DNA from: a virus
Lineage: Duplodnaviria; Caudoviricetes
Virus record (IMG/VR): IMGVR_UViG_3300037483_000378
Span: 16,503 to 80,502 of that record
Direction: 5' to 3' (one strand)
Length of the DNA stretch: 64,000 nt
Translations under genes and position numbers: made by a program
Part shown: positions 1 through 64,000 of the stretch, in pieces
Position numbering within the stretch: the stretch's first letter is position 1
Layout: the number at the start of each line of letters is the position of its first letter
The notes under the pieces: generated by a model
Database searches by the model: none
Told to the model about the DNA's origin: nothing
What the model saw: the letters and a program-made list of their open reading frames with translations, nothing else

Positions 1-45
1 GATGGACACCTCGTGGTTCGGCGTGCTGGGCGAGTACGAGTCCAT
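1..45 (-). CDS. partial hypothetical protein (runs off window start)
   Basis: ATG at 45 with AGGAG RBS; MDSYSPSTPNHEVSI, open to edge. Confidence 0.4.
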   Translation of the reverse strand, partial: MDSYSPSTPNHEVSI

Positions 46-255
46 GGTGATGCTCCTTTGGTTTTGCGCCGCTCATCGGCGGCAGTGAAGTAGTCAGCCG
101 ATCCCGTTCCTACGCTGCGCGTCAGCCAGCGCGCGTCGTCGTCGTGCTCATGGTGTTTCCTCTCCGCTTCGGGAGTCGTGATCGCCGGGGCCGCCCCCCG
201 GTAGGGCCGTACCTGCTAAGGAGCGGCAGGGGGTCGAACCCTGCCGCCCGATGAA

Positions 256-588
256 CTACGCGGACGCGAGCCTGCCGCCGCGCTCGCTGAACGCTACCCA
301 CTCCGGCCCCTTCGCGTGCGACCGCTTCCGATCGTACGTGCCGAAGTGCGCGCCCCACGTCCCGCCGTCGCGGCGGGTCAGCCAGAGGCACCGCCCTTCG
401 ATCGGCCAGTGGTAGGAGTTCGGCACCCAGCCGTCGAGGTAGATCGTCACTCTCACGATGCGCTGGTCCTTGGCGATGGCGGCCCAAAGCCCAACGCTGG
501 CCACCGGCTCCACTGCCTCCGCTTCTCCGATGATGAGCAGTCGCGCCGTCACCGTTGCCGTTGCCTGCCTCTGCGTTGTCGCGTTCAT
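256..588 (-). CDS. hypothetical protein (110 aa)
   Basis: ATG 588 preceded by GAGGAG; MNATTQRQAT...; C-terminal part of ORF 256..987. Confidence 0.6.
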   Translation of the reverse strand: MNATTQRQATATVTARLLIIGEAEAVEPVASVGLWAAIAKDQRIVRVTIYLDGWVPNSYHWPIEGRCLWLTRRDGGTWGAHFGTYDRKRSHAKGPEWVAFSERGGRLASA

Positions 589-629
589 CGTCTGCTCCTC
601 GTTGTGCCGCTCATTGGCGGCGTTGAACC

Positions 630-656
630 AAAAAGGACGCGCGCGGGTGCACGCGT
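630..656 (-). terminator. putative intrinsic terminator
   Basis: minus strand ACGCGTG-loop-CGCGCGT followed by CCTTTTT. Confidence 0.55.
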
Positions 657-665
657 ATAAAGGTA

Positions 666-741
666 TGCGGGCTGGAGGGAGTCGAACCCTCATGCCGGGA
701 ACCGCCCTGGGCTCCCTGGCCGCCTCCGCAGGCCAGCCCGC
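666..741 (-). ncRNA. tRNA-like RNA, 8-bp acceptor stem, no canonical anticodon loop
   Basis: GCGGGCTG/CAGCCCGC-A acceptor; T-arm GAGGG-TTCGACT-CCCTC; stem GGAGCC/GGTTCC with 6-nt loop CAGGGC. Confidence 0.55.
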
Positions 742-1389
742 TGAAATCTCTCCCTCTGTTCGCCCGCTGCCGCTGTCGGTCCGGTCCGTGTGGTGCGCCG
801 TTTTCCCCCTCGCCGCCTCCGTTGCGCTTGTGTGGCTCATTGGCCGCGCGGGCTGTCGCGATTCGTGTGGTGGGGATAGGTCGCCGGGTCCGGCTGTCGC
901 CGTGGCGTGCGGGCTCCGTCGGGAGTCCCGTGTACCTCTACCGTGCCGCCTCCGCTTCTGCTGCGCCGAACTCCGAAGGCTCATCACCTTCGGCTACTCG
1001 GCGCCTGACGCTTCCTCGCGTGGGGCTCTTCGGTGCCACCGTGTCACGCTGTCGCCGCTTCTTTTGGGGCGCGGCCTCGAAGGCTCTCGAATCCGCCCGG
1101 GGCGTTTGCGTCGGTGGTCTTGTCGTGAGGTTCGCTGCGTACGCAGCGCCGAGTCTCCTGCCCTCGGTCTTGGCCGGTGCCAGCCTATTGGGTCCCGTCC
1201 GACCCTCACCGCCCTGTTTCGCTCGGGCGGCCAGCGGCGGGGTTCCTCTCGTCCGGCATCCCTGGCCGGGGGTCCCGCTTCCTGCCTACAATAATAATGG
1301 GGGCGCCCCCCAATAGCTAGCCCCATAATCACATTGCGCCGCAACGACTTACGGTCATCGGCCTTTCGCGGAAGTGCCGCATAGGCACG

Positions 1390-1426
1390 AAAAGGTGGCC
1401 ACGGCCCCCTATAGTAGTAGGCCACC
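1390..1426 (-). terminator. putative terminator downstream of tRNA array
   Basis: GGTGGCC...GGCCACC stem (19-nt loop) followed by TTTT. Confidence 0.4.
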
Positions 1427-1458
1427 GCCCCGGACGGGCCTGGACCACCTGGTCACCA

Positions 1459-1532
1459 TCGGGGCGGCCGGACTCGAACCGGCGACCCTCTGCTCCCAAA
1501 GCAGATGCGCTGCCCAACTGCGCCACGCCCCG
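1459..1532 (-). tRNA. tRNA-Pro(TGG)
   Basis: full cloverleaf; TCTGC-TT TGG GA-GCAGA. Confidence 0.95.
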
Positions 1533-1540
1533 TCTTTCCA

Positions 1541-1622
1541 TGCGAGCGGGGGGACTCGAACCCCCATGGCCATCGGCCACGAGCTTCTAAGGCTCGCGCG
1601 TCTGCCGTTTCGCCACGCTCGC
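1541..1622 (-). tRNA. tRNA-Leu(TAG)
   Basis: class II cloverleaf; CGAGC-CT TAG AA-GCTCG. Confidence 0.95.
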
Positions 1623-1628
1623 GCGCTC

Positions 1629-1648
1629 ACTCGGGTTTCGTGGTAAGG
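1629..1648 (+). repeat. 20-bp inverted repeat, left copy
   Basis: ACTCGGGTTTCGTGGTAAGG; exact reverse complement at 5452-5471. Confidence 0.9.
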
Positions 1649-1654
1649 GGAAGA

Positions 1655-1728
1655 TGCCCTCGGCCGGACTCGAACCGGCTGCCTCGCGCTTAGGGGGCGC
1701 GCGCTCTGTCCGGTTGAGCTACGAAGGC
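1655..1728 (-). tRNA. tRNA-Arg(CCT)
   Basis: cloverleaf; CGCGC-CC CCT AA-GCGCG (C33); 5' end overlaps the HNH ORF end. Confidence 0.9.
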
Positions 1729-2321
1729 GTCGGGTCGAACAGCTCCTCGACCGCAGCGCGCGCCTCATCGCCGAGCCGCCCAAGGAATACCTCGGCACGC
1801 GTCATCGCCCGCGGCTTCCGGCGCAGGTACATCCGTGCCTCAGCCGGCGTGCGGTTGTCCTTCCGCGCGTTGCACGTCGAGCAGGCGGTCACGGTGTTCT
1901 CGTACACGTTGCGCCCGCCGCGTGACTCCGGCGTCACGTGGTCGATGGTGAGGAACTCGCCCGCCGCCGTGAGCCGAATCGTCTCCGTGCCGTAGCGCAC
2001 CATGACGTCACGCCGTCCGTGCCCGCGCGCAAGATCGCTCTCGTGCCGCCCGCAGTACATGCAGCGGTGCCCGTCCCGTAGGTAGACGTTCCCGCGCGTC
2101 CAGGACGCGCGACCGAACACCACCCCTGCGAAGTCAGCGAGCGCCTCAAGCACGATCACGACTGGGGCCGGGACGCGCACGCGGCCGTCCGCATTCCGGA
2201 ACACGCGGGTCGGGTGATCCCTCAACGACTGCGCCTTGCCCTCCAAGAGCAGGAGCACCGCGCGGTTGACCGGGATCTCGTCGATCGGCGCGAAGCTCGG
2301 GGCCAATACCAGGGTCTTCAT
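1719..2321 (-). CDS. HNH endonuclease (McrA-like, Zn-binding)
   Basis: RDGHRCMYCG...TIDHVTPESRGG...NTVTACSTCNARKDN motifs. Confidence 0.9.
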   Translation of the reverse strand: MKTLVLAPSFAPIDEIPVNRAVLLLLEGKAQSLRDHPTRVFRNADGRVRVPAPVVIVLEALADFAGVVFGRASWTRGNVYLRDGHRCMYCGRHESDLARGHGRRDVMVRYGTETIRLTAAGEFLTIDHVTPESRGGRNVYENTVTACSTCNARKDNRTPAEARMYLRRKPRAMTRAEVFLGRLGDEARAAVEELFDPTPS

Positions 2322-2385
2322 CTTCGTCTCATCGTGCGATCAGTTGAAGGGTGGAACAGCAGCGCGCACCGTGCGCGCAGGGAAA

Positions 2386-2472
2386 CGGAGCGGGTGGGAT
2401 TCGAACCCACGGGGCGCGAACGCCCTCCGGTTTTCAAGACCGGTGCGATAGGCCGGGCTCTGCCACCGTTCC
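2386..2472 (-). tRNA. tRNA-Ser(TGA)
   Basis: class II; CCGGT-CT TGA AA-ACCGG; G73. Confidence 0.95.
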
Positions 2473-2474
2473 AG

Positions 2475-2545
2475 AGATGCCGCCCGGAGTCGAACCGGGC
2501 CTGACGGGTTTGCAGTCCGTCGCCTCGCCGCTCGGCATCGGCACC
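2475..2545 (-). tRNA. tRNA-Cys(GCA)
   Basis: ACGGA-CT GCA AA-CCCGT; U73. Confidence 0.9.
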
Positions 2546-2552
2546 ACGAACA

Positions 2553-2625
2553 AGCGCGCGACGGGTTTCGAACCCGTGGCCTCGAGCTTGGGAAGCTCGC
2601 GCTCTACCGACTGAGCTACGCGCGC
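2553..2625 (-). tRNA. tRNA-Gly(CCC)
   Basis: CGAGC-TT CCC AA-GCTCG; U73. Confidence 0.95.
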
Positions 2626-2629
2626 GAAG

Positions 2630-2710
2630 TGCGTCCGGCAGGACTCGAACCTGCAAGCCAGAAGGCACTCGCTTTTGAGGCGAGCGCGTAGACCATTCCG
2701 CCACGGACGC
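2630..2710 (-). tRNA. tRNA-Leu(CAA)
   Basis: class II; CTCGC-CT CAA AA-GCGAG. Confidence 0.95.
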
Positions 2711-2716
2711 AAGAAG

Positions 2717-2801
2717 TGCTGGCGGGGAGACTCGAACTCCCACGGGCCGAAGCCCCGAGCGTTTTTAGGACGCCCACGTCTGCCGGTTCCGCCACGCCAG
2801 C
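2717..2801 (-). tRNA. tRNA-Leu(TAA), C33 variant
   Basis: class II; GGCGT-CC TAA AA-ACGCT. Confidence 0.85.
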
Positions 2802-2808
2802 GAAGAAA

Positions 2809-2892
2809 CGGATGGAGCGGGATTCGAACCCGCGCGGGGTCACCCCCAACGCCTTAGCAGGGCGTCGCCTTCAGCCACTCGGCCACCCATCC
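2809..2892 (-). tRNA. tRNA-Ser(GCT)
   Basis: class II; ACGCC-CT GCT AA-GGCGT. Confidence 0.95.
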
Positions 2893-2896
2893 AAAG

Positions 2897-2981
2897 TGCT
2901 CGCGCCCGGATTCGAACCGGGATGCCGTCGCCGGCACGGCGCCCTGAACGCCGCGCGTCTGCCAAGTTTCGCCACGCGAGC
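2897..2981 (-). tRNA. tRNA-Leu(CAG)
   Basis: class II; CGGCG-TT CAG GG-CGCCG. Confidence 0.95.
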
Positions 2982-2983
2982 AA

Positions 2984-3066
2984 TGCGCACGGAGGGATTC
3001 GAACCCTCACGCCTCAATGGCACGGCCCCCTCAAGACCGCGTGTCTACCAGCTCCACCACGTGCGC
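2984..3066 (-). tRNA. tRNA-Leu(GAG)
   Basis: class II; CGGTC-TT GAG GG-GGCCG. Confidence 0.95.
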
Positions 3067-3076
3067 GCATACCCTA

Positions 3077-3150
3077 CGGCCCCGCCCGGACTCGAACCGG
3101 GAACGACGCGGTTCCAAAGACCGCCGCCTCTGCCATTCGGCCACGGGGCT
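3077..3150 (-). tRNA. tRNA-Gln(TTG)
   Basis: GCGGT-CT TTG GA-ACCGC; A1.C72 mismatch, G73. Confidence 0.9.
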
Positions 3151-3164
3151 CCTACTCTGCGAAG

Positions 3165-3239
3165 TCTGGGGGGTGGGATTCGAACCCACGACCTCCGCGT
3201 CCCGAACGCGGCGCGCTGGCCGGACTGCGCTACTCCCAG
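3165..3239 (-). tRNA. tRNA-Pro(CGG)
   Basis: CCGCG-TT CGG GA-CGCGG. Confidence 0.95.
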
Positions 3240-3246
3240 ATGATGA

Positions 3247-3320
3247 TGGGCCCGCCGGGACTCGAACCCGGGACCGTCGCCTTATGAGGGCGCCGCTCTA
3301 CCGGACTGAGCTACGGGCCC
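3247..3320 (-). tRNA. tRNA(CAT), probably Ile2 (lysidine)
   Basis: CT CAT AA loop; C4-G69 and C5-G68 pairs as used by TilS; A73. Confidence 0.8.
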
Positions 3321-3325
3321 GAAAA

Positions 3326-3400
3326 TGCCCAGGGAGGGAATCGAACCCCCGGCCTCCTGCTTGTAAGACAGGCGCTCTCCGCTTGCTGAGCTACCCGGGC
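3326..3400 (-). tRNA. tRNA-Val(TAC)
   Basis: CCTGT-CT TAC AA-GCAGG. Confidence 0.95.
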
Positions 3401-3422
3401 GGTGCTGTCGTGATGAAACCAG

Positions 3423-3497
3423 ACCGAGGAACGGGATTCGAACCCGCGGCCTTCGCCATGGCAAGGCGACGCTCTGGCCGGACTGAGCTATCCTCGG
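3423..3497 (-). tRNA. tRNA-Gly(GCC)
   Basis: TCGCC-TT GCC AT-GGCGA; U73. Confidence 0.9.
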
Positions 3498-3503
3498 AAG
3501 TGA

Positions 3504-3614
3504 GCGTGTTGGGGAACATGCGGCAACGGAGAGCCGGTTGCCCGGCGAGTCCAGGCGATGCCTGGTTGCTTTCGTTATGAGCGAAGTAACCGTCACCTTT
3601 CGCCACCGACACGC
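3504..3614 (-). ncRNA. unassigned multi-stem RNA with CTCATAA loop
   Basis: ends pair (GCGTGT/ACACGC); D-arm-like TGGCGAAAGGTGACG; TTCG-CTCATAA-CGAA; two more hairpins; no T-loop. Confidence 0.5.
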
Positions 3615-3615
3615 A

Positions 3616-3689
3616 TAGCGGGAGAGGGATTTGAACCCTCGACCTTCAGCTTATGAGGCTGACGAGCTACCAGGCTGCTCTATCCCGCT
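3616..3689 (-). tRNA. tRNA-Met(CAT), initiator-like scaffold
   Basis: fMet-type D-arm GAGCAGCCTGGTAGCTC and TTCAAAT T-loop, but A1-U72 and TCAGC/GCTGA anticodon stem. Confidence 0.85.
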
Positions 3690-3695
3690 GATAAA

Positions 3696-3781
3696 TGGAC
3701 CCGGCTGGATTTGAACCAGCGTGCACCACATGGCCTCCCGTTTATCAGACGGGCGCTCTGACCGGACTGAGCTACGGGTCC
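3696..3781 (-). tRNA. tRNA-Ile(GAT) with 16-nt variable region
   Basis: CCCGT-CT GAT AA-ACGGG, then AGGCCATGTGGTGCAC before the T-arm. Confidence 0.85.
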
Positions 3782-3787
3782 AACTGA

Positions 3788-4173
3788 TGGAGGCGGCGGG
3801 AGTCGAACCCGCGTCCGTTCACGCTTCCAAGTCGTGACTTCTAGTGCGATTGTCGCGTTTCGAGTTTCTCACCCAAACTAACGTCCTCGGATGAGGCGGG
3901 GCTCTCGCGGTGCGCCAGACCTACTACCCCTCCGAAGGGTGAGCCCCCTTCAGGTGGCCTCGTCTTTCCGAGTGCCCATCTGGCTGATCGACGTTCTCTA
4001 AGCGACACCAGAATGATCACGAAGAGAACGGGAGACTTACGCTGCCTTGCGGAGCGGCTCCGAGTTGAGATCGCTGTTCGCGTTTCTCGGTTGTCCTAGC
4101 GCGTTAGCGACTGAGCTAGGATCGTCGCGCACATCACTTCCTTTCCACGAAACGTCGAAACCTTTACGCCCCC
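3788..4173 (-). ncRNA. ssrA: tmRNA
   Basis: 5' GGGGGCGTAAAGGTTTCGAC; 3' GGACGCGGGTTCGACTCCCGCCGCCTCCA with G3.U70; tag ORF 4081-4037 ANSDLNSEPLRKAA*. Confidence 0.95.
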
Positions 4174-4198
4174 GTTTTTCATTCCCCCCCCCCAACCA

Positions 4199-4270
4199 TG
4201 GAGCTGGCGGGGATCGAACCCGCGGCGTCCGCCATGCGAAGACGGCGCTCTCCCTCTGAGCTACAGCCCC
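4199..4270 (-). tRNA. tRNA-Ala(CGC)
   Basis: G3.U70; CCGTC-TT CGC AT-GGCGG. Confidence 0.95.
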
Positions 4271-4273
4271 TCA

Positions 4274-4347
4274 AGCCAACGCCCGGCATCGAACCGGGGA
4301 CCTTCCGCTTACAAGGCGGGTGCTCTGCCTAGCTGAGCTACGTTGGC
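4274..4347 (-). tRNA. tRNA-Thr(TGT)
   Basis: CCCGC-CT TGT AA-GCGGA. Confidence 0.95.
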
Positions 4348-4354
4348 GCGTTCT

Positions 4355-4427
4355 GCGCGGAACCGGCGACTGTCCCCTCTTCGGTGTCTTTCGACCGTCC
4401 GGTACGGAATGTCCATCCGGTCCGCGC
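4355..4427 (-). ncRNA. unassigned structured RNA in tRNA array
   Basis: closing helix GCGCGGA-CCGG/CCGG-TTCCGCGC; inner TCCG-TAC-CGGA and TC-GAAA-GA hairpins. Confidence 0.4.
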
Positions 4428-4432
4428 GTATA

Positions 4433-4519
4433 CGGAGCGGGAAGGATTCGAACCTTCGTGCCCACGTGGGGCTCTCGCTTTCGGGGCGAGCGCGTTTGGC
4501 CTGGCTCCGCCACCGCTCC
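4433..4519 (-). tRNA. tRNA-Ser(CGA), C33 variant
   Basis: class II; CTCGC-CC CGA AA-GCGAG; G73. Confidence 0.9.
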
Positions 4520-4526
4520 ATCGAAG

Positions 4527-4599
4527 TTGCCCCACCAGGATTCGAACCTGGAACCTCCGCGTCCAGAGCGCGGCGCGCTGCCAGTTGTGCTATGGGGCA
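4527..4599 (-). tRNA. tRNA-Gln(CTG)
   Basis: U1-A72; CCGCG-CT CTG GA-CGCGG. Confidence 0.95.
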
Positions 4600-4610
4600 A
4601 TGTGAAGAAG

Positions 4611-4686
4611 GGTGACCGACGGGATTTGAACCCGCGATCTCCGGGGCCACGGCCCGGCGCTTTCGGCCGACTAAGCTACGATCACC
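4611..4686 (-). tRNA. tRNA-His(GTG), C33 variant
   Basis: encoded G-1 pairing with C73; CCGGG-CC GTG GC-CCCGG. Confidence 0.9.
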
Positions 4687-4693
4687 ATTGAAG

Positions 4694-4768
4694 TGCGCCC
4701 GGAGGGATTCGAACCCCCGACCTCCTGATCCGTAGTCAGGCGCTCCGTCCAGACTGAGCTACGGGCGC
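4694..4768 (-). tRNA. tRNA-Arg(ACG)
   Basis: CCTGA-CT ACG GA-TCAGG. Confidence 0.95.
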
Positions 4769-4776
4769 AAGGTAGG

Positions 4777-4864
4777 CACGAGACGCGGTCTGACGGAGCC
4801 CCGCCACGGGAGTCGAACCCTGCCGCGCCCCGTGCCATCACGGCCGCCCATGAGACCGACCGTG
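4777..4864 (-). ncRNA. T-arm-containing tRNA mimic (Y-RNA-like candidate)
   Basis: ends pair (CACG/CGTG, CGGTCT/AGACCG); CCGTG-ATGG-CACGG hairpin; GGG-TTCGACT-CCC T-loop. Confidence 0.45.
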
Positions 4865-4868
4865 TAAA

Positions 4869-4941
4869 AGCTGCGAGCGGGAGTTGAACCCACGACCTCC
4901 TGCTTACGGGGCGGCGCTCTCCCGTGCTGAGCTATCGGAGC
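4869..4941 (-). tRNA. degenerate tRNA-Thr(CGT), possible pseudo-tRNA
   Basis: CCGC-CC CGT AA-GCAGG (1 nt short in stem, C33); C.C mismatch in acceptor. Confidence 0.6.
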
Positions 4942-4944
4942 AAG

Positions 4945-5018
4945 TCTGGACGGCGGGACTCGAACCCGCGACCCCTGGTCCCCCAGACCAGTGCGCTACC
5001 GGGCTGCGCCACGTCCAG
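4945..5018 (-). tRNA. tRNA-Pro(GGG)
   Basis: CTGGT-CT GGG GG-ACCAG. Confidence 0.95.
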
Positions 5019-5023
5019 AAGAG

Positions 5024-5096
5024 TACCCCGAGCGCGACTCGAACGCGCGACCTTCTGCTTCGGAGGCAGACGCTCTGTCCGCTGAGCTATCGGGGC
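5024..5096 (-). tRNA. tRNA-Arg(CCG)
   Basis: TCTGC-CT CCG AA-GCAGA. Confidence 0.95.
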
Positions 5097-5103
5097 GAAA
5101 AAA

Positions 5104-5177
5104 CGGGACCGGAAGGAATCGAACCCTCGACCTCTCGTTCTGGAGACGAGCGCTCTACCAGCGTGAGCTACGGACCC
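5104..5177 (-). tRNA. tRNA-Trp(CCA)
   Basis: CTCGT-CT CCA GA-ACGAG; G73. Confidence 0.95.
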
Positions 5178-5181
5178 GAAG

Positions 5182-5256
5182 TGTGCGCGGACGGAGTTGA
5201 ACCGCCGACAACCTGGCTCTTCACGCCAGTGCTCTACCACGCTGAGCTACGCGCAC
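5182..5256 (-). tRNA. tRNA-Phe(GAA)
   Basis: CTGGC-GT GAA GA-GCCAG (G32, G37). Confidence 0.9.
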
Positions 5257-5259
5257 GCA

Positions 5260-5331
5260 TACCCCCACGGGGAATCGAACCCCGGTCGCCACCTTGAAAG
5301 AGTGGTGTCCTGGCCGCTAGACGATGAGGGC
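5260..5331 (-). tRNA. tRNA-Glu(TTC)
   Basis: CCACT-CT TTC AA-GGTGG. Confidence 0.95.
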
Positions 5332-5338
5332 AAAGGCA

Positions 5339-5411
5339 TACCTCCGGGCGGAATTGAACCGCCGTTCCCGCCGTGAGAGGGCAGCGTCCTGGGCCACTAG
5401 ACGACGGAGGC
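5339..5411 (-). tRNA. tRNA-Glu(CTC)
   Basis: CTGCC-CT CTC AC-GGCGG. Confidence 0.95.
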
Positions 5412-5418
5412 ATTGCTG

Positions 5419-5450
5419 GGCATGCCGAGGTGTTCCGGCCTCGGCATGCC
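5419..5450. repeat. perfect 12-bp hairpin at 5' leader of tRNA array
   Basis: GGCATGCCGAGG-N8-CCTCGGCATGCC. Confidence 0.8.
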
Positions 5451-5451
5451 A

Positions 5452-5471
5452 CCTTACCACGAAACCCGAGT
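5452..5471 (-). repeat. 20-bp inverted repeat, right copy (also extended -10-like TGGTAAGGT)
   Basis: CCTTACCACGAAACCCGAGT on plus strand = reverse complement of 1629-1648. Confidence 0.9.
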
Positions 5472-5609
5472 TGTCGATCAGCGCACCCACCTAAGCCAAG
5501 CGCCCCGCCTCCCGTTGCTCGTGGGGGGCGGGGCGCTGGCCCTTCCGCGCTTCCGAGGGTTCGCGCCCGTTACGGCACTCGCCCCCCCCCCGCCATCCCG
5601 GTATTCGGC

Positions 5610-5795
5610 TCATCTGCTTCCGGCTCCATGACGAGACCGGACCAGGGCAGTCGCCCGTGCGACCGTCGCTGGCATGGGCCGAAGACCACGATGACGCGAC
5701 TCGCCGCCGCTCGCCCTGTCGGGCTTGCGGTCCTGCGTGAGCCGGTATGCGTGGCCGTCGCGAGCATCGAGGGCTCTCTCCGTGATGGTGGTCAT
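5610..5795 (-). CDS. small hypothetical protein
   Basis: ATG with AGAGG RBS, downstream of promoter-like motif. Confidence 0.35.
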   Translation of the reverse strand: MTTITERALDARDGHAYRLTQDRKPDRASGGESRHRGLRPMPATVARATALVRSRHGAGSR

Positions 5796-5809
5796 GCCTC
5801 TGCGTGGGG

Positions 5810-5838
5810 AGCATAACCCCCCGACGGCCCGGCGTAAA
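5810..5838 (-). promoter_or_regulatory. sigma70-like promoter
   Basis: TTTACG-17 nt-TATGCT; same -35 and GGGT-TAT at 36939-36967. Confidence 0.5.
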
Positions 5839-5944
5839 GTACCGCCACGGCCCCGCCGTCAGGCTTGGGGGCACGATGGGGGCGTCGGGATAGGCTTATG
5901 CGTGGCCCCCTAACGCCGCACCCCTTTAGGGGGCAGCCCACGCC

Positions 5945-6289
5945 TCACTCGTATCCGGGCTCGACGATGACGGTGAGCCAGCTGCGACCTGGATGCCGAG
6001 TCGTGTCCCCGTCATTCCACGTGGCCAGCACGTAGCACTGATACGTGCCGGGCGCGTCGAACGCGTTACCTCCACCCAGCTTGGCATCCACGGGATCGAA
6101 GACGAGCCCCAGGGTCACGGACGGCGACGGAGTGAGGGCACCAGCAGTGACGTGATTCGCGCTCTCGCCAGCCAACCGCGCGTACAGCACCGCACTCGTC
6201 AGATCATCCAAATTCGCGAGCCCGGTTGCCGAGATCGTGAGTACCAACGGTTCTGTGTCGGCGGGCTTGAGTCGAATCGTGTCAGGCAT
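5945..6289 (-). CDS. BppU-N/Ig-like virion protein
   Basis: IRLKPADTEPLVLTI...FDAPGTYQCYVLATW...LTVIV pattern. Confidence 0.55.
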   Translation of the reverse strand: MPDTIRLKPADTEPLVLTISATGLANLDDLTSAVLYARLAGESANHVTAGALTPSPSVTLGLVFDPVDAKLGGGNAFDAPGTYQCYVLATWNDGDTTRHPGRSWLTVIVEPGYE

Positions 6290-6296
6290 GATTGGT

Positions 6297-6512
6297 CTAG
6301 CTCCATGTCGCTGATCTAGCTGGGTCTATGATGGATGCGGTTCTGAGGGGATCCGTTAGGCTCGCGGCACGGCGCGGATCTACCCAGTCCGCGAGGTATG
6401 GCGGGAGAATCGATATCACTTCCTGAGCCGCAGCCCACGATGTGTCCGTCCACGTGGCAGCGGCCCATGTACCAGTGGCCCAACACGACCCTGCGGAACC
6501 AGGGAACGGCAT
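6297..6512 (-). CDS. small Trp-rich virion-associated protein
   Basis: tightly packed between neighbours; CWATGTWAAATWTDTSW. Confidence 0.55.
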   Translation of the reverse strand: MPFPGSAGSCWATGTWAAATWTDTSWAAAQEVISILPPYLADWVDPRRAASLTDPLRTASIIDPARSATWS

Positions 6513-6515
6513 GGC

Positions 6516-7910
6516 TTACGCCGGCCCCCACTCGTTGCCATCGACCCCGGTGCCTGTTAGGCCCGTGCCGTTCACGCTTTGCACGTTGGCGTCCACTTCG
6601 CCAGCCTTCGTGAAAGTCAAGCTGTCGGTCTTCGCCTTGATCGCGTCCACCACGGTGTCCACGGTCGCCAGGTTCGCCGCCGTGGCGAGCGCCGCGTCCG
6701 TGATGGCGGTGTCCACCTCGGCATTGACTTCGGCTGCCGTCAGGTCGTTGAGCGCGCTCACCTCGCTCGACAGCGCGTGGGCCTGTACCTCCTCCCCGAA
6801 GCTGCCGGCCGCGACATGGCCCGCCTTGGCCTCATCCCACACCCCGTCCGAGACCTGCGCCACGGTGGGCACGGCCGCCGTCACGTCGGCGCTGGACAGG
6901 TCGTTGAGGGCCGCGACGCCACCCTGCGTGGTCGCGTGCTGCGCGTCCTGTGCGGTGTCGAGCGCGTCCAGCGTGGTGATCGTGCCGGCGACTCCGCCGA
7001 CGGTGCCCGTGACGCTCCCCACCGCGCCGGTCACTGAGCCCACCGCGCCGGTCACGCTCCCGACCGACCCCGACAGGTCGCCCGTGATGTTCGCCGTCTG
7101 GTTGCCGAGGCCGGTCGTGGCCGTGAGGCTGTAGCCGGTCTTCGACCCTGCGGCCACCACGACGCCAGCGGTCCCGGTGTCATCGAGGATCGCGGCCGTA
7201 TCGACCTTGACCGCCGCCACGTCCGCGGAGACCGACGCGCCGGCCGGTGCACCGAGCCGAGCGAACACGTCGCCCGTCAGGTAGTCCACCAGCCGCTTCC
7301 CGATGGAGCCGACCGTGGTGAGCGCGGAGGACAGCGCGTCCCACACCGCCTGCACCCCTGCGGCCGACAGCGCGTATCCCGTCTTGCTCGCCGCCGCCAC
7401 CACGACGCCGTCCGTACCGGTGTCGAGGAGGATGGCGTCTACGACCCCGTCCACGGTGGCCAGAGCCGTCGCGGTGGCGATGTCCTGGGCCGCACCACCG
7501 ACCAGCGTGACGTCTATCTCCGGCACCCCAGCGACGGTCGGGGTCGCCGCGGCGGTCCCGAGCCACTGCGTCACGCTCACGTCGAGCACGTCCGAGCCGG
7601 CGACAATCGAATCGTACACGTTGGCGGGCAGAACCAGGAACTCGTGCCAGACCGGGAGATGCGTGGCGGCGTCATGCACCTTCAGCACGAGACTTCCGAG
7701 CGTGTTGGTGTGCGTCGTGGTGAGGGTGACGGGATACCATCCATCGGAGTCGTAGGTCCCGAGCACTGGCCCGGCGCCGTAGGCTCCGCCGGCCTTGCTG
7801 ATCTCGGTCCCGGCACCCGCGAGTCCGGCCTCCTCGGTGACGCCGTCCGTCTTGTCGAGGCACGGCCCGATGCGCTCCGTTACTTCCGTCGACTGCTTGA
7901 GGAGTCTCAT
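6516..7910 (-). CDS. Ala/Thr/Gly-rich virion structural protein (fiber/decoration-like)
   Basis: 464 aa; GSVTGAV and ALNDLS/T repeats. Confidence 0.65.
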   Translation of the reverse strand: MRLLKQSTEVTERIGPCLDKTDGVTEEAGLAGAGTEISKAGGAYGAGPVLGTYDSDGWYPVTLTTTHTNTLGSLVLKVHDAATHLPVWHEFLVLPANVYDSIVAGSDVLDVSVTQWLGTAAATPTVAGVPEIDVTLVGGAAQDIATATALATVDGVVDAILLDTGTDGVVVAAASKTGYALSAAGVQAVWDALSSALTTVGSIGKRLVDYLTGDVFARLGAPAGASVSADVAAVKVDTAAILDDTGTAGVVVAAGSKTGYSLTATTGLGNQTANITGDLSGSVGSVTGAVGSVTGAVGSVTGTVGGVAGTITTLDALDTAQDAQHATTQGGVAALNDLSSADVTAAVPTVAQVSDGVWDEAKAGHVAAGSFGEEVQAHALSSEVSALNDLTAAEVNAEVDTAITDAALATAANLATVDTVVDAIKAKTDSLTFTKAGEVDANVQSVNGTGLTGTGVDGNEWGPA

Positions 7911-8680
7911 ACTCGCATCCTACGATAAGAGTGCATGGCAACGGGGACCGAAAGTCCACCACCAACCGCAACCGGCGCGAACCGCTGCTTGGCAGCGCCC
8001 CACCTCCGCAGCGGCGCGTGTTCCGACGCCGTTGCGTCCGTGACCGTACCGGTCTTGCCGTTCCCGGAGTAGTCGAGCACCGCGCCCGTCGTGCGGGGAT
8101 CACCGACCAGGAGCGCCGTGCTCCGCTGCCATGAGGATATCCCGCCCCGCACGATTTCGTTGATCTGCGCGAGCGTCAGCGCCTCAGAGTAGATCGCGTA
8201 CCGGCTCAGGTCGCCGTCGCACGATAGGCCGCCACCAGCATCGTAATTGCCCATCCACGAGGTAACCCCCGCAGCAGACGGCGTAGTGCCGTCCGTTTGT
8301 AGCGCATAGGTGACTTCCGCGAGATCGCTCCCCAGCGTGCCGGTGTACAGACGGACGTGTGACCCAGCCGCCGCCGCCGCATCAAACGTGACGGCGACAA
8401 GGTACGTGGTCCCGGCAGCGAATACGCTCCCAACCGAATAGTAGTCGTGCGACCCCCACGAAAAGCGCAGGGACCCCGCCCCACCGTACCCACCGATATT
8501 GTCAATGGACACGAAACGGTTGCCGCCCCCATCCGAACACGACCAGACCAGCCGGAACGTAGACCCGTCGATCGTGCCGGGCCGAAACACGAAGAGCCAT
8601 GTGTTCGGGCCGCCGACAATCCCGACGTCGCCGTGGTCTACTCGCCGAGCGCTACCGGTGGGAGCGAAATTCAGAGCCAC
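7907..8680 (-). CDS. LamG/ConA-like lectin-domain virion protein
   Basis: TYLVAVTFD...RLYTG...GDLSRYAIYSEALTLAQI LamG pattern. Confidence 0.75.
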   Translation of the reverse strand: MALNFAPTGSARRVDHGDVGIVGGPNTWLFVFRPGTIDGSTFRLVWSCSDGGGNRFVSIDNIGGYGGAGSLRFSWGSHDYYSVGSVFAAGTTYLVAVTFDAAAAAGSHVRLYTGTLGSDLAEVTYALQTDGTTPSAAGVTSWMGNYDAGGGLSCDGDLSRYAIYSEALTLAQINEIVRGGISSWQRSTALLVGDPRTTGAVLDYSGNGKTGTVTDATASEHAPLRRWGAAKQRFAPVAVGGGLSVPVAMHSYRRMRV

Positions 8681-8684
8681 GGGA

Positions 8685-9206
8685 TCAGGTCTCGGTCATC
8701 ACGATGGCGAGGAGATGCGCGTCGCCCGTCGCGGTGTCGGTCTGGGTCGTACCGTCCGCGTCCCTGTTGACCTTGAGCCTGCCCAGTTCGTTCGCTGCCA
8801 ACGAGTCCATGTCGGCACCGTCCGTGAACGCGACCGTGAGCGAGGATGAAAGCTCATGCGCAGTCGTGGGCACCGTCTCGCTCGCCCCGTTCGCCGCAGC
8901 GAAGTCGCTTCCAGCCGCGTCCAGGTCGGCGGCATCAGCTACCCGCTCGATGGCGGCCTCTATCCCCACTGCACCGGAGGTTGCCGACTCCATCGCGTAG
9001 AAGAAACGGAGCGTGATCCCACCGCCCGCGTAGTTCGACGGCATGATGAAGGTCCAGATCACCGATTCGTCCACGGTGTCATCGAACCTGAGCGAGGGAC
9101 GGAACCCCGCGACCCCCGTGATGTAGCCGGGCACCGCAGGGGTCGTTGCCAGCGGGATATCGTGTTGCTCGGGGATGAAGACCCAGAGCGTATCGCCGGA
9201 TGCCAT
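8685..9206 (-). CDS. putative jelly-roll virion protein
   Basis: 173 aa beta-rich; FDDTVDESVIWTFIMPSNYAGG. Confidence 0.6.
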   Translation of the reverse strand: MASGDTLWVFIPEQHDIPLATTPAVPGYITGVAGFRPSLRFDDTVDESVIWTFIMPSNYAGGGITLRFFYAMESATSGAVGIEAAIERVADAADLDAAGSDFAAANGASETVPTTAHELSSSLTVAFTDGADMDSLAANELGRLKVNRDADGTTQTDTATGDAHLLAIVMTET

Positions 9207-9472
9207 TAGAGTGCCTCCCCACGGTGAGAGGGAACGTCAGCCGCGATCACCGCGCTCCAGAACGCCGAATTGATCTCAGCGTCCAGCGCGTTGATCCGCG
9301 TGCTCACGGTCGCCGTCTGGCCCTGGAGCGGCGTGCCCGTGACGTTCGGTGCCGCAGCCACGAAGGCCGCGCGCATTTCCTGCATCCGCGCCACGGACGC
9401 GCGGATCTTCAGCGCCTCCCGGGCGATGACCGCGATGGCGGTCGCAACCTTTTTCTTGTCCGAGACGGCCAT
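9206..9472 (-). CDS. hypothetical protein (88 aa)
   Basis: MAVSDKKKVAT...; stop abuts next start. Confidence 0.6.
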   Translation of the reverse strand: MAVSDKKKVATAIAVIAREALKIRASVARMQEMRAAFVAAAPNVTGTPLQGQTATVSTRINALDAEINSAFWSAVIAADVPSHRGEAL

Positions 9473-9504
9473 GGGGCCACCTCCCCGCTTGAGTGTGAGT
9501 GTCC

Positions 9505-10122
9505 CTACCCCGGCACGACCGTCTGAACGACGGCCGCCCCTGCTCCGATCCCTCCGACGATCTGCCATAGCCGGGCCGACCTTTCGGCCCTCGCCGCCCT
9601 ACTCTCTGCCAACCCGAGCCGATCCATCGCCTCCACGAGCGTCGCGTTCGCCGCCAAAAGCGCATCGTCCTTCGCGTCTAAGGCTAACTCCGCTAGTGTC
9701 GCCCGCCGCTCCCACAATGCGGCCCGGTCCCGGAGGACCGCTTTCTCGTCCTCGTTCGCCACCGCGAGTGCAGAGTCTGCCGCTACGTGAGCGTCCCACG
9801 CCTCCGTAGACGCACCCAGGCTGTCCAGGAGCGCGCGGACCGTGGCGCCCGACGTCTGGGCCGTGCGTGTCTCCCGAGCGGCACGCTGGGCCGCTTCCCG
9901 CTCGCGTTCGGCGGCTTGGGCCAGGACCCGGGGCATCGTGTCCCGCATGGCGTCCAGCTCCGCTACCGCTGAGTCTGCCCGATGCTCCGCTTCGACCCTT
10001 GCCGAATCCAGCCGGGCAAGCGCACCAGACTGGTCAGGCGTCCGGGGCGTGAGCGCCCACGACAGGACGATCCACGCGACGGCGCCGGCGATTACGAGGC
10101 CGACCTGTTTCATGGCTTCCAT
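9505..10122 (-). CDS. spanin-like protein (N-terminal TM + long coiled coil)
   Basis: TM VGLVIAGAVAWIVLSWAL, Ala/Glu/Arg helix, hydrophobic C-terminus; downstream of endolysin. Confidence 0.6.
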   Translation of the reverse strand: MEAMKQVGLVIAGAVAWIVLSWALTPRTPDQSGALARLDSARVEAEHRADSAVAELDAMRDTMPRVLAQAAEREREAAQRAARETRTAQTSGATVRALLDSLGASTEAWDAHVAADSALAVANEDEKAVLRDRAALWERRATLAELALDAKDDALLAANATLVEAMDRLGLAESRAARAERSARLWQIVGGIGAGAAVVQTVVPG

Positions 10123-10343
10123 TCTGGATACAACCCGAAGCGAGCGAGGATCTTGCGTGCCTTCGGCCCCCCCAGAGTGCGGCGTCCGTACTCCATGTCG
10201 CTGAGGTGCGCTGCACTACACCCCCCCTCGCGAGATACAAGACGCAGCGACATTCCCGCTGCCATGCGGCGGCGGCGTAGTTCCGCGCCGAGGCGCTTCC
10301 AGTCGGGGGCGACCCCGGTACCGTGGCAGTGCTTGCATTTCAT
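10110..10343 (-). CDS. XRE-type HTH protein with CxxCxGxG
   Basis: MKCKHCHGTG...LRRRRMAAGMSLRLVS...HLSDMEYGRR. Confidence 0.75.
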   Translation of the reverse strand: MKCKHCHGTGVAPDWKRLGAELRRRRMAAGMSLRLVSREGGCSAAHLSDMEYGRRTLGGPKARKILARFGLYPEWKP

Positions 10344-10450
10344 CGTGGGCCACCCCGTTTTGTGTCGACAATCACGTAGATGATCGTGACCCACGAGCAC
10401 GCCAGGACTACAGCCACTATAGCCCAGAACGGAAGACAGAAATCATTCAC
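10340..10450 (-). CDS. small membrane protein (36 aa)
   Basis: GTG start; hydrophobic FWAIVAVVLACSWVTIIYVIV. Confidence 0.4.
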   Translation of the reverse strand: MNDFCLPFWAIVAVVLACSWVTIIYVIVDTKRGGPR

Positions 10451-11153
10451 GGCGCGCGTCTCCGGGGATATTGCCGTCAGGTCCAGGTATCTCGAAATCG
10501 TGCATACACTGAGCGTAGCCGCGGTCCCACTGGTCCACCGCACTTCGAGGCGCGGTGGCTTTTAACCGCTCGTTCTCGGCACGGAGCGCGACCACTTCAG
10601 CGCACAACCACGGCACATCTTCGCGAGCGTGGACAACAAAGGCTGCGTCCCGTTCACGTTGTGGCGCCGCACGACGGACACCCTCGCCGCGTCGGTAGTC
10701 ATCGTGAACGCGAAAAAGTGGTTCAATATGTCCCCACATCCCACGCTTAACCCACACCTTCCCAACAGCCGTATCGGGGTCCTGAATCCACGGCCCCTTG
10801 GTAGCGGCGTCCGCTCGTTCTTGGATTCGTGCGAGCCGTTCCACCATGTCCTCCGTGTCCATTGCCCCACAGTTAGTCAGAGAAGGGAACGCCTTGTCTA
10901 CTCGGCGTGCCGTTTCGTAGTCGGGGGCGATAATGAGTTCGCGCCCGTCCGCCAAGGCGATATTGCCGGGCCGAATACCATGCCCGCAGCACGACGCCAC
11001 GGTTCGGATACAGGCCTTGTTTAGCGCCTCTACGATGCGGGCGATACACGAATCCACACTTACTTCGCCGATCTCAAGGGACGTGTTCGTGGGGTCCTCT
11101 GGATGTAACCGCACCCATATGGGTACCGAGACCGTTTTTCCACGCTCACACAT
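10443..11153 (-). CDS. mosaic protein (SCCGH domain + Ead/Ea22-like helix)
   Basis: VDSCIARIVEALN..RTVASCCGH; ADAATKGPW...DAAFVVHAREDVPWL. Confidence 0.65.
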   Translation of the reverse strand: MCERGKTVSVPIWVRLHPEDPTNTSLEIGEVSVDSCIARIVEALNKACIRTVASCCGHGIRPGNIALADGRELIIAPDYETARRVDKAFPSLTNCGAMDTEDMVERLARIQERADAATKGPWIQDPDTAVGKVWVKRGMWGHIEPLFRVHDDYRRGEGVRRAAPQRERDAAFVVHAREDVPWLCAEVVALRAENERLKATAPRSAVDQWDRGYAQCMHDFEIPGPDGNIPGDARRE

Positions 11154-11565
11154 CTGAAGTCCAGCCTTTCGCAATACACTGGGCCCCAACGACTTCGAAC
11201 CACGCGTTGAAGTCCATGCACTCGCGGGATGGGTTGCGGGCAGCGGCCCACCCGAGATTCATCGCCTTCTTGATCGCATCCCCAACGCCCCGGCCTCCAC
11301 ACGCGGTCCAGCACGGGCACGGTATTTCTTCCCCTCCGTTTTCAACGGACCACTCCTCACACTCCTTTGCTGCGTCGCGGAAGTTCTGCTCTCGCTCCAT
11401 CAACTCCGCGTATTCGCCGACACCGTGCCCGGCCTCATGGTAAAACTTCATTGCGATGGCGTAGTGTTGCTCGTCATCCAAGTACACGTCGCCTTCTTTG
11501 GATTCGGTGAGGGCCGCACATACTGCAATCGAGTATCCGTCTACCACACGTAGCCTCATGGCCAT
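11146..11565 (-). CDS. hypothetical protein
   Basis: 139 aa, coupled to neighbours. Confidence 0.55.
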   Translation of the reverse strand: MAMRLRVVDGYSIAVCAALTESKEGDVYLDDEQHYAIAMKFYHEAGHGVGEYAELMEREQNFRDAAKECEEWSVENGGEEIPCPCWTACGGRGVGDAIKKAMNLGWAAARNPSRECMDFNAWFEVVGAQCIAKGWTSDV

Positions 11566-11568
11566 GGT

Positions 11569-11781
11569 CTAATCTCCGGGCATCGTCGGTGGTTCGATCG
11601 GTCCAGCCCACAGCCAGTCCTCCTTGTCCAACTCGTCGAGTGCTGTGGTTCCAGCGTCCAGCCACAGGTCCCCCTCCGGGCCTTCTTCCACGAGTACGAT
11701 TGTCGGGTCTTCGCGGCCATCGATCACGTATAGCCAGTACCACCCAACCCTATTTGGCAGATCAGAAGTCCACGCGCTCAT
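11569..11781 (-). CDS. DUF551-like small phage protein
   Basis: WTSDLPNRVGWYW...WAGPIEPP. Confidence 0.6.
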   Translation of the reverse strand: MSAWTSDLPNRVGWYWLYVIDGREDPTIVLVEEGPEGDLWLDAGTTALDELDKEDWLWAGPIEPPTMPGD

Positions 11782-11908
11782 TCCTTGTCCTCGTTTAGGT
11801 GTGGGTGAAGTCCGTCACCTAATGTAAGCGCGAAGCGCGTATAGGGCAAACAGTTTCATTGCGGCCAGAGCCAGACGCCCGCGATGTGGATGCCGTAGCC
11901 CGGAGTGC

Positions 11909-12319
11909 TCACGGCCTCACCTGCCAATGGGGAAGATCCCTACGATTCGCGGGCCAATTTCCCCCCCATTCGACATGGATGCCCATGTGCAGCGCGGTCG
12001 CTTGGACGAATCCGGCCAGCCGGTAGAACCGACTCTCGTCCTGCCAGTCAATCGGCCACGGGGCCACGTCCACCGCTAGTCCCCGACCCTGAGCGTCGGT
12101 ACGCTGGTGGTTCGACAGGTTCGTCACACCGTCCGCGTAGGTGACAATCGAGCCTTTCGCCGTCCGGCCCTGAGCGTAGAGGGCTTGCTGGCGTTCCGTC
12201 GTCCTGCGGCCTTCCAGGATCGTGATATCGAAGTCCTTGATGACCTGCGTGAACAGCCGCTGCAGGTCCGGGTGGGCCGTCGCCAGTTCGCGTTTCGACC
12301 GCTCGCCAAATTCCGGCAT
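11909..12319 (-). CDS. endolysin, M15 L-Ala-D-Glu peptidase
   Basis: EGRRTTERQQALYAQGRT...SNH...LAVD...WGGNW...DLPHWQ Zn motifs. Confidence 0.92.
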   Translation of the reverse strand: MPEFGERSKRELATAHPDLQRLFTQVIKDFDITILEGRRTTERQQALYAQGRTAKGSIVTYADGVTNLSNHQRTDAQGRGLAVDVAPWPIDWQDESRFYRLAGFVQATALHMGIHVEWGGNWPANRRDLPHWQVRP

Positions 12320-12715
12320 CTATTTGTCCTCCATCGTGTACGTAGACTCGGACTCGGTGTGCGTCGTGCGTCGTGAGATCATGCCGCCGAAGATCGCCGT
12401 GAGCGCCTGAAGCGCTTCCTTGCCCGGCACCGCTGCGAACAGGTCGGCTACCGGAAGCGCGAGGACGATCACGGTCAACGCGGCAAAGTCCCAAGGGCCA
12501 AACGTCTCTGGCCAGTTCTCACAGAACAGAACGAACGCACCCACGTCGATGATCCTGAACGCGGACAGGCTGCGGCCCCGGGAGTGCTTGCCTTCGATGG
12601 CCGATAGCGGATAGTGCAGAACGTCGCCGATCTTCCGGGACGTGCTCCGCTGGCCCCTCGCGTCCGGCTCGCTCATGTCTGTCACGCTTCCCTCCATATC
12701 CCACGAGTCAGGCAC
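12320..12715 (-). CDS. putative holin
   Basis: hydrophobic segments; directly upstream of endolysin; start uncertain. Confidence 0.5.
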   Translation of the reverse strand: MPDSWDMEGSVTDMSEPDARGQRSTSRKIGDVLHYPLSAIEGKHSRGRSLSAFRIIDVGAFVLFCENWPETFGPWDFAALTVIVLALPVADLFAAVPGKEALQALTAIFGGMISRRTTHTESESTYTMEDK

Positions 12716-12782
12716 CCGCAGCGATCTCCGGGTGAGCGGGTCGGGCGCCGGAGGTTTGATCGACCGCCCGGCGTTCTACCCG

Positions 12783-13037
12783 TTACTCCACCGGCTCCGT
12801 CGGCGTGATGTCCACGTAGTACGTCTCCCCCTCAACGAAGAACCCGGCCAGGTTCGGATTCGACACCCCGAACTCCAGCGTGCCCCACGGCGTCGCCGCC
12901 GAGAACTTCGTGTCCTCCGGGTCATCCTCCGCGTACCGGGTGTGCATCAGCACCTTCTGTTCGTCGTACTGTCCCGGCGTCCCCGGCGTCCCATCCGCCT
13001 TCGTCACCGTGAACTTGCACCGCGCTCTCTTGGGCAT
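12783..13037 (-). CDS. conserved hypothetical phage protein
   Basis: RCKF...FSAATPWGTLEF.VSNP...F..G.TYYVDIT. Confidence 0.7.
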   Translation of the reverse strand: MPKRARCKFTVTKADGTPGTPGQYDEQKVLMHTRYAEDDPEDTKFSAATPWGTLEFGVSNPNLAGFFVEGETYYVDITPTEPVE

Positions 13038-13101
13038 CGTCCCCTCCTGTGTGTTGGTGGCCCGAGTGTCAGAACGAGGTCGGGCCGTCCCCGTTGCGCA
13101 T

Positions 13102-13278
13102 CTATGGCATCGTCGGCGCTACGCCAGCCCAGCGCAGCAGGAACATGAGCAGCCACAGAACCAGCACGATGATGACCGCGCCGTTGAGGATTCGGACCCT
13201 CGCTTCCATGGGAATGAACGTGTTGGCGAGCCATAGGACAACGCCCACTGCGATGATGATGACCGCGACCTGAATCAT
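13102..13278 (-). CDS. Thivi_2564-like two-TM membrane protein (58 aa, below ORF-track cutoff)
   Basis: MIQVAVIIIAVGVVLWLANTFIPMEARVRILNGAVIIVLVLWLL; GGAGG RBS. Confidence 0.75.
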   Translation of the reverse strand: MIQVAVIIIAVGVVLWLANTFIPMEARVRILNGAVIIVLVLWLLMFLLRWAGVAPTMP

Positions 13279-13315
13279 GGTGTACCTCCCGCTTTTGCGT
13301 CTCGGATATCCTGCC

Positions 13316-13600
13316 TCAGTTCTTCGACCTTGCCTGTGAGCGTCGCTCGTCCTGCCGGGTGAGCTGCTCCGCTATGCTCACCTGCGCCCGAGCCATCGCG
13401 TCCATCTGCATGACCATGCGCTCCAGCGGCTTGACGATCTCAGCCACAAGCAAGTCCTGGCGGGCGGCTTCTGCTGCCTTCCACTCCCGGCGCGTCACCC
13501 ACCGGATGTCGCCACGGATCAGGCCGATAGCCCCGATGGGCACCGCGACGATGCCGACGAGCCCCGCGATCTGGAGCGCCAGTGCGAGATAGTCGCTCAT
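13316..13600 (-). CDS. TM + coiled-coil protein (holin/antiholin-like)
   Basis: N-terminal hydrophobic helix then amphipathic helix. Confidence 0.6.
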   Translation of the reverse strand: MSDYLALALQIAGLVGIVAVPIGAIGLIRGDIRWVTRREWKAAEAARQDLLVAEIVKPLERMVMQMDAMARAQVSIAEQLTRQDERRSQARSKN

Positions 13601-14007
13601 GCCTCGCGCTCCTGTATCGCGTCCTCGCGCCGACGCACCTTGTCGAGCATCTGCACGAGCAGCTCCACGGCCACCGAGATCTCCGGGCGCTCGGCATCGA
13701 GGGCGCGGCGGATGCGGTCCAGGTCGTCGGCAATTGTGGCGAAGCGCGTCTCCCAGCCCATGACGACGCGTTCCAGCCGGAGCACCTTCTGGCCCAGATC
13801 GTCGTTCTCCTGTTCGGTGCGCTCCAACCGGCTTTGCAGCGAATCGCGGAATCGCTCCGCTGCCTCGCTGTCTGAGATCCGGTCGCGCCGTTGCTGCGCA
13901 CTGTCCGCGCTCCGACCCTTGGCCGTGTAGTCGATCAACTTCACCGCGATCATCCCCAGCACGGGCACGGCGGCGCCGATGAGCGCGGCCAGGACGGACG
14001 GGTTCAT
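13597..14007 (-). CDS. TM + coiled-coil protein
   Basis: MNPSVLAALIGAAVPVLGMIAVKLI then heptad-rich helix. Confidence 0.65.
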   Translation of the reverse strand: MNPSVLAALIGAAVPVLGMIAVKLIDYTAKGRSADSAQQRRDRISDSEAAERFRDSLQSRLERTEQENDDLGQKVLRLERVVMGWETRFATIADDLDRIRRALDAERPEISVAVELLVQMLDKVRRREDAIQEREA

Positions 14008-14438
14008 CGGGTCACTCTCCGGGCGGGCGGGTAGAGGATCCTCAGCCGGGAGTAGACCCAGAGCGAGGCGAGGGCATAGGGCAGGTGGGTCGGCAGCGCA
14101 GCGGACCACGGCACGGTCGCCATCAGCGCACCCAGCACGGCCAGCCAGAGTAGCATGGTGACCACGACCGCGCGGCGGCATTGGTGGACGTCGCGGCGCC
14201 GGATCGCCCGCCGGTGCGCGATCCCGTGGCCCAAGAACAAAGCGCCCACCAGCCACTCCGGGATGATCCGAAGCACGGTGTAGGCTGCGGGCACCGAGTC
14301 GTACACGTCCCACCAGCCGAGCAGCCACGCCCCGTACCCGATGGCGCTCCACGCCAGGACACGCTCGGTCGATACCGTGCGCTCCCCGGTTAGGGCGGCG
14401 CGGACGTCGGCCAGGGCGCGGCGGATGGGGCTCACCAT
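14004..14438 (-). CDS. multi-pass membrane protein
   Basis: 3-4 hydrophobic segments; GGAGG RBS before ATG 14438. Confidence 0.6.
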   Translation of the reverse strand: MVSPIRRALADVRAALTGERTVSTERVLAWSAIGYGAWLLGWWDVYDSVPAAYTVLRIIPEWLVGALFLGHGIAHRRAIRRRDVHQCRRAVVVTMLLWLAVLGALMATVPWSAALPTHLPYALASLWVYSRLRILYPPARRVTR

Positions 14439-14521
14439 GGCCTCCACCACCACAGTGACCCACCCGGCGGGCACGTCAGCAGGAACAGCGTGAAGCACGC
14501 GAGCACGGTGGCGAACACGGG

Positions 14522-14839
14522 CTAGCCCTCGGGGTGCGTGCGCACCCGGTCAGCCAGAGATTCCACAATCCGGCCCAAGCCGACAGGGAGCCGATCAAGC
14601 ATCTGGGCCAAGGCGTCCGCAAGCAGGGTGCGCTCCCGATCGGACAAATCTAGTTCGGCTGATTCTCCGATCCGGCGCGGCGTATACCCGTCCCGGTCCG
14701 TCGGTCCGGTCTCAACACCCGCGGCCTCGATCTTTTCGAGTAGCTGAAGCCGCTCACGGTACGCGCCCACGCTGCCCGGCGATGCGTAGAACGCGGCCGG
14801 CAGAACGAAGTCGGCATATTCTCGATTCGTGATCTTCAT
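14522..14839 (-). CDS. hypothetical protein downstream of tail spike (possible chaperone)
   Basis: 105 aa; position. Confidence 0.55.
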   Translation of the reverse strand: MKITNREYADFVLPAAFYASPGSVGAYRERLQLLEKIEAAGVETGPTDRDGYTPRRIGESAELDLSDRERTLLADALAQMLDRLPVGLGRIVESLADRVRTHPEG

Positions 14840-14850
14840 GGCCCCATCCC

Positions 14851-17800
14851 CTAAGCCGAGGAACTGTCAACGACCAGGCCCAACCCACTGAGCCCCGTGA
14901 GCAAGCTCGCCAGAGCGGCAACCCCTCCACGACTGCCCGAGACGGTCGGTACACCGGACCCACCCGCACCGAAAAACGCAAGCGTGGACGACGGGTTGAT
15001 TGCGACGACGGCGGCTACGAGGTTTATCCCATCGTTCGCGTGATCGAGCGTCATATACTGCCGCGTCGTCGTGCCATCGTAACTCTCGATCAGCCCCAGC
15101 GGTGGGCTTCCGGCGTCGTGCTTCCACATGTAGTACGGGTTGCTCCCCGCGGGAGCCCCCAGTTTTCCGAAGCGGAACGCCTCCCCTGTGTCCTTGAACA
15201 CCGATACCACGTTCGCGGCATCGATTTGCCCGCCTGTCTTCACCGCGTACCCACCCGGAGACAGATCCACGTAGTAGTCGGTCCCGTCCGCGAAAAACCC
15301 GATCAGCTTGACCCAAGAGCCGCCGAAGTACGTCTGCTCTCCGTAGAGGTAGTGGTCCTCCTTCAATCCGATGTTTTCGACGGGTACGCCGGACGCAGCC
15401 ACGGTCGGCGTGCCGAGGATCAGGCGCGCTCCGTCTACGGTAACCTGCGTCACCCGTGCGGCGTAGGCCAGAATAAGTTCTTGCGCGGTGTGCTTGAACC
15501 GCAGATAGGTCCGAATGTTTGTGAGGTCGTAGGACTCGAAAAGCGCAGACGCCGGCGTATCACTTTCGGTCTTGAACGCATACTGCGGTTCATTGGCGAG
15601 GGGCGCTGAGTCCTTGCCGAATACCAAGTGCTCGTGCTGACTCCCGAGCGCCCCCCACGTTGACCAGACAATCCCTTTCGTGCGGTTGTTGACCTGGATG
15701 GTGTTGTCGTTGTCCTGAAAATCAGGGTCCACGACGCCGGTCGCGTGTGAGTCGTCGGTCACAAGGTCAATGCGGTTGTTCGTGGATGGGTCGCCCGGGT
15801 ACCCAGTGTCGATCACGGCCCACGGCTGCACGTAGAGAAGCCCCTCGTCACCAACCATCTGCGCGCGGATGATGTTGTTGTGGGCATCGAAGAACTTGAG
15901 CCCGGCCTCCTGGTTGCTCATCGAGCGGATATCCAGATTACAGTCCGTCGCGAACACGAGCGCGAACCCGGAAGAGTAGTTTTCCTGCGCCTGAAGGACG
16001 GCCCCGTGGACGCCTTGGGCGGTGACGAGCCACCCGTGCCCCTGGTCCGTCGCTGCATCCTGGCCGTTGCCGAACGATTTACAGTCGGAGTACCTGTCGT
16101 TGGTCCCGTTGGCCACAATTCCAGAAAGGCCAGAATGAGCAACAACGATGCCGTGATGGGTATTGTCGGTCCCCCCGGCGGGCCATGTAAATATTCCGTG
16201 CCTGCCGGAGTTTCTGATTACCACGTCACGGACACTGACCTCGCGGCAGGTGAGACCCTTGAGCAGGCCCCACCCGGAGACGTTGTCGATCAGGACGTGG
16301 TCGAGGAACTGGTGGGAGTCGTTGTACTCGACGCTCGCCGGTGTCGCGGTCAGGAGCACGCCCGGGTTGTAGGCTATCTGGTTCGCCTTGTTGCCGTCAA
16401 TGCGGATGTTGCGCACACCCCATTGCCCGTCGGTCGCACTCTCCGACACCACGACGGGAAGCCCTTCAAGAATCTCATAGGTGATCGTGCCTGGCGTGCC
16501 ACCGAACGGGTCGGTGCCCACACCAGACTCCATCCCGATTGTAAGTTGTGTGGCGGTGTTGGCGGTGATGACGCGCGCTTCGCCACTGAGCGGCCCGCTG
16601 GTAATGCGAGCCGTCCGCATCTTGTGTTCGTCCACCGTCCACGTTTTCCCGGTGTCGTTTAGCGTAGAAGTAGTGTTGCCCCCCGTGGACGTGCCCGAGT
16701 CGATCGTCGTGTGCGCGTTCGCTGCCTGTATGAGCTTGGAGCCCCACCCGTCTCCGCAAATCTCCACGCCCTTCTTCATCGTGAGCGATGACACCTGCAC
16801 GATACCGCCCGCAAAAATCTTCCCGCCGCCAAGCGCAAAAGCCTCATCCACGAGACTCTGCATTTCCGTTGTGTTGTTCGTGGCGCCAGTGATGTCCACT
16901 CCGGCCACGCTCGCATCGAAGAAGACGCCAATCCGCGCTTGGCCGGTGATGGGATCGTCCCCTACGGAGAGCCCCCGACTCAGCATCAGGATTTCGTCGG
17001 TGACGTGCCCGTCGCCATCCACGTCGGTGATGATCGTGCGGATGGACTCGCTTCCGAGCGGGAGAGTCGTCTCCTGCGCAGGTCCCGCATTGCCCGTACC
17101 GAGGTCCGCGCTCACGTCGTCATACGGCGTGACCGTCGCGACCGTCGTCGCGTCCGGGTCGAATCCGTAGACGGTCGCCACGACGCCGTCCTTGGCGGCA
17201 ATGTCCTCCCGAGTCACCACCGCAGGGTCCGCGCCCACGACCACGGAAACCAATAGGCTCTTGACACCATCCGTCTCGCACTGAAAGTGAAGGTCCAACT
17301 CTACGACGGAAAACACTCCGTATGTGGCAACGCGACGCTCCAGCCACACGCTCTTGAGTGCGTTCCGCAAAAACCCGAACGGAATACTCCGCTGAATGGG
17401 CGACGACTTCACGGCGGCCGCCTGCGCGGTGTACGTCGTGCCCACGCAGTTGAACGTCCACCCGGACAGGTACAGTTCCTCGCCGTCCTTCAGCGCGACG
17501 ATGCCCGAGAGCACCGCCGAAAGCTGCACCTGCGTGCCGAAGCCCGTACCCACCAGCGTCGCCACGCCCACGTCCGTATCGTTGGCGAGCGACGGGTCCG
17601 CGTAGGCGTCCGTACCCGCCGCCGCGATCACCGCCTTGAAGCGATACGACAGACTGTCGGTGTCTATGGCGCGGGGCGTCGCGTAGGTTTCGTTCGTGGC
17701 GTCCGTAGTCAGGTCCACGTCGCCGCTCGGGAACACGTCGGAATCCGACTCGCGATACACCACCTCGGAGACAAGCGCCGGAGTGCTGTCGTCCTCCGCA

Positions 17801-20800
17801 TACGCCTCAATCGCCACGTTCGCGGCCCCGTCCGCCGGGTGCGCGAACGTGAAGAACTCCGCCAGCGGGTCCGCTGCGGGACCGACCGACGTGTAGGCTG
17901 GCGGTCCACTGCCCACGTCGTAGGTCCGGTAGTAGAGCGTGACGTTCGTACCCTGCCCGGACGCGACCGCCAGCCACTTCTCGTCGCCGTCCGTGGTGCG
18001 ACCCATGTAGATGAGGGCGACGGTGGGCAGGTTGTCACCCACCTGATAGGTGGATGGCTTGACCTCCAGGTCCGTCACCTGCACCGGCGTCCCGTCTTGC
18101 CCAAAGAACCCGAAGTAAATGCGCTGAATTTTCGCGCCGCTCGGATCGAACGTGTGGATCAGCACGGACCCCGTAGCGTCGATGGCGCCGGTCGCATCTA
18201 CCTCCGCCTCCAGCGGCGCGTCCGTTTCGTCCACGAGCCACTTGATCTGCTCTGCCGGGGCCGTCGCGGTCCAGTGCGCCCACAGCTCGTCGCCGTCCAG
18301 GTCGAGCGTCAGGATGACGCGCCCCTCCAGCAGCTCCACCTTGTACTTCTGCGTGAACATCACCGGCTGCTCCCGCCCCGTCCCGTCGTCTACCTCGTAA
18401 GCAAACCCGGAGAGCCAGAAGGACGTGCCCACGACCCACGTACCACCCATGCTTACCTCTGCCCAGCCCTCGTCGCTCACGGCCGTCACGGACGAAGCAC
18501 GTACCGTCTCCTCGTTCGGGAACCCGCTCGCGTCTGCCGCGAGCCGCACTGACCCGGAGTCCGGCTTGTTCGCGCGCACGCGCAGCGTGGCTGCGCCGTC
18601 GATGTCCCAGACCGGGATCGCTTCGAGGATGCGGGGGAACGCATAGCCGATCCTGGTGATGGCGGCAGAACCAGGCAGGATGTCCTCGTAGTTGCGAATC
18701 CAGATGGTGAGTCTCTGCCCCATCGCGTCATGGACGGCGACCACGGGACCGATCAGCCAGAGCATGCCGCGCAGCGCCCGGTCGTCCGTAGGGCGGCGTC
18801 CCACGAAGCGGTCCGTCTGCACGGCCACCACGTCGCCGATCTCAAGCTCCGGGTGCGGCACCGTGGACGTTACCGTGAGCGTGATCATGCCCATGCCGAG
18901 CGACGCGACCTGGCGTTTCGCGATCAGCTCGGCCAGTCCCGCTACCGGGTCGCCGCCGCCCGTCGTGCCGCTCTGCGGTATCCACTGCGCCACGTGATCG
19001 TCCAGCCTCGGCACGATGCCTTGCCGTACCTGCGTGATGCCGAGCTTCGAGATCGCCTGCGTGTGAAACGCCCTAACCTCTCCGGCATACGCGCCGCCGC
19101 CCTGATCCTGCGCGTCGCTCCAACCCCACGGCACGTAGAACTCCGCCACGCGCTCGGAGTACCCGGGCGACACGGCGTCCACGCTCGCCTCTTCCAGCGG
19201 GATGATGGCCACGGGATGCGGAGCCGGGCCCACGGCCGGATCATGGTGGAGCCGTACCCACTTCAGTCGCCCCTGGCTTGCGATGGTCACGCCGCCCGTC
19301 AGGTAGTCGAGCGCCGTGACCTCCTGCTTGCCGTCCACCTCCATGATCCGCTTCGTGACCCGAGCCGACGCGTCAAGAACGCCGTCGCCGTCCGTGTCGA
19401 TCGTGACGTCCACGGCACCCGGGCCTATGTGCCTGCCGGGGATCTCAAGTTGGCCGGTTAGCAGGTCGTCGCGCGCCGTGCTGATCAGCTCGTTGGCGTA
19501 CTCCTTCGGCTCGCGCTCTCCCGCCACGTCGAGCGGCACGATGCCGCGCAGATAGGCGAGCACGTTCACGCATGGCACGATGCCGCTCGCTCGCTGGCTC
19601 GTCTGGTCTTCGACGAGGAAGCTGTCTAGGAGCATCCACGCATGACGGGCCAGGTTCGGCGACCCGAGCCACGCGCGGAACTCTATCTGACCGATCCAGT
19701 TCTCCGCGAACAGCGTCGTGAAGAAGTCGCGGTAATCGGTGATGCCGTCCTTGATGATCTCGATCGACGCCTGACCGATTTCCGCGTGCAAGTCTACCGG
19801 GTCCACAGCCACTGCGTAGCTGCGCAGCACGGCGATCTCCGTCAGGTCCGTGCGCTCGCGCTCCCGCACGCCGAACCGGCGCACGATGGGGCTCGCGTTG
19901 TCCGGCGTGAGCGTCACGCGCGCGTCGTACGTCTCCGCGGGAGTGAACCCGCTCAAGTCTGCGCCCCCTTCGTCCGTGTTGTCCACGCCTATGACGTCGC
20001 CGTCGAACACCTCTACCCACGACCCGGACGCGGGCACGGCGATCTCGAACGTGAGCGATGATCCGCCAGGCGTCTGACCCGAAGCGACGATCTCTACCTC
20101 GTCCGTTGGCGATGCCCCGAGGTCCAGGCGGTTGCCCGCACCCGTGAACGAGATCGTCTGCTCCGTGAACGTGATCTCTTCGAGCGTGAAGTTCGGCATC
20201 CCGATCTCCACCGTCCTGGAGTACGTCGAGCCGTTCTGCTCGGCGCTTTCCTCGGCGATGGCAGCGAGCTGAACGTGACGCGACGTGTAGCTGACGCCGC
20301 TTTTCTCGGCCTGCGCGGAGTCCCCGAGCCAGGCCACGTTCGTCGCGGCCTCACCCTCACCTGCCACGGCCCAGATGAAGACGTACGTGCGCTGCGAGAC
20401 CGCCGTAGCCAGCGACTCGCCCGCCTGCGTCATCTTCGGGGGCGGGCCGATCCTCACTGCTGACGACACGCCGCGGGACCGGAAATCAAACGTCACGTCG
20501 CTTGGGGACGTGCCGCCCGCATGCGCTACGTCGATGCGCGCAGAGATTGGCTGAAGCGTCCACTCTGCCGTGATCGCGTCCGGGTTCGTGACCTCGGCGA
20601 GACGGAAGAGCTGAGCACGCCACTCCGTTACCGTCACGCCGGTGCCTGCCAGGTCCGGGTCAAGCCGAGCGATGAGCCGGTCGATCTCTCGATCCGACAG
20701 GTCGCCGACGTTGCCCCATTCTACCTCGACGGCGAAGTGCGGGGTCGCGGCATCCAGGTCCGTGATCACCTCGTCCGTGTTGCTCGTTCCGCCGTCTGCC

Positions 20801-21009
20801 GCCGTTTCGCGCGTGCCGAGCAACTTGGCGCCGCCGTCCGCCAGTACCTGGATGCCCGTGAGCGGGCTATCGGCGGCACTCCAGTCGTCAGGAACGTCCT
20901 TCACGTCCTCGCGCACGACCCGGATCGCCTCCACGATCACGGAGGCGTCCGGGTCAGCACGCAGCAGGGCGTTCTGAAGAGCGACGTTGCCTAGCCAGCC
21001 GTCACGCAT
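14851..21009 (-). CDS. large tail hub/central fiber protein with C-terminal pectate-lyase-like beta-helix
   Basis: 2052 aa; DITGATNNTTEMQSLVDEAFALGGGKI..LTMKKGVEICGDG and parallel beta-helix repeats. Confidence 0.8.
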   Translation of the reverse strand: MRDGWLGNVALQNALLRADPDASVIVEAIRVVREDVKDVPDDWSAADSPLTGIQVLADGGAKLLGTRETAADGGTSNTDEVITDLDAATPHFAVEVEWGNVGDLSDREIDRLIARLDPDLAGTGVTVTEWRAQLFRLAEVTNPDAITAEWTLQPISARIDVAHAGGTSPSDVTFDFRSRGVSSAVRIGPPPKMTQAGESLATAVSQRTYVFIWAVAGEGEAATNVAWLGDSAQAEKSGVSYTSRHVQLAAIAEESAEQNGSTYSRTVEIGMPNFTLEEITFTEQTISFTGAGNRLDLGASPTDEVEIVASGQTPGGSSLTFEIAVPASGSWVEVFDGDVIGVDNTDEGGADLSGFTPAETYDARVTLTPDNASPIVRRFGVRERERTDLTEIAVLRSYAVAVDPVDLHAEIGQASIEIIKDGITDYRDFFTTLFAENWIGQIEFRAWLGSPNLARHAWMLLDSFLVEDQTSQRASGIVPCVNVLAYLRGIVPLDVAGEREPKEYANELISTARDDLLTGQLEIPGRHIGPGAVDVTIDTDGDGVLDASARVTKRIMEVDGKQEVTALDYLTGGVTIASQGRLKWVRLHHDPAVGPAPHPVAIIPLEEASVDAVSPGYSERVAEFYVPWGWSDAQDQGGGAYAGEVRAFHTQAISKLGITQVRQGIVPRLDDHVAQWIPQSGTTGGGDPVAGLAELIAKRQVASLGMGMITLTVTSTVPHPELEIGDVVAVQTDRFVGRRPTDDRALRGMLWLIGPVVAVHDAMGQRLTIWIRNYEDILPGSAAITRIGYAFPRILEAIPVWDIDGAATLRVRANKPDSGSVRLAADASGFPNEETVRASSVTAVSDEGWAEVSMGGTWVVGTSFWLSGFAYEVDDGTGREQPVMFTQKYKVELLEGRVILTLDLDGDELWAHWTATAPAEQIKWLVDETDAPLEAEVDATGAIDATGSVLIHTFDPSGAKIQRIYFGFFGQDGTPVQVTDLEVKPSTYQVGDNLPTVALIYMGRTTDGDEKWLAVASGQGTNVTLYYRTYDVGSGPPAYTSVGPAADPLAEFFTFAHPADGAANVAIEAYAEDDSTPALVSEVVYRESDSDVFPSGDVDLTTDATNETYATPRAIDTDSLSYRFKAVIAAAGTDAYADPSLANDTDVGVATLVGTGFGTQVQLSAVLSGIVALKDGEELYLSGWTFNCVGTTYTAQAAAVKSSPIQRSIPFGFLRNALKSVWLERRVATYGVFSVVELDLHFQCETDGVKSLLVSVVVGADPAVVTREDIAAKDGVVATVYGFDPDATTVATVTPYDDVSADLGTGNAGPAQETTLPLGSESIRTIITDVDGDGHVTDEILMLSRGLSVGDDPITGQARIGVFFDASVAGVDITGATNNTTEMQSLVDEAFALGGGKIFAGGIVQVSSLTMKKGVEICGDGWGSKLIQAANAHTTIDSGTSTGGNTTSTLNDTGKTWTVDEHKMRTARITSGPLSGEARVITANTATQLTIGMESGVGTDPFGGTPGTITYEILEGLPVVVSESATDGQWGVRNIRIDGNKANQIAYNPGVLLTATPASVEYNDSHQFLDHVLIDNVSGWGLLKGLTCREVSVRDVVIRNSGRHGIFTWPAGGTDNTHHGIVVAHSGLSGIVANGTNDRYSDCKSFGNGQDAATDQGHGWLVTAQGVHGAVLQAQENYSSGFALVFATDCNLDIRSMSNQEAGLKFFDAHNNIIRAQMVGDEGLLYVQPWAVIDTGYPGDPSTNNRIDLVTDDSHATGVVDPDFQDNDNTIQVNNRTKGIVWSTWGALGSQHEHLVFGKDSAPLANEPQYAFKTESDTPASALFESYDLTNIRTYLRFKHTAQELILAYAARVTQVTVDGARLILGTPTVAASGVPVENIGLKEDHYLYGEQTYFGGSWVKLIGFFADGTDYYVDLSPGGYAVKTGGQIDAANVVSVFKDTGEAFRFGKLGAPAGSNPYYMWKHDAGSPPLGLIESYDGTTTRQYMTLDHANDGINLVAAVVAINPSSTLAFFGAGGSGVPTVSGSRGGVAALASLLTGLSGLGLVVDSSSA

Positions 21010-24000
21010 CAGCTAGCCTCCCTCATGCTCGTCATGTCATGCGAGCCGAGCGCGATCTTCTCGTCGATCCACCCGAACGCCACGCTCGGGCCCTTGCGCA
21101 CGGACGCGCCGCTCCACGCGGGCGGGCTGATCCTGCCGGTGTCAGTACCCGTCGTCTCTGCGCCGCCGTCCACGGAGACGCCCGCCGTGATCACTCCGGT
21201 CGAAGGCACGTAGTGAACGCGAACCTCCACCTCCTGCCCGAGGGCGACGGACGGTGAAAGGGCTACCTCTGCCACCGTCGTCCCGTCGTCGTACTCCACG
21301 CGGTAGCGTTGCGCCCCGCCCGCGAAGATTCGCAGGCCGGGGTCCGTGCTCCCGTCGTCGATGCGGGAGAGCACTCCCTCGTTCGTCGCGTACGCCTGCC
21401 CGGTCTCGACGAAATAAAGGTACCATGTCAGCTCACGGCTCGATGGGATCACGTAGGCGTCCACGTTCGTCTCCGCAGCCTTCGCCACCGTGCCTTCTGC
21501 GTCGTTCGGGATGGGAAGCGGGCGCACCCTGCCTGCCACGATCGTCGGCATCGCGATGTACACGTATGCGTTGGCCGTGCCGAACGCAACAGCGTCTTCC
21601 ACGCTCAGGTCGAAGTAGGCTTCTGTCGCCCCTGCGTCGATCTGTCGCTGCACGTGAAGCCACTGCCACGCGCCCTTCGCGCTCATGCTTTCGCCCGTAG
21701 TGGTGCCCACGTCGTCCTTGGCTTTCAGCGTCACGTTCGCGGCCGTCACGGCTCCGCCCGTTCGGATTATCACGCCGACTACCATGGAGTACCATGAGCC
21801 GGGAGTCAGCCCGTTAAGTTGCCCGGAGAGCCCCCACCTGTACGCTCGCTGCGCCGTGCCGCTCGGGCCCGTGTCGAACTTAGTCACGCGCTGAAGTCCG
21901 GAACTAGCCATCGCCACGTCGAACGCATCGGGGTCAGCAGATGCCTCGGAGTCCCAGTCCACGATAGTAGCGTTAGCCACGCCCACCGCGTTGCCGAACC
22001 CGGACAGCCCTGGAAGGCTCGTGCCCTTAGTCGCAGTGCTCGCGGCCTGGGTCGCCAGCTCGCTCGTCTGCCCGCTCCGGTACACGGCGATGTCCGGGCT
22101 CACCAGCGCCTGAAGTTCGGCCAGGGTCATCTCGGCGCCGGACTGGGCCTTGAACGAGATCAGGCCGGAGTTGCAGTTGAGGCCCGCGCTAGCGAAGGCG
22201 ATAGAGTTCGTGCCCCACGACGCCGGAAGAGCCTGCGTGGAAATCGCACCATCCAGCGTTGTGTCTTCGGCGCCCCCATTGATGCTCAGCCCAAGCGTGT
22301 TCGCGCCCGCGCTGGTGCGATACCAGCGAATAGCGATGTGGTCGCCAAGGCTCAAACTGACGGTCCAGTAGCCCGACACGATCGCACTCGCGAGAGTGGT
22401 GAACACAACAAGGCGCGAGGTCGAAGCATGGAAATAGCACAGCATCTGGTTGGCGTTTTCGCCCAACTGCCACAGGTACTTGTTCGTCCCCGTATTCGGC
22501 AGATCCAGCACGACGGCTTCGTACAGGTAGTTCGCCTCCTGCGGGGTCGCGTCGAGCAGGTCCACCGTGAGGCTGTCGGCGGCGCGGGTGTCTGTGGACC
22601 CGGACGTGGGGATATACGAACTCGGGACCGGCTGGTCGACCTCAATATCCATGCCCCAGAAATAGGCGCCTGAACTCCCGTCTCCAGCATATGACGCCAC
22701 GCCTACGGAGGTCGTCAGGCCAAACACCACATTCGGAGCCGAGGCGCCCGACAAGAGATCGTAGGAGATCGAACACTTATACCAACCGTCAGAGAAAGCC
22801 GTTATCCACGCGGAATGGCTGGCGTGAGGTGTGACAGTTCCCGTGCCGAGATCGAAATACGACGTGCCCCCAGCTGCTGCCTTGGTATCTCCACGGAGAT
22901 ACACGACGGTGCGCTCAGCGGCCTTGACGAAAACAGACGCCGTGGACTTCTTGTTATCCGAAGGGGAGGGGACGGCCCGGTAGAAGCGGTGATTGTCAGT
23001 GGTCGCAGCCTCAACGACCTTGTCCGCAGTTGATTGACCGTCGGGCGCCGCCACCGCATCCGCAGCAATGCTGATATTGTCCTTGGTCCATACCGCTTGG
23101 GTGATGTCTTCGGCGTAGGTCCATCCATTTGCACTCGCCATCTCCAGCAGCGTGACCCGGCGCGATACCGAGTCGTTCGTGGTCAGGCGGTGCCGGTTAC
23201 GCAGCACGTTGGCCGCGACGGCCTCAACGTCATCCCAGGTGATTTGAGTCGCGGTATCGTTGCGCGTGACAGCCGGCACCGAGCCGTAGGCAGTCTTCCA
23301 CGAGTGCGTCGCACCTGAGTCGGTGGAGTGCGGGCCGTAGAGGACCAGCTTGTCGGAGTGGCGGTTGGCCCATTCCTCGATGGCCATTCCGGCGCCCGCG
23401 TTGAAGCGGTCGGTGATCGGGTCGGCGGAGCTTCCGTCGTTGGTGACGAGGAGGTTGAGGGCGCCTTCAAGGCTGCGAAGCCCAGTGCTGGACTGGCCAA
23501 CAAATGCTGTATAGCTACCGGCGGTGATCGCGTTCGCGTTAGCGTCGGAATCGGTTTCCAACGTGCCATCGTCGTTCGTATCGGCGTAAGCGGTCTGTGT
23601 TACACCATCCCAGCGCGCCCCAAAAAATACAGGCGTACCCGCAGTGAAAGCCTTGGTGAGAAACGACGATACCGTGACTCCCCCAGCGGTTACGTAACAC
23701 CTCAGTTCGCCACCCGTTTCTTTCCGCAGGATAACGCGGTCCGTGCCACTAAGGTTGATGTGGCATAGGTCGCGAGCAACCCCATCCGTGTTGGCGAAGT
23801 CCGGAATGAACCACGCCGAAATCGTCCAACTATCCGGGTCCCAATTGGCGGGCATGGTGATCTGGAGGTCGTCCCCAGCCTCGATCCGAATCGCGTACTC
23901 GCCCGATAGGTCCGTGACGGCGTCAAGCTCCACCAGCTCGAAGTCCGCCTCGCTACCGCCGGGGATCGCATGCTCGACGAGCTGCGTGAGCGCGCCCTCC

Positions 24001-24239
24001 ATCGGCACGGCCAGCGTCTCACGCACGTCGTCACCGTCGAGGTCCATGAAGCTCACGCGCACGGCATCGACCTCAGCGAGCCGAAGCACGCCGTTGCGGT
24101 CGAACACCGCGGCAGTACTCGCGCGAGCGTACGTCTCCACCACCTCCTCGAACCCGGCAGTGCGCTTGCGCAGCGTGCCGAATCGCTCCAGCGGCGCGCC
24201 GCCCGCACGATAAACCAACTGATCCCCTCTCACCGACAT
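21009..24239 (-). CDS. minor tail protein with LamG and carbohydrate-binding (spike-fiber-type) modules
   Basis: 1076 aa; WTKDNISIAADAVAAPDG...SSYIPTSGSTDTRAAD; LamG-like segments. Confidence 0.75.
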   Translation of the reverse strand: MSVRGDQLVYRAGGAPLERFGTLRKRTAGFEEVVETYARASTAAVFDRNGVLRLAEVDAVRVSFMDLDGDDVRETLAVPMEGALTQLVEHAIPGGSEADFELVELDAVTDLSGEYAIRIEAGDDLQITMPANWDPDSWTISAWFIPDFANTDGVARDLCHINLSGTDRVILRKETGGELRCYVTAGGVTVSSFLTKAFTAGTPVFFGARWDGVTQTAYADTNDDGTLETDSDANANAITAGSYTAFVGQSSTGLRSLEGALNLLVTNDGSSADPITDRFNAGAGMAIEEWANRHSDKLVLYGPHSTDSGATHSWKTAYGSVPAVTRNDTATQITWDDVEAVAANVLRNRHRLTTNDSVSRRVTLLEMASANGWTYAEDITQAVWTKDNISIAADAVAAPDGQSTADKVVEAATTDNHRFYRAVPSPSDNKKSTASVFVKAAERTVVYLRGDTKAAAGGTSYFDLGTGTVTPHASHSAWITAFSDGWYKCSISYDLLSGASAPNVVFGLTTSVGVASYAGDGSSGAYFWGMDIEVDQPVPSSYIPTSGSTDTRAADSLTVDLLDATPQEANYLYEAVVLDLPNTGTNKYLWQLGENANQMLCYFHASTSRLVVFTTLASAIVSGYWTVSLSLGDHIAIRWYRTSAGANTLGLSINGGAEDTTLDGAISTQALPASWGTNSIAFASAGLNCNSGLISFKAQSGAEMTLAELQALVSPDIAVYRSGQTSELATQAASTATKGTSLPGLSGFGNAVGVANATIVDWDSEASADPDAFDVAMASSGLQRVTKFDTGPSGTAQRAYRWGLSGQLNGLTPGSWYSMVVGVIIRTGGAVTAANVTLKAKDDVGTTTGESMSAKGAWQWLHVQRQIDAGATEAYFDLSVEDAVAFGTANAYVYIAMPTIVAGRVRPLPIPNDAEGTVAKAAETNVDAYVIPSSRELTWYLYFVETGQAYATNEGVLSRIDDGSTDPGLRIFAGGAQRYRVEYDDGTTVAEVALSPSVALGQEVEVRVHYVPSTGVITAGVSVDGGAETTGTDTGRISPPAWSGASVRKGPSVAFGWIDEKIALGSHDMTSMREAS

Positions 24240-24252
24240 CGCGTCGTCTCCG

Positions 24253-25092
24253 TCAGATCAGCTTCGGTGCCGTTTCCACCAGCGGGAAACTCGTCTGCAT
24301 GAACCCCCACCCCCCCGCCTCCTCGAAACGATACGTCCCGGCTGGGACCTGACCCAGCCACGCACGCTCTGCTTTCGCCTGGTCCGGCACGTACCACGTC
24401 GGACGACGACGCCATGCCTGCGTCTCGATGTGGATGCGCGCCACGTCGTATTCCGCCCAGTCCTGAAGCTGGAGGTTGATCGTCGTCTCGTATCGCTGCG
24501 CTGCCCTACTCGCACCGACCCATGCCGTGTCGCTTTCCACCTCCGTAAACGAGAGCCGTCGCCCGTGCGGCGCGAACGGCAGCGCCTGGAGGAACGCTGG
24601 CTCCCAGCTCAGGTCCACGTAGAGCCCTACCACGAGCGGACGCAGCCCGGCACCCATGGCCGGGACGTAGAGCCTCCAGTCGCGATAAGCGCGCGGCGTG
24701 AAGCGCCGAAGCCAGGCGCCCTCTTCTGTGAGCGTACCCGGATCCTCGCGCAGGTCCGACGGGGCATAGACGGAAGCGGGAACGGTCACGTCCACGATGG
24801 TATCCGTGGTGGTGAAGTTGTCGTTGCTTCCTTGCACCTTCACCTGCCGCCCTGCGAGGTTGTGCCCGCGATCGAGCGCGACGAAGTCCGCCATGCGCAC
24901 GCGGTCGCACCGCACCTTGAGCCACCATGCAGCGTTGGCCGTTGCCGACGTAGCCGCGTTGAGCGACGAGCGCCTTCCCGTCCCCGCACGGAACGCCTCG
25001 TTCCCGGAAGGCTCCTCAAGCGCGCTCACGGCGTGGTCCGGATACATGACGGTGTTCAGGAAGTTGCCGGAGCAGAAGAGGGGGTTGGCCAC
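24253..25092 (-). CDS. distal tail (Dit)-like protein
   Basis: follows tape measure; discoidin-like N-terminal part (HNLAG..VKVQGSNDNF). Confidence 0.6.
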   Translation of the reverse strand: MANPLFCSGNFLNTVMYPDHAVSALEEPSGNEAFRAGTGRRSSLNAATSATANAAWWLKVRCDRVRMADFVALDRGHNLAGRQVKVQGSNDNFTTTDTIVDVTVPASVYAPSDLREDPGTLTEEGAWLRRFTPRAYRDWRLYVPAMGAGLRPLVVGLYVDLSWEPAFLQALPFAPHGRRLSFTEVESDTAWVGASRAAQRYETTINLQLQDWAEYDVARIHIETQAWRRRPTWYVPDQAKAERAWLGQVPAGTYRFEEAGGWGFMQTSFPLVETAPKLI

Positions 25093-25096
25093 GCCG

Positions 25097-27949
25097 TCAG
25101 CCCCCCACCGGAGCGTAGTCAGGCAGTCGCGTCACGCCGTCAAGCGCGGTGAGGCGCCGAAGCTCCGAGCTGACGCGCCGAATCTCGTTGCCGCGCGAGT
25201 CCACCAGGATGACCTGCACGCTCTGCTGCCCCGGCTGAATCTGCTTCTGCTGCTCAAGCGCCTTCTGTGAGTACTGGTCCACCTCCACGCGCTGCCGGTC
25301 GTTGCGCTTCGACAGCACGGCTGCGAGTATCCCGCCGATCGCTCCGAACACGGGTACGCCGAACCCGCCGAAGATGGACCCGAGCGGGCCGTCCTTTTGA
25401 GCGAGCGTCTGCATGATCTGCGTCATCGCGTTGACTACGGTGACCTCGATCTGGCCCATCCCTCCCGCGAACGCCGCGACGATCGCGCCCATGCCGCTGA
25501 TCGTGATGGCGGTCACGTCGAGCTGTGCTTGACGCGCGATGCCGAGCGCGTCCGCGTAGTCCTCGACGGACAGTCCGGCGGACCGTGCCGCTCTGCGAAG
25601 GAGGTCGAACTGCTCTACCGACATGCCGAACTCGCTCGCCTTCGTCGCCTGCCGCTGCGCTGTCGCGAACGCGGCCATGAGCGTCGTCGCAGAAAGTGAT
25701 GGCAACGTGGGCGTGAACTTGCCCGTATTCTCGTCCGTGGTGCCCGGCACGCTGGGCTGCGGTAGGACACCCATGGCAGCAGCGGCACCAGGCACAGGGA
25801 GACCAAGCCGGAAGTTGCCCAAGGAGCGCGGCGTGAAGTCCATGGCAGCGATCTTGGCTTGCGCCATGCGGCCCAACTCCGCAGTGACGCGGGCCAGCGC
25901 GCTCTCGGTCAGCTGCATTTCCGTGCGCGCCTTGGCGATGGACTCGCCCATGTCCTTCCACACGTCACTACCCACAGCTAGGCCCGCCTGCGAGGTCTCC
26001 AGCGTGAACAACTGCTTCCGCGCGCCCTCCATCTGCTGCTTCAACTCGGCGTGCACGTCGCCCAGCTCGCGCGCGCTGAGTCGCACCGTGGACCCGAACC
26101 CGACGGCCACCTTGTCCAGCTCCGCCTTCAGGTCCGCCGCCGCGCGTGCGGCAGCGAACTCCTCCGTTTGGAGGCGCTGAAACTCAGGACCCAGTACGGC
26201 CACCTTCGCTCGCAGGCCAGGTAGCACTCGCTCCAGGTCTTCGATCTGCAACTGTAGGCTAGATTTCCTACCCATCTCTTCACGTCGCAGCTTGCCGAGC
26301 TGGCTGGGCATCGCATCCTCGCGCCTCACCGCGAACTCGGCTTCTACCGCCGCCAGATCAGCCCGGGCCTTCTTGAGCTGCTCTTCCGCTGCGTCCCTTT
26401 GCCGCTGCGCACCTACGAACAGGCCCACGACCTCCACGGAGCCAAGCCCCTCGATGCCGCTTTTCACGTCCGCCAGCATCCCGCGCCAGCTATCGGCGGC
26501 GTCCCGGGCCACCTTGTCCGCACGAGCGAATGCGGCGGCCAGCAGCGCGACCCCCGTAAGCACCGCGCCGATCACCGTCGTGGATGCTAGCGTACGCAGC
26601 ACCAGCGTGAGCGTGGGCACCGCCACGGCGAGCCGCGTGACGGCAACCGTGATGGCAGGGATCGCCATCTGCGCCGCCTTCATTCCGGTCACCAGCGCCC
26701 AAGCCCGCATCAACCCGGACACGGCGAGCATGGCGGGACCGGCAGCAGCGGTGAGCGCGACGAGCCCCACGGCCGTCGTGCGGATTGGGGCCGGCAGCGC
26801 CGTGAACACCTGCACGCCCACGCGCACCACGTCGAGGAGCCCACCGGCCGCGCCCGCCGCGAGCTTGGCGGCCGGTGCCATGCCCGTGCCCAGCTCGGCC
26901 GCGACGTTCGTAGCCTTGTTCGCCACGACGATGAAGTCAGCCGCCATGCGCTTGTAGAACTTATCAGCCTCCTTCGTCATCGCCGTGTTCTCTGCCCACA
27001 GCTTCGTGCCGCGCTCCGTGGCGTCGGAGAGCAGGTCGCCTGCGTTGGCGAGCGACAGGAACGCGCGGGCGAGCCGCTGGTCGCCTGCGATCAGTTCCTC
27101 AAGCACGGACGCCGCCAGGTCACCCTCGCGCTTCAGCCCCCCGACGAACGCGCTGAACGCCTGGGCTGGCTTGTCGTGCCACGTAGCGACGAACTCCTCC
27201 GACGACATGCCGGAGACTTCCGCAAACCGCGCTACCTCGGCACCTCCCGTGGCCACGGCCGTGTTGATCGTGATGAGCGCCTTCTGCATAGCCGTGCCAC
27301 CGGCTTCCGCCTGCACGCCGACGGACGACAGCGAGGCGCCGAGCGCGAAGACTTCCGCCTCCGTGAACCCGGCGATCCTACCGGCGCCCGCCATGCGCAA
27401 GGCGAACTCCGTGATCTCGGCTTCCGTGGTGGCCATCGTGTTGCCGAGCCCGACGATCACGGAACCCATCCGGTCGAAGTCGCCCTGCGACGTGCCCATG
27501 ATGTTGGCCATCCGGGCCAGCGCGTTGCCGGCGCTTTCCGCCGTCAGGTTCGTCGAAACGGAGAGTGCGGCGACCGTCGTCGTGAAGCCGAGGATGGACT
27601 CCGTGGCGATGCCGAGCTGCCCTGCCTGAGCGCCGATTCCCGCCAGCTCGTTCGACGCGACGGGGATGGCCTCGCTAAGTGCCACGAACTCTTGACCGAG
27701 CCGTTCGATGCGCTCGATGGGCGCATCCACGGTCTTCGCCACGCCCACCATGGCCGTGTCCCACGATGCGGCGGCACGGATCGCGGTCGCGGCACCTGCC
27801 ACGAGCGGAAGCGTGATCCCGAGGGACATGCGCATCCCGGCCTGCTGCACCTTCTCGGCAGCCCCCATCACACCACGGCTAACGGCGTCGAACTCCTTGA
27901 CCGCCTGCTCAGCCTGTGCGTTGATGATGATGGTGATGCGCTCGGCCAT
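25097..27949 (-). CDS. tape measure protein (TP901 family)
   Basis: WDTAMVGVAKT...GSVIVGLGNTMATTEAEI...AGGTAM; 950 aa helical. Confidence 0.93.
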   Translation of the reverse strand: MAERITIIINAQAEQAVKEFDAVSRGVMGAAEKVQQAGMRMSLGITLPLVAGAATAIRAAASWDTAMVGVAKTVDAPIERIERLGQEFVALSEAIPVASNELAGIGAQAGQLGIATESILGFTTTVAALSVSTNLTAESAGNALARMANIMGTSQGDFDRMGSVIVGLGNTMATTEAEITEFALRMAGAGRIAGFTEAEVFALGASLSSVGVQAEAGGTAMQKALITINTAVATGGAEVARFAEVSGMSSEEFVATWHDKPAQAFSAFVGGLKREGDLAASVLEELIAGDQRLARAFLSLANAGDLLSDATERGTKLWAENTAMTKEADKFYKRMAADFIVVANKATNVAAELGTGMAPAAKLAAGAAGGLLDVVRVGVQVFTALPAPIRTTAVGLVALTAAAGPAMLAVSGLMRAWALVTGMKAAQMAIPAITVAVTRLAVAVPTLTLVLRTLASTTVIGAVLTGVALLAAAFARADKVARDAADSWRGMLADVKSGIEGLGSVEVVGLFVGAQRQRDAAEEQLKKARADLAAVEAEFAVRREDAMPSQLGKLRREEMGRKSSLQLQIEDLERVLPGLRAKVAVLGPEFQRLQTEEFAAARAAADLKAELDKVAVGFGSTVRLSARELGDVHAELKQQMEGARKQLFTLETSQAGLAVGSDVWKDMGESIAKARTEMQLTESALARVTAELGRMAQAKIAAMDFTPRSLGNFRLGLPVPGAAAAMGVLPQPSVPGTTDENTGKFTPTLPSLSATTLMAAFATAQRQATKASEFGMSVEQFDLLRRAARSAGLSVEDYADALGIARQAQLDVTAITISGMGAIVAAFAGGMGQIEVTVVNAMTQIMQTLAQKDGPLGSIFGGFGVPVFGAIGGILAAVLSKRNDRQRVEVDQYSQKALEQQKQIQPGQQSVQVILVDSRGNEIRRVSSELRRLTALDGVTRLPDYAPVGG

Positions 27950-27967
27950 CCGTGCCTTCCCTCTCCG

Positions 27968-28192
27968 CTAGTGCTTCTTCTGGCCGGCTGCGTAACCGGC
28001 CGAAATCTCAAGCATCGCCTCACCCCACCACGGGTCCACATCGTCCCAGCTCGACAGACCCAACTCGACCGGGGTTTTGCCCCAGTTCTCCAGCATCGTC
28101 CAGCTGACCACCAGCCGCCGCTCGCGCCGGCTCAACGACCGCAGCGGGTTCATGCCACGGGCGATCGTCCTGCCGGCGCCCCTCAGTTTCCC
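27968..28192 (-). CDS. tail assembly chaperone GT, -1 frame extension
   Basis: slippery G GGA AAC at 28192-28186 just before the G stop; -1 frame open to 27968. Confidence 0.8.
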   Translation of the reverse strand, partial: GKLRGAGRTIARGMNPLRSLSRRERRLVVSWTMLENWGKTPVELGLSSWDDVDPWWGEAMLEISAGYAAGQKKH

Positions 28193-28560
28193 CGGGACGT
28201 GCCCGCCAGCATGGCATCCGTGATCAGCTCGTTGCCGCCCTTGACCTTCCAGCCCGGCTTGAGCCGCGCGAGGTGGTCCGCGTCCCCGGCCACGAACGGC
28301 GCTCCGTCGAACGTCGGCACGTCGGAGCCCTCGAACCCGAGAAGGTGGGATTCGAAGGCCACGACCATCTCCTGGAGCGAAGCGCGCAGCGTCACGGAGT
28401 CGTTGCGCACGCCTTCCTCGCCAGCCTTCGGCACCACCACCTCGGGAGCCGACCGCTCCCACACCGCTGCCAGTTCGCGCGACGTCATCGTGCGCAAGAT
28501 CGCCGTGACGCCCTCTACCATTTCTACCTTCATCGTCGGCAGCCGCTTCGGCATTTCCAT
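28183..28560 (-). CDS. tail assembly chaperone G
   Basis: between tail tube and tape measure; ends ..SRGN*. Confidence 0.8.
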   Translation of the reverse strand: MEMPKRLPTMKVEMVEGVTAILRTMTSRELAAVWERSAPEVVVPKAGEEGVRNDSVTLRASLQEMVVAFESHLLGFEGSDVPTFDGAPFVAGDADHLARLKPGWKVKGGNELITDAMLAGTSRGN

Positions 28561-28707
28561 GACTCGCCTTCCTTTCGCATCCCGCGTTTCGTTGGATTGT
28601 CTACGTGATTCTACGAGGGGTCTTCACCGCCCACCCCGTCGAGCATTCATGGGCCCAGGTAATGGGAGATGCCCGGGCAGAATGTCGCTCGACGTCACTG
28701 CTCTTGA

Positions 28708-28788
28708 CGGAGGGAGCGGGAGTCGAACCCGCCAGGAGTGGGATGAGGCTCCTGCCGGCGCCCGCACCACGTCGCGCCGGACCCCTCA
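28708..28788 (-). ncRNA. tRNA-like cloverleaf in tail operon
   Basis: GAGGGG/TCCCTC acceptor, 6-bp D stem, 6-bp stem with 10-nt loop, GCGGG-TTCGACT-CCCGC. Confidence 0.55.
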
Positions 28789-28815
28789 TGCTTCGTGCTT
28801 CCAGTCAACCCTCTC

Positions 28816-29799
28816 CTAGTCGAATACGATCGACAGCGAGTCCTCCGTCTCCGCATCCGTGTGCTGGCACCGGATCGTGAGATCGGTGAGCGCCATGCCG
28901 TCGCGCTCCGGCCCGCTGTGCTCGATGATGCGACCCTTCGGGCCGCTCGCAGTCACCCGGTTGTACTGCGTCGCCCCGACCGGCCCGATGTCCCACGCGA
29001 AGAGCGTGCCTGCGTGGCGCAGCGCCCACGGGTCGAACGTGCTGATCGCCCCGCGCTCGATGGTCGTCTTGATCATCGGGTTATAGTCCGTCACGTACAC
29101 GCCAGCGAAGCCGTCCGTGTCGTTGCCGTGCGGGAGGTCGGCCAGTTCGATGCCGAGGTCGAGCTCGAAGTCGTCGAACCCGGCAGGGTCCACAGAGTTG
29201 AGCGACAGCCCCGCACCCTTCACCGTCGGCGGCGTCACGGCCTCGTACGCGTACGTGATCGTCGGCAGCGCGACCTGCGTCACGCCTGCCAAGAACCCGC
29301 GCAGCGAGAACACGGCGCGCGGGATCTGGCCCGGCGTGAAGAGGAACCGCGCGTTGCCTCGGCACCCGTTAACCTTGAACAGCTTCCCGCCGCTGTACGC
29401 CCACACGGTCGCGCTTTCGAAGCCGCTCGACCGGAGCGTGTACGTGCAGACCTTCGCGCCAGCACTGCCCGTCACCGTGGGCTGCAGGGCGCATGCCCTC
29501 AGAAACACGTCGTACTCCGGCACCACTGTGCCCGTTGCGTAGGCCAAGAGCGTGCCCTTGAGGGCCGTCGTCACCTCAAGGTCCATCCATCTCCCCGTGG
29601 GCGTCGCGGAGCCGACGCGGCCCAGGCCCACACCCGCGAGGTTCTCCCGCAGGTTCTCCTCCACGTAGCCCCACGTCGTGTTGTCGTGCAGCGTCTCCTC
29701 GACCTGCACGCCGTCGGTTCCCACGACGGGTGTGGGGTCCGTCTTGTAGACGCTCTCGATCTTCGCCAGGAGCCCTTCCAGCCGCACTAGCTCGGGCAT
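28816..29799 (-). CDS. major tail tube protein
   Basis: LLAKIESVYKTDP...PEYDVFLRAC; 327 aa; position. Confidence 0.85.
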   Translation of the reverse strand: MPELVRLEGLLAKIESVYKTDPTPVVGTDGVQVEETLHDNTTWGYVEENLRENLAGVGLGRVGSATPTGRWMDLEVTTALKGTLLAYATGTVVPEYDVFLRACALQPTVTGSAGAKVCTYTLRSSGFESATVWAYSGGKLFKVNGCRGNARFLFTPGQIPRAVFSLRGFLAGVTQVALPTITYAYEAVTPPTVKGAGLSLNSVDPAGFDDFELDLGIELADLPHGNDTDGFAGVYVTDYNPMIKTTIERGAISTFDPWALRHAGTLFAWDIGPVGATQYNRVTASGPKGRIIEHSGPERDGMALTDLTIRCQHTDAETEDSLSIVFD

Positions 29800-29803
29800 A
29801 GTG

Positions 29804-29995
29804 TCATCTCCCTCTCTTCAGGTGGTTCGGCCCCTTGGCCTTGTGGCAGCGGTGCGCGGCAAACGCTACCGGCTCCGCGATCGTCTCGGTCCCGCACTTC
29901 AGGCAGACGTAGGCAACCTCCTCACCGGCGCCGTCCCGATCCCTGATGACGGCGTACGGGCGATCGTCGATCCACCCCTCACGATTCAGCGTCAT
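29804..29995 (-). CDS. small Cys/His protein
   Basis: CLKC...HRCH; 63 aa. Confidence 0.5.
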   Translation of the reverse strand: MTLNREGWIDDRPYAVIRDRDGAGEEVAYVCLKCGTETIAEPVAFAAHRCHKAKGPNHLKRGR

Positions 29996-30390
29996 CTCGC
30001 CGCGCTCTCGTGATCAGCCCACGCCGCGTCGGCTGCGTCCGAGCGTCCGTGGAATTTCCCCTTGTCCGGCCCTTCCAACTCTCGTCCGTCCGGCGCCTTC
30101 ACGGTCCCGTACCCACCCCTAGACCACCGACCCGCGTAGGCGTATCCGGGCGGGAGGGCGATGGGGTCGTCGTCGGGACGTGCTACGGGCCCCGCCATGG
30201 GCCCTACGGCCGTCGTCGCCAGCTCCGGGGGCACCTTACCACCCCCAGACGTACCGGGGCAGCGTACCGAGTGCCTGGCGAAGCGCTCGACGTTTCGGAA
30301 TGACTCCAGGCAGTCGAGGCAAACGAGCCCGCCCGTGTCGTCGAGGGCGAAGCGCCTGCCCGCGATGGACCCAGCATTCTGCATGGTCAT
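29992..30390 (-). CDS. hypothetical protein with C2H2-like motif
   Basis: CLDCLESF...HSVRC; GAGGAG RBS. Confidence 0.55.
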   Translation of the reverse strand: MTMQNAGSIAGRRFALDDTGGLVCLDCLESFRNVERFARHSVRCPGTSGGGKVPPELATTAVGPMAGPVARPDDDPIALPPGYAYAGRWSRGGYGTVKAPDGRELEGPDKGKFHGRSDAADAAWADHESAAR

Positions 30391-30626
30391 GCGTTCTCCT
30401 CGGTTTTGTCCATGCTGCCGCCGAATACTCGACCGCACGCCCGACAATGCGACGGTGCCACGCCGTCACCCGGCGCTCGCGCGCCCTTCGGGTGCCGGCA
30501 CACGTCAGGCTCGGCAGCCAGCCGGTCTGCCAGCGCGCGGAACGCCTCACTCATGGCCATGGCGTGGTCATAGGCTTCCTGGAGGTCCATGCCGACGCGA
30601 ATCACGGAGTCGCCGTTACGCATCAC
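30387..30626 (-). CDS. hypothetical protein
   Basis: 79 aa; CRH...CRAC; overlapping stop/start. Confidence 0.5.
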   Translation of the reverse strand: MMRNGDSVIRVGMDLQEAYDHAMAMSEAFRALADRLAAEPDVCRHPKGARAPGDGVAPSHCRACGRVFGGSMDKTEENA

Positions 30627-31120
30627 ACGACGTCCCTATCGTTCGCCGGAAACTCCACCACCACGCCGTCCTCGAACCAGTTGGCATCCCTGGTGAACGC
30701 CGTGCCCATGGTCTCGATCCTCACGCTGTCCCGCCCCTCTGCCACGCCCCACACGAGCCCGCTTCCTGAGCCCGCCATGCGATCCACGGACAGCATGATG
30801 GCCTCGGCAGCCAGTTCCACGTGGGCGCCGAGCAGGGCCGCATCCTGCCCCGTCGAGTAGTATGCGGCCTGCACGGTGACCGTGCTGTCACGCTTCGCCT
30901 GATTCTTCGCCCCCGTCTGCGCGCCCTGACTCGTGACGCCGAGCCCGGGAAGGTTCGCCGGGCTGGTGGCCCACGCGAGCAGGCCCTCGCGCTTGCGCAC
31001 CGTGCCACCCACGATGCCGGTCGGCGTTGCTACGCCCTTCGCCGTGCAGAGCGCGGTGAGGTCCGCGTCGAAGTTCGCGTCGAGCACGGACGCCACGAGG
31101 TCTACGACGTCGTAGAGCAT
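30623..31120 (-). CDS. tail terminator/completion protein
   Basis: position in neck cluster; 165 aa. Confidence 0.65.
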   Translation of the reverse strand: MLYDVVDLVASVLDANFDADLTALCTAKGVATPTGIVGGTVRKREGLLAWATSPANLPGLGVTSQGAQTGAKNQAKRDSTVTVQAAYYSTGQDAALLGAHVELAAEAIMLSVDRMAGSGSGLVWGVAEGRDSVRIETMGTAFTRDANWFEDGVVVEFPANDRDVV

Positions 31121-31708
31121 TTAGCCTGCCCTCCGGAACGCGAGCCCCGACCGAGCGAATGCTTCAGCCCGGATCTGAGCCTGCGGCATGCCGCTCATCC
31201 ACATGCGCACGGGCTCTACCGTGAGCACGCGCTTCTGCGCGTCATCGCGGAACCCGAGCATCGGACGGAACGGGATCTTCGTGCGCGGCGCCCGACTGTT
31301 GTGAAACGCGATGATCGGGTGCGTGCTGCCCCACTCCATGGTCTGCGATGTGATGGAGCGCACGTGGTGCTCCCCGCCCACCTGGAAGCTCCGCGCCATG
31401 CCGCCCGTCCACATGAGCGGCGTCGTCATGGACACCCCTGCCCCGGGCGCGTTCCGGCCGTAGTATCCCCAGCGCTCGCGGCGCGCCTTCACCGTGCCCT
31501 CTGCCAGCGGCCGCCACCGCTCCGCGAGCCCGCCGCCGCGCGTGCGGATGTTCTCAGCCGTCTGGGCTTGCAGCAGATCTGCTACCACTTCCAAGCCGGG
31601 CTGGAGATCCATGGCGCGGCGTGCCAGGCCCTCGATCTTGTCGATGACCTCGTCGGCTCCCAGGATCGTGACCTTGATCCCGCGCCCCAAGTTCTTCGGG
31701 CCGGCCAT
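31121..31708 (-). CDS. virion morphogenesis protein (Mu gpG-like)
   Basis: RWRPLAEGTV...PLMWTG.MARS...WGS...AFH...IPFRPMLG. Confidence 0.8.
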   Translation of the reverse strand: MAGPKNLGRGIKVTILGADEVIDKIEGLARRAMDLQPGLEVVADLLQAQTAENIRTRGGGLAERWRPLAEGTVKARRERWGYYGRNAPGAGVSMTTPLMWTGGMARSFQVGGEHHVRSITSQTMEWGSTHPIIAFHNSRAPRTKIPFRPMLGFRDDAQKRVLTVEPVRMWMSGMPQAQIRAEAFARSGLAFRRAG

Positions 31709-31709
31709 G

Positions 31710-32054
31710 CTAGGTCAGCAACCAGGGCGTCGCCCTGGCCTCCAAGTCATCCGCACGCCGACTGAACTCGTCGGCAGCCGCGGCCTTCACCGGGCCTGCC
31801 CCCGTGATGGCGATCTCCGCGTTCTTCGAGAGCGCGCTCGCGATCGCACGGCATGCGGCAGCGGCAGCGCGGAGCACGTATCGCTCGTTCGAGCCCGCAG
31901 GCGACGTGGTGCTGGTCAGGCCCTCTTCGACGAGCAGCGCGGCGATCTCGTCATCGTCGAGGCGATGGCCCTGCAGGAGCGTGTCACCGACGAGGAACCG
32001 AACGCGATCGAGCGCCCGCGTTCCCGTCGTCGCCGCACTGTAGGTGAATGCCAT
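31710..32054 (-). CDS. head-tail connector-like protein
   Basis: DRVRFLVGDT...LDDDEIAALL...AAAACRAIA. Confidence 0.7.
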   Translation of the reverse strand: MAFTYSAATTGTRALDRVRFLVGDTLLQGHRLDDDEIAALLVEEGLTSTTSPAGSNERYVLRAAAAACRAIASALSKNAEIAITGAGPVKAAAADEFSRRADDLEARATPWLLT

Positions 32055-32076
32055 CGGATCGCGTCCTCCACGTAAG

Positions 32077-32442
32077 TCACAGGATGTCGCCCACGTACTC
32101 CGACATGTCTTCGCCGAACGGGCTGATGCGGTACTCCGCCGCGTCCATCAGCTCGATCGGGTCACTCTCGATCGCCCGCACGTCGTACTGCTTCGCCAGC
32201 TCCGACCACCGGCCCACCGGGTTACCAGTCGCGCGCAGCGCTATGCGGCTTCGCGCCGCGTTCGCGGCGATCGCTCGGCATGCCACGGCAGCAGCGCCGT
32301 ACACCGACCCGCCCTCCATCGCCAGGAACGCATCGACGTCCGCGTCGGTGAAGATCTGATTCCGCTCAGCCACCACGTCCGTGTCTCCGACGAGGAGGCG
32401 AACCCTACCGCGAGACGTCGTCGGGTCGAAGCTAAACGCCAC
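32077..32442 (-). CDS. head-tail connector-like protein (paralog)
   Basis: GRVRLLVGDT...FTDADVDAFL...AAAVACRAIA. Confidence 0.7.
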   Translation of the reverse strand: MAFSFDPTTSRGRVRLLVGDTDVVAERNQIFTDADVDAFLAMEGGSVYGAAAVACRAIAANAARSRIALRATGNPVGRWSELAKQYDVRAIESDPIELMDAAEYRISPFGEDMSEYVGDIL

Positions 32443-32457
32443 GGGCCGGTACTCCGG

Positions 32458-32898
32458 TTACCCGACTGCCCGAGCGGCCAACGCCCTCGCCACCAGTCCT
32501 GCTCCCGCCTTCCCGATGCCCTTCACCCTCGTGACGGTCAGGTCGGCCGGGATCTTGTCGAACGTCACGATGCCGACGGCCGCCAGCTCCTTAGCGTGCG
32601 GGAACTCGGCCGGGATCAGCTCCGGCTCGTCGTCCGCCTTCTGGCCCGGTGCGCTCGGCTCCACGTCTGCCTCGTCAACGTCAACTGCGCCGCCGCCGTA
32701 TTCCGCGACCGGTGCCGGCACGTGCTCTGCCACGTCATGCCCGCTCTCCTTGCACCACGTCACGTACGTGGCCCGATGCACGTCGTCGAGCGGCTCTGCC
32801 AGGCCCGCGGCGATCTGTCGGTGCGCAGCCGAGCACTGCGCTTCCACCATCCGTCCGTCTGACAGATAGCGGTACCTGATGTATGCGTCACGCGCCAT
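32458..32898 (-). CDS. hypothetical protein with C-terminal HhH-like motif
   Basis: LTVTRVKGIGKAGA; GGAAG RBS. Confidence 0.6.
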   Translation of the reverse strand: MARDAYIRYRYLSDGRMVEAQCSAAHRQIAAGLAEPLDDVHRATYVTWCKESGHDVAEHVPAPVAEYGGGAVDVDEADVEPSAPGQKADDEPELIPAEFPHAKELAAVGIVTFDKIPADLTVTRVKGIGKAGAGLVARALAARAVG

Positions 32899-32949
32899 CG
32901 CTCTTCCCTCCCACAACGAGGAATCTTTGGTGTGCTCGGGGGTGGGCAC

Positions 32950-32987
32950 GCCGCCGGGCCCCCGCTTAGAACGCGGACCCGGCGGCA
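32950..32987 (-). terminator. GC hairpin after major capsid gene
   Basis: GCCGCCGGG..CCCGGCGGC inverted repeat; no clear U tract. Confidence 0.35.
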
Positions 32988-33017
32988 TCGCCCCCGAAGG
33001 CTACTGCCACCGTCTCG

Positions 33018-34310
33018 TTAGACGGCGTTTACCTTGATCACCAGACGGTGGTCGCGAGCGAAGATGTCGCCGTACTCGCGCACCTTGAACCGGGCCAGCA
33101 CGTCGCGCTCGAACTGCTCGTCGTTCTGCGCAGGGGCGCGGAAGGTCTGAAGCGGCCAGACCTCCTTGTACGCAAACTGCCGCGGGAAGTCGCCGATGAG
33201 CCAGTCGCTCGCGTCGTCCCACTGGTCCGCACCCTGAGCTGCGTCGAGGTATGCGGACGCAACCGACTTGAGGCTCCCGGCCCCGAGCACGTTGAGGATC
33301 GCGGCGCTGGGTGCCGTCGTGCCGCCCGCGCTGCTCGTGTCCGTGAGCAGCGTCGCTGCGAAGATGCGTGCCGCCTGTCCTGCCAGCTCCATGGCCGTGA
33401 GGACGTGCGTCGGCCGCCAGGTGATGGGCTGCGTGCCCAGCGTGTCGTCCGTCTCGCGGTCGTCCCGCACGTTCGCCGCGTGATAGGCCATGGCCTCGGA
33501 TATGTCCGTCCAGTCCACGAGCGGCGTCGCCGTGCTCAGCAGGTTCGCGTTGCCGGTGCTGTAGAGCTGCGTCGCAGTGCCCGTCGGCCGGTACACGCGC
33601 TCCGTCGAAGCCACGTCTGCCACGCCGCGGATGATCCGACGCTCGCGCTCCTCGCGCGACATGCGACCGAGCTGCATCGCGTGGTCGAGAATCTGACCCG
33701 TCTGGTCGAAGTACACCGCCTCTTCCGTGATCGAGAGCAGGCGGCCGCGCTTCGTCTCCGTCGTGGTGACGTACTTCTCACCGAACGTGCTCTCCTGGTA
33801 GCTGTCCCCCTCACCCACGGGCTTCGGCCCCTGAAGCGAGGTGAACCCCACCATGCGCTCGCCGCGCAGCTTGCTCGGCATCCTCGTCACGAGCTGGTCG
33901 CCCACGAAGCCCGGGGCCTCGTACCCTGCGATGACCTGCAGGGCGGTGAGCTGCCCCACGGCGCTCGCGAACGCAGAGGACGCGATCGCAGACTCGCGAA
34001 CGGATTCGGGCGCCCCGAAGAGCCGCCGATCCTCGATGAGTCCGGACCGACCCTCACCGACGTTCAACGTCTCTTCCACGGGCCCGACCATGCCCTCCCA
34101 GAGCGCCCGGAAGCTGAACTGCAGGGGGCTCTTCCGCGGCAGCTTGCCGCCGCCGTCCACCGTCACGTGCGACTCCAGGAGCGGACGCCCGTCCGGCCCC
34201 TCGGGGACGCGGCCCTCTTCCGTCAGGCCCAGAAGCCGAGCCTGGATCCTCAGATACCCAGCGTATCCCTTCTCTTCGACGATACGCCGGATTTCGCCGG
34301 TGCGAAGCAT
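33018..34310 (-). CDS. major capsid protein (HK97 fold, Mu gpT-like)
   Basis: 430 aa; TKRGRLLSITEEAVYFDQTGQI; position after decoration protein. Confidence 0.85.
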   Translation of the reverse strand: MLRTGEIRRIVEEKGYAGYLRIQARLLGLTEEGRVPEGPDGRPLLESHVTVDGGGKLPRKSPLQFSFRALWEGMVGPVEETLNVGEGRSGLIEDRRLFGAPESVRESAIASSAFASAVGQLTALQVIAGYEAPGFVGDQLVTRMPSKLRGERMVGFTSLQGPKPVGEGDSYQESTFGEKYVTTTETKRGRLLSITEEAVYFDQTGQILDHAMQLGRMSREERERRIIRGVADVASTERVYRPTGTATQLYSTGNANLLSTATPLVDWTDISEAMAYHAANVRDDRETDDTLGTQPITWRPTHVLTAMELAGQAARIFAATLLTDTSSAGGTTAPSAAILNVLGAGSLKSVASAYLDAAQGADQWDDASDWLIGDFPRQFAYKEVWPLQTFRAPAQNDEQFERDVLARFKVREYGDIFARDHRLVIKVNAV

Positions 34311-34480
34311 CGTAGTACTCTCCCCTCGGGGGGTGTCACTTTGGCCCGTCTTTTCCAGCCGCCTTTATCCTCCGTCGCTCCCTTCCGTTCGCCTGCAGGC
34401 TGCGGGGGGCGGCCGGGCTCGGGCTTTCACCCGGCCAGCCCCCGCGCCCCTTTCAGGCGTGCGGTCCTACATCATCGTGC

Positions 34481-35293
34481 TCAGGCTTCGAGCAGGAACG
34501 GCCGCACCTCCAGCACCAGCAGGCACTCGCCGCCGCTCGCCGCCCCGGCATTCGCGATGCTGAGCGTGTCGCCGACGATGAAGATGTCGTCGCCCGTCGC
34601 GTCGTCGATCGCCTGACGCTTCACGTAGCCGATCGCCGAACTGTTCGGCACCGTCACCGTGTCGTCCAGCGCCGTGCTGTTCTTGTCCACCGTCAGCACC
34701 ACGTCGCCGCCCGCGATGGCGATCGTCACCGTGGCGATCACGGCCACGAGCTTGAACGGGAACTGCACCGGCCACGCCGTCAGCAGATCCTCGGCATCGT
34801 CGATGAGCCCCTGGAACACCGGGATGTAGAGCGGGCTCGGCGAGAGTGACGGCTGGAAGATCTCCACCTGCACGCGCGTCGTGTTCGCCGAATACCGCTT
34901 CGCCACCCGACCGATCGCTCCGTACCCGTTCTCGCCGATCGCGATGACCTGCTGATCCATCAGGGCCGTCGGGCCAGCGTTGTCGTCCATCCCGACGAGG
35001 TCACCGACCTCGAACTGCGCCGCCGCGCAGTCGAACTCGTAGATCCCACCCTGGCCGATCGTGATGTCGTCCGTGTCCCCGCTTTCGCTCGCCTCTGCCG
35101 CCACGCCGATGAACTTCGCCGCGAAGTTCGCCTGCGTCGCCGCGAGGTTGCCCGACACGTACGTCAGACTCGATGCGGGACGCGCGTCGTCCGTGGCGAG
35201 GTAGATGGCATCACCGACCTCCACGACCTCCGCCGAGTCCACCGGCAGTCTGACCTTGCCAGCTGCCTTCCTGTAAAGCTGCCTGTTCGCCAT
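34481..35293 (-). CDS. capsid decoration/cement protein
   Basis: VEVGDAIYL...FIGVAAE...FEFD-type beta-tulip pattern. Confidence 0.7.
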   Translation of the reverse strand: MANRQLYRKAAGKVRLPVDSAEVVEVGDAIYLATDDARPASSLTYVSGNLAATQANFAAKFIGVAAEASESGDTDDITIGQGGIYEFDCAAAQFEVGDLVGMDDNAGPTALMDQQVIAIGENGYGAIGRVAKRYSANTTRVQVEIFQPSLSPSPLYIPVFQGLIDDAEDLLTAWPVQFPFKLVAVIATVTIAIAGGDVVLTVDKNSTALDDTVTVPNSSAIGYVKRQAIDDATGDDIFIVGDTLSIANAGAASGGECLLVLEVRPFLLEA

Positions 35294-35430
35294 CTGCGCT
35301 TCTCCATGCGAGCGTGGGTCTCATGAGCTTCGGCGCCGGGGCCGCTCGCCGCCTTCACCTTCCCCCGTTGGCGCGTACTAGACCCGGCGTGTCCGGGTCC
35401 AACCTTCGTGCTGCCCAGCCTCCGGCCATC

Positions 35431-36795
35431 TCAGCCGAAGAGCGATCCGTGCGCTTCCCTCACGTCCGTATCGGTAACGGACTTCTTGCCCTCTGCGTCC
35501 CCCAGGGCTTCCGTGATGCGCGCGGACGCCGGCTGCTTCGGCGTGCCGTTGCCGCTGCCCGCACCAGCAGGCTTCGCCACGGACTCGACGAGCGTCTTCC
35601 GCTCCGCGATCGCCGCGTCGATGGCCGCCTCGTCCGCCGCTTCCGTGAGCGTCTTGCGGAAGAGGTCCGTCACGGCCGCGTCCGGCAGCTTCGCCGCCGC
35701 GAGCTTCGTCTCGATGAGATCCTCGCGCACGCGCTGCGCCTCACGCACGTTCGCCTCGTCCACCTTCGCCGTCAGTGCCGCGTTGGCCGCCTTCAGCGCG
35801 TCGCGCTCTGCCTCCAGCGTCGCCACCGTGGCGGTCAGCGTCTTCGTCTCGTCGGTCTTGGCCAGCTCCGCCTTCGCCGCCTCGGTGAACGACGCTACCA
35901 GGTCCGGCCGGCCGGCCCGTAGCTGGTCGAGCGTGAGATCCTTCAGCTCCATTGTGCCCTCCTGGGTGTTGGTACCGCCGGCCGATCGGCTTTCCGTCGG
36001 CTCGAACACCGTCACGCGGCGCACCTTCTCCGGAGTGCCGAACGTCACGGATCCATCTTCCTGCTCCTCGTACGTCACGCGCCACGAGCCCTCCTGCGGC
36101 CCGTCCATGACGCAGAACACCAGCACCCCGTCCTCCGAGTACGTCGCCTCCACCCAGAGGTGTTCGCCGTACTTCGGGAACGCGGCGCGCACCTTGTCGC
36201 GCAGTACCGCCTGATTGTCCTGATCGCTCCCCTGAGCCGCCGCCTCGCCCGTCCGCGTCACGGCCTCGAAGAGCCCGGCCACCGTCGCGGGCTCCATGAC
36301 GAACTCCACGGCCTCGACGCTCAGGAGCGAGTCCACGCGATCCTTCCCGTCGTCCGTGCGCGTCAGCTCGCCCCGGGCACGGTGGCTCATCCCCGCCTGC
36401 TCCGGCATCTGCTTCGCGACCGAGAGCATGAGGCTCCGCGTCGGCTCGCGATCGAGCACCTCGATGTCGCCGCGCACGCGGTCCCCGACCTTGCGAGGGT
36501 TCCGCACGCGACCGGCGAAGTCATGGACGGACCGGATGCCGCCGCGCGCGTCCAGCTCGTCGTCCGTGGGGTGGTCGATGTAGACCGGTGCCCCGTCGTA
36601 GAGGCGCACCGCATCCTGCATGGCCTGCTCGCTGTAGACGCGGTTGTTCAACGACGTGCGCCCGAGCAGCGACACGTTCTGGATCACGAGCCCGTTCACC
36701 TCTGCTTCCGCGAGCGGCAGGCCGGGCTCGTACGACTCGATGAATCTCGTGACCCTGTTCGGTTCCGCTAAACCGCCCTTCGCCTTCTCCGTCAT
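35431..36795 (-). CDS. prohead protease-scaffold fusion
   Basis: SLNNRVYS...VYIDHP...GMSH...SVEAVEFVMEPAT; coiled-coil C-terminus. Confidence 0.85.
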   Translation of the reverse strand: MTEKAKGGLAEPNRVTRFIESYEPGLPLAEAEVNGLVIQNVSLLGRTSLNNRVYSEQAMQDAVRLYDGAPVYIDHPTDDELDARGGIRSVHDFAGRVRNPRKVGDRVRGDIEVLDREPTRSLMLSVAKQMPEQAGMSHRARGELTRTDDGKDRVDSLLSVEAVEFVMEPATVAGLFEAVTRTGEAAAQGSDQDNQAVLRDKVRAAFPKYGEHLWVEATYSEDGVLVFCVMDGPQEGSWRVTYEEQEDGSVTFGTPEKVRRVTVFEPTESRSAGGTNTQEGTMELKDLTLDQLRAGRPDLVASFTEAAKAELAKTDETKTLTATVATLEAERDALKAANAALTAKVDEANVREAQRVREDLIETKLAAAKLPDAAVTDLFRKTLTEAADEAAIDAAIAERKTLVESVAKPAGAGSGNGTPKQPASARITEALGDAEGKKSVTDTDVREAHGSLFG

Positions 36796-36938
36796 CCGTG
36801 CTCCCGTGCCGGGTAGGAGTCGAGGCCCCGTAAACGCAGAAAGCCTCGACCGCCAGCGCCTTTCGGCTACTGGAGGTCGAGGCTTCCGTTTGTGCGGGTC
36901 AGCCCGCGCGCTCGGCGCGTCTGTACTCTACAGGGTTA

Positions 36939-36967
36939 CCTATAACCCTCCACCGCAGATACGTAAA
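36939..36967 (-). promoter_or_regulatory. promoter-like motif overlapping a 7-4-7 palindrome
   Basis: TTTACG-17-TATAGG; AGGGTTA-CCTA-TAACCCT at 36932-36949. Confidence 0.4.
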
Positions 36968-36971
36968 GGGC

Positions 36972-37637
36972 TCAGCCGCATGCCGGTCTTTCCCGGAGCT
37001 TGCGGATCGCCGTACTGCGGATCTGACTCACCCGGCTTTCCGTGACCCCGAGATGGTCTGCGATCTCGCGGAGCCGGTACCCAAAAAGGTCGTGAGCGCT
37101 GAGCACGAAGCTCTCCCGGCCCCCAAGCTCGGCGAGAAGGCGCTCGACGGTCACGACGGCGAGAGCGCGTACGCTCGGGTCCGGGAAGTCAACGCGGCCA
37201 TCTGCCGCCTCGATCGGCGCCGCATGACTGGCAGCGGCTAGTCGGTCACGTAGACTGTTGACCGCCTCTGCCGTCATCTTTAGCTCGACGGCAAGCTCAG
37301 GGGCGGTAGCTTCCCGCTCCAGCGCTTGGGCGATAACCCTCCGGGCGCGCGTGAGCTTCCGGCCCGCAGTTCGCAGCCCGCGCGACGCGATGTCCCTATC
37401 CCTCAACCCATCGGCGATCGCCCATCTGATGCGCGGTACGAGGTAGGTAGACGGCGCGTGCCCGGCCCCTGGGTCCCAGCGCTCAGCAGCCCGCAGCAAG
37501 CCTACGAACCCGTCAGAGATCATGTCGCTGAAATCGCATGAGCCGGCATGACCCGCGACGCGCGCGGCCTCACGATAGACCAAGCCGAGGTTCGCCTCAA
37601 CCAAGGCATCGCGCGCGCCGTCTGCAGCCACGGTCAC
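36972..37637 (-). CDS. RNA polymerase sigma factor, FliA/WhiG-like
   Basis: region 2 LVEANLGLV...DMISDGFVGLLRAAERWDP; region 4 LREIADHLGVTESRVSQIRSTAIRKLR. Confidence 0.9.
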   Translation of the reverse strand: MTVAADGARDALVEANLGLVYREAARVAGHAGSCDFSDMISDGFVGLLRAAERWDPGAGHAPSTYLVPRIRWAIADGLRDRDIASRGLRTAGRKLTRARRVIAQALEREATAPELAVELKMTAEAVNSLRDRLAAASHAAPIEAADGRVDFPDPSVRALAVVTVERLLAELGGRESFVLSAHDLFGYRLREIADHLGVTESRVSQIRSTAIRKLRERPACG

Positions 37638-37840
37638 GGGTCCTCGCTCGCCCGGCGCGAACGGCGTGCTTCCGTTAGGTCATGCCCGCCGTTCGGCGAC
37701 GTGGGCCGACGCACCTCGTTGACCGTGTACTTCAGCACCATGCCGCCGGAACAGTGGAGCACGATCTGCCCGGCGAAGCCGTCCGGTATCCTCACCGTGG
37801 TCCGGCCCTTCGCGCTTTCCACGCCGACGTGATCTACCAT
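37634..37840 (-). CDS. small protein, DUF2292/YezD-like
   Basis: FAGQIVLHCSGGMV..VNEVRR; 68 aa. Confidence 0.5.
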   Translation of the reverse strand: MVDHVGVESAKGRTTVRIPDGFAGQIVLHCSGGMVLKYTVNEVRRPTSPNGGHDLTEARRSRRASEDP

Positions 37841-38943
37841 CTACTTCCTCCATTCCCGACCGGTAGATCCTTCAGCGGGATAACCTGGAAGTCCTTCACC
37901 ATGTCCGTGATCTTCATCTTGCCGCTCTTGTACAGTTCGTAGCGAGGCGCGCCGAGATATTTCTTCTGGAACGCCGCGTCCTGCCGCTTGAACCACTCCG
38001 AGTACGTCACCGTCCCGGGCACACGCCCGTCCATCGCCGCGCGCTCCTGCGGGCGCAGGTCCTCCGCGTCGAGCCCCATGTCCTGCCAGCTCTTGAGCAC
38101 GGGGGCCATGAAGCCCCGACAGTTCCCGTGGTACGGTGGGAACTGAATGGGGTCGGCGTCAGGAAGCAGCACTACTCCGTCGCGAGCTGCGCACACGAGA
38201 CAGGTGAGGTCATCAAGGGTCTCGACTACCATCACGCTCTCCACCGTCTGCGCGTTGCGCCGGTAGCTTGCGAGCAGCGCGTCGTTCGCCACCCTCCCGG
38301 ATTCGGTGCGCAGCGTCGCCACCACGCGCGCCTGATACTCGGTCCCGATGATCTGACCGAACTTCCTGTCCAACCCCTTGCCCGTGAGTCCACGCGAGCG
38401 CGCAGCTCGTGCCGTCTCCGCGAGCTTGATCTCCGCTTCTGCCGCACCGCGGCCCAACCGCCGGTGCCACACAGAGCCGTGATATGGCGTGTCTACGAGC
38501 GCTGCGATGTCCGCCCCGGTCGGCTCCCACGGCTTCCAGCCCACGGCGCGAGGGATGGCCCCGTCGAGCAGGGCGTTTTGGGCTGCAACCTCGACGCGTG
38601 CCACCTCGCTGAGCCCTGCCCGGAGCTTCGACGTCACAGCCGTCTCCACGCCTGCCATCACCGTACCGATCTCGCGTTCGAGGTTGCGCAGCTGGGCGAG
38701 CGGCAATCCGGAAAGATCCGCCAGGTGGGGCCCGCCGATGGCATTGAGCGCGGCCCTCAATTGACCGCGCGCTGCGGTGATGGGTGCCACGACGCCGCGC
38801 ACGATCCCGTTCTCCACGCGGAACAACTCGTGACGGTGCCGAAGCAGCGAGTCCATGAGCACCTCGTTGAGACTCCCGCCCAGCTTCCCTCTGTCCACGT
38901 CGAGGGGCAGGGGGATCTTCGGAGCGGCTTCGAAGACGAACAC
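37834..38943 (-). CDS. minor head protein (MuF/gp7-like)
   Basis: TLRTE...ETLDDLTCLVCAARDG...PPYHGNCR. Confidence 0.9.
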   Translation of the reverse strand: MFVFEAAPKIPLPLDVDRGKLGGSLNEVLMDSLLRHRHELFRVENGIVRGVVAPITAARGQLRAALNAIGGPHLADLSGLPLAQLRNLEREIGTVMAGVETAVTSKLRAGLSEVARVEVAAQNALLDGAIPRAVGWKPWEPTGADIAALVDTPYHGSVWHRRLGRGAAEAEIKLAETARAARSRGLTGKGLDRKFGQIIGTEYQARVVATLRTESGRVANDALLASYRRNAQTVESVMVVETLDDLTCLVCAARDGVVLLPDADPIQFPPYHGNCRGFMAPVLKSWQDMGLDAEDLRPQERAAMDGRVPGTVTYSEWFKRQDAAFQKKYLGAPRYELYKSGKMKITDMVKDFQVIPLKDLPVGNGGSRW

Positions 38944-38949
38944 CTCGCG

Positions 38950-40521
38950 CTACTCCTCGCCGCTGCCTGGCGGCACGGCCCCGCCTCCTATCCTACCGAG
39001 CCGCTCGAACGCGCGATCCATCTCCTCGTCCATCTTCTGCACCTCCGCGTCGTAGTCGAGCCCCTCGTCCGTCGCCCAGCTGCGCTTCGACAGGATGCCG
39101 CCCTCGCTCTTGGTCAGGTTCGCCTGCGCGTGCTTCACCTCGTCGCGCACCTCGATGTTCGGCCACTGCACCTCGACCCCCATGCTATCGAGGTCGGACC
39201 GCTTCAGCCGCTTCCCGAACGCACCGTACTCCGCTGCGTCCTCGTACACCCACCGCCACACGCGCTCGTACCGGGGCGTGAAGAAGTCTTGCCAGCCCTT
39301 GAACTCTCGGAACGCCGGCCCCTCGCTCACCAGCGTCGATGAGTAGTTGGCGTTCGACGAGTCACCGGTGAACATGTACTCCGGGATTCCCGTAGCCGCC
39401 GCCATGTTGAGCATCAGCCTGCGCCCGTCGTGTTGGGCGTCCTGGGCCTGAAGGTTGGGGGCAAGGAACGCGTAGTCGATGTTCGGCCCGGACGTCACCG
39501 TTGTACCGGGCCTCGGCATCCGCACGCGCGAGTCGTTCGATGAGTCGTCGCGTTGCGCGGCCTGACGGTCTCGGAGCGCCTGCACGGCTGCTGAGTTGAG
39601 GTTGCTCAGCTTCCGCACCATCACCACGGCGGAACGGTACATTGAGAGCGCGATGCGGTAACGCACCCACTCCTCGTACTGCTTGTCCCGCTGGAGGAGA
39701 ATCTCAAGCACGCTCCGGCCGCGAAGCACGTCGAGGTCCACGCCGACCTTTGCGTGCAACATTCGGTCCGCTGCCACCCACGTGCCGGTTCTAACGTCCG
39801 GGGGCGTCCACACGTACCCGAGCACGTGACGAACGTCCACGTCGCTCGTCACGATGCCCTCCCGGAACGTCCCAGTCGGGTCGTGGATCTGAGCAGGGTC
39901 GATGAGCCTGAGCAGGGTCATGCCCCTCGGGGCGCGCATCGCCTGGAGGTCACGCGCCTGGAACCCGTCGAAGCTGACGAGCGTACGCTGCTGCTGCGCG
40001 GTGAGCGAGTACGCGATGCCACCGTCATCCTCCTGCGTGAACCGCCGCGTGAACGTCTCGCCGTCCCGCCACGTGCGCGAGACGAACTCGTCCTCCATGT
40101 CGTACCACTGATTGATCAGCACGAACCGGCGCCACCACGCCTTCATCTCGTCACGAAGATTCTCGTCCTTCGTGTCTGGGACGAACGTTGGCCCTACACC
40201 GATGACGAATCGCTTCAGGGTCTTCAGGTACCCGCTCAGGAGCGGGGACCGATACGCAGCCTTGATGGCCTGCCGACGGAGCGTGTCAGCGTCCGTGGCA
40301 TCGAGCAGACGGCCCTCACCCGTACCAAATGCTGGGACGTACCCGTCGTCCTCCGGCTGCACCATGCGCACCGTGCGTTCCATCATCATGCTCGCGGCCT
40401 CAAGCTCCAGCCGGTCGAACCGTGCCCTCTGCTCCGCGAGCGCGCGCCGTTCGAGCGGAGCCCGCACCAGGCTGCGCGCCAGCTCCATGATCCCGGGCCG
40501 CCCGTCGTTCGTCGTGGCCAT
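38950..40521 (-). CDS. portal protein (lambda-like family)
   Basis: GLKRFVIG-type N-region, RDGETF, RGRS, AAATGIPEYMFTGDSSNANYSS. Confidence 0.9.
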   Translation of the reverse strand: MATTNDGRPGIMELARSLVRAPLERRALAEQRARFDRLELEAASMMMERTVRMVQPEDDGYVPAFGTGEGRLLDATDADTLRRQAIKAAYRSPLLSGYLKTLKRFVIGVGPTFVPDTKDENLRDEMKAWWRRFVLINQWYDMEDEFVSRTWRDGETFTRRFTQEDDGGIAYSLTAQQQRTLVSFDGFQARDLQAMRAPRGMTLLRLIDPAQIHDPTGTFREGIVTSDVDVRHVLGYVWTPPDVRTGTWVAADRMLHAKVGVDLDVLRGRSVLEILLQRDKQYEEWVRYRIALSMYRSAVVMVRKLSNLNSAAVQALRDRQAAQRDDSSNDSRVRMPRPGTTVTSGPNIDYAFLAPNLQAQDAQHDGRRLMLNMAAATGIPEYMFTGDSSNANYSSTLVSEGPAFREFKGWQDFFTPRYERVWRWVYEDAAEYGAFGKRLKRSDLDSMGVEVQWPNIEVRDEVKHAQANLTKSEGGILSKRSWATDEGLDYDAEVQKMDEEMDRAFERLGRIGGGAVPPGSGEE

Positions 40522-40638
40522 CGTCTCGGGTCCTCCCTGCCTCTACCGCTTAGGGGTTGATCGCTGTTCCAGGCGCCGTCCTGTAATCCCGCTCCCTCTT
40601 CGCCATGAGCATTCCGCTGCCAGCACCCGCTCGCGGAA

Positions 40639-40656
40639 GCGGTACCCGGGTACCGC
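40639..40656. promoter_or_regulatory. palindromic site GCGGTACCCGGGTACCGC
   Basis: 18-bp perfect palindrome; 14-bp core repeated at 47776, 48061, 48433. Confidence 0.6.
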
Positions 40657-40722
40657 CTCGGGGCAAGAACCCTACGGCCGCAAGGATTCCCCCGAGCACG
40701 ATCGACAAGAACCCGCGCCGGT

Positions 40723-41013
40723 TCATCGTCCGCCCCCCCGGATGCCGTGATCGTCGAACGGCCTGAGCTTCCCGTGAACCGGGATGATGTGCCGCTCCGC
40801 CGGCTCCGCCTCGCCGAGCGCGATCGCCACGTCCGTCGGCTTCACCATGCCGTCGATGGCGAGGGCTGCGCGATGGAGCATCCAGCTCGCCACCACCTTG
40901 TTGCCCGGTGTCACGCCGAGCACCCCGATCTTCCCGGTGTCCTGGTGGTACGCCACCTGCACGACCATCACCTTCTCGCCGTCCATGGCGTTCCCGTCCC
41001 CGTTCACCGTCAT
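40723..41013 (-). CDS. hypothetical protein
   Basis: 96 aa; GGAGG RBS; TATACT -10 at 41047-41052. Confidence 0.6.
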   Translation of the reverse strand: MTVNGDGNAMDGEKVMVVQVAYHQDTGKIGVLGVTPGNKVVASWMLHRAALAIDGMVKPTDVAIALGEAEPAERHIIPVHGKLRPFDDHGIRGGGR

Positions 41014-41064
41014 CGCCGTCCCCTCCGGTTAAGGTTCCTCGCGCCTAGTATAACCCCCCGCACC

Positions 41065-41385
41065 CTATGCGGCCCCTTCGCTCCTCAGGAGCACGTACCC
41101 ACAGCCCGGACACTCCCCCACCTTTCGGTACGCGTGCTCGCGCCGCGACGTCCTGATGATGAGCCGCGGTCCCTGCCACTCGGCCATGCCGGGCAACTCG
41201 GCCGTCATGCGCCCCACGAACCCGGGCGACACGGCCGTCTTGGCCGGAAAGGGGGCTGTCGTCCGCACCTCCAGCACGCGACCGTCCGCCGCGTCCCTCA
41301 CGAAGTTGAGCGCGATGCCACCCGTCACCCATTCGCGGCACACGCACTTGCTCTTGTCCTTCTTGGTCTTCCCGTTCGTGCTCAT
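41065..41385 (-). CDS. Zn-ribbon-like hypothetical protein
   Basis: CVC...ECPGCG. Confidence 0.5.
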   Translation of the reverse strand: MSTNGKTKKDKSKCVCREWVTGGIALNFVRDAADGRVLEVRTTAPFPAKTAVSPGFVGRMTAELPGMAEWQGPRLIIRTSRREHAYRKVGECPGCGYVLLRSEGAA

Positions 41386-41882
41386 CCCGGAGCCTCCCCT
41401 GGATCGGTGGCAGCCGCGAGCGCGACCGCTCGTTCGTCTCGTTCCCGCTTCCTTACTGCTGCCCACGGGCCCAACGGGCGCGCTGCCGCCCGTTCATCGC
41501 ATGCCGCGCACAAGAACGTGGAGAGCGGGTGCAGGCAGTCGGCGTAGAGCTTGCACCGGCAGGCCATGCAGCGCAGCCCCGTCCACCGTGCATTGCTGAG
41601 CGGCGGGCGATCGGGCTCCGGCTCTTTCGGCATGAAGGTCGGGGGCTGGCCGCTAGGCAGTTCCCGGCACGCCGCCTCGAATGCGCCCACGCCAGCAAAC
41701 GCTTCCGCGACCCGCGCGAACCAAAAGCGGGCCCACCGCATGACCATCATTTCGCGTCCCCCTTCGTTTCGTGTCCTACGCCGGGCCGTTTGGTCACGCC
41801 CTATGCGCGCCGCATCGGCATCGACTTCAACTTCGTAGACGTGCCCGCCGGGCACGACGCGCCGGGCGCGAAGGCGGCTCAC
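41382..41882 (-). CDS. hypothetical protein with CxxC pairs
   Basis: CMACRC...CAAC; coupled starts/stops. Confidence 0.45.
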   Translation of the reverse strand: MSRLRARRVVPGGHVYEVEVDADAARIGRDQTARRRTRNEGGREMMVMRWARFWFARVAEAFAGVGAFEAACRELPSGQPPTFMPKEPEPDRPPLSNARWTGLRCMACRCKLYADCLHPLSTFLCAACDERAAARPLGPWAAVRKRERDERAVALAAATDPGEAPG

Positions 41883-42466
41883 GTCTGCGTCCCCCTAAGC
41901 CACCGGAGCGTCGGGGCACCAAGCATATCCCGAGTCCTCCCGCTCATGCTCCGCACCCAGCCGCGCATCTTGTGCTCGTTCGCTGCCCACCCGCGCCACG
42001 CGTTGCCCGCATTTCGCCACGGCTTTGCATCGAAGAAGTGGGCAGTCACCGTCATGGGTATCCCACATAGCACGGCACGCCGCACGCCGAGCCCGCGCGC
42101 ACGAGCGACGGCGAGAAGCCCCGACGTGCTACCCCACGGGGCGATGACCACGTCCACGCCCGACCATGCCTGGTTCGAGCACACCTCATACCCGTCCGGG
42201 TACCCGCGCACTCGACGTAGCGCCTGCCACGTCCCGAGCTTCTCCGGGTGCCGCGTCACCCAATGATCGAGGCACCCTGCCCACGCGGCGCCAGCCTCGT
42301 TCGTGGCGATCACCGGACCGGCCGGCCACGACGCTTCGTTCTCCGTCGCGGGCGGCGCCCCGAGCAGGGTGAGCGCAGCACCCACGTCTTCCCACAGGCA
42401 GGCTGCACCCCCGAGGATGAGGGCAACGTCGTGGACCCCGACGTCCCCGACCGGATGCTCACGCAT
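41879..42466 (-). CDS. Maf/DUF115-like glycosyltransferase-fold protein
   Basis: ILGGAACL...IATNEA...STSGLLAV...AVLCGIPM. Confidence 0.6.
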   Translation of the reverse strand: MREHPVGDVGVHDVALILGGAACLWEDVGAALTLLGAPPATENEASWPAGPVIATNEAGAAWAGCLDHWVTRHPEKLGTWQALRRVRGYPDGYEVCSNQAWSGVDVVIAPWGSTSGLLAVARARGLGVRRAVLCGIPMTVTAHFFDAKPWRNAGNAWRGWAANEHKMRGWVRSMSGRTRDMLGAPTLRWLRGTQT

Positions 42467-42689
42467 CGTCAACGCCCGGATCTGGCAGGTAGGCCGCAAG
42501 CGAGCCTGTGCTGCCACGCCTGTCTTCTACATACCATCGGACCACGGACCCATTCTTCAGCGGAATCTCCCCGTTGTAGCTAGGGTTCGGCAGTGCGTTA
42601 CCGGCAGCTAACAGCACGTCCCGCAGCCACCACACCAACCGCTCCCACCAGCGTGGCTCGGGCACGGATAACCGCACGACCTCTTGCAT
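42459..42689 (-). CDS. hypothetical protein
   Basis: AAGGAGG RBS; 76 aa. Confidence 0.55.
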   Translation of the reverse strand: MQEVVRLSVPEPRWWERLVWWLRDVLLAAGNALPNPSYNGEIPLKNGSVVRWYVEDRRGSTGSLAAYLPDPGVDDA

Positions 42690-42776
42690 TCCCCCTCCTT
42701 TTCAGTGCTCAGCGCGCCAGTCGGCGCCGGAACGTGCAGCGGTTCAGGCAACGTACTCCCCTCGTCTTCGGCCATC

Positions 42777-43988
42777 TCATACCTCCAGGTTGCGACGCAT
42801 CGCTTCGTCGAACTCCGGTCGCCGATGCGAGCTGCGCGTCCGCCTGCCCACGTAGGGATCGAGCGTGGCGCCCACGTCCAGCAGCGATGCCCCCGTGGCG
42901 CGGAACTCCTCGTCACCCCACAGCCGGTAGATCATCATGTTGCTAGCCATCCCGCTCGCGAACAGCACCAGCGAGTCTGGCTCTCCTGCGGCAAGGCTAC
43001 GGACCGCATCGCACGTCTCGCCCACCACCTTCCAGGCGCTTCCGTCGCCAGGCACCTCCACGAGCGCCGTGGCGCCGAAGTGCTCGACTGGCAATTCACG
43101 CAGGCATGCTGGCCCCACGACCAACACCTTGCGCAGCCGCAGCGCTGCCAGCACCGGAGCGAACTCTCCGTGAACCGATGCGTTGGCCAGCGTCTCCTTG
43201 TGGACCCACCGCTCCGACGCCCCCAGGCCGTGCGTCGCGATCCAAGCCTCCACCTCACGCTGTAGCTTCCATCCCGGGTTCGTACCGCACAGGTACCCGG
43301 GGACGTGCTCCAGCAGCGTGCGCCGCAGCGCGTCGCGGATCACCGGGTCGTACGGCTCGCCGTTCACGTTGCCGCCGCGGTGTCCCAGCAGGCATCCCCA
43401 CTCGCCGTCACCATAGTTGGCCTGGGCGAACGGCTCGCAGGTCTCGATCATGCGCACGTAGTCCGCCACGGTGAACGTCCGGACGGGGAACGCCTGCGCT
43501 TCAGCGAACAGCACCTTCACTTCCTCGTTGAAGTCCCACTCGTCCGCCACCGTAACGCGGTAACCGAGTGCTGTGAACAGCGCGGTTAGCAGCGCGTGGA
43601 TGCGCTTGCTGTGCGTCTCGATGAGCCACGCCTCCGGGCGCGAAAGCGTGTCCGACGCCACGCGCAGCAGGTACTCCTCACCGCCCTCGATGTCCACCTT
43701 GACGATGTGCGGCAGGTACGTCGTGATCCACTCCTGGAAGCTCTTGTGGTTGACCATCTCGCCCACGGGCACGACGCGATGATCCGCGTCCGCCTTGGCC
43801 TCCAGACGTTCTGCTAGCTCCGGGTCCTTCTCGCTCACCACGACCTTCCTCGCGCCCATGGCGAAGAAGAAGTCTGCCGTGCTGCCTTCGTCCGCGCCGA
43901 CGTCGAGCACCACGGCATCCTCGTAGTCCGCAGCCCCGTACATGCGCGAGTAATTCCCATGCCTCGTCTTCCAGTCCGCCATCGTCAT
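42777..43988 (-). CDS. SAM methyltransferase (FkbM-like) fused to GT-D-like glycosyltransferase
   Basis: VLDVGADEG...KVDIEGGE; FAQANYGDGEW...LVVGP...LFASG...DVGATLD. Confidence 0.75.
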   Translation of the reverse strand: MTMADWKTRHGNYSRMYGAADYEDAVVLDVGADEGSTADFFFAMGARKVVVSEKDPELAERLEAKADADHRVVPVGEMVNHKSFQEWITTYLPHIVKVDIEGGEEYLLRVASDTLSRPEAWLIETHSKRIHALLTALFTALGYRVTVADEWDFNEEVKVLFAEAQAFPVRTFTVADYVRMIETCEPFAQANYGDGEWGCLLGHRGGNVNGEPYDPVIRDALRRTLLEHVPGYLCGTNPGWKLQREVEAWIATHGLGASERWVHKETLANASVHGEFAPVLAALRLRKVLVVGPACLRELPVEHFGATALVEVPGDGSAWKVVGETCDAVRSLAAGEPDSLVLFASGMASNMMIYRLWGDEEFRATGASLLDVGATLDPYVGRRTRSSHRRPEFDEAMRRNLEV

Positions 43989-44689
43989 CCCTCCAAGTCT
44001 GCGCGCAGCTCCGCGATCCGCTTCTGCCGCGCCGCGTTCGTCTTCCCGAGGCTCGGGCCCCGGTGCTCCCGGCTCGCTATCGTGTGCTCGATCACCACGG
44101 GCTCGGCCGCCGGGTATGCCCACGGCTTGTCGAACACGCGGCAGTAGCGCCCCGGCAAGCGCACGGTCTTCAGGTTCGGCATGCACGTCGTGAGGTACCA
44201 CAGGTTCTTCTGGCCGCCGCCTTCGAGCAGCCCGCGCCGCCGCATCAGATCGTTCATCCCGCACCACGCCTCCAGGAGACTCCTCGCGCCCGGCGTGTCC
44301 CCGAAGTAGAGCGTGCCGGAGAGTAGCCGGTGCGGTCGGTCGCACGCGCCGCCGATAACGCAACCGCACACGTCCGACGCGCGACCGGACGGGGACGCGA
44401 ACCAGTGCGCGCCGAAGTCCACGCCGTCCGCCCCGAGCGCGTCGAAGTATGGAGACGGATCATCATGCACCACGGCGTCCACGTCAACGTAGAGGAGCGG
44501 ACCAGCCAGCATGCCGCGCGTATCCGCGATGAACCCCGCCTTGCGCGCCGTGTTGGCGTACCAGTTCCCGCCATTTTCTACGGCACTCACGTAGAGGGCG
44601 ACGCCGGCACGATCCGCGGATCGCTCCAGCAATTCCTCTTCCGCCTCGTAGCTCCCGAACCCAGGCGTGTAGTAGGCGACGACGATCAA
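43985..44689 (-). CDS. GT-A glycosyltransferase
   Basis: KAGFI...LLYVDVDAVVH DxD; LSGTLYF; IEH. Confidence 0.8.
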   Translation of the reverse strand: MIVVAYYTPGFGSYEAEEELLERSADRAGVALYVSAVENGGNWYANTARKAGFIADTRGMLAGPLLYVDVDAVVHDDPSPYFDALGADGVDFGAHWFASPSGRASDVCGCVIGGACDRPHRLLSGTLYFGDTPGARSLLEAWCGMNDLMRRRGLLEGGGQKNLWYLTTCMPNLKTVRLPGRYCRVFDKPWAYPAAEPVVIEHTIASREHRGPSLGKTNAARQKRIAELRADLEG

Positions 44690-44997
44690 TTCAGGTTCCT
44701 CAGCACGAGGTCAGCGTATGCCTCGCAGCCGGGCGTTCGCACGCAGCCGTTGTAGCGCAGCAGCGCGGCGCGGATCGCCGCGTCCAACGCCTCCCCGAGA
44801 TAGCTCCGCAGGATGTCGGCTCCGTAGCAGACCGACGTGGGCCCGTCGGTGAGGTCAGGGCCGCAGGGATGGACCGCACTCGCGTGGAACGGCATCACAT
44901 GCATCCAGCCCACCGCGCCTCCGCTACCGGACAGTCCCGCGGCCGCCAACGACGCGCATGCCCATGCCGCTACCACCCACGTCAGCAGCATCTTCAT
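44686..44997 (-). CDS. N-terminally truncated SLT-like protein with signal peptide
   Basis: GAVGWMHVMPFH...DLTDGPTSVCYGADILR matches the C-half of 56071..56682; no catalytic-Glu helix. Confidence 0.7.
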   Translation of the reverse strand: MKMLLTWVVAAWACASLAAAGLSGSGGAVGWMHVMPFHASAVHPCGPDLTDGPTSVCYGADILRSYLGEALDAAIRAALLRYNGCVRTPGCEAYADLVLRNLN

Positions 44998-45503
44998 AGC
45001 CGTACCCACCAGGTTGAGTCCTCGTCCAGCTCGACGCGCTTCGCACCGAACGCCTCGTCCACGGCTCGGTCCACGCCGCGGAACCCGCCGGCCTTCCAGT
45101 AGTCGTGCCCGCCGATCCAGCCGCCCTTCCTTACCTTCGGTAGCCACGCCGCGACGTCATCGCGAACGCTCTCGTACTCGTGGTCGCCGTCGATGAACGC
45201 CAGGTCTAGCGAGCCGTCCGCAATGAGGTACGCTATGTCTACACTCGCCCCCTTGAAGATATGGCGCCTGCCCGCCCCCTGCGTCGTGCGCGCCATGGCC
45301 AGCTTCTCTACCTTGGAACACTTCGCCGCATCGCGATAGTACGTGACGCCCCAGAAGTCCACCATGACGAGCGTGAGGTTGCGGTGCCAGCCGAGCAGCC
45401 AGCCGCTCGTCGTGCCTTCGTCCACGCCCACCTCCACGGCGCGGCACGGCACCGACTCCGACGGGAGGCGCCGCAGGATCGCGTTGCCTCGAAAGCCTGC
45501 CAT
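44994..45503 (-). CDS. class I SAM methyltransferase (Methyltransf_24-like)
   Basis: VEVGVDEG...DLAFIDGDHEYESV..D...WLPKVRKGGWIGGHDY. Confidence 0.88.
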   Translation of the reverse strand: MAGFRGNAILRRLPSESVPCRAVEVGVDEGTTSGWLLGWHRNLTLVMVDFWGVTYYRDAAKCSKVEKLAMARTTQGAGRRHIFKGASVDIAYLIADGSLDLAFIDGDHEYESVRDDVAAWLPKVRKGGWIGGHDYWKAGGFRGVDRAVDEAFGAKRVELDEDSTWWVRL

Positions 45504-46318
45504 CACGTGTCTCCTTCGAGTAGGGCCACCATCTCTCGCTCCACCTCGCCCGGGTCCTCCCACGCGTGCGACGTCCAGATGGGCGAGTCCATGTGGTTCG
45601 CCGCATGGTAGTATTCCTCCATGCGCACCGGCCAGTACGCGGGCTCCATGACCTTGCCCTGCGGGTCGAGGACGGGCCCCGGCGCCACGAGCCCACGGTA
45701 GGTGATGAGCAAGAGCGGGGCGCCGCAGAGCACGGCCAGGTGCGCGAGTCCCGCGTCCGTCGCCACCACGAGCCGCGCCCCACGCATGGCCTGGATCGAC
45801 GCGTCGAGGTGACGCTTCCTGTCCCAGCTCGACGGGCATCCGATCTCTACGGAAGAGTCCGGTGCGCCGGCAGCGAAGGCGTGCATGCCCATCGCCTTCA
45901 CGCACTTCACCAGGGGCCGCCAGTGCGCCCAGTTCTTCGCAGACCCGTAGGTCCGGGCGCGAGGGCAGAACACGACGTCGGCCAGGAGGTACTTCTGCGT
46001 CTCGTACGGATCCGGCACGAACCGCGCTTCCGGCATGCCGCGCCGCGTGACGACGATGGACGCGAGGGGCCAGCGCTTCCGGGCAACGCGCTCCACCTCG
46101 CGCTGGAACGCCGCGTCACCTTTCGGGCGCATCCCCCTTCGGTCCTCGTCCTTCGGGAGCGGCACGGCCACGCGTCGTGCCGCCGACGGGTAGAGCGCCT
46201 CGCTGCCTCGCTCGTGATAGACCACCTTCGGGCCCGGCAATGCATGGACGGCAGGCACGTGGTACCGGAGCATGAGCCCAAACTCGCCTCGGCAAGGAAG
46301 CACGACGCTCAGGCTCAC
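45503..46318 (-). CDS. GT-B glycosyltransferase (GT9-like)
   Basis: KNW...ARLVVATDAGLAHLAVLCGAP. Confidence 0.8.
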   Translation of the reverse strand: MSLSVVLPCRGEFGLMLRYHVPAVHALPGPKVVYHERGSEALYPSAARRVAVPLPKDEDRRGMRPKGDAAFQREVERVARKRWPLASIVVTRRGMPEARFVPDPYETQKYLLADVVFCPRARTYGSAKNWAHWRPLVKCVKAMGMHAFAAGAPDSSVEIGCPSSWDRKRHLDASIQAMRGARLVVATDAGLAHLAVLCGAPLLLITYRGLVAPGPVLDPQGKVMEPAYWPVRMEEYYHAANHMDSPIWTSHAWEDPGEVEREMVALLEGDT

Positions 46319-47016
46319 GACACGTCCTCCCATGCCAATCGTACCGGGTCGTTCGCCGGAAGCTCCCGCAGCCGTGGACGCCCATGGAAGCACACGAGGC
46401 GCGCGCCCTCCGGCACCGACGCGTGCCGCTGGTACGGGTGCTTCGGCTCGCAGTGGATCTTGTAGCTCACCACCTGCCCGGGGAGCATGCGCTGGATCGG
46501 GTCCGCGCGCTCGAACGACGGCCCCAAGAACGAGTCCATGCGCCGGGGGTTCGCTCGCATCACGCCGGGTGGGTCCGCGCAGAACCGGCGCCATGCGTCA
46601 GCTAGCTCCTCGCCGTGACGGTCAGCGTCCCACGCCAGCACGCCGCTCGCCCGTTTCCCCGGCGCGTAGAAGTCCTCCAGCGCGGCTGGCGCGTCCACGG
46701 ACGACGGAAGCTCCATCAGCTCGTCGAGGTCACCAACCACCACCGTGTCGAGGTCGAGGTAGAGGATTGGGCCGCGCAGTGCGCCGGGCTCGAACATGGG
46801 TAGCTTCGCCCACCATCTCAGCCAGCCGTCGCGCAGCGGGATGCATGAGATGCCGGGCACGCTACGGTCGGTGAAGAGCTTGAACTCCCAGCGATGCCGC
46901 CAGTCCCTCGTCACCCACCGTGACACCCCGGCATGGAGGCGACGCGCGTCAAGAATGCCGAACAGCCCGGGGGCCGACCTGAGCACGGCCACGACGGTAA
47001 CGTCCGGGGTACTCAC
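46315..47016 (-). CDS. GT-A glycosyltransferase (GT8-like)
   Basis: WWAKL.MF...ILYLDLDTVVVGDLD...SGVLAW...VCFHGRP. Confidence 0.85.
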   Translation of the reverse strand: MSTPDVTVVAVLRSAPGLFGILDARRLHAGVSRWVTRDWRHRWEFKLFTDRSVPGISCIPLRDGWLRWWAKLPMFEPGALRGPILYLDLDTVVVGDLDELMELPSSVDAPAALEDFYAPGKRASGVLAWDADRHGEELADAWRRFCADPPGVMRANPRRMDSFLGPSFERADPIQRMLPGQVVSYKIHCEPKHPYQRHASVPEGARLVCFHGRPRLRELPANDPVRLAWEDVS

Positions 47017-47207
47017 ACGACGTGCTCGGTCATGAGGTGTGCCCGCAACGTTCGCTCCCGGAGCCCCGCCATCCTCTGCACTTCAGGAACCGCGAGCACG
47101 GCGCTGCCGCCCGACGCCTGCACGATGAGGGCATGCGCCCTTGCGATCTCCATGACGCGCTTCCACGCCTCTGCGCAGACGACATCTGACGGCGCAGTCA
47201 TAATCAC
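47013..47207 (-). CDS. hypothetical protein
   Basis: 64 aa, coupled. Confidence 0.5.
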   Translation of the reverse strand: MIMTAPSDVVCAEAWKRVMEIARAHALIVQASGGSAVLAVPEVQRMAGLRERTLRAHLMTEHVV

Positions 47208-47359
47208 GATCGGTTCCCGAAGAGCATGTAGGCTACCGTGCCCCAGAACGCAGCGAGCATGATGATGACGCTAGCGAATGCCACGACGCGCTTCAGCCGC
47301 TCAGCCGCTTCCGCGACGGCGTCTCCGTCAACGACGATCACTCGTGCCCCGTCCCTCAT
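47204..47359 (-). CDS. small membrane protein (51 aa)
   Basis: C-terminal hydrophobic VVAFASVIIMLAAFWGTVAYML. Confidence 0.45.
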   Translation of the reverse strand: MRDGARVIVVDGDAVAEAAERLKRVVAFASVIIMLAAFWGTVAYMLFGNRS

Positions 47360-47372
47360 AACCCTACCACCG

Positions 47373-48092
47373 TCATCGCCGGTCCACCGTCTGCACGTGA
47401 CCGAGGAGCGTCGCCACGCGGTCCGCCTGCGCGCCGATCTTCGCGGCCCACCGGTCGTCGTCTGCCTTGGCCGCCTCGTGGAGATGGTCGAGCGCGGCAC
47501 GCAGGTGCCCGGTACGCTTTGACTCGCCACCATTCGGCTCTTCCTTCTTCGTGGCCTGCGCCTCTCGGCTCGCACGCATCGACGCAAGCTTGTCGATCTT
47601 CCCCGATCCGTTGAGCACGAGCCCGCCAGCGTTCGCCACGGCGCGCTTCACGTCATCCGGGGTGGGCTCCTCGCGCCCGGCCTTCTGCGCGGCTGTCACA
47701 GCACGGTGCCACGCCTTCCTCCGCTCTGCCGGCTTCTTCACCGCCGTCAGCGGGCGGGCCACCTTCTCAGAAATGGGTACCCGGGTACCCATTTGGGTAC
47801 TTTGCCCTAGTGCCGCAACGACTTCTGCCGCGCGAATTTGCTTCCTGGCGTAGTTCGCGCCCATCTTCCAGCGATCGCGGCAGTACTCGTCGAACGTCGC
47901 GTGCGTGGCGCGGTAGAGCCGGCGCCTGCTGATCTCCGCCAAGGCTTCACCTACCTCCATGAAGCCGGCATACCCTCGCTCTACCGTGGCTTCGAGGCGC
48001 GTGAGGTCGGCACCCTCCTCCTGCGTGAGCAGCGCCGCTTCCGGCGCCTCGACGAGTTTGGGTACCCGGGTACCGCTTTTCGGCTTGGCCAT
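47373..48092 (-). CDS. putative DNA-binding protein (DUF3102/ParB-C-like helical HTH)
   Basis: FMEVGEAL.EI...LYR..HATFDEYC..RW; two GTRVP motifs encoded by the palindrome. Confidence 0.65.
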   Translation of the reverse strand: MAKPKSGTRVPKLVEAPEAALLTQEEGADLTRLEATVERGYAGFMEVGEALAEISRRRLYRATHATFDEYCRDRWKMGANYARKQIRAAEVVAALGQSTQMGTRVPISEKVARPLTAVKKPAERRKAWHRAVTAAQKAGREEPTPDDVKRAVANAGGLVLNGSGKIDKLASMRASREAQATKKEEPNGGESKRTGHLRAALDHLHEAAKADDDRWAAKIGAQADRVATLLGHVQTVDRR

Positions 48093-48432
48093 CCCTAGCC
48101 TCCCTTCCGTCCAAGGAAAACTGCGTGGCGCGCGGCAGGTTGCAGGCGGATGGTTTCCGGGGGGACGGCCCCGGCAACGCATCCATTGCGCCGGGCCGTT
48201 ATCCGGACCTGCAACCGACCGTCGTCGCGTCCGGAACCAACCTAACCTAGACGACGACGCCAGAATAGTCGGCGGTCACGCACTAACCAGCGCGATGCTG
48301 ACCGTTACGGTGGCGGCGACCCTAGCCCAATCCGGCGGACGTTGGCCCTGGCCTCGCTTCTACGCACGTCGTCACCGACCCGCAGCCCGCGCCGTCGCTT
48401 CATCGGCTCACCCCCCCATCGGTTTCAGAATG

Positions 48433-48446
48433 GGTACCCGGGTACC
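48433..48446. promoter_or_regulatory. palindromic site GGTACCCGGGTACC
   Basis: intergenic, just past terL stop. Confidence 0.6.
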
Positions 48447-48469
48447 GCTGCCCCCCTTTTCCATCATCC

Positions 48470-50152
48470 TCAGAACCCGCGACTCGGGTCCTCGAACAGG
48501 AACCCGTCTTCGATCATTTCGAGGTCCAGCAGGGCAGTCCCGCGCGTGCAGGTCATCGCCACGGCGTCAGCTAGGTTCGGCGAGTGGCCGATGCGCTTCG
48601 ACGTCTCCTCCTTCAGCTCGGCTCGCACCTTGCCCTTCGACGTCGGCGCAGCCTTCCGGATCTGCGCCAGCTCCTCGCGGCATGACTCCTCCACGTCCTC
48701 ACCGAGCGGGGCGATGACGAGCGTGCCGTTCTCCAGCTCCTCGCGCAGGGTCCAGAGCATGTCGGCCCGTGCCGAGACGTATCGCTCCGAATCGTAGACT
48801 GCGTCCCGCATGCCACGCGCCGGCTGCCCGTCCTCCAGCAAGCCGGATAGCACGCCGGAGCCCACGCCGATGTCGTCCACCACGATCTCGCCCTTGCGCT
48901 CCCCAAGGGCAACCCTCGCGTAGCCTTCCGCGCGTGCCACGTCCTGTCGGTCCCCGAGCGTCGGATACTCGGCCAGAGCGTAGAGGACGGGCCCTCGCCG
49001 ACTCGCCAGGGCGTGAGGCTCTACCCCATCACCCACGTCCAGGGCATGGACCCACGGATGCGCCAGGGCCATCTCGTCCCACTTCCGCGGGTCCTGGTCG
49101 TACCGGGCCCGCGCAGCGTCCCACCAGGCGCGGGGGATCAGGGACCCGCTGCTGTCCGTAGGGAATGCGGCATCGAAGCGAGATTTCCAGTACGCCGTAC
49201 CCGGGCCACGCCGCTTCTCCCGGCGCTTCCCCTCGATGAACTCGATGGACGGTCCGCCGGGGATCGCATTCGCCAACCTCTGAAGCTCCCTCGGCCACGC
49301 GTTGCGCGGTCTCACGTCACCGCTCCCGGGCTCGGCCACGGCGGCCCTGACGTCCGGGTGCAGACGGTACACCTCGTCGTCCCCCTTCGCGTACGCCCAC
49401 ACCACGTTCGGGTGCTCCCACACGGGGATCTTGATGCACCGCGCCTCGCACGCATGATGGAACGGCGTGCCGTCCGTGAACGGGTTCCCGATCCGCAGGA
49501 GCCGGTTCGTGTAGTACGTCAGGTTCGACGTCACGCCGTCATCTGCCATCTGGCTGATCCCGCTCGCCTCGTCCTCCACGGCCATGATCCATGGGTGGTG
49601 CCTACCCCCGAACCCTTCCTCACTGTTCTCCGACGCCGTGAAACCCCACGCCACCTGTTCCCCGGCGAGCTTGATCTGCATGAGGTCCCTCGTTCCCCCA
49701 AGCCACGCGCGGTTGCGGTCGAACAGCCGCCGGATCTCCTTCCACAACAGGTCGCGCACCTGCTTCATGCTCGGCGCCGTCGTGATTGCTATCCCCCCCA
49801 CGGCGTACACCCACCAGAGAACGAGCACGGCTGCCACGAGCGTCTTCCCAACGCTGATCCCAGCCTGCACGTTCGTTTCCGCGTTGTCGCGCACGCTCAG
49901 GGCGATCGCCACCTGGTCCGGCGTGAGCATCGGTACCCCGAGCCGCCTCGCGAATCCTTCCGGGTCCTGGGCGTACTCCGGGAATAGCGGCGCAGCAACG
50001 GTCACCCCGAAGTCGTCCGAGTCCGGGCGGTGCACGCCCCCCGTGCGCAACTGCTCGGCTGCCTTACGCACGCCCTCACGTAGCACCGCCTCGGTGCCCA
50101 TGGGACGGTTGAGCATCGCGTCGGCCACGCTCCGGGGAGGGGCGCCGCTCAC
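48470..50152 (-). CDS. terL: terminase large subunit
   Basis: Walker A-like AGISVGKT, Walker B VEDEAS, RIGNP; nuclease LDVGDG, VDDIGVG, SPNLADA. Confidence 0.93.
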   Translation of the reverse strand: MSGAPPRSVADAMLNRPMGTEAVLREGVRKAAEQLRTGGVHRPDSDDFGVTVAAPLFPEYAQDPEGFARRLGVPMLTPDQVAIALSVRDNAETNVQAGISVGKTLVAAVLVLWWVYAVGGIAITTAPSMKQVRDLLWKEIRRLFDRNRAWLGGTRDLMQIKLAGEQVAWGFTASENSEEGFGGRHHPWIMAVEDEASGISQMADDGVTSNLTYYTNRLLRIGNPFTDGTPFHHACEARCIKIPVWEHPNVVWAYAKGDDEVYRLHPDVRAAVAEPGSGDVRPRNAWPRELQRLANAIPGGPSIEFIEGKRREKRRGPGTAYWKSRFDAAFPTDSSGSLIPRAWWDAARARYDQDPRKWDEMALAHPWVHALDVGDGVEPHALASRRGPVLYALAEYPTLGDRQDVARAEGYARVALGERKGEIVVDDIGVGSGVLSGLLEDGQPARGMRDAVYDSERYVSARADMLWTLREELENGTLVIAPLGEDVEESCREELAQIRKAAPTSKGKVRAELKEETSKRIGHSPNLADAVAMTCTRGTALLDLEMIEDGFLFEDPSRGF

Positions 50153-50757
50153 GGCAGGGCGATCCTGAGCCAGTCATCATGGATCTGCGCACGCACGTCC
50201 TCGTCCTCCACCCTGACGTCCACCACGCGACCTAGCTCCATGACCACGCGGTAGAAGTCAGCCCTGCTGATCGCGTTCGCGGCGCGCCCGTCCTCGATGC
50301 GCTTCACGATCTGCGTGACCTCACTCACCAGCTGCCGGGCAGCCCCGACATCGAAGTCAGTTCCGCCAGCCTCTCCGCTCTCTCCCTTCTTCACGCGGTC
50401 CACGTAGTCTACGAACAGGGCGCGGGCCACGGCAAGCTCCGGGAGCATGTTCAGTGGGTCAGGGTCCCGTTCGTATCCCTCGATGAGATCACGGAGGCGC
50501 ACCCGCTGGATCGTCGAATACCGCCCGTGCGTCATCTGCTTGCCCACGGCCCCACCATGCAACCAGCAGGGGCCGGTCCCGAGATGATTCGTCTTCTTCC
50601 CAGCCTGGTTCCTGCACGGCTCTCCGTTCCGCTTCCGCTTCCCGCAGAGCGCAGCCAAGCCCTTGGGGTTTCCGGGCCCTTCGATCGACTCGTGGGGTCC
50701 CTCCCCGTTCTGTGACGGATTCATGTACCCCCTTTCGTCATGCTTCGTGGTTTCCAT
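50149..50757 (-). CDS. terS: terminase small subunit (HGGxSTG-type N-domain)
   Basis: CGKRKRNGEPC...CWLHGG...THGRYS; directly upstream of terL. Confidence 0.75.
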   Translation of the reverse strand: METTKHDERGYMNPSQNGEGPHESIEGPGNPKGLAALCGKRKRNGEPCRNQAGKKTNHLGTGPCWLHGGAVGKQMTHGRYSTIQRVRLRDLIEGYERDPDPLNMLPELAVARALFVDYVDRVKKGESGEAGGTDFDVGAARQLVSEVTQIVKRIEDGRAANAISRADFYRVVMELGRVVDVRVEDEDVRAQIHDDWLRIALP

Positions 50758-51125
50758 GGTTCAAGTGTACCCGGCGTGTACCAGCCCGCCGCAAAGGTGC
50801 GCCGCTTGCAGGTCGGGCAGTCGACCCGGGCCAGGCTGCGCTCGGTCGGGCGCGGGGCGTGGATGTGGACGGCGGTGCTTCCGGTGGTGGTCACGAAACC
50901 CGACGCGTCACCCCCGCCGATACTCCCGACGATCCGGGCCGGGACCTCGCACGTCGTCAGCCGGAAGTTCGCCGCAGTCAGGATCGCCACGGCCTGCTCC
51001 CACGAGCCGGGCACGTAGCGCCTGCCGCCGCGTCCGTCGCCTTGGGCGCGCTCCAGGAGGACGCCGCGGTCTTCGGCCCCGAGTGCGAGGCGCTGGCCGA
51101 TGTCGGCTTGCTGGGTGGCGTTCAT
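50721..51125 (-). CDS. hypothetical protein (possible late regulator)
   Basis: 134 aa; CPTC motif; position before terS. Confidence 0.5.
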   Translation of the reverse strand: MNATQQADIGQRLALGAEDRGVLLERAQGDGRGGRRYVPGSWEQAVAILTAANFRLTTCEVPARIVGSIGGGDASGFVTTTGSTAVHIHAPRPTERSLARVDCPTCKRRTFAAGWYTPGTLEPWKPRSMTKGGT

Positions 51126-53098
51126 GGGCGGCGACGTCGGCCGGGGGTGTCGCGACGACCGTCGTTGCCGCGCCTGTCTACCGGGTGGTACGAATAAGGT
51201 TGCAAGCCCCGGCGGTCTGTGAGCCCTACCCGCCGCTCGCCCTTGCGCCGGTCACGGAGTGTCTTTACAGGGTGGGTGCAGCACGTGGGCTCCACGGGGC
51301 GGAGGTCTTCGGTGGCGACCCACGTCCGTTCGCCATCTGACTTCTCCATGACCGTCCACCACAAGTCGCCCCCCTCGCGCGAAGGCGGAAGTACGATCCG
51401 CACCCGCTCCTTCCGCCACATCCACTCCTTCAGCGCCGCTTCCGCCGTGTCGAACGGAGCGGGCACGCCTTCGGGCCAGAGCAGCGCGAGATATTCGCGG
51501 CCCGTGTAGCGCTCGCCCAGAAGCGACAAATCCGGGTCGAGTCCGCAGTTTGCCCGTACCACCCTTACGTCCTTCATGCGCCTATCCTCCCCTGGTTGGC
51601 ATTCCTCGGGCTGCGCTGTCTCACCAGCCACGTCCAGTCGCCGCGCCGACCCTCGCGGAAGCCACGCTCGAATTCGGTGCGCCTGATCTTCTTTCAAGTC
51701 GGCCAGGTCGATTTCGGAATCAATCTTCGTATCCCCTCCCGTGGGCTCGGTGGCGCCGTGGGGGGAGCGGAGACGCTTTACTGCGGCGATAGCCTCGTCT
51801 TTCAACTCGGCCACCACGTCTGCCGGAAGATCCTCACCGATTGCCCAAGCTAACCGGAACAGCAGATTAGCGATCCCTTCCTGGGCCACGGGGCCGGTGT
51901 AGTGCGACAGGTACAGGTCAGCCTCCTGCGCCGCACTCTCGCGGGCAGGGTGGTCGAAGGCCGTGGCATCATTGACCGCTGCGAGGTATCCATGGATCAC
52001 GGCGCGGCGGATCTCCTCCTGGGCCACGGGGGGCGAGGCATAGAGGGCCTGCGCTTCCATCTTGGTCGTCAGGCGCGGGTCCGTTACACGCGGAACGCCG
52101 TCCTCGCTTGCGACGTGGTTCCATGTCCGATCCGGTTCGCCATCGAACACGTACCGCCACCTCCACGCGACCGGCTCCTGCGTCGGCTCGGGGGGCACGG
52201 CCAGCCGCTCACGGGCGACAGCCAGGCCGCGGCGGAACCCATCGTCGTACTCGCTGAGTGGCTCCGTCTCGCTCACCCCTCCCTGGCTATCGGGGTACGC
52301 CTTGCCGTATGCCGCCTCCAATTCCGCGAGCGTATACATGCGCCTCCCCCGCCTCACTCTCCTCACCGTCCGCGCCACCTCCACGCGGTCCAGCTCCGCG
52401 TCGGCTTCTTCCTGGCTCTCGGGGGTGGCGCGACGCTGGTCTCCAGGGATATTGCCGTCCGGCCCAGGGATGGAGAACTCGTGCATACACTGAGCGTAGC
52501 CACGGTCCCATTCCGTAGGCTCGCCCCCACCATCCGGGCAACGCGAGGGCTCACGGGTGAGGGCAGCGGCGACAATGCGGGCCGTGCGCTCGTAACTGCC
52601 TGCGGCATCGGCATCGCCCATGTCAGCCTCCCACAAGGCTTCCAAGACGACGCGCTCCACTGATTTTCCAGGAGGGATGGCCCCGTGCTCCTCCCCCCGC
52701 ACGGGCTCGCCCCCACCATCCGGGGGCTCACGGGTGAGGGCCTTGAGTGTGTGGTATCCGCACCGGAAGCCGTCCACGAGGATGTCGCTATTGGGGACGC
52801 ACTCCACGCAGGCGTGATCCCGAGGTAGCATGTGCCCCGTATGCCGCTCGAAGTCGGCCACCAGCTTCAGGAACTCTCGGGCAGCGTCCCACAGGGTGTC
52901 ACGCTCCCCCTGCACGGGCTCGGCGCGACGGTTCCAGGCGGCGATGGCGGATGCTTCATTGGGGCGTCTCACTTCTGGGCGAACCACGCAACCGTCCCCA
53001 CGACTACCCTCGCAACGCACGACCGCCTCTCCTAGCGAGGTTCTGCGCACCGTCGCCACACCACCGCAAAACGGGCACTCTCTCGGCGTCTCAGCCAT
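51122..53098 (-). CDS. mosaic protein with N-terminal Lar (restriction alleviation) domain
   Basis: CPFCGG...AIAAWNRRA, then modules joined by ALTREP..PDGGGEP and PVAQE linkers. Confidence 0.7.
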   Translation of the reverse strand: MAETPRECPFCGGVATVRRTSLGEAVVRCEGSRGDGCVVRPEVRRPNEASAIAAWNRRAEPVQGERDTLWDAAREFLKLVADFERHTGHMLPRDHACVECVPNSDILVDGFRCGYHTLKALTREPPDGGGEPVRGEEHGAIPPGKSVERVVLEALWEADMGDADAAGSYERTARIVAAALTREPSRCPDGGGEPTEWDRGYAQCMHEFSIPGPDGNIPGDQRRATPESQEEADAELDRVEVARTVRRVRRGRRMYTLAELEAAYGKAYPDSQGGVSETEPLSEYDDGFRRGLAVARERLAVPPEPTQEPVAWRWRYVFDGEPDRTWNHVASEDGVPRVTDPRLTTKMEAQALYASPPVAQEEIRRAVIHGYLAAVNDATAFDHPARESAAQEADLYLSHYTGPVAQEGIANLLFRLAWAIGEDLPADVVAELKDEAIAAVKRLRSPHGATEPTGGDTKIDSEIDLADLKEDQAHRIRAWLPRGSARRLDVAGETAQPEECQPGEDRRMKDVRVVRANCGLDPDLSLLGERYTGREYLALLWPEGVPAPFDTAEAALKEWMWRKERVRIVLPPSREGGDLWWTVMEKSDGERTWVATEDLRPVEPTCCTHPVKTLRDRRKGERRVGLTDRRGLQPYSYHPVDRRGNDGRRDTPGRRRRP

Positions 53099-53291
53099 TC
53101 TCGGCCTCCCGGTCGCGTTCTTCTTGGATCTGCTGTTCGATCAGCGCATCCTGCATCTCGGATTCTTCTTGCTGGCGGCGGTCATCTTCGAGCATCCGCC
53201 GGTACTCGCCGTCGGTGTTGTGGTCCGGGTCGCCGTAGCACATGGAACAGGTCCCGGTCACACCTTCGAGTCCGCATGAACTACAAGCCAT
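53091..53291 (-). CDS. hypothetical protein
   Basis: CSSC..CSMC; acidic tail. Confidence 0.55.
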   Translation of the reverse strand: MACSSCGLEGVTGTCSMCYGDPDHNTDGEYRRMLEDDRRQQEESEMQDALIEQQIQEERDREAENG

Positions 53292-53685
53292 TCTCGGCCT
53301 CCTTCGTGGGGTGGCGGGCGAGGATGATCTGCACCAATTCGTCCTCGGTCGCGGTCGCCACCGTTTCCGCGTCTGCCCCGGTGGCTCGCATGATGGCGCG
53401 CTTCGGCATGGCGATGCAGTTGTGGATTGCCTCCGGGTAGAACATTGGTGGGCACCCGTCCATCGGGATGTGCTTCACCAGCACCTCGCGGATCATGCCC
53501 AAGCACTCGTCGGCCATCCACAATTCAGACGTCGTCTCCCCCACGTCCTCGGGCTGCGTGGCGAGGAGGGCGCGTTCGGCGGCCTGCATATCCTCTTCGG
53601 TCCAGTCGTCGCCGTGGTGCTTGAACCCTTCCATGCGGGCGCGCAACTCCCGCAGCGCCTCCGCGATCTTCTTTCTCTCGCTCAT
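53281..53685 (-). CDS. hypothetical protein
   Basis: 134 aa; GGAGG RBS. Confidence 0.6.
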   Translation of the reverse strand: MSERKKIAEALRELRARMEGFKHHGDDWTEEDMQAAERALLATQPEDVGETTSELWMADECLGMIREVLVKHIPMDGCPPMFYPEAIHNCIAMPKRAIMRATGADAETVATATEDELVQIILARHPTKEAENGL

Positions 53686-53879
53686 GGTAGAAGTCCTCCA
53701 TGTTGCGCGTAGTACGCTTGGAGGGCTCGCTTCTGATCCATGGCGCGCCCCAACTCGTCGAGTACGTGTTCAGTCAACTCCTCCAACGTCGCGAAGTCTG
53801 ACAACGCACAGTCGTCTTCGTAGATGTAGAAGAGGCCGTCTTCTTCGCGGATCTCAAATGTGTTTGGTTCGCCGCTCAT
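53682..53879 (-). CDS. hypothetical protein
   Basis: 65 aa, coupled. Confidence 0.55.
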   Translation of the reverse strand: MSGEPNTFEIREEDGLFYIYEDDCALSDFATLEELTEHVLDELGRAMDQKRALQAYYAQHGGLLP

Positions 53880-54187
53880 TTCCCCTCCGCTGCATCCAGA
53901 AGTGTGGTCAGGGCGTCGGCCAAATCTCCGAAGCCGTCGGTTGCTCTCAGGTCATCCACCACCTCCCGCGTGATCCCGAGCACCGATACGACGGCGGCGC
54001 ACAACGTCCTGCTGCGAACGTCGCCGTATGTCTTCCTCCGCAGCCGCTCCCTCAACTCAGCGCCGGTCATCGGTCCCGCTCCTTGATGGCCCACGCCATA
54101 CAGGTAAACATCGCCACGAGTACAACGGCTTCGGGCCAGCTCATCGGGTTCCTCCCAGGAGGGCGTAGGCCGCCGTGATATCATCAA
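53876..54187 (-). CDS. hypothetical protein
   Basis: 103 aa; start uncertain. Confidence 0.45.
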   Translation of the reverse strand: MMISRRPTPSWEEPDELARSRCTRGDVYLYGVGHQGAGPMTGAELRERLRRKTYGDVRSRTLCAAVVSVLGITREVVDDLRATDGFGDLADALTTLLDAAEGK

Positions 54188-54404
54188 GCGGCACCGCGTA
54201 GGCGTCGGTCATGCCTCGCATCTGCGGGTCGGGAATCAGTACCGCGTTGAGGACGATGCATGAAAGCACCCGCTCCATCTCCTGCATCTTCCCCACGTCC
54301 TCGGCGGCGCAGCGGAGGGCGGCGGCCTCTCGTTCGTAGCCGTATGCCTGCATTCTGGCGGCCATGCTCATGTAGGTCCCAGGCGTCGGGCGCTCGGTGG
54401 TCAT
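54141..54404 (-). CDS. hypothetical protein
   Basis: MTTERPTPG..., coupled to upstream stop. Confidence 0.5.
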   Translation of the reverse strand: MTTERPTPGTYMSMAARMQAYGYEREAAALRCAAEDVGKMQEMERVLSCIVLNAVLIPDPQMRGMTDAYAVPLDDITAAYALLGGTR

Positions 54405-54568
54405 GGACGGGGCTCCCAGTTGGTGTGCATCCACAACGCGATTAGTCCCGCAAGCCCGGTAAGCACCAAGCCCACTCGCCAATGGTAGTCATCGAACACG
54501 GTCAGCGTCGCGCAGAAGACGAATACGCCCACCATCAATGCTGACACGTATATCTGCCTCTCCCTCAC
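54401..54568 (-). CDS. small two-TM protein
   Basis: GTG start after GGAGG; two hydrophobic helices. Confidence 0.55.
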   Translation of the reverse strand: MRERQIYVSALMVGVFVFCATLTVFDDYHWRVGLVLTGLAGLIALWMHTNWEPRP

Positions 54569-54849
54569 TTTCCCTCCTCCGGCCCGTGGGCCGCGTCCTC
54601 GGTTGCTCTTGCGCGCTTGAACCATCCACGAAAGCGATACTGCGGGCTGCTGTGCAGGTCGCAGTGATACAGGTGTACGCCATCCTCGGGCGGGCCACCG
54701 AAGATCCGGTTGACCACCACCCAACGCAGGCGGCCCCTCTCGTCGTAGCTCACGTCCAGAACGCGCCGGGGAGATCCCCCGAGGTCCACGATGTCGCCCG
54801 CCACGATATCGTCATAGGCGCGGTAGTCCTTGCGCGTCATGGAGCCCAC
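54565..54849 (-). CDS. hypothetical protein (SH3-like)
   Basis: DIVAGDIVDL...RRVLDV. Confidence 0.5.
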   Translation of the reverse strand: MGSMTRKDYRAYDDIVAGDIVDLGGSPRRVLDVSYDERGRLRWVVVNRIFGGPPEDGVHLYHCDLHSSPQYRFRGWFKRARATEDAAHGPEEGK

Positions 54850-54850
54850 C

Positions 54851-55111
54851 TCACTTCTCCTCTGTCTCGGGTGCGCGCACTAGCAGCAGGGCGAAGAGAT
54901 CAGGTTCGACGGGCGTTTCGTCCGGCCAGAACTCCGTGGGTGCCGTCATCATCTTGCCACTTCCGACGCAGCCCTCCACCACCTTGTAGCGGCGGAGGGC
55001 AACGAGGGCGGCGCGTAGCGTGCGGCGAGGATCGGAATCGACGATCCAGTCCTCGGCGAGTGTTTTCTCGGCGGCCTCCAGCGCCTCCACCGCCCGCTCG
55101 ATGTCGTTCAC
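54851..55111 (-). CDS. hypothetical protein
   Basis: GTG start with GGAGG RBS. Confidence 0.5.
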   Translation of the reverse strand: MNDIERAVEALEAAEKTLAEDWIVDSDPRRTLRAALVALRRYKVVEGCVGSGKMMTAPTEFWPDETPVEPDLFALLLVRAPETEEK

Positions 55112-55527
55112 GGCGCAACCTCCCCGTAGTCCGGGTGCTTGCCCTTCATGTGCCGGGCGAGGTCGGAGAACGTCCGGTTGCAGCACGGGCACACGCCGTT
55201 ACCGACGCGGCGCTTCACCTTCGTCACCTGGCCCTTGTAGGCCCGTGCGCTGCGTTCCGCGATCCCCTGTCTGGATGCGGCCATTCGAGCCCGATTCTCC
55301 GCACGCTCTACCCGTTGGCGCTCTGCCTCCAGTTGGCGCTTGAGTTGCGCGTTCTCGCTGTTGTTGGCGTAGCCCCAGTGGACGTGGCACCCGGGATACG
55401 GACACCTCCATGTGGTGCCCTCTTTCTGGGACTGCTCGCGGAACTTCTCCGCGATGGCGTACACACCCCCGCACTCGCCACAGGTGATCGTGGTCAGCGT
55501 TGTCTCGGTCGCGTAGGTCGTGCTCAC
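55108..55527 (-). CDS. Zn-ribbon + coiled coil + C2H2 protein
   Basis: CGECG...CPYPGC...CPCCNRTFSDLARHMKGKH. Confidence 0.75.
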   Translation of the reverse strand: MSTTYATETTLTTITCGECGGVYAIAEKFREQSQKEGTTWRCPYPGCHVHWGYANNSENAQLKRQLEAERQRVERAENRARMAASRQGIAERSARAYKGQVTKVKRRVGNGVCPCCNRTFSDLARHMKGKHPDYGEVAP

Positions 55528-55573
55528 TTCTCCCTCCCTTCGTTCAGGTCTCACCCACCGCCTGATCTTCTTC

Positions 55574-55768
55574 TCAGGCATGCTCCACCTCCCCGATGCT
55601 CACCGTGATCGGCACCAGATCGTTCAGAGCCGGCCGGCGGGCGAAGGCGGTCAGCGGGACCATGATCGTGACGTCGGAGTCATGGTCTACACCTGTGTGG
55701 CCCGCGAGGAAGGCGCATGCGTCGTGAACGAAAAATACGCGGGCCGTGAAGCTCAGTTCGGTGCTCAT
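55574..55768 (-). CDS. hypothetical protein
   Basis: 64 aa; GGAGG RBS. Confidence 0.5.
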   Translation of the reverse strand: MSTELSFTARVFFVHDACAFLAGHTGVDHDSDVTIMVPLTAFARRPALNDLVPITVSIGEVEHA

Positions 55769-55769
55769 C

Positions 55770-55949
55770 TCACCCTCCGGTGCGTGCGTTGAGGTTCTCA
55801 GGCGGAACGAAATCGTCCCACCGTGGGACCTTCCGCCCGACGTGGCCCATGTGCCCGACAGGCGGCGGGACGTGGCGCGTCGTGTGCTTCACCTCTTCGG
55901 CAGCGCGCTTGGCCATTCTTTCTTGGTGGAGCTTGCGCTCGTGGGCCAT
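55770..55949 (-). CDS. small hypothetical protein (59 aa)
   Basis: AGGAG RBS; MAHERKLHQE...; below ORF-track cutoff. Confidence 0.4.
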   Translation of the reverse strand: MAHERKLHQERMAKRAAEEVKHTTRHVPPPVGHMGHVGRKVPRWDDFVPPENLNARTGG

Positions 55950-56074
55950 GTCGTTCTCCTATTCGCCAGTAGCACCAGCCATCCGATGATCCCCATGCAG
56001 GCCAGCCACTCGGCGCCGACGTACAGCGCAGCGAAGCCAGCGGCCAGGAACGCCCACGCGAAAGCGCGTCTCAC
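55889..56074 (-). CDS. small membrane protein
   Basis: hydrophobic AFAWAFLAAGFAALYV..GIIGWLVLL; GTGA overlap. Confidence 0.4.
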   Translation of the reverse strand: MRRAFAWAFLAAGFAALYVGAEWLACMGIIGWLVLLANRRTTWPTSASSTKKEWPSALPKR

Positions 56075-56682
56075 GATTCCTCCAGAGCGGCCATGATGTC
56101 CACCGCGTACCGCTCGCAGCCGGGAGTTGTCCGGCATCCATTGAAGCGCAGCAGCGCCTGCCGTAGCGCATCGTCAAGCGCCCGGCCGATGTACTCCCGC
56201 AGGATGTCCGCACCGAAACACACTGACGTTGGCCCGTCGGTCAGATCCGTCCCGCACGGGTGAGCGCCGTCTGCGGCATGGAACGGCATGACCTGCATCC
56301 ACCCGACCGCGCCAGCGTAGCTAACGGTATCACGCACCAGCCACGGATTTTCGACCTTCATCACCTCTGCGATGAGGCGCGGGCTGAGATGCCGCCGCTC
56401 GCTCTCAAGCACGATCGCCCACGCAGCCTGCCGTGCCATTCCCGGATCCCGCACCCGGCCCGTGCTCAGTAGCCCGGCCTCGATCGGGTACACGTCCGTC
56501 CAGTAGCGGCGCTCTACCTCGGTGGCGCTCTCCAGGAGCACGCTGGCCTTCCGCTCCATCGTGGGCAGCCTCGCTGAAGCCATGGCCACCGACTCACGGA
56601 CAAGCGCTGGCGCGGCATCCACGCACAGCGCCGCCGCAACCAGCACGCCAGCAGCGAGCCTGGACAGCACGAAGCCCCTCAC
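56071..56682 (-). CDS. SLT-family lytic transglycosylase with N-terminal anchor
   Basis: LIAEVMKVENP (catalytic Glu), GAVGWMQVM, ALLRFNG. Confidence 0.88.
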   Translation of the reverse strand: MRGFVLSRLAAGVLVAAALCVDAAPALVRESVAMASARLPTMERKASVLLESATEVERRYWTDVYPIEAGLLSTGRVRDPGMARQAAWAIVLESERRHLSPRLIAEVMKVENPWLVRDTVSYAGAVGWMQVMPFHAADGAHPCGTDLTDGPTSVCFGADILREYIGRALDDALRQALLRFNGCRTTPGCERYAVDIMAALEES

Positions 56683-57323
56683 GGCAGCAGATCTACCTGC
56701 GTTTCGTCCGCAACCATGTAGACGGGGGGCGGAGTCTCGCGTGGCGTGGCGCGGCATATGCACGCAACCAGCGCTGCCGCTTCCAGCGCTGCCGCCACCG
56801 GGTCGATCCGCGCGAGCATGGCTGTCAGCGCGCTGGGCTCTAGCGTGCCGTCCAACTGTGTTGAGATGCGGGCGTCGCGATAGAAGCGCTCCGTCTGCGT
56901 TTCTCGGGCGGCAGCCCACCGCTCGTCCTGCTTCGCCCCGCGCTCGCCCAGTCGCACCTCCCGCACTTCCTTTGGCACGCTCAGATTCACGACATGGTAC
57001 CCGTACCCCATTCCTTCGAGTGCAGCGATCCAGCTGCGCGCCTCCAGCCTGGCACCCTCGATCAACAATAGCCCGGGGCGCACCGCCCTGACGTACGGCC
57101 ACGCATACTCGATGGCGTTCATCGTCAGCCGGTCGCTGCCACGCCGGGGCTTCTCCTCAGTTGGGAGCCGCCCCAGCTCGACAACGGTGCTCGGATAGTA
57201 GCGGAGGAGGCACAGTGGCGTGTCCTGCCACCGCACCTCCGCCACGTCCAGCCCGAGAGTCAACTCCTCCACGAGCCGACTCTTCCCGGAGCCAGGGGGG
57301 CCGACGATGTGCAGAACGTTCAT
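56679..57323 (-). CDS. P-loop nucleotide kinase-like protein
   Basis: IVGPPGSGKS, GSDRL, LLIEGARL, R..RG lid. Confidence 0.8.
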   Translation of the reverse strand: MNVLHIVGPPGSGKSRLVEELTLGLDVAEVRWQDTPLCLLRYYPSTVVELGRLPTEEKPRRGSDRLTMNAIEYAWPYVRAVRPGLLLIEGARLEARSWIAALEGMGYGYHVVNLSVPKEVREVRLGERGAKQDERWAAARETQTERFYRDARISTQLDGTLEPSALTAMLARIDPVAAALEAAALVACICRATPRETPPPVYMVADETQVDLLP

Positions 57324-58189
57324 GTTAGCTCCTTCATCAATGCCGGCAGCACTTCGGGCCAGCGCTTGAACCCAGAGTGCGACGCCGGCCGCAGCTCGAT
57401 GGTCCCGTCCTGTGCCACCGTCGTCGTGGAAGGGTCCAGCGGCCCGGGCAGCGGACGCCACCCGTGGTGGAACGAGCCCACCAGCTCGCCCTGCAGCCCA
57501 GTCAGCTGGGTGAACCGCTGCTGCCACTTTGCGAACTTCGGCTCGATCTCCAGTTCCTTCCGCCCGCCCTTATGCTGCAGGATCATGGAGCTGCCTGCCA
57601 GCCAGCGGTCGGTGCCCGGCTCGGGCGCCGCGTAACCGAAGATGAACCGGCCCTCACGGAAGTAGATGCACGCTGGCTTACCCGTCGCTGCCACCAGGTC
57701 GGCGGCGCCGATGATGTTGACCTCAGCGGTCCAGCCCCACAGGTACCCGAACAGCCGGCTGCCGAACCCGTGCGTCACGATGCTGCGCGAACCAGCCGGC
57801 GCCTCGTCCCGCTTCAGGTCGGCGAACTTGGCGCGTGCGTGCTGGATGAGCAGCCGCGCGTTCACCACCACTGCGTCGTGGCTGCCGTTCTTCATCAGCC
57901 CGATGCGCAGCAGCTCCTTCGCCTTGCTGCCGTGCGGCGGGTTCTTGGTGTTGTACCACCAGGACGCCTGTACGCTCAGCCCGGCAGCGCCACCGTACGC
58001 CGCGTGCCACTTCTCCCACCACTCCCGGCTGACATCGTCGCCCTTCTCTGGGTAGATGACCCCGGCCGAAGCTGGCCATGCGCACCACGGCGTGGACGTG
58101 TCGTGCCAGGTGAACGGCATGCCCGCGTCGGTCAGTGCTAACGCACAGAGCGAACCGCGCACCCCCATGCCTTCGAGATGATACCTCAT
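57320..58189 (-). CDS. FAD-dependent oxidoreductase (DAO/glycine-oxidase-like)
   Basis: HLEGMGVRGS..AL.L (GxGxxG), ASAGVI, GWRP. Confidence 0.7.
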   Translation of the reverse strand: MRYHLEGMGVRGSLCALALTDAGMPFTWHDTSTPWCAWPASAGVIYPEKGDDVSREWWEKWHAAYGGAAGLSVQASWWYNTKNPPHGSKAKELLRIGLMKNGSHDAVVVNARLLIQHARAKFADLKRDEAPAGSRSIVTHGFGSRLFGYLWGWTAEVNIIGAADLVAATGKPACIYFREGRFIFGYAAPEPGTDRWLAGSSMILQHKGGRKELEIEPKFAKWQQRFTQLTGLQGELVGSFHHGWRPLPGPLDPSTTTVAQDGTIELRPASHSGFKRWPEVLPALMKELT

Positions 58190-58626
58190 CGTAGAGTATC
58201 GCATAGGGCCTTCGTGGCCCGTTCGATCTGGGCGGCCGCAACAGCATGGGTACCGTTGAAATGCGGATCGGAGATCTCCCCAACACTGCCGTACTCACCC
58301 AGCAGCCGCACCTTATGGGCAGCACCAGGGAATGCGCTCTTTATCTTCCGGACGTGGTGCTGCTGAACGCCCAGAATGAGGTCCGCTTCCGACACGATCC
58401 GCTCCGTCAACGGCCGTGAGCGCGGGGCGCTTTCCTTCGGCACTGCGATGGCATCGCGCATGCGCTTCGACATGAGTTGGCCTGTGTTGTTCGGGCTCGT
58501 CGCGGCGGAAGTGAAGCGGCAAGACAACCCCATCTGTGCTGCGCACCGTTGGGCCAAAACCTCAGCGGCGGCAGAGCGGTTGATGTTGCCGGTGCACACG
58601 AATACTACGCTCTCGGTTCTGCTCAT
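58186..58626 (-). CDS. low-molecular-weight phosphatase (LMW-PTP/ArsC fold)
   Basis: VFVCTGNINRS CX5R loop; ISDP. Confidence 0.85.
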   Translation of the reverse strand: MSRTESVVFVCTGNINRSAAAEVLAQRCAAQMGLSCRFTSAATSPNNTGQLMSKRMRDAIAVPKESAPRSRPLTERIVSEADLILGVQQHHVRKIKSAFPGAAHKVRLLGEYGSVGEISDPHFNGTHAVAAAQIERATKALCDTLR

Positions 58627-59250
58627 AGCAGCTCCCATCCCTCGGGTTTCTGGACTGCGCCCGCACTGAGCAAGCGCCGAATGTTCTGCTCCGCCCTGGC
58701 ACGCCCGTACCTGGGGCTCGTATCCTGATACCGCAGTTCCAGCTCATGTCTGTACGGCATGCGTTGCGGGAGGACACCAGGCACATCTGGAACCGTCCCG
58801 TCTTCTAACGCAGCGCACAGGAACCGGCCACACCAGTCCACGGCGTTGCGCAATGCCATCACGTCCAGCGTGCCAAAGAAGCACCTGAACTCGACCGTGC
58901 CAGGGCCCTGCCACAACGCGCGTAGGTTGATCCCTGGCCGGGGAGCCAGGTGCCAGTGCTTGCCGCCTGGGGCATGCGCCCGCAAGAACTCGTTGGTGTC
59001 CTGGGCACCCAGGGCTTCGCGCACCCGCGCGGCCGGCAGCATCGCGTGGTGGCTGACGGTGCTCCTGCAAGTGATGCGGGGCCCACCATCCCCTCGTTTC
59101 CTCTCGCCACTGCCGCCTCACGCGCTCCACGGCTCCGGGGTCCGCGTCGAGCAGGGTCCGCACGAACGCCACGGCCTCCGCCCACGTAGCGCCGGTCGCT
59201 CTGGCTGCCGTGAGGTTCGCCTCAGCGGTATCCCTCGGGTCATGGATCAC
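58623..59250 (-). pseudogene. amidoligase-like gene, apparently split/truncated
   Basis: C-half 58623..59042 with GINLRAL..GTVEFRCFFGTLD; its frame closes upstream (TGA near 59118); upstream remnant is in another frame. Confidence 0.55.
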
Positions 59251-59317
59251 CCGTACGGCCCCGCGGTTATCCCTACGCCTCGCTCGGGCAGCCCGGGCCC
59301 TGTTGCCTCCCCTACCC

Positions 59318-59584
59318 TTACCCACGACGCGTCCTGGGGCGACGTGGCAGGTCACGTCCTAGGGCGGCAGCCACCACGTCCCCCACCGTGTGCCACGCAA
59401 GAACGTCCGTGTCGTGGAACTCCCGGTCGAACTCGTCTTCGAGCCCGTCTGCCAACTCGCGAACCTCTTCCTCGTTGAGCCCAAGGTCCACGAGCAGTGT
59501 GTCGTCACGCAGATCCTCGGCAAGCCATACCCGTTCAGCCACGATGAAGTCGAGCACCGCAGCCCTGTCCCAATCCAAGCTCAT
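59318..59584 (-). CDS. acyl carrier protein-like, lacking attachment Ser
   Basis: DDTLLVDLGLNEEEVRELADGLEDEFD.EF.D....W.TVGDVV. Confidence 0.75.
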   Translation of the reverse strand: MSLDWDRAAVLDFIVAERVWLAEDLRDDTLLVDLGLNEEEVRELADGLEDEFDREFHDTDVLAWHTVGDVVAAALGRDLPRRPRTRRG

Positions 59585-59605
59585 CCGGTCTCCTCTCCCT
59601 CGTCG

Positions 59606-59839
59606 TTAGAACAACGGCACTTGAACGTGACCAGCCCGAGCCGCCTTCCGCGCCGCGCGTAGGCAACCATGCTCCACCCAATCCCATGGCGGCACCAACT
59701 GCCAACCGGCCCGGCGCATGGAACGCTCCACGATCAGTGCCACGCCATGGTTCGCCCGGCTCGGTCGCACCTCCACCATCGCGCGGTTGCCGCACGCACC
59801 GCACGTCACTTCGACCGTGCCGCCGCGTTCCCTCGTCAC
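59606..59839 (-). CDS. Zn-ribbon hypothetical protein
   Basis: VTCGACG; GGAGG RBS. Confidence 0.55.
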   Translation of the reverse strand: MTRERGGTVEVTCGACGNRAMVEVRPSRANHGVALIVERSMRRAGWQLVPPWDWVEHGCLRAARKAARAGHVQVPLF

Positions 59840-59921
59840 GGCCCCTCCGACGGGACGAAGGGTGCCCGGCGCTCGCGCTATCCAGTCGCTGCGGTCTGGG
59901 GCACACGCCTCACTCTCGGGC

Positions 59922-60320
59922 TCACGGCCGGCACGCCTCCCACAGCGTCATCGCGCGCCCGTGGTTGCGCTCCGGGCCGTCGACCGTCTCGTGCTGTCCG
60001 CAGCGACCGCAGATACGGGGCTGAATCATGCCGGCATGAGCAGCCCTGCGCATGACGGCACCGATGGCGCGCGGCTCATGCGTCGCGGCGTCTTCGCCAA
60101 GCTCCGTCCACACGTCGTTCGTGGAGAACGGCCGACCCCGAGCTGCCACGCGCCGCACGGCGGCAAGCGCGAGGGTCATCCACTCCGACCCGGCACCGGC
60201 TTCGGCCCGGTCGATCGCCGCCTGCCGTACCTCACGCACCGGGTCCGTCCTTAGCGTCGCGTCCGCCTGCTCGCGCCCGATCTCGACGAACGTCCGGAAG
60301 AGATCCATCTCACCTTCCAT
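59922..60320 (-). CDS. winged-helix-like conserved phage protein
   Basis: FSTNDVW...EPRAIGAVMRRAA..G.I. Confidence 0.65.
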   Translation of the reverse strand: MEGEMDLFRTFVEIGREQADATLRTDPVREVRQAAIDRAEAGAGSEWMTLALAAVRRVAARGRPFSTNDVWTELGEDAATHEPRAIGAVMRRAAHAGMIQPRICGRCGQHETVDGPERNHGRAMTLWEACRP

Positions 60321-60358
60321 CGCGTCGTTCCTCCGTCCAGGGGTTCTAGTTTGGTTTC

Positions 60359-61021
60359 CTACCAGGCCAGGTCTTCGTCCTTCAGCTTCGTCTCGCACGC
60401 GACGATCATGCGCGCGTCGTTCACGTACGCATGCCCTATGTCTTCCAGCGTGACGCCGCCCGTCCGCAGCCACTCTTTGAACGCACGCTGCGTAGTATCC
60501 CCGCCAAGTCCCGCGTACAGGTCGTGTGCCGCACCGTCGCCCGGAATCATACCCTCGCGGTCCAGTCTATGCAGGTGATGCGCCGTGTGTCCGCCCTGCG
60601 CTCCACGCCGTAGGTCCTGACTCCCGTCCATACGGTGTCCCGGCCCGTCGTATCCCATCCTGCACAGCCAGCAGCGCATCACGCGCACGACCAGAAACAG
60701 CGCGCCGTACCGCTCGCCTTCTGGGTCTGCGTAGCGTTGCGAGAACGACGGCCCCGGCTTCATCGCGGCTCGCGGCTTCCTCGGCTTCAGCTCCTTTTTC
60801 GCGGCACCCACCTTCGGCACGAAGCGCGCCGCCTCTGCGTCGCCCCTGCTCGTGCGCAAATAATCGTTCGCGCGGCGCCGCACGTAGCCGCCATCGTCCA
60901 ACAGCCATAGGCACCGCAGCACGGCCCGGTATGTCAGCGAGCAGCGCGCCGATACGGAAGCCGCCGTCATGAGGCAGCCCCCAATCATGGCTGCCAGAAC
61001 CTCTCGCTGCTTTGCGGTCAC
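60359..61021 (-). CDS. wHTH + His-Me-finger (DUF968/Ref-like) nuclease
   Basis: TAKQREVL.. HTH; RCWLC...TAHH. Confidence 0.55.
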   Translation of the reverse strand: MTAKQREVLAAMIGGCLMTAASVSARCSLTYRAVLRCLWLLDDGGYVRRRANDYLRTSRGDAEAARFVPKVGAAKKELKPRKPRAAMKPGPSFSQRYADPEGERYGALFLVVRVMRCWLCRMGYDGPGHRMDGSQDLRRGAQGGHTAHHLHRLDREGMIPGDGAAHDLYAGLGGDTTQRAFKEWLRTGGVTLEDIGHAYVNDARMIVACETKLKDEDLAW

Positions 61022-61599
61022 TCCCCTGCCCTCGCTTCGGCGATCTCCGCAGCCGTCGCGCGCCGCACCGTTACCTCCACGCGCTCGGGCGAGCCGTACC
61101 GCTTGCCCAACCGATCATAGTCTACGATCTGCGAGTCATCGCGGTATACCACCTTGCTCAGCGCGTCCTCCACGGCACGCGCTAGCTTCAAGACGTCGGG
61201 CTTGATCGTGTGGAACGCTGGGGCCTTCGGGCGCAACCCACGCTTTCCCACGTGACCCTTCGGGCGCAGCAGGTAGAACCGCAGCCCCAGCATCACGGGC
61301 CCTTCCATCACGGGGCGCCCGGCCATCACCTCGCCGGCCACCTGCGCCACCTTGTCCTTCCATCCCGCCGACTTAGGGTTGTCATCGGACACGGCGACCC
61401 GCCCGGTGAACGTGCCACCCACCATCTTCCCGTCGATCCGCTTGCCGCCCTTTCGCACGGCGAACGCGCGCTTGCTGCCTGCCGTCCTCGGGCTGCCGTA
61501 CACGGTGAATGCCACCGCGTCCAGCTCGCCAGCAGGAACCGAAGGGGCGGCCGGTACCGCAACTCCGGCGCCCTCGTCGAACAGGTCGCCAGCGCTCAC
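61018..61599 (-). CDS. rusA: RusA Holliday junction resolvase
   Basis: KPDVLKLARAVEDALSKVVYRDDSQIV. Confidence 0.93.
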   Translation of the reverse strand: MSAGDLFDEGAGVAVPAAPSVPAGELDAVAFTVYGSPRTAGSKRAFAVRKGGKRIDGKMVGGTFTGRVAVSDDNPKSAGWKDKVAQVAGEVMAGRPVMEGPVMLGLRFYLLRPKGHVGKRGLRPKAPAFHTIKPDVLKLARAVEDALSKVVYRDDSQIVDYDRLGKRYGSPERVEVTVRRATAAEIAEARAGE

Positions 61600-62051
61600 G
61601 GCGCCAGCGCGAGCGTGGTCTGCGCCCGCGCCCCGTTGGCGTACGCCTCCGCGTGCTGGATCACCTCGCCCACCCGCCCCGCCAGCTCGTCCGTCATGAA
61701 ACCAGTTCCCTTCTCCTCGTGGTCCTGGCGCTCCTTGATCTCAGGCGTGTTGATCGTGGTCGCCCTGCCGCTCTTCAACTTCTTCGAGCCCGTGAACGTC
61801 ACGCCGCGCCCGCCGTCCGCGCCGTAGGAGACGGATAGCCCCTTCATCGTGAACGTGTCGCGGTACCCCTTGGGGAACTCCAGGATCTCGCACACGTCGT
61901 CCTTCAGCGCCGCCACCGCGTTCGCCAGCTCGGGCGTCACGCCCTCGCCGTTCTTGATGGCGCTCTCCACGACCTCGCCGTGCTCACCGACCGGCGTCTC
62001 CCACGCCAGCGTCACGCGGTCGGTCAGCAACTTCACGCTTCGGATCCTCAT
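61596..62051 (-). CDS. conserved hypothetical phage protein
   Basis: 151 aa; GAGG RBS. Confidence 0.65.
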   Translation of the reverse strand: MRIRSVKLLTDRVTLAWETPVGEHGEVVESAIKNGEGVTPELANAVAALKDDVCEILEFPKGYRDTFTMKGLSVSYGADGGRGVTFTGSKKLKSGRATTINTPEIKERQDHEEKGTGFMTDELAGRVGEVIQHAEAYANGARAQTTLALAP

Positions 62052-62054
62052 GCC

Positions 62055-63458
62055 TCATCCCTCCGTTGTGGTGGTGGTTGGATCTTGCGCCACGCTGTCG
62101 AATCGCGTGTACGCCTTCTGGAAATACAGCGGCACCATGCCGGTCGGCCCGTTGCGCTGCTTCGCCAGGATAAGCTCCGTCTTCCCCTCCAGCTCCGCGC
62201 GTTTCGCAACCGCATCGTTGCGGCCCTTCGTACCGTCTCCGTCCTGCACGTACATCTCCGCCCGGTAGAGGAACATGACGAGGTCTGCATCCTGCTCGAT
62301 GCCGCCGGACTCGCGGAGGTCGCTCAGCGTGGGGCGCTTGTTCGTCCGCGTCTCCAGGCCGCGCGTGAGCTGAGAGAGCAGCACAATGGGGATGTCCAGC
62401 TTCATGGCCAGCCCCTTCAGACCGCGCGTTATCCCGTCGATCTCGTGCCGACGATTCTCCTCCCCGGCCCCGCGCATGAGTTGGAGGTAGTCCACGACCA
62501 CGAGTCGCGTCCCGACGCGCTGGTGGAGTCGTATGATCTTCGCCCTGACCTCAGACACGGTGCCGTCCGGATGGTCATCGATGTAGATGGGCGCAGTGTT
62601 GAGGTGCCCGGCCGCTACCGCGAGTCTCTGGTGATCGTCCTGCGATAGAATGCCGCGTCGTACCCGCTGCATGTCTACGCGCCCCTCCTGGCTCAGCAGC
62701 CTCATCGTGAGCGCCTTCTTCGCCATCTCCAACGACACGAGCGCGCTCGGGATGCCGTGCCCTATCGACGCGTTGCGAAGCACGTCGAGGCACCACGCAG
62801 TCTTCCCCACGCTAGGGCGCGCCGCCACCACCACCAGGTCACCGCCCTGGAACCCGCAAGTCATGCGGTCCAGGTCTGGAAAGCCCGACGGCACCCCCGT
62901 GAGTCCGCCCTTCGACTCCTGCAATAGCTCTATGTGCTCGAACGTCGCCCAGAGCGACTCCTTGAGCCACGTGAAGTCACCAGCCTGATAGCCTTCGAGC
63001 GCGGCGCCCACGCGGTCTATCGCAGCCGCCACAGCGCCCAAACCGCCCTCGCCGTTCTCGTACACGGTGCGAATCACGACGGTTGCAGACTCTACGACGC
63101 GCCGCATGACTGCCTTCTCGCTGATGATGCGAGCGTGGTACTCCACGTTCGCGGCCGTCGGCACGGCGTCCACGAGCGAGGATAGGTAATCGTACCCGCC
63201 GGCAGGCTCTAGCTCGCCCGTGCGCTTCAGCTGCTCGGAAATCGTCACGACGTCTAGAGCTTCCCCGCGTTCCCAGCAAGCTACGGAGGCGCGGAACAGC
63301 CGACGGTTCTGCTCGCGGTAGAAATCCATCTCGCGCACGATCGGTAGCACGCGTGGCACGGCATCCTTTGCGATGAGCAGCGCGCCAAGCACGGCAGTCT
63401 CGGCTTCGAGCGAGAACGGTGGCGTGCGATCGAACACCGCCTGGGCAAAATCAGTCAC
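62055..63458 (-). CDS. dnaB: replicative DNA helicase
   Basis: PPFSLEAE..VLGALL; AARPSVGKT; VVDYLQLM; LSQL.R; DLRESGGIEQDAD; KQRNGP. Confidence 0.97.
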   Translation of the reverse strand: MTDFAQAVFDRTPPFSLEAETAVLGALLIAKDAVPRVLPIVREMDFYREQNRRLFRASVACWERGEALDVVTISEQLKRTGELEPAGGYDYLSSLVDAVPTAANVEYHARIISEKAVMRRVVESATVVIRTVYENGEGGLGAVAAAIDRVGAALEGYQAGDFTWLKESLWATFEHIELLQESKGGLTGVPSGFPDLDRMTCGFQGGDLVVVAARPSVGKTAWCLDVLRNASIGHGIPSALVSLEMAKKALTMRLLSQEGRVDMQRVRRGILSQDDHQRLAVAAGHLNTAPIYIDDHPDGTVSEVRAKIIRLHQRVGTRLVVVDYLQLMRGAGEENRRHEIDGITRGLKGLAMKLDIPIVLLSQLTRGLETRTNKRPTLSDLRESGGIEQDADLVMFLYRAEMYVQDGDGTKGRNDAVAKRAELEGKTELILAKQRNGPTGMVPLYFQKAYTRFDSVAQDPTTTTTEG

Positions 63459-63999
63459 GCTCTGCCACCGTTCTAGCGACCGCTTCCTCCCACCGCCGCA
63501 CTTCATCATCATCCGCATCCGCGCAGCCACCGCTCCCGACCGGCATCCCGTCCGCGAACTCACGCCACGGCTCGTTCGGGCCCCAGAACGTCGCCGCCTG
63601 CCACACGTACACCGTGCCCTCCCGCTTCTCTGCGCGACAGAACCTCGCGTAATTCTCGGCCGCCTTGCGCAGCACGTCCGGGCTTACGCCAGCCACTACG
63701 TGCGCCCGGAACGCTCGGTACGCGCCCAGCTTTGGGTTGGGGCCACTGCGCAACGGGTACGCCTTCCATGCTACCTCGAACGCCAGCGGGTACGCACGAG
63801 TCCCGGCATCGTTCTGCGGTGCCTTTGCCGGCCATGCGCTCGTCTTGCCGTTGCCGTTGGCCGCGATCGCCTGGCCTCCAAACAGGTCCGTTTCAACCGT
63901 ATGTACTTCGTCAGAAGTACTAGGTTCTCCTAACGGATCAAGTCCGGCGGTAGGCCGCCGGGGGCCCCGGCGGATTCCGCCGGGGGGGGGGGCTATTTC
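63451..63999 (-). CDS. partial phage replication initiator (C-terminal domain)
   Basis: frame open to window edge; FEVAWKAYP.R.GPNPK..AY..F...ATFWG.N..W; directly upstream of dnaB. Confidence 0.75.
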   Translation of the reverse strand, partial: EIAPPPGGIRRGPRRPTAGLDPLGEPSTSDEVHTVETDLFGGQAIAANGNGKTSAWPAKAPQNDAGTRAYPLAFEVAWKAYPLRSGPNPKLGAYRAFRAHVVAGVSPDVLRKAAENYARFCRAEKREGTVYVWQAATFWGPNEPWREFADGMPVGSGGCADADDDEVRRWEEAVARTVAERD

Positions 64000-64000
64000 C

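Follow-up and report, generated by a model that had tools for sequence, protein, structure and literature searches.

Genomic setting of the locus

The window that we analysed, 64,000 nucleotides of DNA, spans positions 16503-80502 of a virus record that is 80,502 bp long. It has a G+C content of 67%, encodes the capsid, portal, terminase and tail proteins of a phage, and carries nearly all of its genes on the minus strand. No close relative of this phage was found among public phage records, and for its terL gene no relatives were found in GTDB genomes. The DnaB helicase (62055-63563, minus strand) is 56-59% identical to the DnaB proteins of three Gemmatimonadota MAGs, a resemblance that points to a Gemmatimonadota bacterium as the probable host.

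An array of 32 tRNA calls and a tmRNA, predicted with ARAGORN and Rfam, runs along the minus strand from 5412 to 666. Its bona fide part extends from about 5412 down to 1459, and tRNA-Pro(UGG) is the last member (Table 1). An HNH endonuclease gene is located inside this array (1719-2321, minus strand); the closest relatives of its product, with 31-38% identity, are found in Synechococcus, Gordonia and Arthrobacter phages. The stretch with which this study is concerned, 742-1290, fills most of the 717-nt gap that separates tRNA-Pro(UGG) from a tRNA-like element further downstream.

Table 1. Features of the U-poor stretch and its surroundings, ordered from 5' to 3' on the minus strand
Feature	Position	Strand	Basis or description
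tRNA-Pro(UGG)	1459..1532	-	ARAGORN; Rfam tRNA 66 bits
T1, hairpin GGUGGCC...GGCCACC, then UUUUCG	1385..1424	-	Sequence reading; stem in MFE and centroid folds
T2, GC palindrome UGGGGGGCGCCCCCA, then UUAUUAUUGU	1286..1312	-	Terminator scan; hairpin 1298-1312
U-depleted non-coding body	742..1290	-	Composition; extreme skew, no codon periodicity, single copy in genome
Candidate structured core	925..1240	-	Five local hairpins and a ~195-nt domain closed by ACCUC/GAGGU
Extended hairpin, 42 nt, strongest single element	963..1004	-	GCGCCGA-GUAG-CCGAAGG-UGAUGAG-CCUUCGG-AGU-UCGGCGC
tRNA-like element	666..741	-	ARAGORN tRNA-Pro(AGG); cloverleaf-like fold
T3, intrinsic-terminator-like hairpin, 8 bp (6 G-C), then CCUUUUUGG	628..656	-	Terminator scan; fold
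Hairpin GCCGCC-AAUGA-GCGGC, then GAGGAG and ATG of the 110-aa gene (256-588)	586..621	-	

The phage sequence occurs in identical form in sediment and soil metagenomes. Six sequencing runs, all of them of DNA, contain the phage; they represent the same strain and show zero differences over the pieces that span the region. Contig pieces identical to 779-929, 1137-1287, 1187-1392 and 1295-1473 come from three other sediment and soil runs. Because identical pieces recur in other sequencing runs, the sequence of the stretch is genuine and not an assembly artefact.

The stretch is non-coding on both strands

The GC content of 742-1290 is flat across the three codon positions (0.68/0.70/0.69). The seven phage genes with which it was compared have GC3 values of 0.74-0.89 (0.82-0.89 in six of them) at a GC2 of about 0.5, and a nucleotide-by-phase chi-square that amounts to only 3.2 in the region reaches 35-82 in genes of the phage. 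Judged against a permutation null, a period-3 signal is absent from every 120- or 180-nt window of 742-1290; the maximum windowed chi-square, 8.9-10, falls inside the null range. As the period-3 test is strand-symmetric and hence covers both strands, it also rules out a plus-strand gene, a frameshifted and decayed gene, and the antisense of a membrane-protein gene. Given the flat GC by position and the lack of a period-3 signal, a protein-coding gene is rejected, and we can confirm in this respect the first-pass annotation of this DNA, which saw no credible ORF here. The translation of a spurious 278-aa ORF on the plus strand, which we used as a proxy query, found no match. Collectively, 742-1290 is non-coding on both strands. 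It is embedded in 539-1768, which, by loss of the period-3 signal, is the longest non-periodic stretch beyond the main tRNA array.

U depletion is the most secure oddity of the stretch

On the minus strand, the sense strand of the tRNAs, 742-1290 consists of 24.2% A, 6.6% U, 36.4% G and 32.8% C. Among all 500-nt windows of the 80.5-kb genome, the two with the strongest AT skew fall here (-0.56 and -0.52); away from the locus, the strongest value is -0.38. At the fourfold-degenerate sites of the phage genes (n=9,601), A and T are nearly balanced on the sense strand, 8.0% and 8.8%, so that an A:U ratio of 79:21 in the stretch stands against one of 48:52 at these sites. A composition with 24% A and this ratio is therefore away from the local mutational equilibrium; it is either maintained or recent. 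Of the peculiarities of this DNA, the scarcity of U is the best established.

Across some 3 Mb of other high-GC viral contigs, skews of this order are almost always coding; they arise from genes whose products are disordered and rich in Pro, Glu and Lys, or from the antisense of genes encoding hydrophobic proteins. Disordered-protein genes and membrane-protein antisense account, for instance, for the skews in contigs L102, L133, L230 and L275; both are rejected for 742-1290, which has no period-3 signal. The stretch contains three AUG, four GUG and no UUG start triplets together with nine stop triplets, and these counts are not below those of shuffles with the same composition.

Two other IMG/VR contigs, L149 (5780-9560, minus strand) and L076 (10330-12009, minus strand), carry about 4 kb of almost T-free repeats built from A, C and G only. 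These are degenerate short tandem repeats, for example GGCGAGAGACGCACAC, GACACGACAGC and GGCAGGCGCA, in which an ORF is impossible; they are situated directly upstream of a tRNA-Leu(UAG) and in the same sense as this tRNA. The arrays had no match among phage records. Their existence demonstrates that repeats can give rise to U-free DNA next to tRNAs.

Recurrent words and hairpins occur at chance level

The first-pass annotation had based its proposal of a structured RNA on words that recur in the stretch and on a chain of hairpins on the minus strand. The words are present: CGACAGC occurs four times and CACCACACG twice, all at the places given for them. CGGAGGCGGC does occur three times, but its copy at 719-728 lies within the tRNA-like element and hence outside 742-1290. 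The four hairpins that were named exist as well, at 1209-1230, 1150-1172, 1133-1148 and 973-993 of the minus strand. Neither observation, however, exceeds what shuffled sequences yield. Some 7-mer reaches at least four copies in 8.6% of 1,000 dinucleotide-preserving shuffles, the excess of repeated 6- to 10-mers has P values of 0.11-0.27 against shuffles, and those of the best ungapped direct-repeat diagonals are 0.24-0.33; TRF detected no tandem repeats in the stretch. Likewise, 11 perfect hairpins with stems of at least five pairs compare with 6.9 expected from dinucleotide shuffles (P 0.13), and four with stems of at least six pairs compare with 1.7 (P 0.12). The hairpins and words of this stretch with its 69% GC are thus roughly what chance gives, and the lesson is that hairpins and repeated words in DNA of such a composition are no evidence by themselves.

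Scans of IMG/VR for CACCACACG-N-CGACAGC and for GCCGCCRATGAGCGGC returned chance matches alone, in high-GC contigs. Functions as a CsrA/GGA sponge, an anti-SD sponge or an Hfq (ARN)n sponge are rejected, the counts of the respective motifs being equal to those of shuffles. A hammerhead ribozyme is rejected as well: UGAUGAG and CGAAAC are present but lie 230 nt apart, and there is no Rfam match.

A strand-specific folding excess in the central part of the stretch

The 549 nt as a whole do not fold better than dinucleotide shuffles to any appreciable extent (MFE z -0.9 on both strands). A local excess resides in the candidate core (Table 1), whose minus strand has a predicted folding energy of -141.6 kcal/mol against -126.6 +/- 4.8 kcal/mol for shuffles (z -3.13; none of 100 shuffles as good); the z score of its plus strand is -1.07. 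This core window had first been picked after the hairpins were seen. An unbiased scan of nine windows was then made, in which the 300-nt windows 880-1179 and 940-1239 had z scores of -3.2 and -2.5. For comparison, 25 random windows from elsewhere in the genome gave a mean z of -0.27 with a standard deviation of 0.82 and a minimum of -1.84. The 3' third of the stretch, 742-924, has no excess structure (z -0.9). Within the extended hairpin of the core, the inner stem is a perfect 7-bp helix, and the outer stem is present in both the MFE and the centroid folds.

The strand-specific folding excess of about 925-1240 fits an element that acts at the level of RNA. We regard the stretch as a candidate for a structured RNA class, with a predicted core of about 320 nt for which the evidence is modest and confined to one strand.

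Signals that frame the stretch

Between tRNA-Pro(UGG) and the U-poor body lies a 168-nt segment of ordinary composition that contains two terminator-like hairpins, T1 and T2. From its sequence, T1 looks like a terminator directly after the last tRNA; it was missed by the terminator scan since its loop is larger than 8 nt. T2 can be read either as a terminator or, at the point where the U-poor body begins, as an AT patch that resembles a -10 element (TATTAT/TATTGT). An AT-rich patch upstream of the stretch had already been pointed out, and 1286-1299 is indeed one of three AT-rich 12-mers in the 80.5-kb genome; it doubles as the U-tract of the terminator-like hairpin at 1298-1312. The U-poor body begins immediately 3' of this patch and runs to 742. 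The promoter scan called no sigma-70-type promoter near the stretch. The promoter motif of the phage itself, CTTTACG-N15/16-GTTAT, has only two copies in the window (5813-5839 and 36942-36968) and is absent from the stretch.

At its 3' border, the U-poor body abuts the tRNA-like element at 666-741. In the predicted fold, the acceptor stem of this element has 9 bp, its T arm contains UUCGACU, and its anticodon arm is abnormal. Its best Rfam score against a tRNA model is 26.7 bits for tRNA-Sec, under the gathering score of 47. With no RF00005 match and a non-canonical anticodon arm, a true tRNA is rejected, and the ARAGORN call has to be considered forced. Positions 668-740 also give a sub-threshold match to RF01684 (20.8 bits, E 0.18, gathering score 42.5), which reflects general tRNA likeness alone. 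By its modelled fold, and by analogy with systems discussed below, the element is likely an RNase P/Z processing signal, through which a U-poor RNA would obtain its 3' end at 742. Including this one, the phage has three non-decoding tRNA-like elements beyond the array (666-741, 28709-28787, and 12745-12824 in genome coordinates), all of them intergenic and in mRNA sense; they are likely processing signals.

The existence of a terminator downstream, another element of the initial proposal, is substantiated by the terminator scan, which found a hairpin at 637-656 followed by a U tract (T3). About 30 nt beyond its stem (656-637) follow a small hairpin, a ribosome-binding site and the ATG of a 110-aa gene. 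This small hairpin belongs to a type, GCCGCC-RAUGA-GCGGC, that is repeated exactly at 606-621 and 68-83 in front of two consecutive minus-strand genes, 9 to 20 nt before the start codon, with a looser third copy at 12018-12033 in genome coordinates. From these positions, it looks like a common 5'-UTR element of those genes, and it is reminiscent of the start-associated sequences of some actinophages.

Known RNA families and the search for relatives

The first-pass annotation had suggested that the stretch might be an RNA like GOLLD or ROOL or a new class, and had proposed the OLE model for comparison as well. A cmscan search with the 4,227 models of Rfam 15, which cover GOLLD, ROOL and OLE as well as introns, RNase P, 6S, ribozymes and riboswitches, gave no match on either strand of 742-1290, neither at E<=1 in a 6-kb search nor at E<=10 when 881 nt were searched with laxer filters. 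The context typical of these RNAs, a phage genome and adjacent tRNA genes, is found here. A retron or DGR template is rejected, as the phage has no reverse transcriptase, and so is a Y-RNA/Ro system, for which the TROVE protein (Ro60) and a YrlA match in the region are both missing. Outside the array, hairpins with a T loop were found at three further sites, but 742-1290 contains none; with no T-arm hairpin within it and no tRNA-clan match, the stretch is rejected as a chain of decayed tRNA modules.

The homologs that might have allowed a covariation analysis did not emerge from searches of phage records, IMG/VR, metagenomes or Gemmatimonadota genomes, an outcome that the first-pass annotation had formally listed as speaking against its proposal. 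A blastn search with 600-1460 had no match among 50,697 phage records, and two exact oligomers from the core, of 20 and 21 nt, had 0 matches each in IMG/VR. When neighbouring genes were used as guides into IMG/VR, the 110-aa gene led to no relative, the tail-fibre gene to 61 loci of which none had similar DNA or a tRNA array, and the AAA ATPase gene to four loci, all low in GC and without tRNAs or skewed stretches; an nhmmer search with the region against 3 Mb of retrieved loci found nothing. The 110-aa protein itself has just two distant homologs among 5.8 billion proteins, both in other contexts. A degenerate tmRNA-tag pattern had 0 matches in JGI metagenomes, and in 401 Gemmatimonadota genomes the region matched only scattered 20-60-nt segments at about 40 bits, which is chance level.

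A model for the U-poor stretch, and its competitors

The data reported here lend themselves to a tentative model to which we assign a probability of roughly 0.45: the minus strand of the stretch would encode the main part of an RNA that is linked to the tRNA operon and is not translated, and the tRNA-like element would fix the 3' end of this RNA. Transcription would either start at the AT patch (about 1286-1299) or reach the stretch by read-through of both weak terminator-like hairpins at the end of the tRNA/tmRNA operon. The transcript would then run for about 540 nt to the tRNA-like element (741-666), an RNase P cut 5' of this element would free a U-poor RNA whose 3' terminus lies at about 742, and the hairpin at 656-637 would terminate the unit. 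The RNA body would possess a moderately stable core (about 925-1240) of G-C hairpins and A-rich linkers, with a less structured 3' third. Its U depletion would entail few start and stop codons, few sites for U-dependent endonucleases, and no U-tract terminators; in view of these consequences, we read the stretch as a putatively stable, non-translated RNA. That the stretch is transcribed, where such an RNA would begin and end, that it would be cut at the tRNA-like element, and any role it may have are all inferred from sequence. Such a stable RNA might be either a stand-alone phage non-coding RNA or a processed leader or insulator between the tRNA operon and the next operon. With T3 immediately before the next gene and no promoter separating the two, a clean stand-alone unit becomes less plausible.

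The main rival to an RNA of this kind is an origin as low-complexity junk, which we consider somewhat unlikely. The stretch would then be a functionless spacer, the decaying A/C/G-rich remnant of slippage or duplication, transcribed together with the tRNA operon and discarded once it has been processed. This is what one might expect of an orphan sequence for which no homolog could be found, whose words and repeats are at chance level, and most of whose length shows no excess structure; the almost T-free arrays of about 4 kb upstream of tRNA-Leu in the unrelated contigs L149 and L076 offer a precedent. However, the stretch has no tandem repeat structure, and apart from composition it has no k-mer vocabulary in common with the L149 arrays (P 0.11-0.16). 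Its composition is so far from the balance at fourfold sites that a remnant would have to be recent or the composition maintained, the core reaches a z of about -3 on one strand only, and phage genomes seldom retain 0.5 kb of junk.

Less probable still is a cis-acting role as a long leader of the downstream operon, which consists of the 110-aa gene, a 152-aa gene, the AAA ATPase gene and more. In that case, a promoter at the AT patch would drive the operon, an antitermination or attenuation device within the stretch would act on T3, and the tRNA-like element would split the leader from the mRNA. It speaks for such an arrangement that no recognisable promoter of its own was found for this operon: the two copies of the phage promoter motif in the window serve no genes downstream of 637, and the distance from T3 to the ribosome-binding site at 597 is too short for a promoter. 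Moreover, a degenerate copy of the GCCGCC 5'-UTR hairpin (832-847) occurs inside the stretch together with a GGAGG (812-821). Yet, an alternative pairing with T3 was not identified, the stretch has neither a put-like nor a nut-like motif nor an Rfam cis-regulatory match, and 540 nt are very long for an antitermination or attenuation device.

We deem it very unlikely that the stretch functions at the level of DNA, whether as an origin of replication, a site for packaging or partition, one arm of an attP, or the end of the genome. Its strong strand asymmetry and the GC palindrome with the AT patch at its border would be in keeping with such a site, and the first-pass annotation had itself named a genome end or an origin repeat region as an alternative. 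Against this stand repeats or iterons that do not exceed chance, the single copy of the stretch, a record without a terminal repeat, and a cumulative GC skew that is monotonic with no turn at the stretch. The candidate for AT-rich unwinding is limited to a 14-nt patch, terL lies about 47 kb away, and a strand-specific folding excess is not predicted for a duplex DNA site. An attP is rejected since the phage encodes no integrase of either family. Finally, the stretch is about 550 nt long and has phage tRNAs as neighbours, as known for GOLLD and ROOL (PMC5737381); that it is a divergent GOLLD, ROOL, OLE, group I or II intron, RNase P or 6S RNA is nevertheless effectively refuted by the lack of any Rfam 15 match on 742-1290.

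In the most far-reaching version of our preferred model, a long shot in our view, the stretch and its tRNA-like 3' module would represent a new kind of phage RNA that is U-free, structured, matured by the tRNA machinery, and made alongside the tRNA/tmRNA set. It might, for instance, act as a decoy or sponge that occupies an RNA-binding factor or a nuclease of a Gemmatimonadota host while the phage takes over the cell. A U-free design may render such an RNA hard to translate and resistant to U-dependent nucleases.

Comparison with similar systems

GOLLD and ROOL are large, phage-associated RNAs that are encoded near tRNAs and are perhaps co-transcribed, with ROOL averaging 581 nt (PMC5737381); both have been studied by cryo-EM (bioRxiv 10.1101/2024.12.08.627333). 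The stretch resembles them in being a non-coding phage sequence of several hundred nucleotides that adjoins tRNA genes and could be co-transcribed. It differs in that it has no covariance-model match, shows excess folding over about 320 nt only, and stems from a phage with a probable Gemmatimonadota host. To our knowledge, extreme U depletion is not a described feature of GOLLD or ROOL. The stretch is a real orphan candidate RNA of extreme composition, and it is not GOLLD, ROOL or OLE.

The tRNA cluster of phage T4 encodes the stable RNAs species 1 and 2 (rnaC, rnaD), which are about 120-140 nt long and are matured from tRNA precursors. Here, too, a non-tRNA RNA would be encoded in a phage tRNA cluster, but the T4 RNAs are known to be stable and much shorter, whereas our candidate of about 540 nt is known from its sequence alone.

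For the tRNA-like element, the t-elements of plant mitochondria provide a parallel, tRNA-like structures that serve as processing signals (PMC1920247). In both cases, a non-decoding tRNA-like structure ends a non-tRNA transcript, and cleavage of 666-741 by RNase P and/or RNase Z can be envisaged; the t-elements, however, belong to an organellar mRNA system, and for the phage such cleavage is suggested by shape alone. In the long non-coding RNA MALAT1, RNase P cuts upstream of mascRNA (RF01684), a tRNA-like module, and thereby generates the 3' end. A tRNA-like module at the 3' end of a long non-coding RNA would be common to both, but MALAT1 is a eukaryotic nuclear RNA, and the RF01684 match of 668-740 is far below the gathering score.

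An example from a probable Gemmatimonadota phage would widen the known range of non-coding RNAs beside phage tRNAs beyond GOLLD, ROOL and the T4 type, by virtue of its apparent 3' end at a tRNA-like module and its extreme composition. It would also give a simple handle on the question whether U depletion stabilises RNA. At present, the value of this single orphan stretch is that of a flagged candidate.

Minor elements near the stretch

Three segments of the stretch (879-890, 1051-1061 and 1251-1262) can pair over 11-12 nt, with 83-92% complementarity, with the 3' half of tRNA-Pro(UGG) (1459-1487); in GC-rich sequence, this is probably a matter of chance. Just 3' of the 110-aa gene, at 223-247 of the minus strand, a 9-bp hairpin carries a T-loop-like UUCGACC loop. 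At about 130-160 of the same strand, behind a purine tract (GAGAGGAAA), lies a nine-codon ORF, MSTTTTRAG, with four consecutive ACG codons for Thr.

Follow-up and report, generated by a model that had tools for sequence, protein, structure and literature searches.

The analysed window comprises 64,000 nucleotides of a tailed phage record of 80,502 bases, and the genome is transcribed in a single direction. The block between positions 1655 and 5412 (minus strand) contains 29 tRNA genes, a tmRNA gene (3785-4173, minus strand; Rfam, 81 bits) and an ORF of 200 aa encoding an HNH endonuclease (1719-2321, minus strand; Pfam HNH, E = 5e-12). Two further tRNA genes, tRNA-Leu-TAG and tRNA-Pro-TGG (1459..1622, minus strand), follow outside this block. 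Downstream of tRNA-Pro-TGG, a terminator-like hairpin with a T-run was identified (1298..1312, minus strand), which likely constitutes the end of the array transcript. A small ORF located upstream of the leader does not encode a conserved protein. RecE/RecT-like genes are present in the phage, and no RNase III gene was found in its record. Resolvase and Phage_integrase domains were absent from the 80.5-kb record (93% complete), which corresponds to the lack of a serine or tyrosine recombinase in it.

The block is flanked by a 20-bp sequence, ACTCGGGTTTCGTGGTAAGG, located at 1629-1648 on the plus strand and, inverted, at 5452-5471 on the minus strand, with no mismatches between the copies and 3803 nt separating them. 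On the right, 39 nt separate the arm from tRNA-Glu-CTC (5338-5412), which follows it in the minus-strand sense; on the left, the arm occupies the 32-nt spacer that runs from tRNA-Arg-CCT (1655-1728) to tRNA-Leu-TAG (1541-1622). In the RNA sense of the tRNAs, the leader (5') arm (5452..5471, minus strand) reads ACUCGGGUUUCGUGGUAAGG and the trailer (3') arm (1629..1648, minus strand) reads CCUUACCACGAAACCCGAGU. The initial annotation had described a perfect inverted repeat with both copies in spacers, enclosing 29 tRNAs, the tmRNA and the HNH gene and leaving tRNA-Leu-TAG and tRNA-Pro-TGG outside; the gene coordinates bear out each of these points, all the enclosed genes being on the minus strand. 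The same annotation had named frequent recurrence of the motif in the genome, as an ordinary promoter, as an argument against the repeat. Exactly two copies were detected in the 80,502-base record, and no third copy with up to three mismatches was found in the window or in the whole record. None of 100 shuffled controls gave any match, and a repeat search of positions 1-8000 revealed this pair as the sole perfect long inverted repeat.

Leader and spacer in related arrays

Homologues of the HNH protein (60-77% identity) led to four more complete syntenic arrays, L069, L072, L073 and L086. The comparison was thus based on five arrays including the window, which represent four independent lineages only. 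The order of tRNA genes was identical in the four relatives and continued unchanged beyond the arms, with tRNA-Leu-TAG and tRNA-Pro-TGG outside the paired region and the HNH gene between tRNA-Ser-TGA and tRNA-Arg-CCT in every one of them. Further homing-endonuclease-like ORFs were noticed inside the relatives' arrays, as was a Ro/TROVE module downstream of tRNA-Leu-TAG and tRNA-Pro-TGG.

No relative was detected in IMG/VR when the exact 20-mer, the portal protein, the HNH protein or the HNH alignment served as query. The search of metagenomes with the HNH alignment added one short contig to those already found, and a search of genome contigs gave nothing. The tail-fibre-like protein (6516-7910) matched 61 mosaic loci, none of them with tRNA arrays. 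The downstream ATPase was found in four distant phages (48-55% identity), all devoid of tRNAs and therefore uninformative on the array boundaries, and TROVE homologues (64-66% identity) occurred in phages without arrays. In a megablast comparison with cultured phages, single tRNAs were matched and nothing else. The feature is not universal, as the one unrelated tRNA array sampled, that of Synechococcus phage S-CBWM1, lacked any similar inverted repeat.

In all five arrays, the leader sequence immediately preceding the first tRNA gene (Glu-CTC) showed complementarity to the spacer separating tRNA-Arg-CCT from tRNA-Leu-TAG, which is unusually long. The duplexes were 20-25 bp long and comprised 20-23 base pairs between cognate arms in the five arrays, the arms of the relatives carrying mismatches and a bulge, and the sequence of the helix differed among the four lineages on both strands. 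Energies of the cognate leader-spacer duplexes ranged from -41 to -47 kcal/mol (window, L069, L086, L072 and L073), whereas non-cognate combinations mostly gave -16 to -25 kcal/mol, with the L072 arm reaching -34 to -38 kcal/mol. Relative to shuffled spacers, the z-scores were about -4.6 to -5.9. The per-position pair table for the four lineages revealed compensatory double changes at no fewer than 10 of the first 20 helix positions; at position 10 the pair is T-A, C-G or G-C depending on the lineage.

When both strands of all available sequence were searched, that spacer was the top partner of the leader arm in each phage, the arm's own antisense aside. For the window arm, the best partner on either strand of the whole 80.5-kb genome, again aside from its own antisense, was 1629-1648. 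The minimum free energy structure of a 4.2-kb transcript model retained the pairing of 5452-5471 with 1629-1648. The complementarity is real, specific and maintained by compensatory change in four lineages. Non-conservation in relatives had been named beforehand as an argument against the repeat; the sequence is indeed not conserved and the pairing is, and pairing that persists while the sequence changes is stronger evidence than a conserved sequence.

Compensatory change alone does not tell a helix in RNA apart from an inverted repeat in DNA that recombination has homogenised. In an RNA-agnostic alignment, G.U-type and A.C-type mismatches corresponded to 5-6 and 2 independent events, respectively, which is not a significant difference. 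A 9:1 excess of G.U over A.C counted from RNAduplex output was discarded as evidence of RNA-level selection because of the bias of the folding program, and the two counts together provide no proof of such selection.

Leader architecture and its counterparts in known systems

The leader is arranged in the order hairpin 1, boxA-like box, 5' arm and hairpin 2, and this order is conserved among the relatives. Hairpin 1 (5493..5542, minus strand) is a nearly invariant G+C-rich stem-loop whose sequence GGAGGCGGGGCGCTT is identical in all five arrays; it occupies a boxB-like position or may be the terminator of the upstream late genes. The boxA-like box GCTGATCGACA (5472..5482, minus strand) lies directly upstream of the 5' arm, is unique in the window and is present in all leaders. 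Hairpin 2 (5419..5450, minus strand) is placed between the 5' arm and tRNA-Glu-CTC. Its structure is kept in the relatives despite unrelated sequence, which argues for RNA-level selection in the leader. Local folds left the box and the arm unpaired between both hairpins, and the centroid fold of the isolated leader showed the 5' arm as single-stranded.

The motif GNTCTTTGAMA, shared by 19 of the 20 rrn leaders sampled from Planctomycetota, was used as the rrn boxA reference. The box, GCTGATYGACA or GCTTTTTGAAA, shows one to three mismatches to this motif. The deviation concerns positions 4-5, and the box is a candidate boxA at most because the C at position 4 is replaced in every leader. The consensus GYTCTTTAANA is gamma-proteobacterial, and position 4 of boxA is critical in E. 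coli (PMC5725501). A scan of 185,579 genomes with the box pattern produced at least 120 scattered matches against about 140 estimated by chance and was thus uninformative.

The rrn leaders of bacteria display a boxB-boxA-boxC layout with RNase III processing (PMC10250234; PMC6582327), and their leader-trailer helices, located 3' of boxA, require more than 17 bp and show covariation (PMC10250234). The phage arrangement resembles them in several respects. Complementary leader and trailer sequences occur on the transcribed strand and flank kilobases of stable-RNA genes; the helix of about 20-25 bp is longer than the 17 bp given for rrn helices (PMC10250234) and its covariation is kept while the flanks diverge; and the 5' strand is located just 3' of a boxA-like box that is itself preceded by a hairpin. 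The enclosed RNA is also long and untranslated, and would therefore need protection from Rho.

In contrast to rrn operons, the phage helix encloses 29-39 tRNAs, the HNH mRNA and, in the window, the tmRNA, with no rRNA, over a distance of 3.8-6.3 kb. Here no gap separates the arm from the box, whereas boxA and boxC are separated by 18-19 nt in Enterobacteriaceae (PMC10250234; PMC6582327). The box departs from the rrn boxA as described above, the element is phage-borne and its cleavage by RNase III is a prediction. The phage helix would work like an rrn helix, yet it is not a member of the rrn class, because tRNAs, tmRNA and an HNH ORF are enclosed instead of rRNA.

Two phage systems offer further points of reference. 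Similarly to lambda-type nut sites, composed of boxA and a boxB hairpin, a boxA-like box and a nearby hairpin head a long transcription unit; however, here a hairpin follows the box 20-25 nt further downstream, and a distant complementary partner is present, unlike at nut sites. No N-like protein was identified in the phage. The tRNA cluster of phage T4 shares the polycistronic tRNA precursor with homing-endonuclease genes inside. To our knowledge, no long-range leader-trailer helix has been described for the T4 cluster, and a literature search found none. Its processing involves RNase P, RNase E and other enzymes (PMC3014915).

Possible roles of the paired arms

The best explanation, which we consider reasonably probable on the basis of the sequence comparisons, is that the two arms are strands of one long-range helix closing the polycistronic tRNA precursor, probably serving host RNase III or acting as a folding element. 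The initial annotation had offered three readings without choosing among them, namely a processing stem of the rRNA-operon type, a mobile or invertible cassette and a pair of convergent promoters. The first is supported by the pairing kept over four lineages and by the rrn-like leader, its RNase III step being a presumed one; the other two found no support.

The array is transcribed on the minus strand, and the putative transcript would include the leader arm. The boxA-like box might recruit host Nus factors, which could shield the long untranslated transcript from Rho and retain the leader close to the RNA exit channel until the trailer has been transcribed. Such holding of the leader is an existing hypothesis for rrn operons. 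In the phage, the trailer would emerge 3.8 kb later, behind tRNA-Arg-CCT (in relatives as much as 6.3 kb later), and pair with the 5' arm. As RNase P normally excises tRNAs co-transcriptionally, a cis helix over 4-6 kb requires a held leader, or else a leader acting in trans. Cleavage of the duplex by RNase III may then free the array segment from the flanking RNA, and the absence of an RNase III gene from the phage means that the host enzyme would be required. Alternatively, the helix could clamp the precursor for folding or protection whether or not it is cut, a role of this kind having been shown for the E. coli 16S helix. The more inclusive proposal, that in some uncultured phages boxA-type antitermination is combined with a covarying helix closing arrays of 4-6 kb with 30-40 tRNA genes for RNase III or for chaperoning, so that rrn machinery has been co-opted for a phage tRNA operon, is put forward tentatively.

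A different use of the same complementarity would be regulation in trans. A leader fragment released by RNase P and carrying the box, the arm and hairpin 2 could act as an antisense RNA on the Arg-CCT/Leu-TAG spacer, influencing processing at this junction or downstream expression (tRNA-Leu-TAG, tRNA-Pro-TGG and, in relatives, the Ro/TROVE module). The covariation evidence applies equally to this possibility, hairpin 2 would stabilise the released fragment, and no cis loop of 4-6 kb would have to form over tRNAs under excision, which removes a kinetic difficulty. The present data do not separate trans from cis action, but the boxA-like box adjoining the arm suits the co-transcriptional cis model better, and we regard the trans alternative as unlikely.

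The arms could also function as DNA, either as crossover sites flipping the array or as paired sites of a DNA-binding protein with co-evolving specificity. Recombination sites of invertible segments likewise match within a genome and differ from one lineage to another, the G.U bias was not significant, and RecE/RecT-like proteins are able to use short homology. However, the record contains no serine or tyrosine recombinase, and all junction contigs (7 of 7 on the leader side and 12 of 12 on the spacer side, these being assemblies, not reads) showed one orientation. The arms, of 20-25 bp each, are not palindromes, the mismatches and bulge in the relatives' arms fit this explanation poorly, and inversion would turn all tRNAs antisense to the single direction of transcription of the genome. 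A role at the DNA level is accordingly judged improbable.

Very little probability was assigned to the promoter reading, in which the right arm would provide the spacer and extended -10 of an array promoter (-35 being TCGACA/TTGACA) and the left arm a convergent antisense promoter. In the window, TGGTAAGGT matches an extended -10 with TCGACA 15 nt upstream, and TTGACA is kept in the relatives. The extended -10 motif TGGTAAGG is nevertheless not conserved, the -10-like word being missing at the equivalent place in L069, L086 and L072. The consensus scan detected no sigma-70-type promoter, and the downstream copy, which ends in TAAGGG, lacks a -35. TTGACA is better read as the 3' half of the boxA-like GNTNNTTGACA and was abandoned as a -35 hexamer; if it did serve as one, transcription would begin downstream of the arm, which would then be absent from the RNA. 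Two promoters would also leave the covariation of the downstream spacer unexplained.

Terminal repeats of a mobile tRNA and HNH cassette moved by the HNH endonuclease are hardly credible: an HNH gene does lie inside the repeats and other homing-endonuclease-like ORFs occur in the relatives' arrays, but the position of the HNH gene is constant, the tRNA order runs unbroken past the left arm, an empty site with the arms as its boundaries was seen in none of the relatives and, as far as we know, terminal inverted repeats are not used by homing endonucleases of the HNH type.

Significance for large phage tRNA arrays

A literature search found no paper addressing the transcription and processing of large phage tRNA arrays. 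For annotation, the present case indicates that long-range inverted repeats flanking tRNA arrays are not necessarily mobile DNA. Whether rrn helices act through cleavage or through folding and holding is still debated (PMC10250234), and the four lineages with different helix sequences offer a natural system in which RNase III cleavage may be set against a folding or holding role. An untranslated transcript of several kilobases is an expected target of Rho, and its ends are expected targets of exonucleases. The helix beside a boxA-like box suggests a concrete and testable answer, namely that such arrays would borrow the logic of rRNA operons.

The inverted repeat and its place in the phage genome

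The window phage is uncultured, has a G+C content of 66.6% and is close to no cultured phage. Along the direction of transcription, its genome encodes a DnaB-type helicase, terminase and portal, then head genes, tape measure and tail genes, followed by the tRNA array, a MoxR-type ATPase with a DUF2201-like protein, and RecE/RecT-like genes. The 20-mer ACTCGGGTTTCGTGGTAAGG is located at 1629-1648 (+) and its exact reverse complement at 5452-5471. Because all credible ORFs and all tRNAs of the genome lie on the minus strand, the 5471-5452 copy takes the leader position, 39 nt ahead of the first tRNA (Glu-CTC), and the trailer copy (1648-1629) takes up the 32 nt that separate tRNA-Arg-CCT from tRNA-Leu-TAG. 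The two arms enclose 29 tRNAs, a tmRNA (3785-4173; Rfam 81 bits) and an HNH endonuclease ORF of 200 aa, the last 10 nt of which overlap tRNA-Arg-CCT. A terminator-like hairpin with a T-run (1312-1298) follows tRNA-Pro-TGG. The pair is the sole perfect long inverted repeat within the first 8 kb; no third copy with up to three mismatches was found in the window (0/100 shuffles matched) and no further one in the 80,502-base record as a whole. Repeat searches and gene calls confirmed the initial annotation of the repeat and the enclosed block in every detail.

Related tRNA arrays

No relative of the window phage was found in IMG/VR. With the HNH protein as query, a large protein collection yielded 12 homologues (60-77% identity), and their contigs bear syntenic arrays. 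The shared order begins with Glu-CTC, Glu-TTC, Phe, Trp, Arg-CCG and Pro-GGG and ends with Cys, Ser-TGA, HNH, Arg-CCT, a long spacer, Leu-TAG and Pro-TGG. Four more arrays were complete from leader to spacer, those of L069 (91-kb contig), L086, L072 (89.8 kb) and L073; L069 and L086 have a common leader arm, so that four lineages are represented, the window included. Contigs L090 and L098 contributed the leader only, and L070, L071, L074, L077, L078, L079 and L087 the spacer only. Across all these arrays, the Arg-CCT/Leu-TAG spacer is 25-51 nt long; most spacers in the window's array, counted from the tRNA calls, measure 2-10 nt.

The HNH stop region overlaps the first 10 nt of tRNA-Arg-CCT in the window (1719-1728), L069 (10591-10600) and L086 (5255-5264), the two genes abut in L073, and in L072 an inserted PDDEXK_5 ORF separates them. 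Further endonuclease-like ORFs occur elsewhere in the relatives' arrays, with a faint LAGLIDADG_3 match (L069:7392-8195) and PDDEXK_5 (L072:10601-11227). As read from these gene maps, the arrays are repeatedly colonised by putatively selfish nuclease genes.

At the Thr-CGT/Pro-GGG junction (window 4941-4944; L069:4870-5835), the relatives carry nine extra tRNAs (Thr-GGT, Tyr, Asn, Gly-TCC, Asp, Arg-TCT, Lys-CTT, Lys-TTT and Ala-TGC), and a tenth, Ser-GGA, lies farther along the array. The window phage is without all ten and hence lacks tRNAs for Tyr, Asn, Asp and Lys, a loss likely caused by a deletion between the two Thr genes. Its tmRNA gene is flanked by tRNA-Ala-CGC and tRNA-Ile-GAT, at a site where the relatives have a 3-11-nt spacer only. 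The Rfam search found no tmRNA in L069, L072 or L086, and an ARAGORN call in L072, which overlaps tRNAs, was rejected as false. On this comparison, the tmRNA is a predicted lineage-specific insertion. The Thr-CGT/Arg-ACG gap of 100-123 nt is preserved in 5/5 arrays (window 4769-4868, L069:5910-6032, L072:7833-7933, L073:7437-7558, L086:2449-2571). The window's copy of it includes a T-arm-like GGGAGTCGAACCCT at 4808-4821; neither ARAGORN nor Rfam named the content of the gap, which may be a tRNA-like gene that escaped recognition.

In four relatives (L069, L072, L074 and L086), a Ro60/TROVE gene directly follows tRNA-Pro-TGG (L069:10972-12548, L072:11622-13022, L086:5648-7161; matching window region 256-1300). 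A 71-nt tRNA-like call ('Gln-CTG') ahead of this gene in L069 and L086 is a possible Y-RNA-like partner. A TROVE gene is missing altogether from the window phage, and the equivalent place holds about 550 nt with no credible ORF, plus an odd tRNA-like sequence (666-741).

Complementarity of leader and spacer

The sequence of the 20-mer occurs in no relative; in every relative, the leader stretch at the same place is complementary to its own Arg-CCT/Leu-TAG spacer. Cognate duplexes of a 26-30-nt arm with the spacer had 20-23 pairs and energies of -41 to -47 kcal/mol, 4.6 to 5.9 standard deviations under the mean for shuffled spacers. Cross-lineage non-cognate duplexes reached -16 to -25 kcal/mol, except for the L072 arm, which is G-rich, has the conserved outer third and gave -34 to -38 kcal/mol; the cognate pair was the best across all rows and columns of the matrix. 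Positions 2, 6, 8, 12 and 14 were invariant, and two-sided changes that keep the pair were seen at no fewer than 10 of the first 20 positions in the four lineages, among them position 10 (T-A, T-G, C-G, G-C), 11 (C-G, T-A, A-T), 15 (G-C, T-A, A-T) and 17 (A-T, T-A). When the arm was slid over both strands of each phage's available sequence (for the window phage, all 80.5 kb), the best partner after its own antisense was in every phage the Arg-CCT/Leu-TAG spacer on the tRNA-sense strand. When a 4.2-kb transcript was modelled, its minimum-energy fold contained 20/20 pairs of 5471-5452 with 1629-1648; the remaining long-range pairs of this fold carry no meaning. A second short conserved word, CAGGACGTTGGCTGAAA, was noticed in this spacer of L074 (2195-2218) and L087, and in L077 (590-612) it is added behind a normal trailer arm.

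Compensatory change alone cannot tell an RNA helix from recombination sites kept alike at the DNA level. Independent mismatches comprised 5-6 of the G.T type versus 2 of the A.C type in an RNA-agnostic alignment, used because the count based on a folding program was biased, and this excess is only suggestive. A leader-trailer helix formed in cis probably acts in maturation of the array precursor; that the excised leader serves in trans as an antisense RNA against the spacer is unlikely. The proposal of a mobile or invertible cassette served by the HNH was not supported: HNH and its flanking tRNAs occupy the same place in all relatives with synteny continuing beyond the arms, a single orientation was found in 7/7 leader-side and 12/12 spacer-side junction contigs, the relatives' arms contain mismatches and a bulge, the record encodes no serine or tyrosine recombinase, and inversion would set all tRNAs against the genome's sole transcription direction.

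Leader elements and the rrn counterpart

The five leaders aligned into four elements. Hairpin 1 (5493-5542), one per locus, has a near-invariant GCGCCCCGCC...GGAGGCGGGGCGCTT and is nearly identical between phages that share only 70-77% identity in their HNH proteins and whose nearby spacers have diverged. Such conservation exceeds the need of a plain terminator, so the hairpin may be a protein-binding (boxB-like) element. About 20 nt further lies a conserved 11-nt box (5472-5482); the window has GCTGATCGACA, L073 has GCTTTTTGAAA, and three contigs have either GTTGATTGACA or GCTGATTGACA. Immediately behind the box comes the arm, whose outer third is conserved and whose inner two thirds vary. 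Hairpin 2 (5419-5450), of 10-15 pairs and unrelated in sequence between lineages, ends 4-8 nt ahead of tRNA-Glu. In local folds, both hairpins were in the centroid of every leader; box and arm were unpaired in the window and L073, and formed only a weak, non-conserved local stem in the other three. The suggested two convergent promoters found no support, since the TTGACA within the box, if taken for a -35 hexamer, has no -10 conserved 15-18 nt away, a consensus promoter scan found none, and the box resembles boxA instead.

A Planctomycetota genome was taken as the centre of the boxA comparison owing to the Phycisphaerae label of an L069-type contig, a weak host hint. In 19/20 Planctomycetota 16S loci, G-N-T-C-T-T-T-G-A-(A/C)-A was present 79-308 nt ahead of the 16S gene, in agreement with the gamma-proteobacterial boxA, GYTCTTTAANA (PMC5725501). 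The phage boxes differed at 3, 2, 2 and 1 positions from this consensus, of a phylum that may not be the host's, and were up to 10/11 identical to single rrn boxA sequences. None of them retains the C at position 4, a base of importance in E. coli (PMC5725501); the box is therefore boxA-like, its identity as boxA being unproven.

The rrn leader contains boxB, boxA and boxC and pairs with the trailer over 1.5-2.9 kb; the resulting helix shows covariation, needs more than about 17 bp, and serves as an RNase III substrate while also being required independently of that enzyme (PMC10250234). Nus factors bound to boxA are hypothesised to keep boxC by the RNA exit channel for as long as the trailer has not emerged (PMC10250234). 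The rrn helix is the closest known counterpart of the phage element, which likewise flanks stable-RNA genes on the transcribed strand, resembles it in length and covariation, and has a leader running hairpin, box, 5' strand. Unlike the rrn helix, the phage element surrounds tRNAs, tmRNA and one mRNA, spans 3.8-6.3 kb and has a non-canonical box. In the literature, as far as covered, no phage tRNA array was found described as bracketed by a leader-trailer helix. The array of one unrelated phage, S-CBWM1, has no such inverted repeat, so the design is not general.

The two-sided changes and the rrn-like leader order support the first of the earlier readings, a processing stem of leader and trailer. 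Host RNase III would cut the helix; the window phage carries no RNase III gene. The element is probably a variant of the rrn-type leader-trailer helix that serves an array of phage tRNAs. Rho could plausibly act on an array this long and untranslated, and an antitermination signal at the head of the array would then be a sensible means of guarding the transcript.

Follow-up and report, generated by a model that had tools for sequence, protein, structure and literature searches.

A long-tailed phage needs hundreds of tail tube subunits for every few chaperone and tape measure molecules, and to our knowledge the setting of this ratio at the level of RNA is known for very few of these phages. The question raised by the locus described here is what a tRNA-shaped fold is doing between the tail tube and tail assembly chaperone genes of a phage, and whether it is a tRNA, the remains of one or an RNA signal that acts within the late tail transcript. 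The phage is an uncultivated, soil-type virus represented by an IMG/VR record of 80.5 kb (completeness estimate 93%), of which we analyzed a continuous stretch of 64,000 nt (the window). A first-pass annotation of the same DNA had read the fold as an RNase P/RNase Z cut site or translation-status sensor built into the late tail mRNA, and the results below bear on this reading and on its rivals.

A tRNA-Shaped Element between the Tail Tube and Chaperone Genes

The tube–chaperone gap is 255 nt long in the window, and the genes around it are all on the minus strand. Upstream lies the tail tube gene (28816–29799; Pfam PF18906 Phage_tube_2, E 8.6e-08), and downstream the open reading frames delineate a tail assembly chaperone G-like gene (28183–28560) with a −1 frame extension (27968–28462) whose peptide is kept in all relatives, followed by the tape measure gene (25097–27949). 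A Shine–Dalgarno-like AGGAAGG (28567–28573, minus strand) can be read directly 6 nt 5′ of the chaperone ATG, and the chaperone N-terminus, MELPKR, is conserved in all relatives. Open reading frames and Pfam hence confirm the previously proposed order of tube, chaperone and tape measure around the gap, and the distance of ~23 kb that had been given between the element and the tRNA array (666–5412) is also correct. No promoter-like or terminator-like site was found in 27800–30000; since the neighboring genes also share one strand, the element is likely to be co-transcribed with the tube and chaperone genes that flank it.

On the minus strand, the element spans 81 nt (28708–28788) and comprises an acceptor, two noncanonical arms, a T arm and a discriminator base, as delineated by its minimum-energy cloverleaf, by a covariance model and by comparison with relatives. 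The acceptor 5′ strand UGAGGGG (28782–28788) pairs with the 3′ strand UCCCUCC (28709–28715) at six of seven positions (a U1·C72 mismatch, then five Watson–Crick pairs and one G·U), and the discriminator G73 (28708) has no encoded CCA after it. One linker base separates the acceptor 5′ strand from arm 1 (28755–28780), which takes the place of the D arm and has a stem of up to 7 bp (CCGGCGC/GCGCCGG) closed by a 12-nt loop. Arm 2 (28733–28754), which stands in place of an anticodon arm or long variable arm, consists of a 6-bp stem and a 10-nt loop, CCUCAUCCCA, at 28739–28748 (CAUCCCA lies within this loop), and is joined with no variable region to a canonical T arm, GCGGG-UUCGACU-CCCGC (28716–28732). 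The predicted fold continues 3′ of the element, on the same strand, with a long interrupted hairpin that has a pyrimidine-rich apical loop (28637–28694). Reading and folding the minus strand reproduces all of the cloverleaf features that had been listed for this locus and also recovers the long hairpin said to follow them; one measurement is amended, as the arm described as a 6-bp D-stem is present but its stem can reach 7 bp.

The cloverleaf is the minimum-energy fold of the 81-mer, in which it has an ensemble frequency of 0.455; however, the energy of the 81-mer is ordinary for its G+C content (z = −1.03 vs. shuffled sequences) and the whole 255-nt gap (z = +0.30) folds differently from the cloverleaf. 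By thermodynamics alone the element is therefore not above chance, and its significance comes from comparison with relatives rather than from folding energy.

The Element Matches Neither a Decoding tRNA nor a Known RNA Family

Like canonical tRNAs, the element has a seven-position acceptor, a discriminator base and a UUCRANY loop on a 5-bp T stem; however, the canonical 5-bp anticodon stem and 7-nt loop, set at a constant distance from the acceptor end, are replaced in the window by 6 bp and 10 nt. The Rfam tRNA model (RF00005, threshold 29 bits) returned no match at this locus even at E values up to 10, and ARAGORN made no tRNA call at default settings or with -ps, yielding only an odd 83-nt “tRNA-?” fold with -ps80. 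A decoding tRNA with an expanded loop or an intron was likewise rejected, given that relaxed and intron ARAGORN searches and the Rfam model all fail and that the length of the arm is unconserved. Assignment to tRNA-Sec would call for more than 47 bits, an 8-bp acceptor, a UCA anticodon arm and a long variable arm; the corresponding model (RF01852) gave 21.5 bits (E 0.1) against its threshold of 47, in an alignment that drops the entire anticodon arm and lays arm 2 on the variable arm. No Rfam family matched the element in the window or the loci of six relatives, and we regard it as a candidate new structured-RNA family.

Several readings outside of the tRNA family were also rejected. A quadruplet-decoding helper for the chaperone frameshift is not indicated, the frameshift being a −1 shift of the usual kind, the peptide of which is conserved. 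A protein-coding gap is contradicted by the 62-codon open reading frame that begins at the acceptor ATG, which is unconserved among relatives (the ATG is missing from L013 and L026, and a stop interrupts the frame early in L009). A Ro/Y-RNA module was sought through YrlA (RF02553) at the locus and the TROVE domain in the genome, with no match to either (of the components of such a module, RtcB alone is encoded), and no promoter or terminator belonging to the element itself was found.

Related Phages Conserve the Position and Pairing of the Element

Relatives were collected as metagenomic homologs of the tube protein. The contigs compared are L009 (identical to L010 and L011), L012, L026, L013, L021 and L025; the window, L009, L012, L026 and L013 constitute the five near members, and L021 and L025 are more distant and were parsed by hand from coordinates. 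The tRNA-shaped element is found in the same tube–chaperone gap in all six of these metagenomic phages (tube identity 63–80%), and all seven lineages with a tube identity of at least 63% and a readable gap hold it there. The readable gaps of the six relatives are 267–325 nt long (gaps of 229 and 248 nt are known for two more relatives, outside of the set with readable DNA), and in six members the element starts 6–49 nt after the tube stop codon. Positional conservation had been set beforehand as the test of the element, and the fold passes it, standing in the same slot in six relatives with compensatory changes.

In a four-way alignment of the gap (window, L009, L012 and L013), the element forms a conserved island in an otherwise unalignable sequence. 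Identity of the core to the window is 86% in L009, 84% in L012, 81% in L026 and 73% in L013; the corresponding values for four-fold sites of the adjacent tube gene, taken at conserved residues, are 54%, 53%, 49% and 33%, and the flanking gap gives about 50% or less. Pairing is preserved as well: 95% of the structure cells are paired in the five near members, with three pairs changed on both sides, whereas in a control in which the 3′ partners were slid by 1–3 columns pairing falls to 51–62%. When the 12 acceptor and T-stem pairs are followed through all seven members, 76 of 84 cells are paired and compensatory double changes occur in 8 of the 12 columns. The acceptors of L021 (UGGCGAG/CUCGCCA) and L025 (GACGGGA/UCCCGUC) have been wholly rewritten, with all seven positions paired, including position 1–72 (U-A in L021, G-C in L025), which is mismatched in the five members of the window's subclade. 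The T stem varies too, with CCAGG/CCUGG and CCGGG/CCCGG in place of GCGGG/CCCGC and compensatory double changes in two of its pairs, around a T loop, UUCGANU, that is invariant in 7/7 members, and the T arm is canonical in all of them.

The remaining arms are looser. Arm-1 stem pairs are maintained through G-C to A-U and G-C to G-U changes below a loop of 7–25 nt, and arm 2 has a stem of 5, 6 or 11 bp (two of its pairs compensatory) and a loop of 10–11 nt where it is present, and is absent in L025. This latitude in arm 2, with a stem of anywhere from 5 to 11 bp and one member without the arm, supports the earlier claim that the element cannot decode. Within the arm-2 loop, the core YCAUCC is conserved in six members while the surrounding stems all change. 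The downstream hairpin is also shared, the four closest relatives having 15 consensus pairs (three with compensatory changes) and pyrimidine-rich, CCUCC-like apical loops. The covariation count would be weaker if L021 and L025 were not orthologs but had each captured a tRNA independently, which is possible. We consider it very probable, on this comparative evidence, that the element is a selected, nondecoding, tRNA-derived RNA structure.

The element appears to be clade-specific. It is absent from L018 (tube identity 61%) and from L022–L024 (48–51%), and none of 80 IMG/VR loci with tube identities of 26–42% has a tRNA or, in the post-tube gap, the T-loop motif, the sole GGTTCRANYCC match in this distant set (L080) being ~2.5 kb downstream of the tube gene. 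Its absence from L018, L022–L024 and the 80 distant loci indicates that it is dispensable for this type of tail operon. A DNA-pattern search of IMG/VR and the JGI metagenomes returned only chance or ordinary-tRNA matches (L014–L017), and a DNA search found no close isolated phage, the best tube-protein match being 36% over part of its length and 25–27% over most of it. In L018, the tube–chaperone slot is filled by a 483-aa gene (4001–5452, plus strand) with a match to Peptidase_S78 (prohead protease family), and the slot seems to be an insertion hot spot.

That the slot accepts such insertions, that more distant relatives lack the element and that its 3′ 21-mer matches class II tRNAs in six bacterial genomes would all fit a neutral relic, namely a decaying tRNA pseudogene or an attachment-site scar in a tolerant intergenic position. 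However, conservation of the core far exceeds that of synonymous sites and of the flanks, and the stems are maintained by compensatory changes, which largely refutes this reading and leaves it, in our estimate, highly improbable. A tRNA-derived attP or scar was also rejected as a candidate in its own right: no PF00589 tyrosine integrase was found in the 93%-complete genome (serine recombinase families lie outside this search), and the element retains the two halves of a cloverleaf, of which an attP core would require no more than the 3′ part. These two observations, together with selection on the pairing, argue that the element is not an integration scar.

A Serine tRNA Is the Probable Ancestor

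A covariance model, R1, built from the five near members scores the element at 102.6 bits and indicates that it is single-copy in the genome; the next-best R1 matches in the phage genome are its three tRNA-Ser genes (33.7, 28.7 and 25.3 bits). The phage tRNA-Ser(GCU) (2808–2893) is identical to the element at 23/25 nt over the T arm, 3′ acceptor strand and G73, and also has its G2, A3, G5, G6, G7·U66 wobble and U8. Unlike the phage tRNA-Ser, the element lacks a 7-nt anticodon loop and a D arm of normal size, is mismatched at position 1–72 and is rejected by the Rfam tRNA model and ARAGORN. In six bacterial genomes, the 3′ 21-mer of the element matches only class II tRNAs (Leu, Tyr and Ser). 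The history that fits these likenesses most simply is that a copy of a class II tRNA, probably the phage's own tRNA-Ser, entered the gap and subsequently shed its decoding parts; the arm that precedes the T arm is probably what remains of the long variable arm. A tRNA-Tyr on an Actinomycetes MAG contig (L004) also carries, letter for letter, the 21-nt word formed by the T arm and acceptor of the element; it lies within a dense array of 21 tRNA genes (2038–3953, minus strand) that may be a prophage or a mobile tRNA array of a related host group.

The rest of the genome is rich in tRNA-related features. It encodes 32 tRNAs and a tmRNA (tag ANSDLNSEPLRKAA), and an RtcB RNA ligase domain (218 bits) lies in a 642-aa open frame outside of the window (G000:C1:661–1752, minus strand), which together suggest that the phage invests heavily in supplying or repairing tRNAs; tRNAs for Lys, Asn, Asp and Tyr are missing from the genome. 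The suggestion that tRNA folds are also reused as regulatory parts at 666, 3504 and 4777 is weakly upheld overall: 666–741 is tRNA-like, and the Rfam and R1 models detected nothing at the other two places (3498–3615 and 4769–4868). The first (666–741, minus strand) is called tRNA-Pro(AGG) by ARAGORN, misses the Rfam tRNA model and reaches a sub-threshold 26.7 bits with the tRNA-Sec model; it is set apart from the main array, and its 9-bp acceptor (GCGGGCUGG/CCAGCCCGC) and 5-bp T stem make it another noncanonical tRNA-like gene. The others are minus-strand gaps within the tRNA array: 4769–4868, which resembles a decayed tRNA, contains the T-loop word GGTTCGACTCC with a T stem of only 3 bp and is not called as a tRNA, and 3498–3615 gives no tRNA-like signal with Rfam or R1.

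The element could also be a functional nondecoding tRNA mimic, charged by SerRS for nonribosomal use or acting as a decoy for host tRNA-directed defence nucleases. The heavy tRNA investment of the phage (32 tRNAs, tmRNA and RtcB) and the fact that the closest matches in the genome are the three tRNA-Ser genes would suit a mimic, and G2-C71, A3-U70 and G73, with an arm placed directly before the T arm, recall what we take to be the serine identity set. However, the acceptor identity is unconserved (the stems of L021 and L025 differ, and L025 has U73), CCA is not encoded and no phage CCA-adding enzyme was found; moreover, a decoy has no evident need for a fixed place in the tail operon. We hence think a mimic very unlikely.

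The Conserved Minihelix Points to a Possible Cut Site in the Late Transcript

Selection has kept a coaxial minihelix of acceptor and T arm (7 + 5 bp), together with the canonical T loop and a discriminator that stays unpaired. Such a minihelix is the smallest unit that RNase P, RNase Z and the CCA-adding enzyme recognize, and an RNase P/RNase Z cut site is the best-fitting mechanism because the conserved part of the element is exactly this unit; the arms outside of the minihelix vary freely, which is the pattern expected if only this recognition unit matters. The minihelix, the precedents of t-elements and RNase P discussed below, and the lack of promoter-like or terminator-like sites around the element together favor a punctuation signal. 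We therefore put forward, at a shade under even probability, the proposal that the element is a tRNA-derived t-element at which host RNase P and RNase Z would separate the tube mRNA from the chaperone and tape measure mRNA.

Under this proposal, the fold would form while the tube–chaperone gap is being transcribed, RNase P would cut at the 5′ edge of the element (~28788) and RNase Z or another 3′ endonuclease would cut after G73 (~28708). The late mRNA would thereby be split into an upstream part that carries the head and tube genes and a downstream part that carries the chaperone and tape measure genes, the new 5′ end of which would bear the conserved long hairpin. The two parts could then decay and be translated independently, helping to set a high ratio of tube to chaperone and tape measure. 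From a fold whose positional conservation, covariation, purifying selection and nondecoding character are seen in the sequences, we infer co-transcription with the neighboring genes, the cleavages and their effect on expression. Nothing was found in support of the other half of the first-pass reading, a sensor of translation status.

Several points weigh against the proposed cut site, among them that related tail operons do without the element. The folding energy does not exceed that of shuffled sequence, and when the full gap is folded, the pairing probability of the acceptor is about 0 in the window's subclade; however, 37% of the phage's own 32 tRNAs, folded with similar flanks, have an acceptor pairing probability <0.05, and because these genuine tRNAs behave alike, weak in-context folding carries little weight. 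In addition, once cleaved by RNase P, the tube mRNA would end in 6–49 nt of unprotected 3′ sequence, an outcome that does not obviously favor high tube expression.

In another reading, the element would be a tRNA-like cap at the 3′ end of the tube mRNA, cut only after G73, with the compact fold blocking 3′-to-5′ exonucleases and stabilizing the tail message in greatest demand. tRNA-like 3′ ends are stable, the element follows the tube stop codon directly (within 6–49 nt in six members) and five members share the U1·C72 mismatch, which might make cutting by RNase P less efficient. Against this, RNase P would formally have a good substrate in the minihelix, and position 1–72 is fully paired in L021 and L025, and we regard a 3′ cap as improbable.

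The Arm-2 Loop May Have an Antisense Role

A pure cut-site role would leave unexplained both the conservation of the YCAUCC loop and the CGGGAU repeats near the chaperone start. An alternative that addresses both is a regulatory RNA on a tRNA scaffold, either released or acting in cis, whose YCAUCC loop would pair with GGGAU(G) words beside the chaperone ribosome-binding site, or with purine-rich start regions elsewhere, and so lower translation. Its logic would resemble that of the P1/P7 C4 antisense RNA, which is matured by RNase P. We consider it unlikely on present evidence.

The observations that prompt this reading are comparative. YCAUCC is the only sequence outside of the T loop that is kept in six members while all stems change, and even the distant L024, which has no tRNA frame, has a hairpin with the loop CCCUCAUCCC in the same gap. 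In the window, a GGGAUG word upstream of the chaperone ribosome-binding site (28578–28583, minus strand) could pair with CAUCCC in the loop of arm 2, to which it is complementary. Counted over the final 70 nt of the gap in the four near relatives, GGGAU occurs eight times, as against 0.48 expected from shuffles; the words usually lie within CGGGAU and are complementary to AUCCC of the loop. L025, the member without arm 2, has no GGGAU word either, and in L013 and L021 the loop CAUCC can pair with a GGAUG that spans the chaperone start codon.

However, the energies of the loop–target duplexes are marginal, with per-sequence shuffle fractions from 0.014 to 0.30, and the complementary word shifts in position. 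In the remainder of the window, 9 exact or near complements were counted vs. 4.8 expected, no more than chance, and the best 10-nt match in the operon (28018–28027) is explained by a conserved protein motif, W-G-E. That match (UGGGGUGAGG) was accordingly rejected as a trans target: it is conserved in L009 and L012, encodes W-G-E and does not covary with the loop of L013. Furthermore, the four relatives that carry the repeats are close kin, and the repeats may reflect shared ancestry or a protein-binding site.

The repeats merit description in their own right. CGGGAU(C/G) words occur upstream of the chaperone ribosome-binding site in the window (28578–28590, minus strand) and in the last 70 nt of the gaps of L009, L012 and L026, the last of which has up to four copies spaced ~13–17 nt apart; instead of pairing with the loop of arm 2, these words could serve as a repeat that binds a protein. 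GGTACC...GGTACC-type palindromes are also present in the gaps of relatives (L009 ~4200–4215; L026 ~1490–1505).

The cut-site and antisense readings can be combined, in that a scaffold derived from tRNA-Ser might be excised as a stable small RNA by host RNase P and RNase Z and its YCAUCC loop might then base-pair with GGGAU(G) start regions, that of the chaperone first. This combination is, on the sequence evidence, unlikely too; if true, it would be a tRNA-scaffolded antisense regulator coupled to mRNA punctuation, undescribed for a phage structural operon.

Comparison with Known tRNA-Like Processing Elements

The t-elements of plant mitochondria are degenerate cloverleaves with the motif GGTTCRANYCC that direct cleavage by RNase P and RNase Z, their edges coinciding with mRNA ends (Forner et al. 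2007, PMC1920247). The phage element resembles them in being a degenerate, tRNA-derived cloverleaf with the GGTTCRANYCC T-loop motif and an acceptor-like stem: it carries the word GGTTCGACTCC, and its cloverleaf is backed by covariation. The setting is probably similar as well, in that t-elements adjoin coding sequence inside longer transcripts and the phage element adjoins coding genes on the same strand. The two differ in that cutting by RNase P and RNase Z has been proposed or demonstrated for t-elements whereas for the phage element it is a prediction, and in that the known t-elements are organellar and from plants whereas the phage element lies in the late structural operon of a bacteriophage. 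Unlike t-elements, the phage family has a sequence-conserved extra loop, YCAUCC, and a conserved downstream hairpin.

Phages themselves offer a further parallel. The C4 RNA of P1 and P7 is a phage small RNA that RNase P matures from a longer transcript and whose loops pair with a ribosome-binding region. Unlike C4, the element has no Rfam C4 match and its loop–target pairing is suggestive only; C4 lacks a canonical T arm and sits in the immunity region, whereas the element sits in the tail operon. The C4 precursor is named as an RNase P substrate in the title of Hartmann et al. (1995; reference 206 of PMC4919922), and the reference list of the same review also contains papers on polycistronic operon mRNAs of E. 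coli as RNase P substrates.

RNase P also cleaves tRNA-like structures at the ends of MALAT1 and MEN-beta (PMC4919922). As in these RNAs, RNase P acting on a fold inside a long transcript could define where the upstream RNA ends, and RNase Z could release a small tRNA-like RNA, as with mascRNA. MALAT1 and MEN-beta are eukaryotic nuclear lncRNAs in which the upstream RNA is protected by a triple helix, however, and no such structure was seen upstream of the element.

The literature that we searched contains no description of a tRNA-shaped processing signal in a phage tail operon. If the proposed cut site is real, the element would be the counterpart in a bacterial virus of the organellar t-element and of MALAT1/mascRNA, in which the enzymes of tRNA maturation are borrowed to punctuate a transcript, and it would represent a clear case of a phage tRNA gene copy that was repurposed after loss of its decoding arm. 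tRNA-like processing elements are a known class; by analogy with its members, what would be new here is the setting in a phage tail operon.
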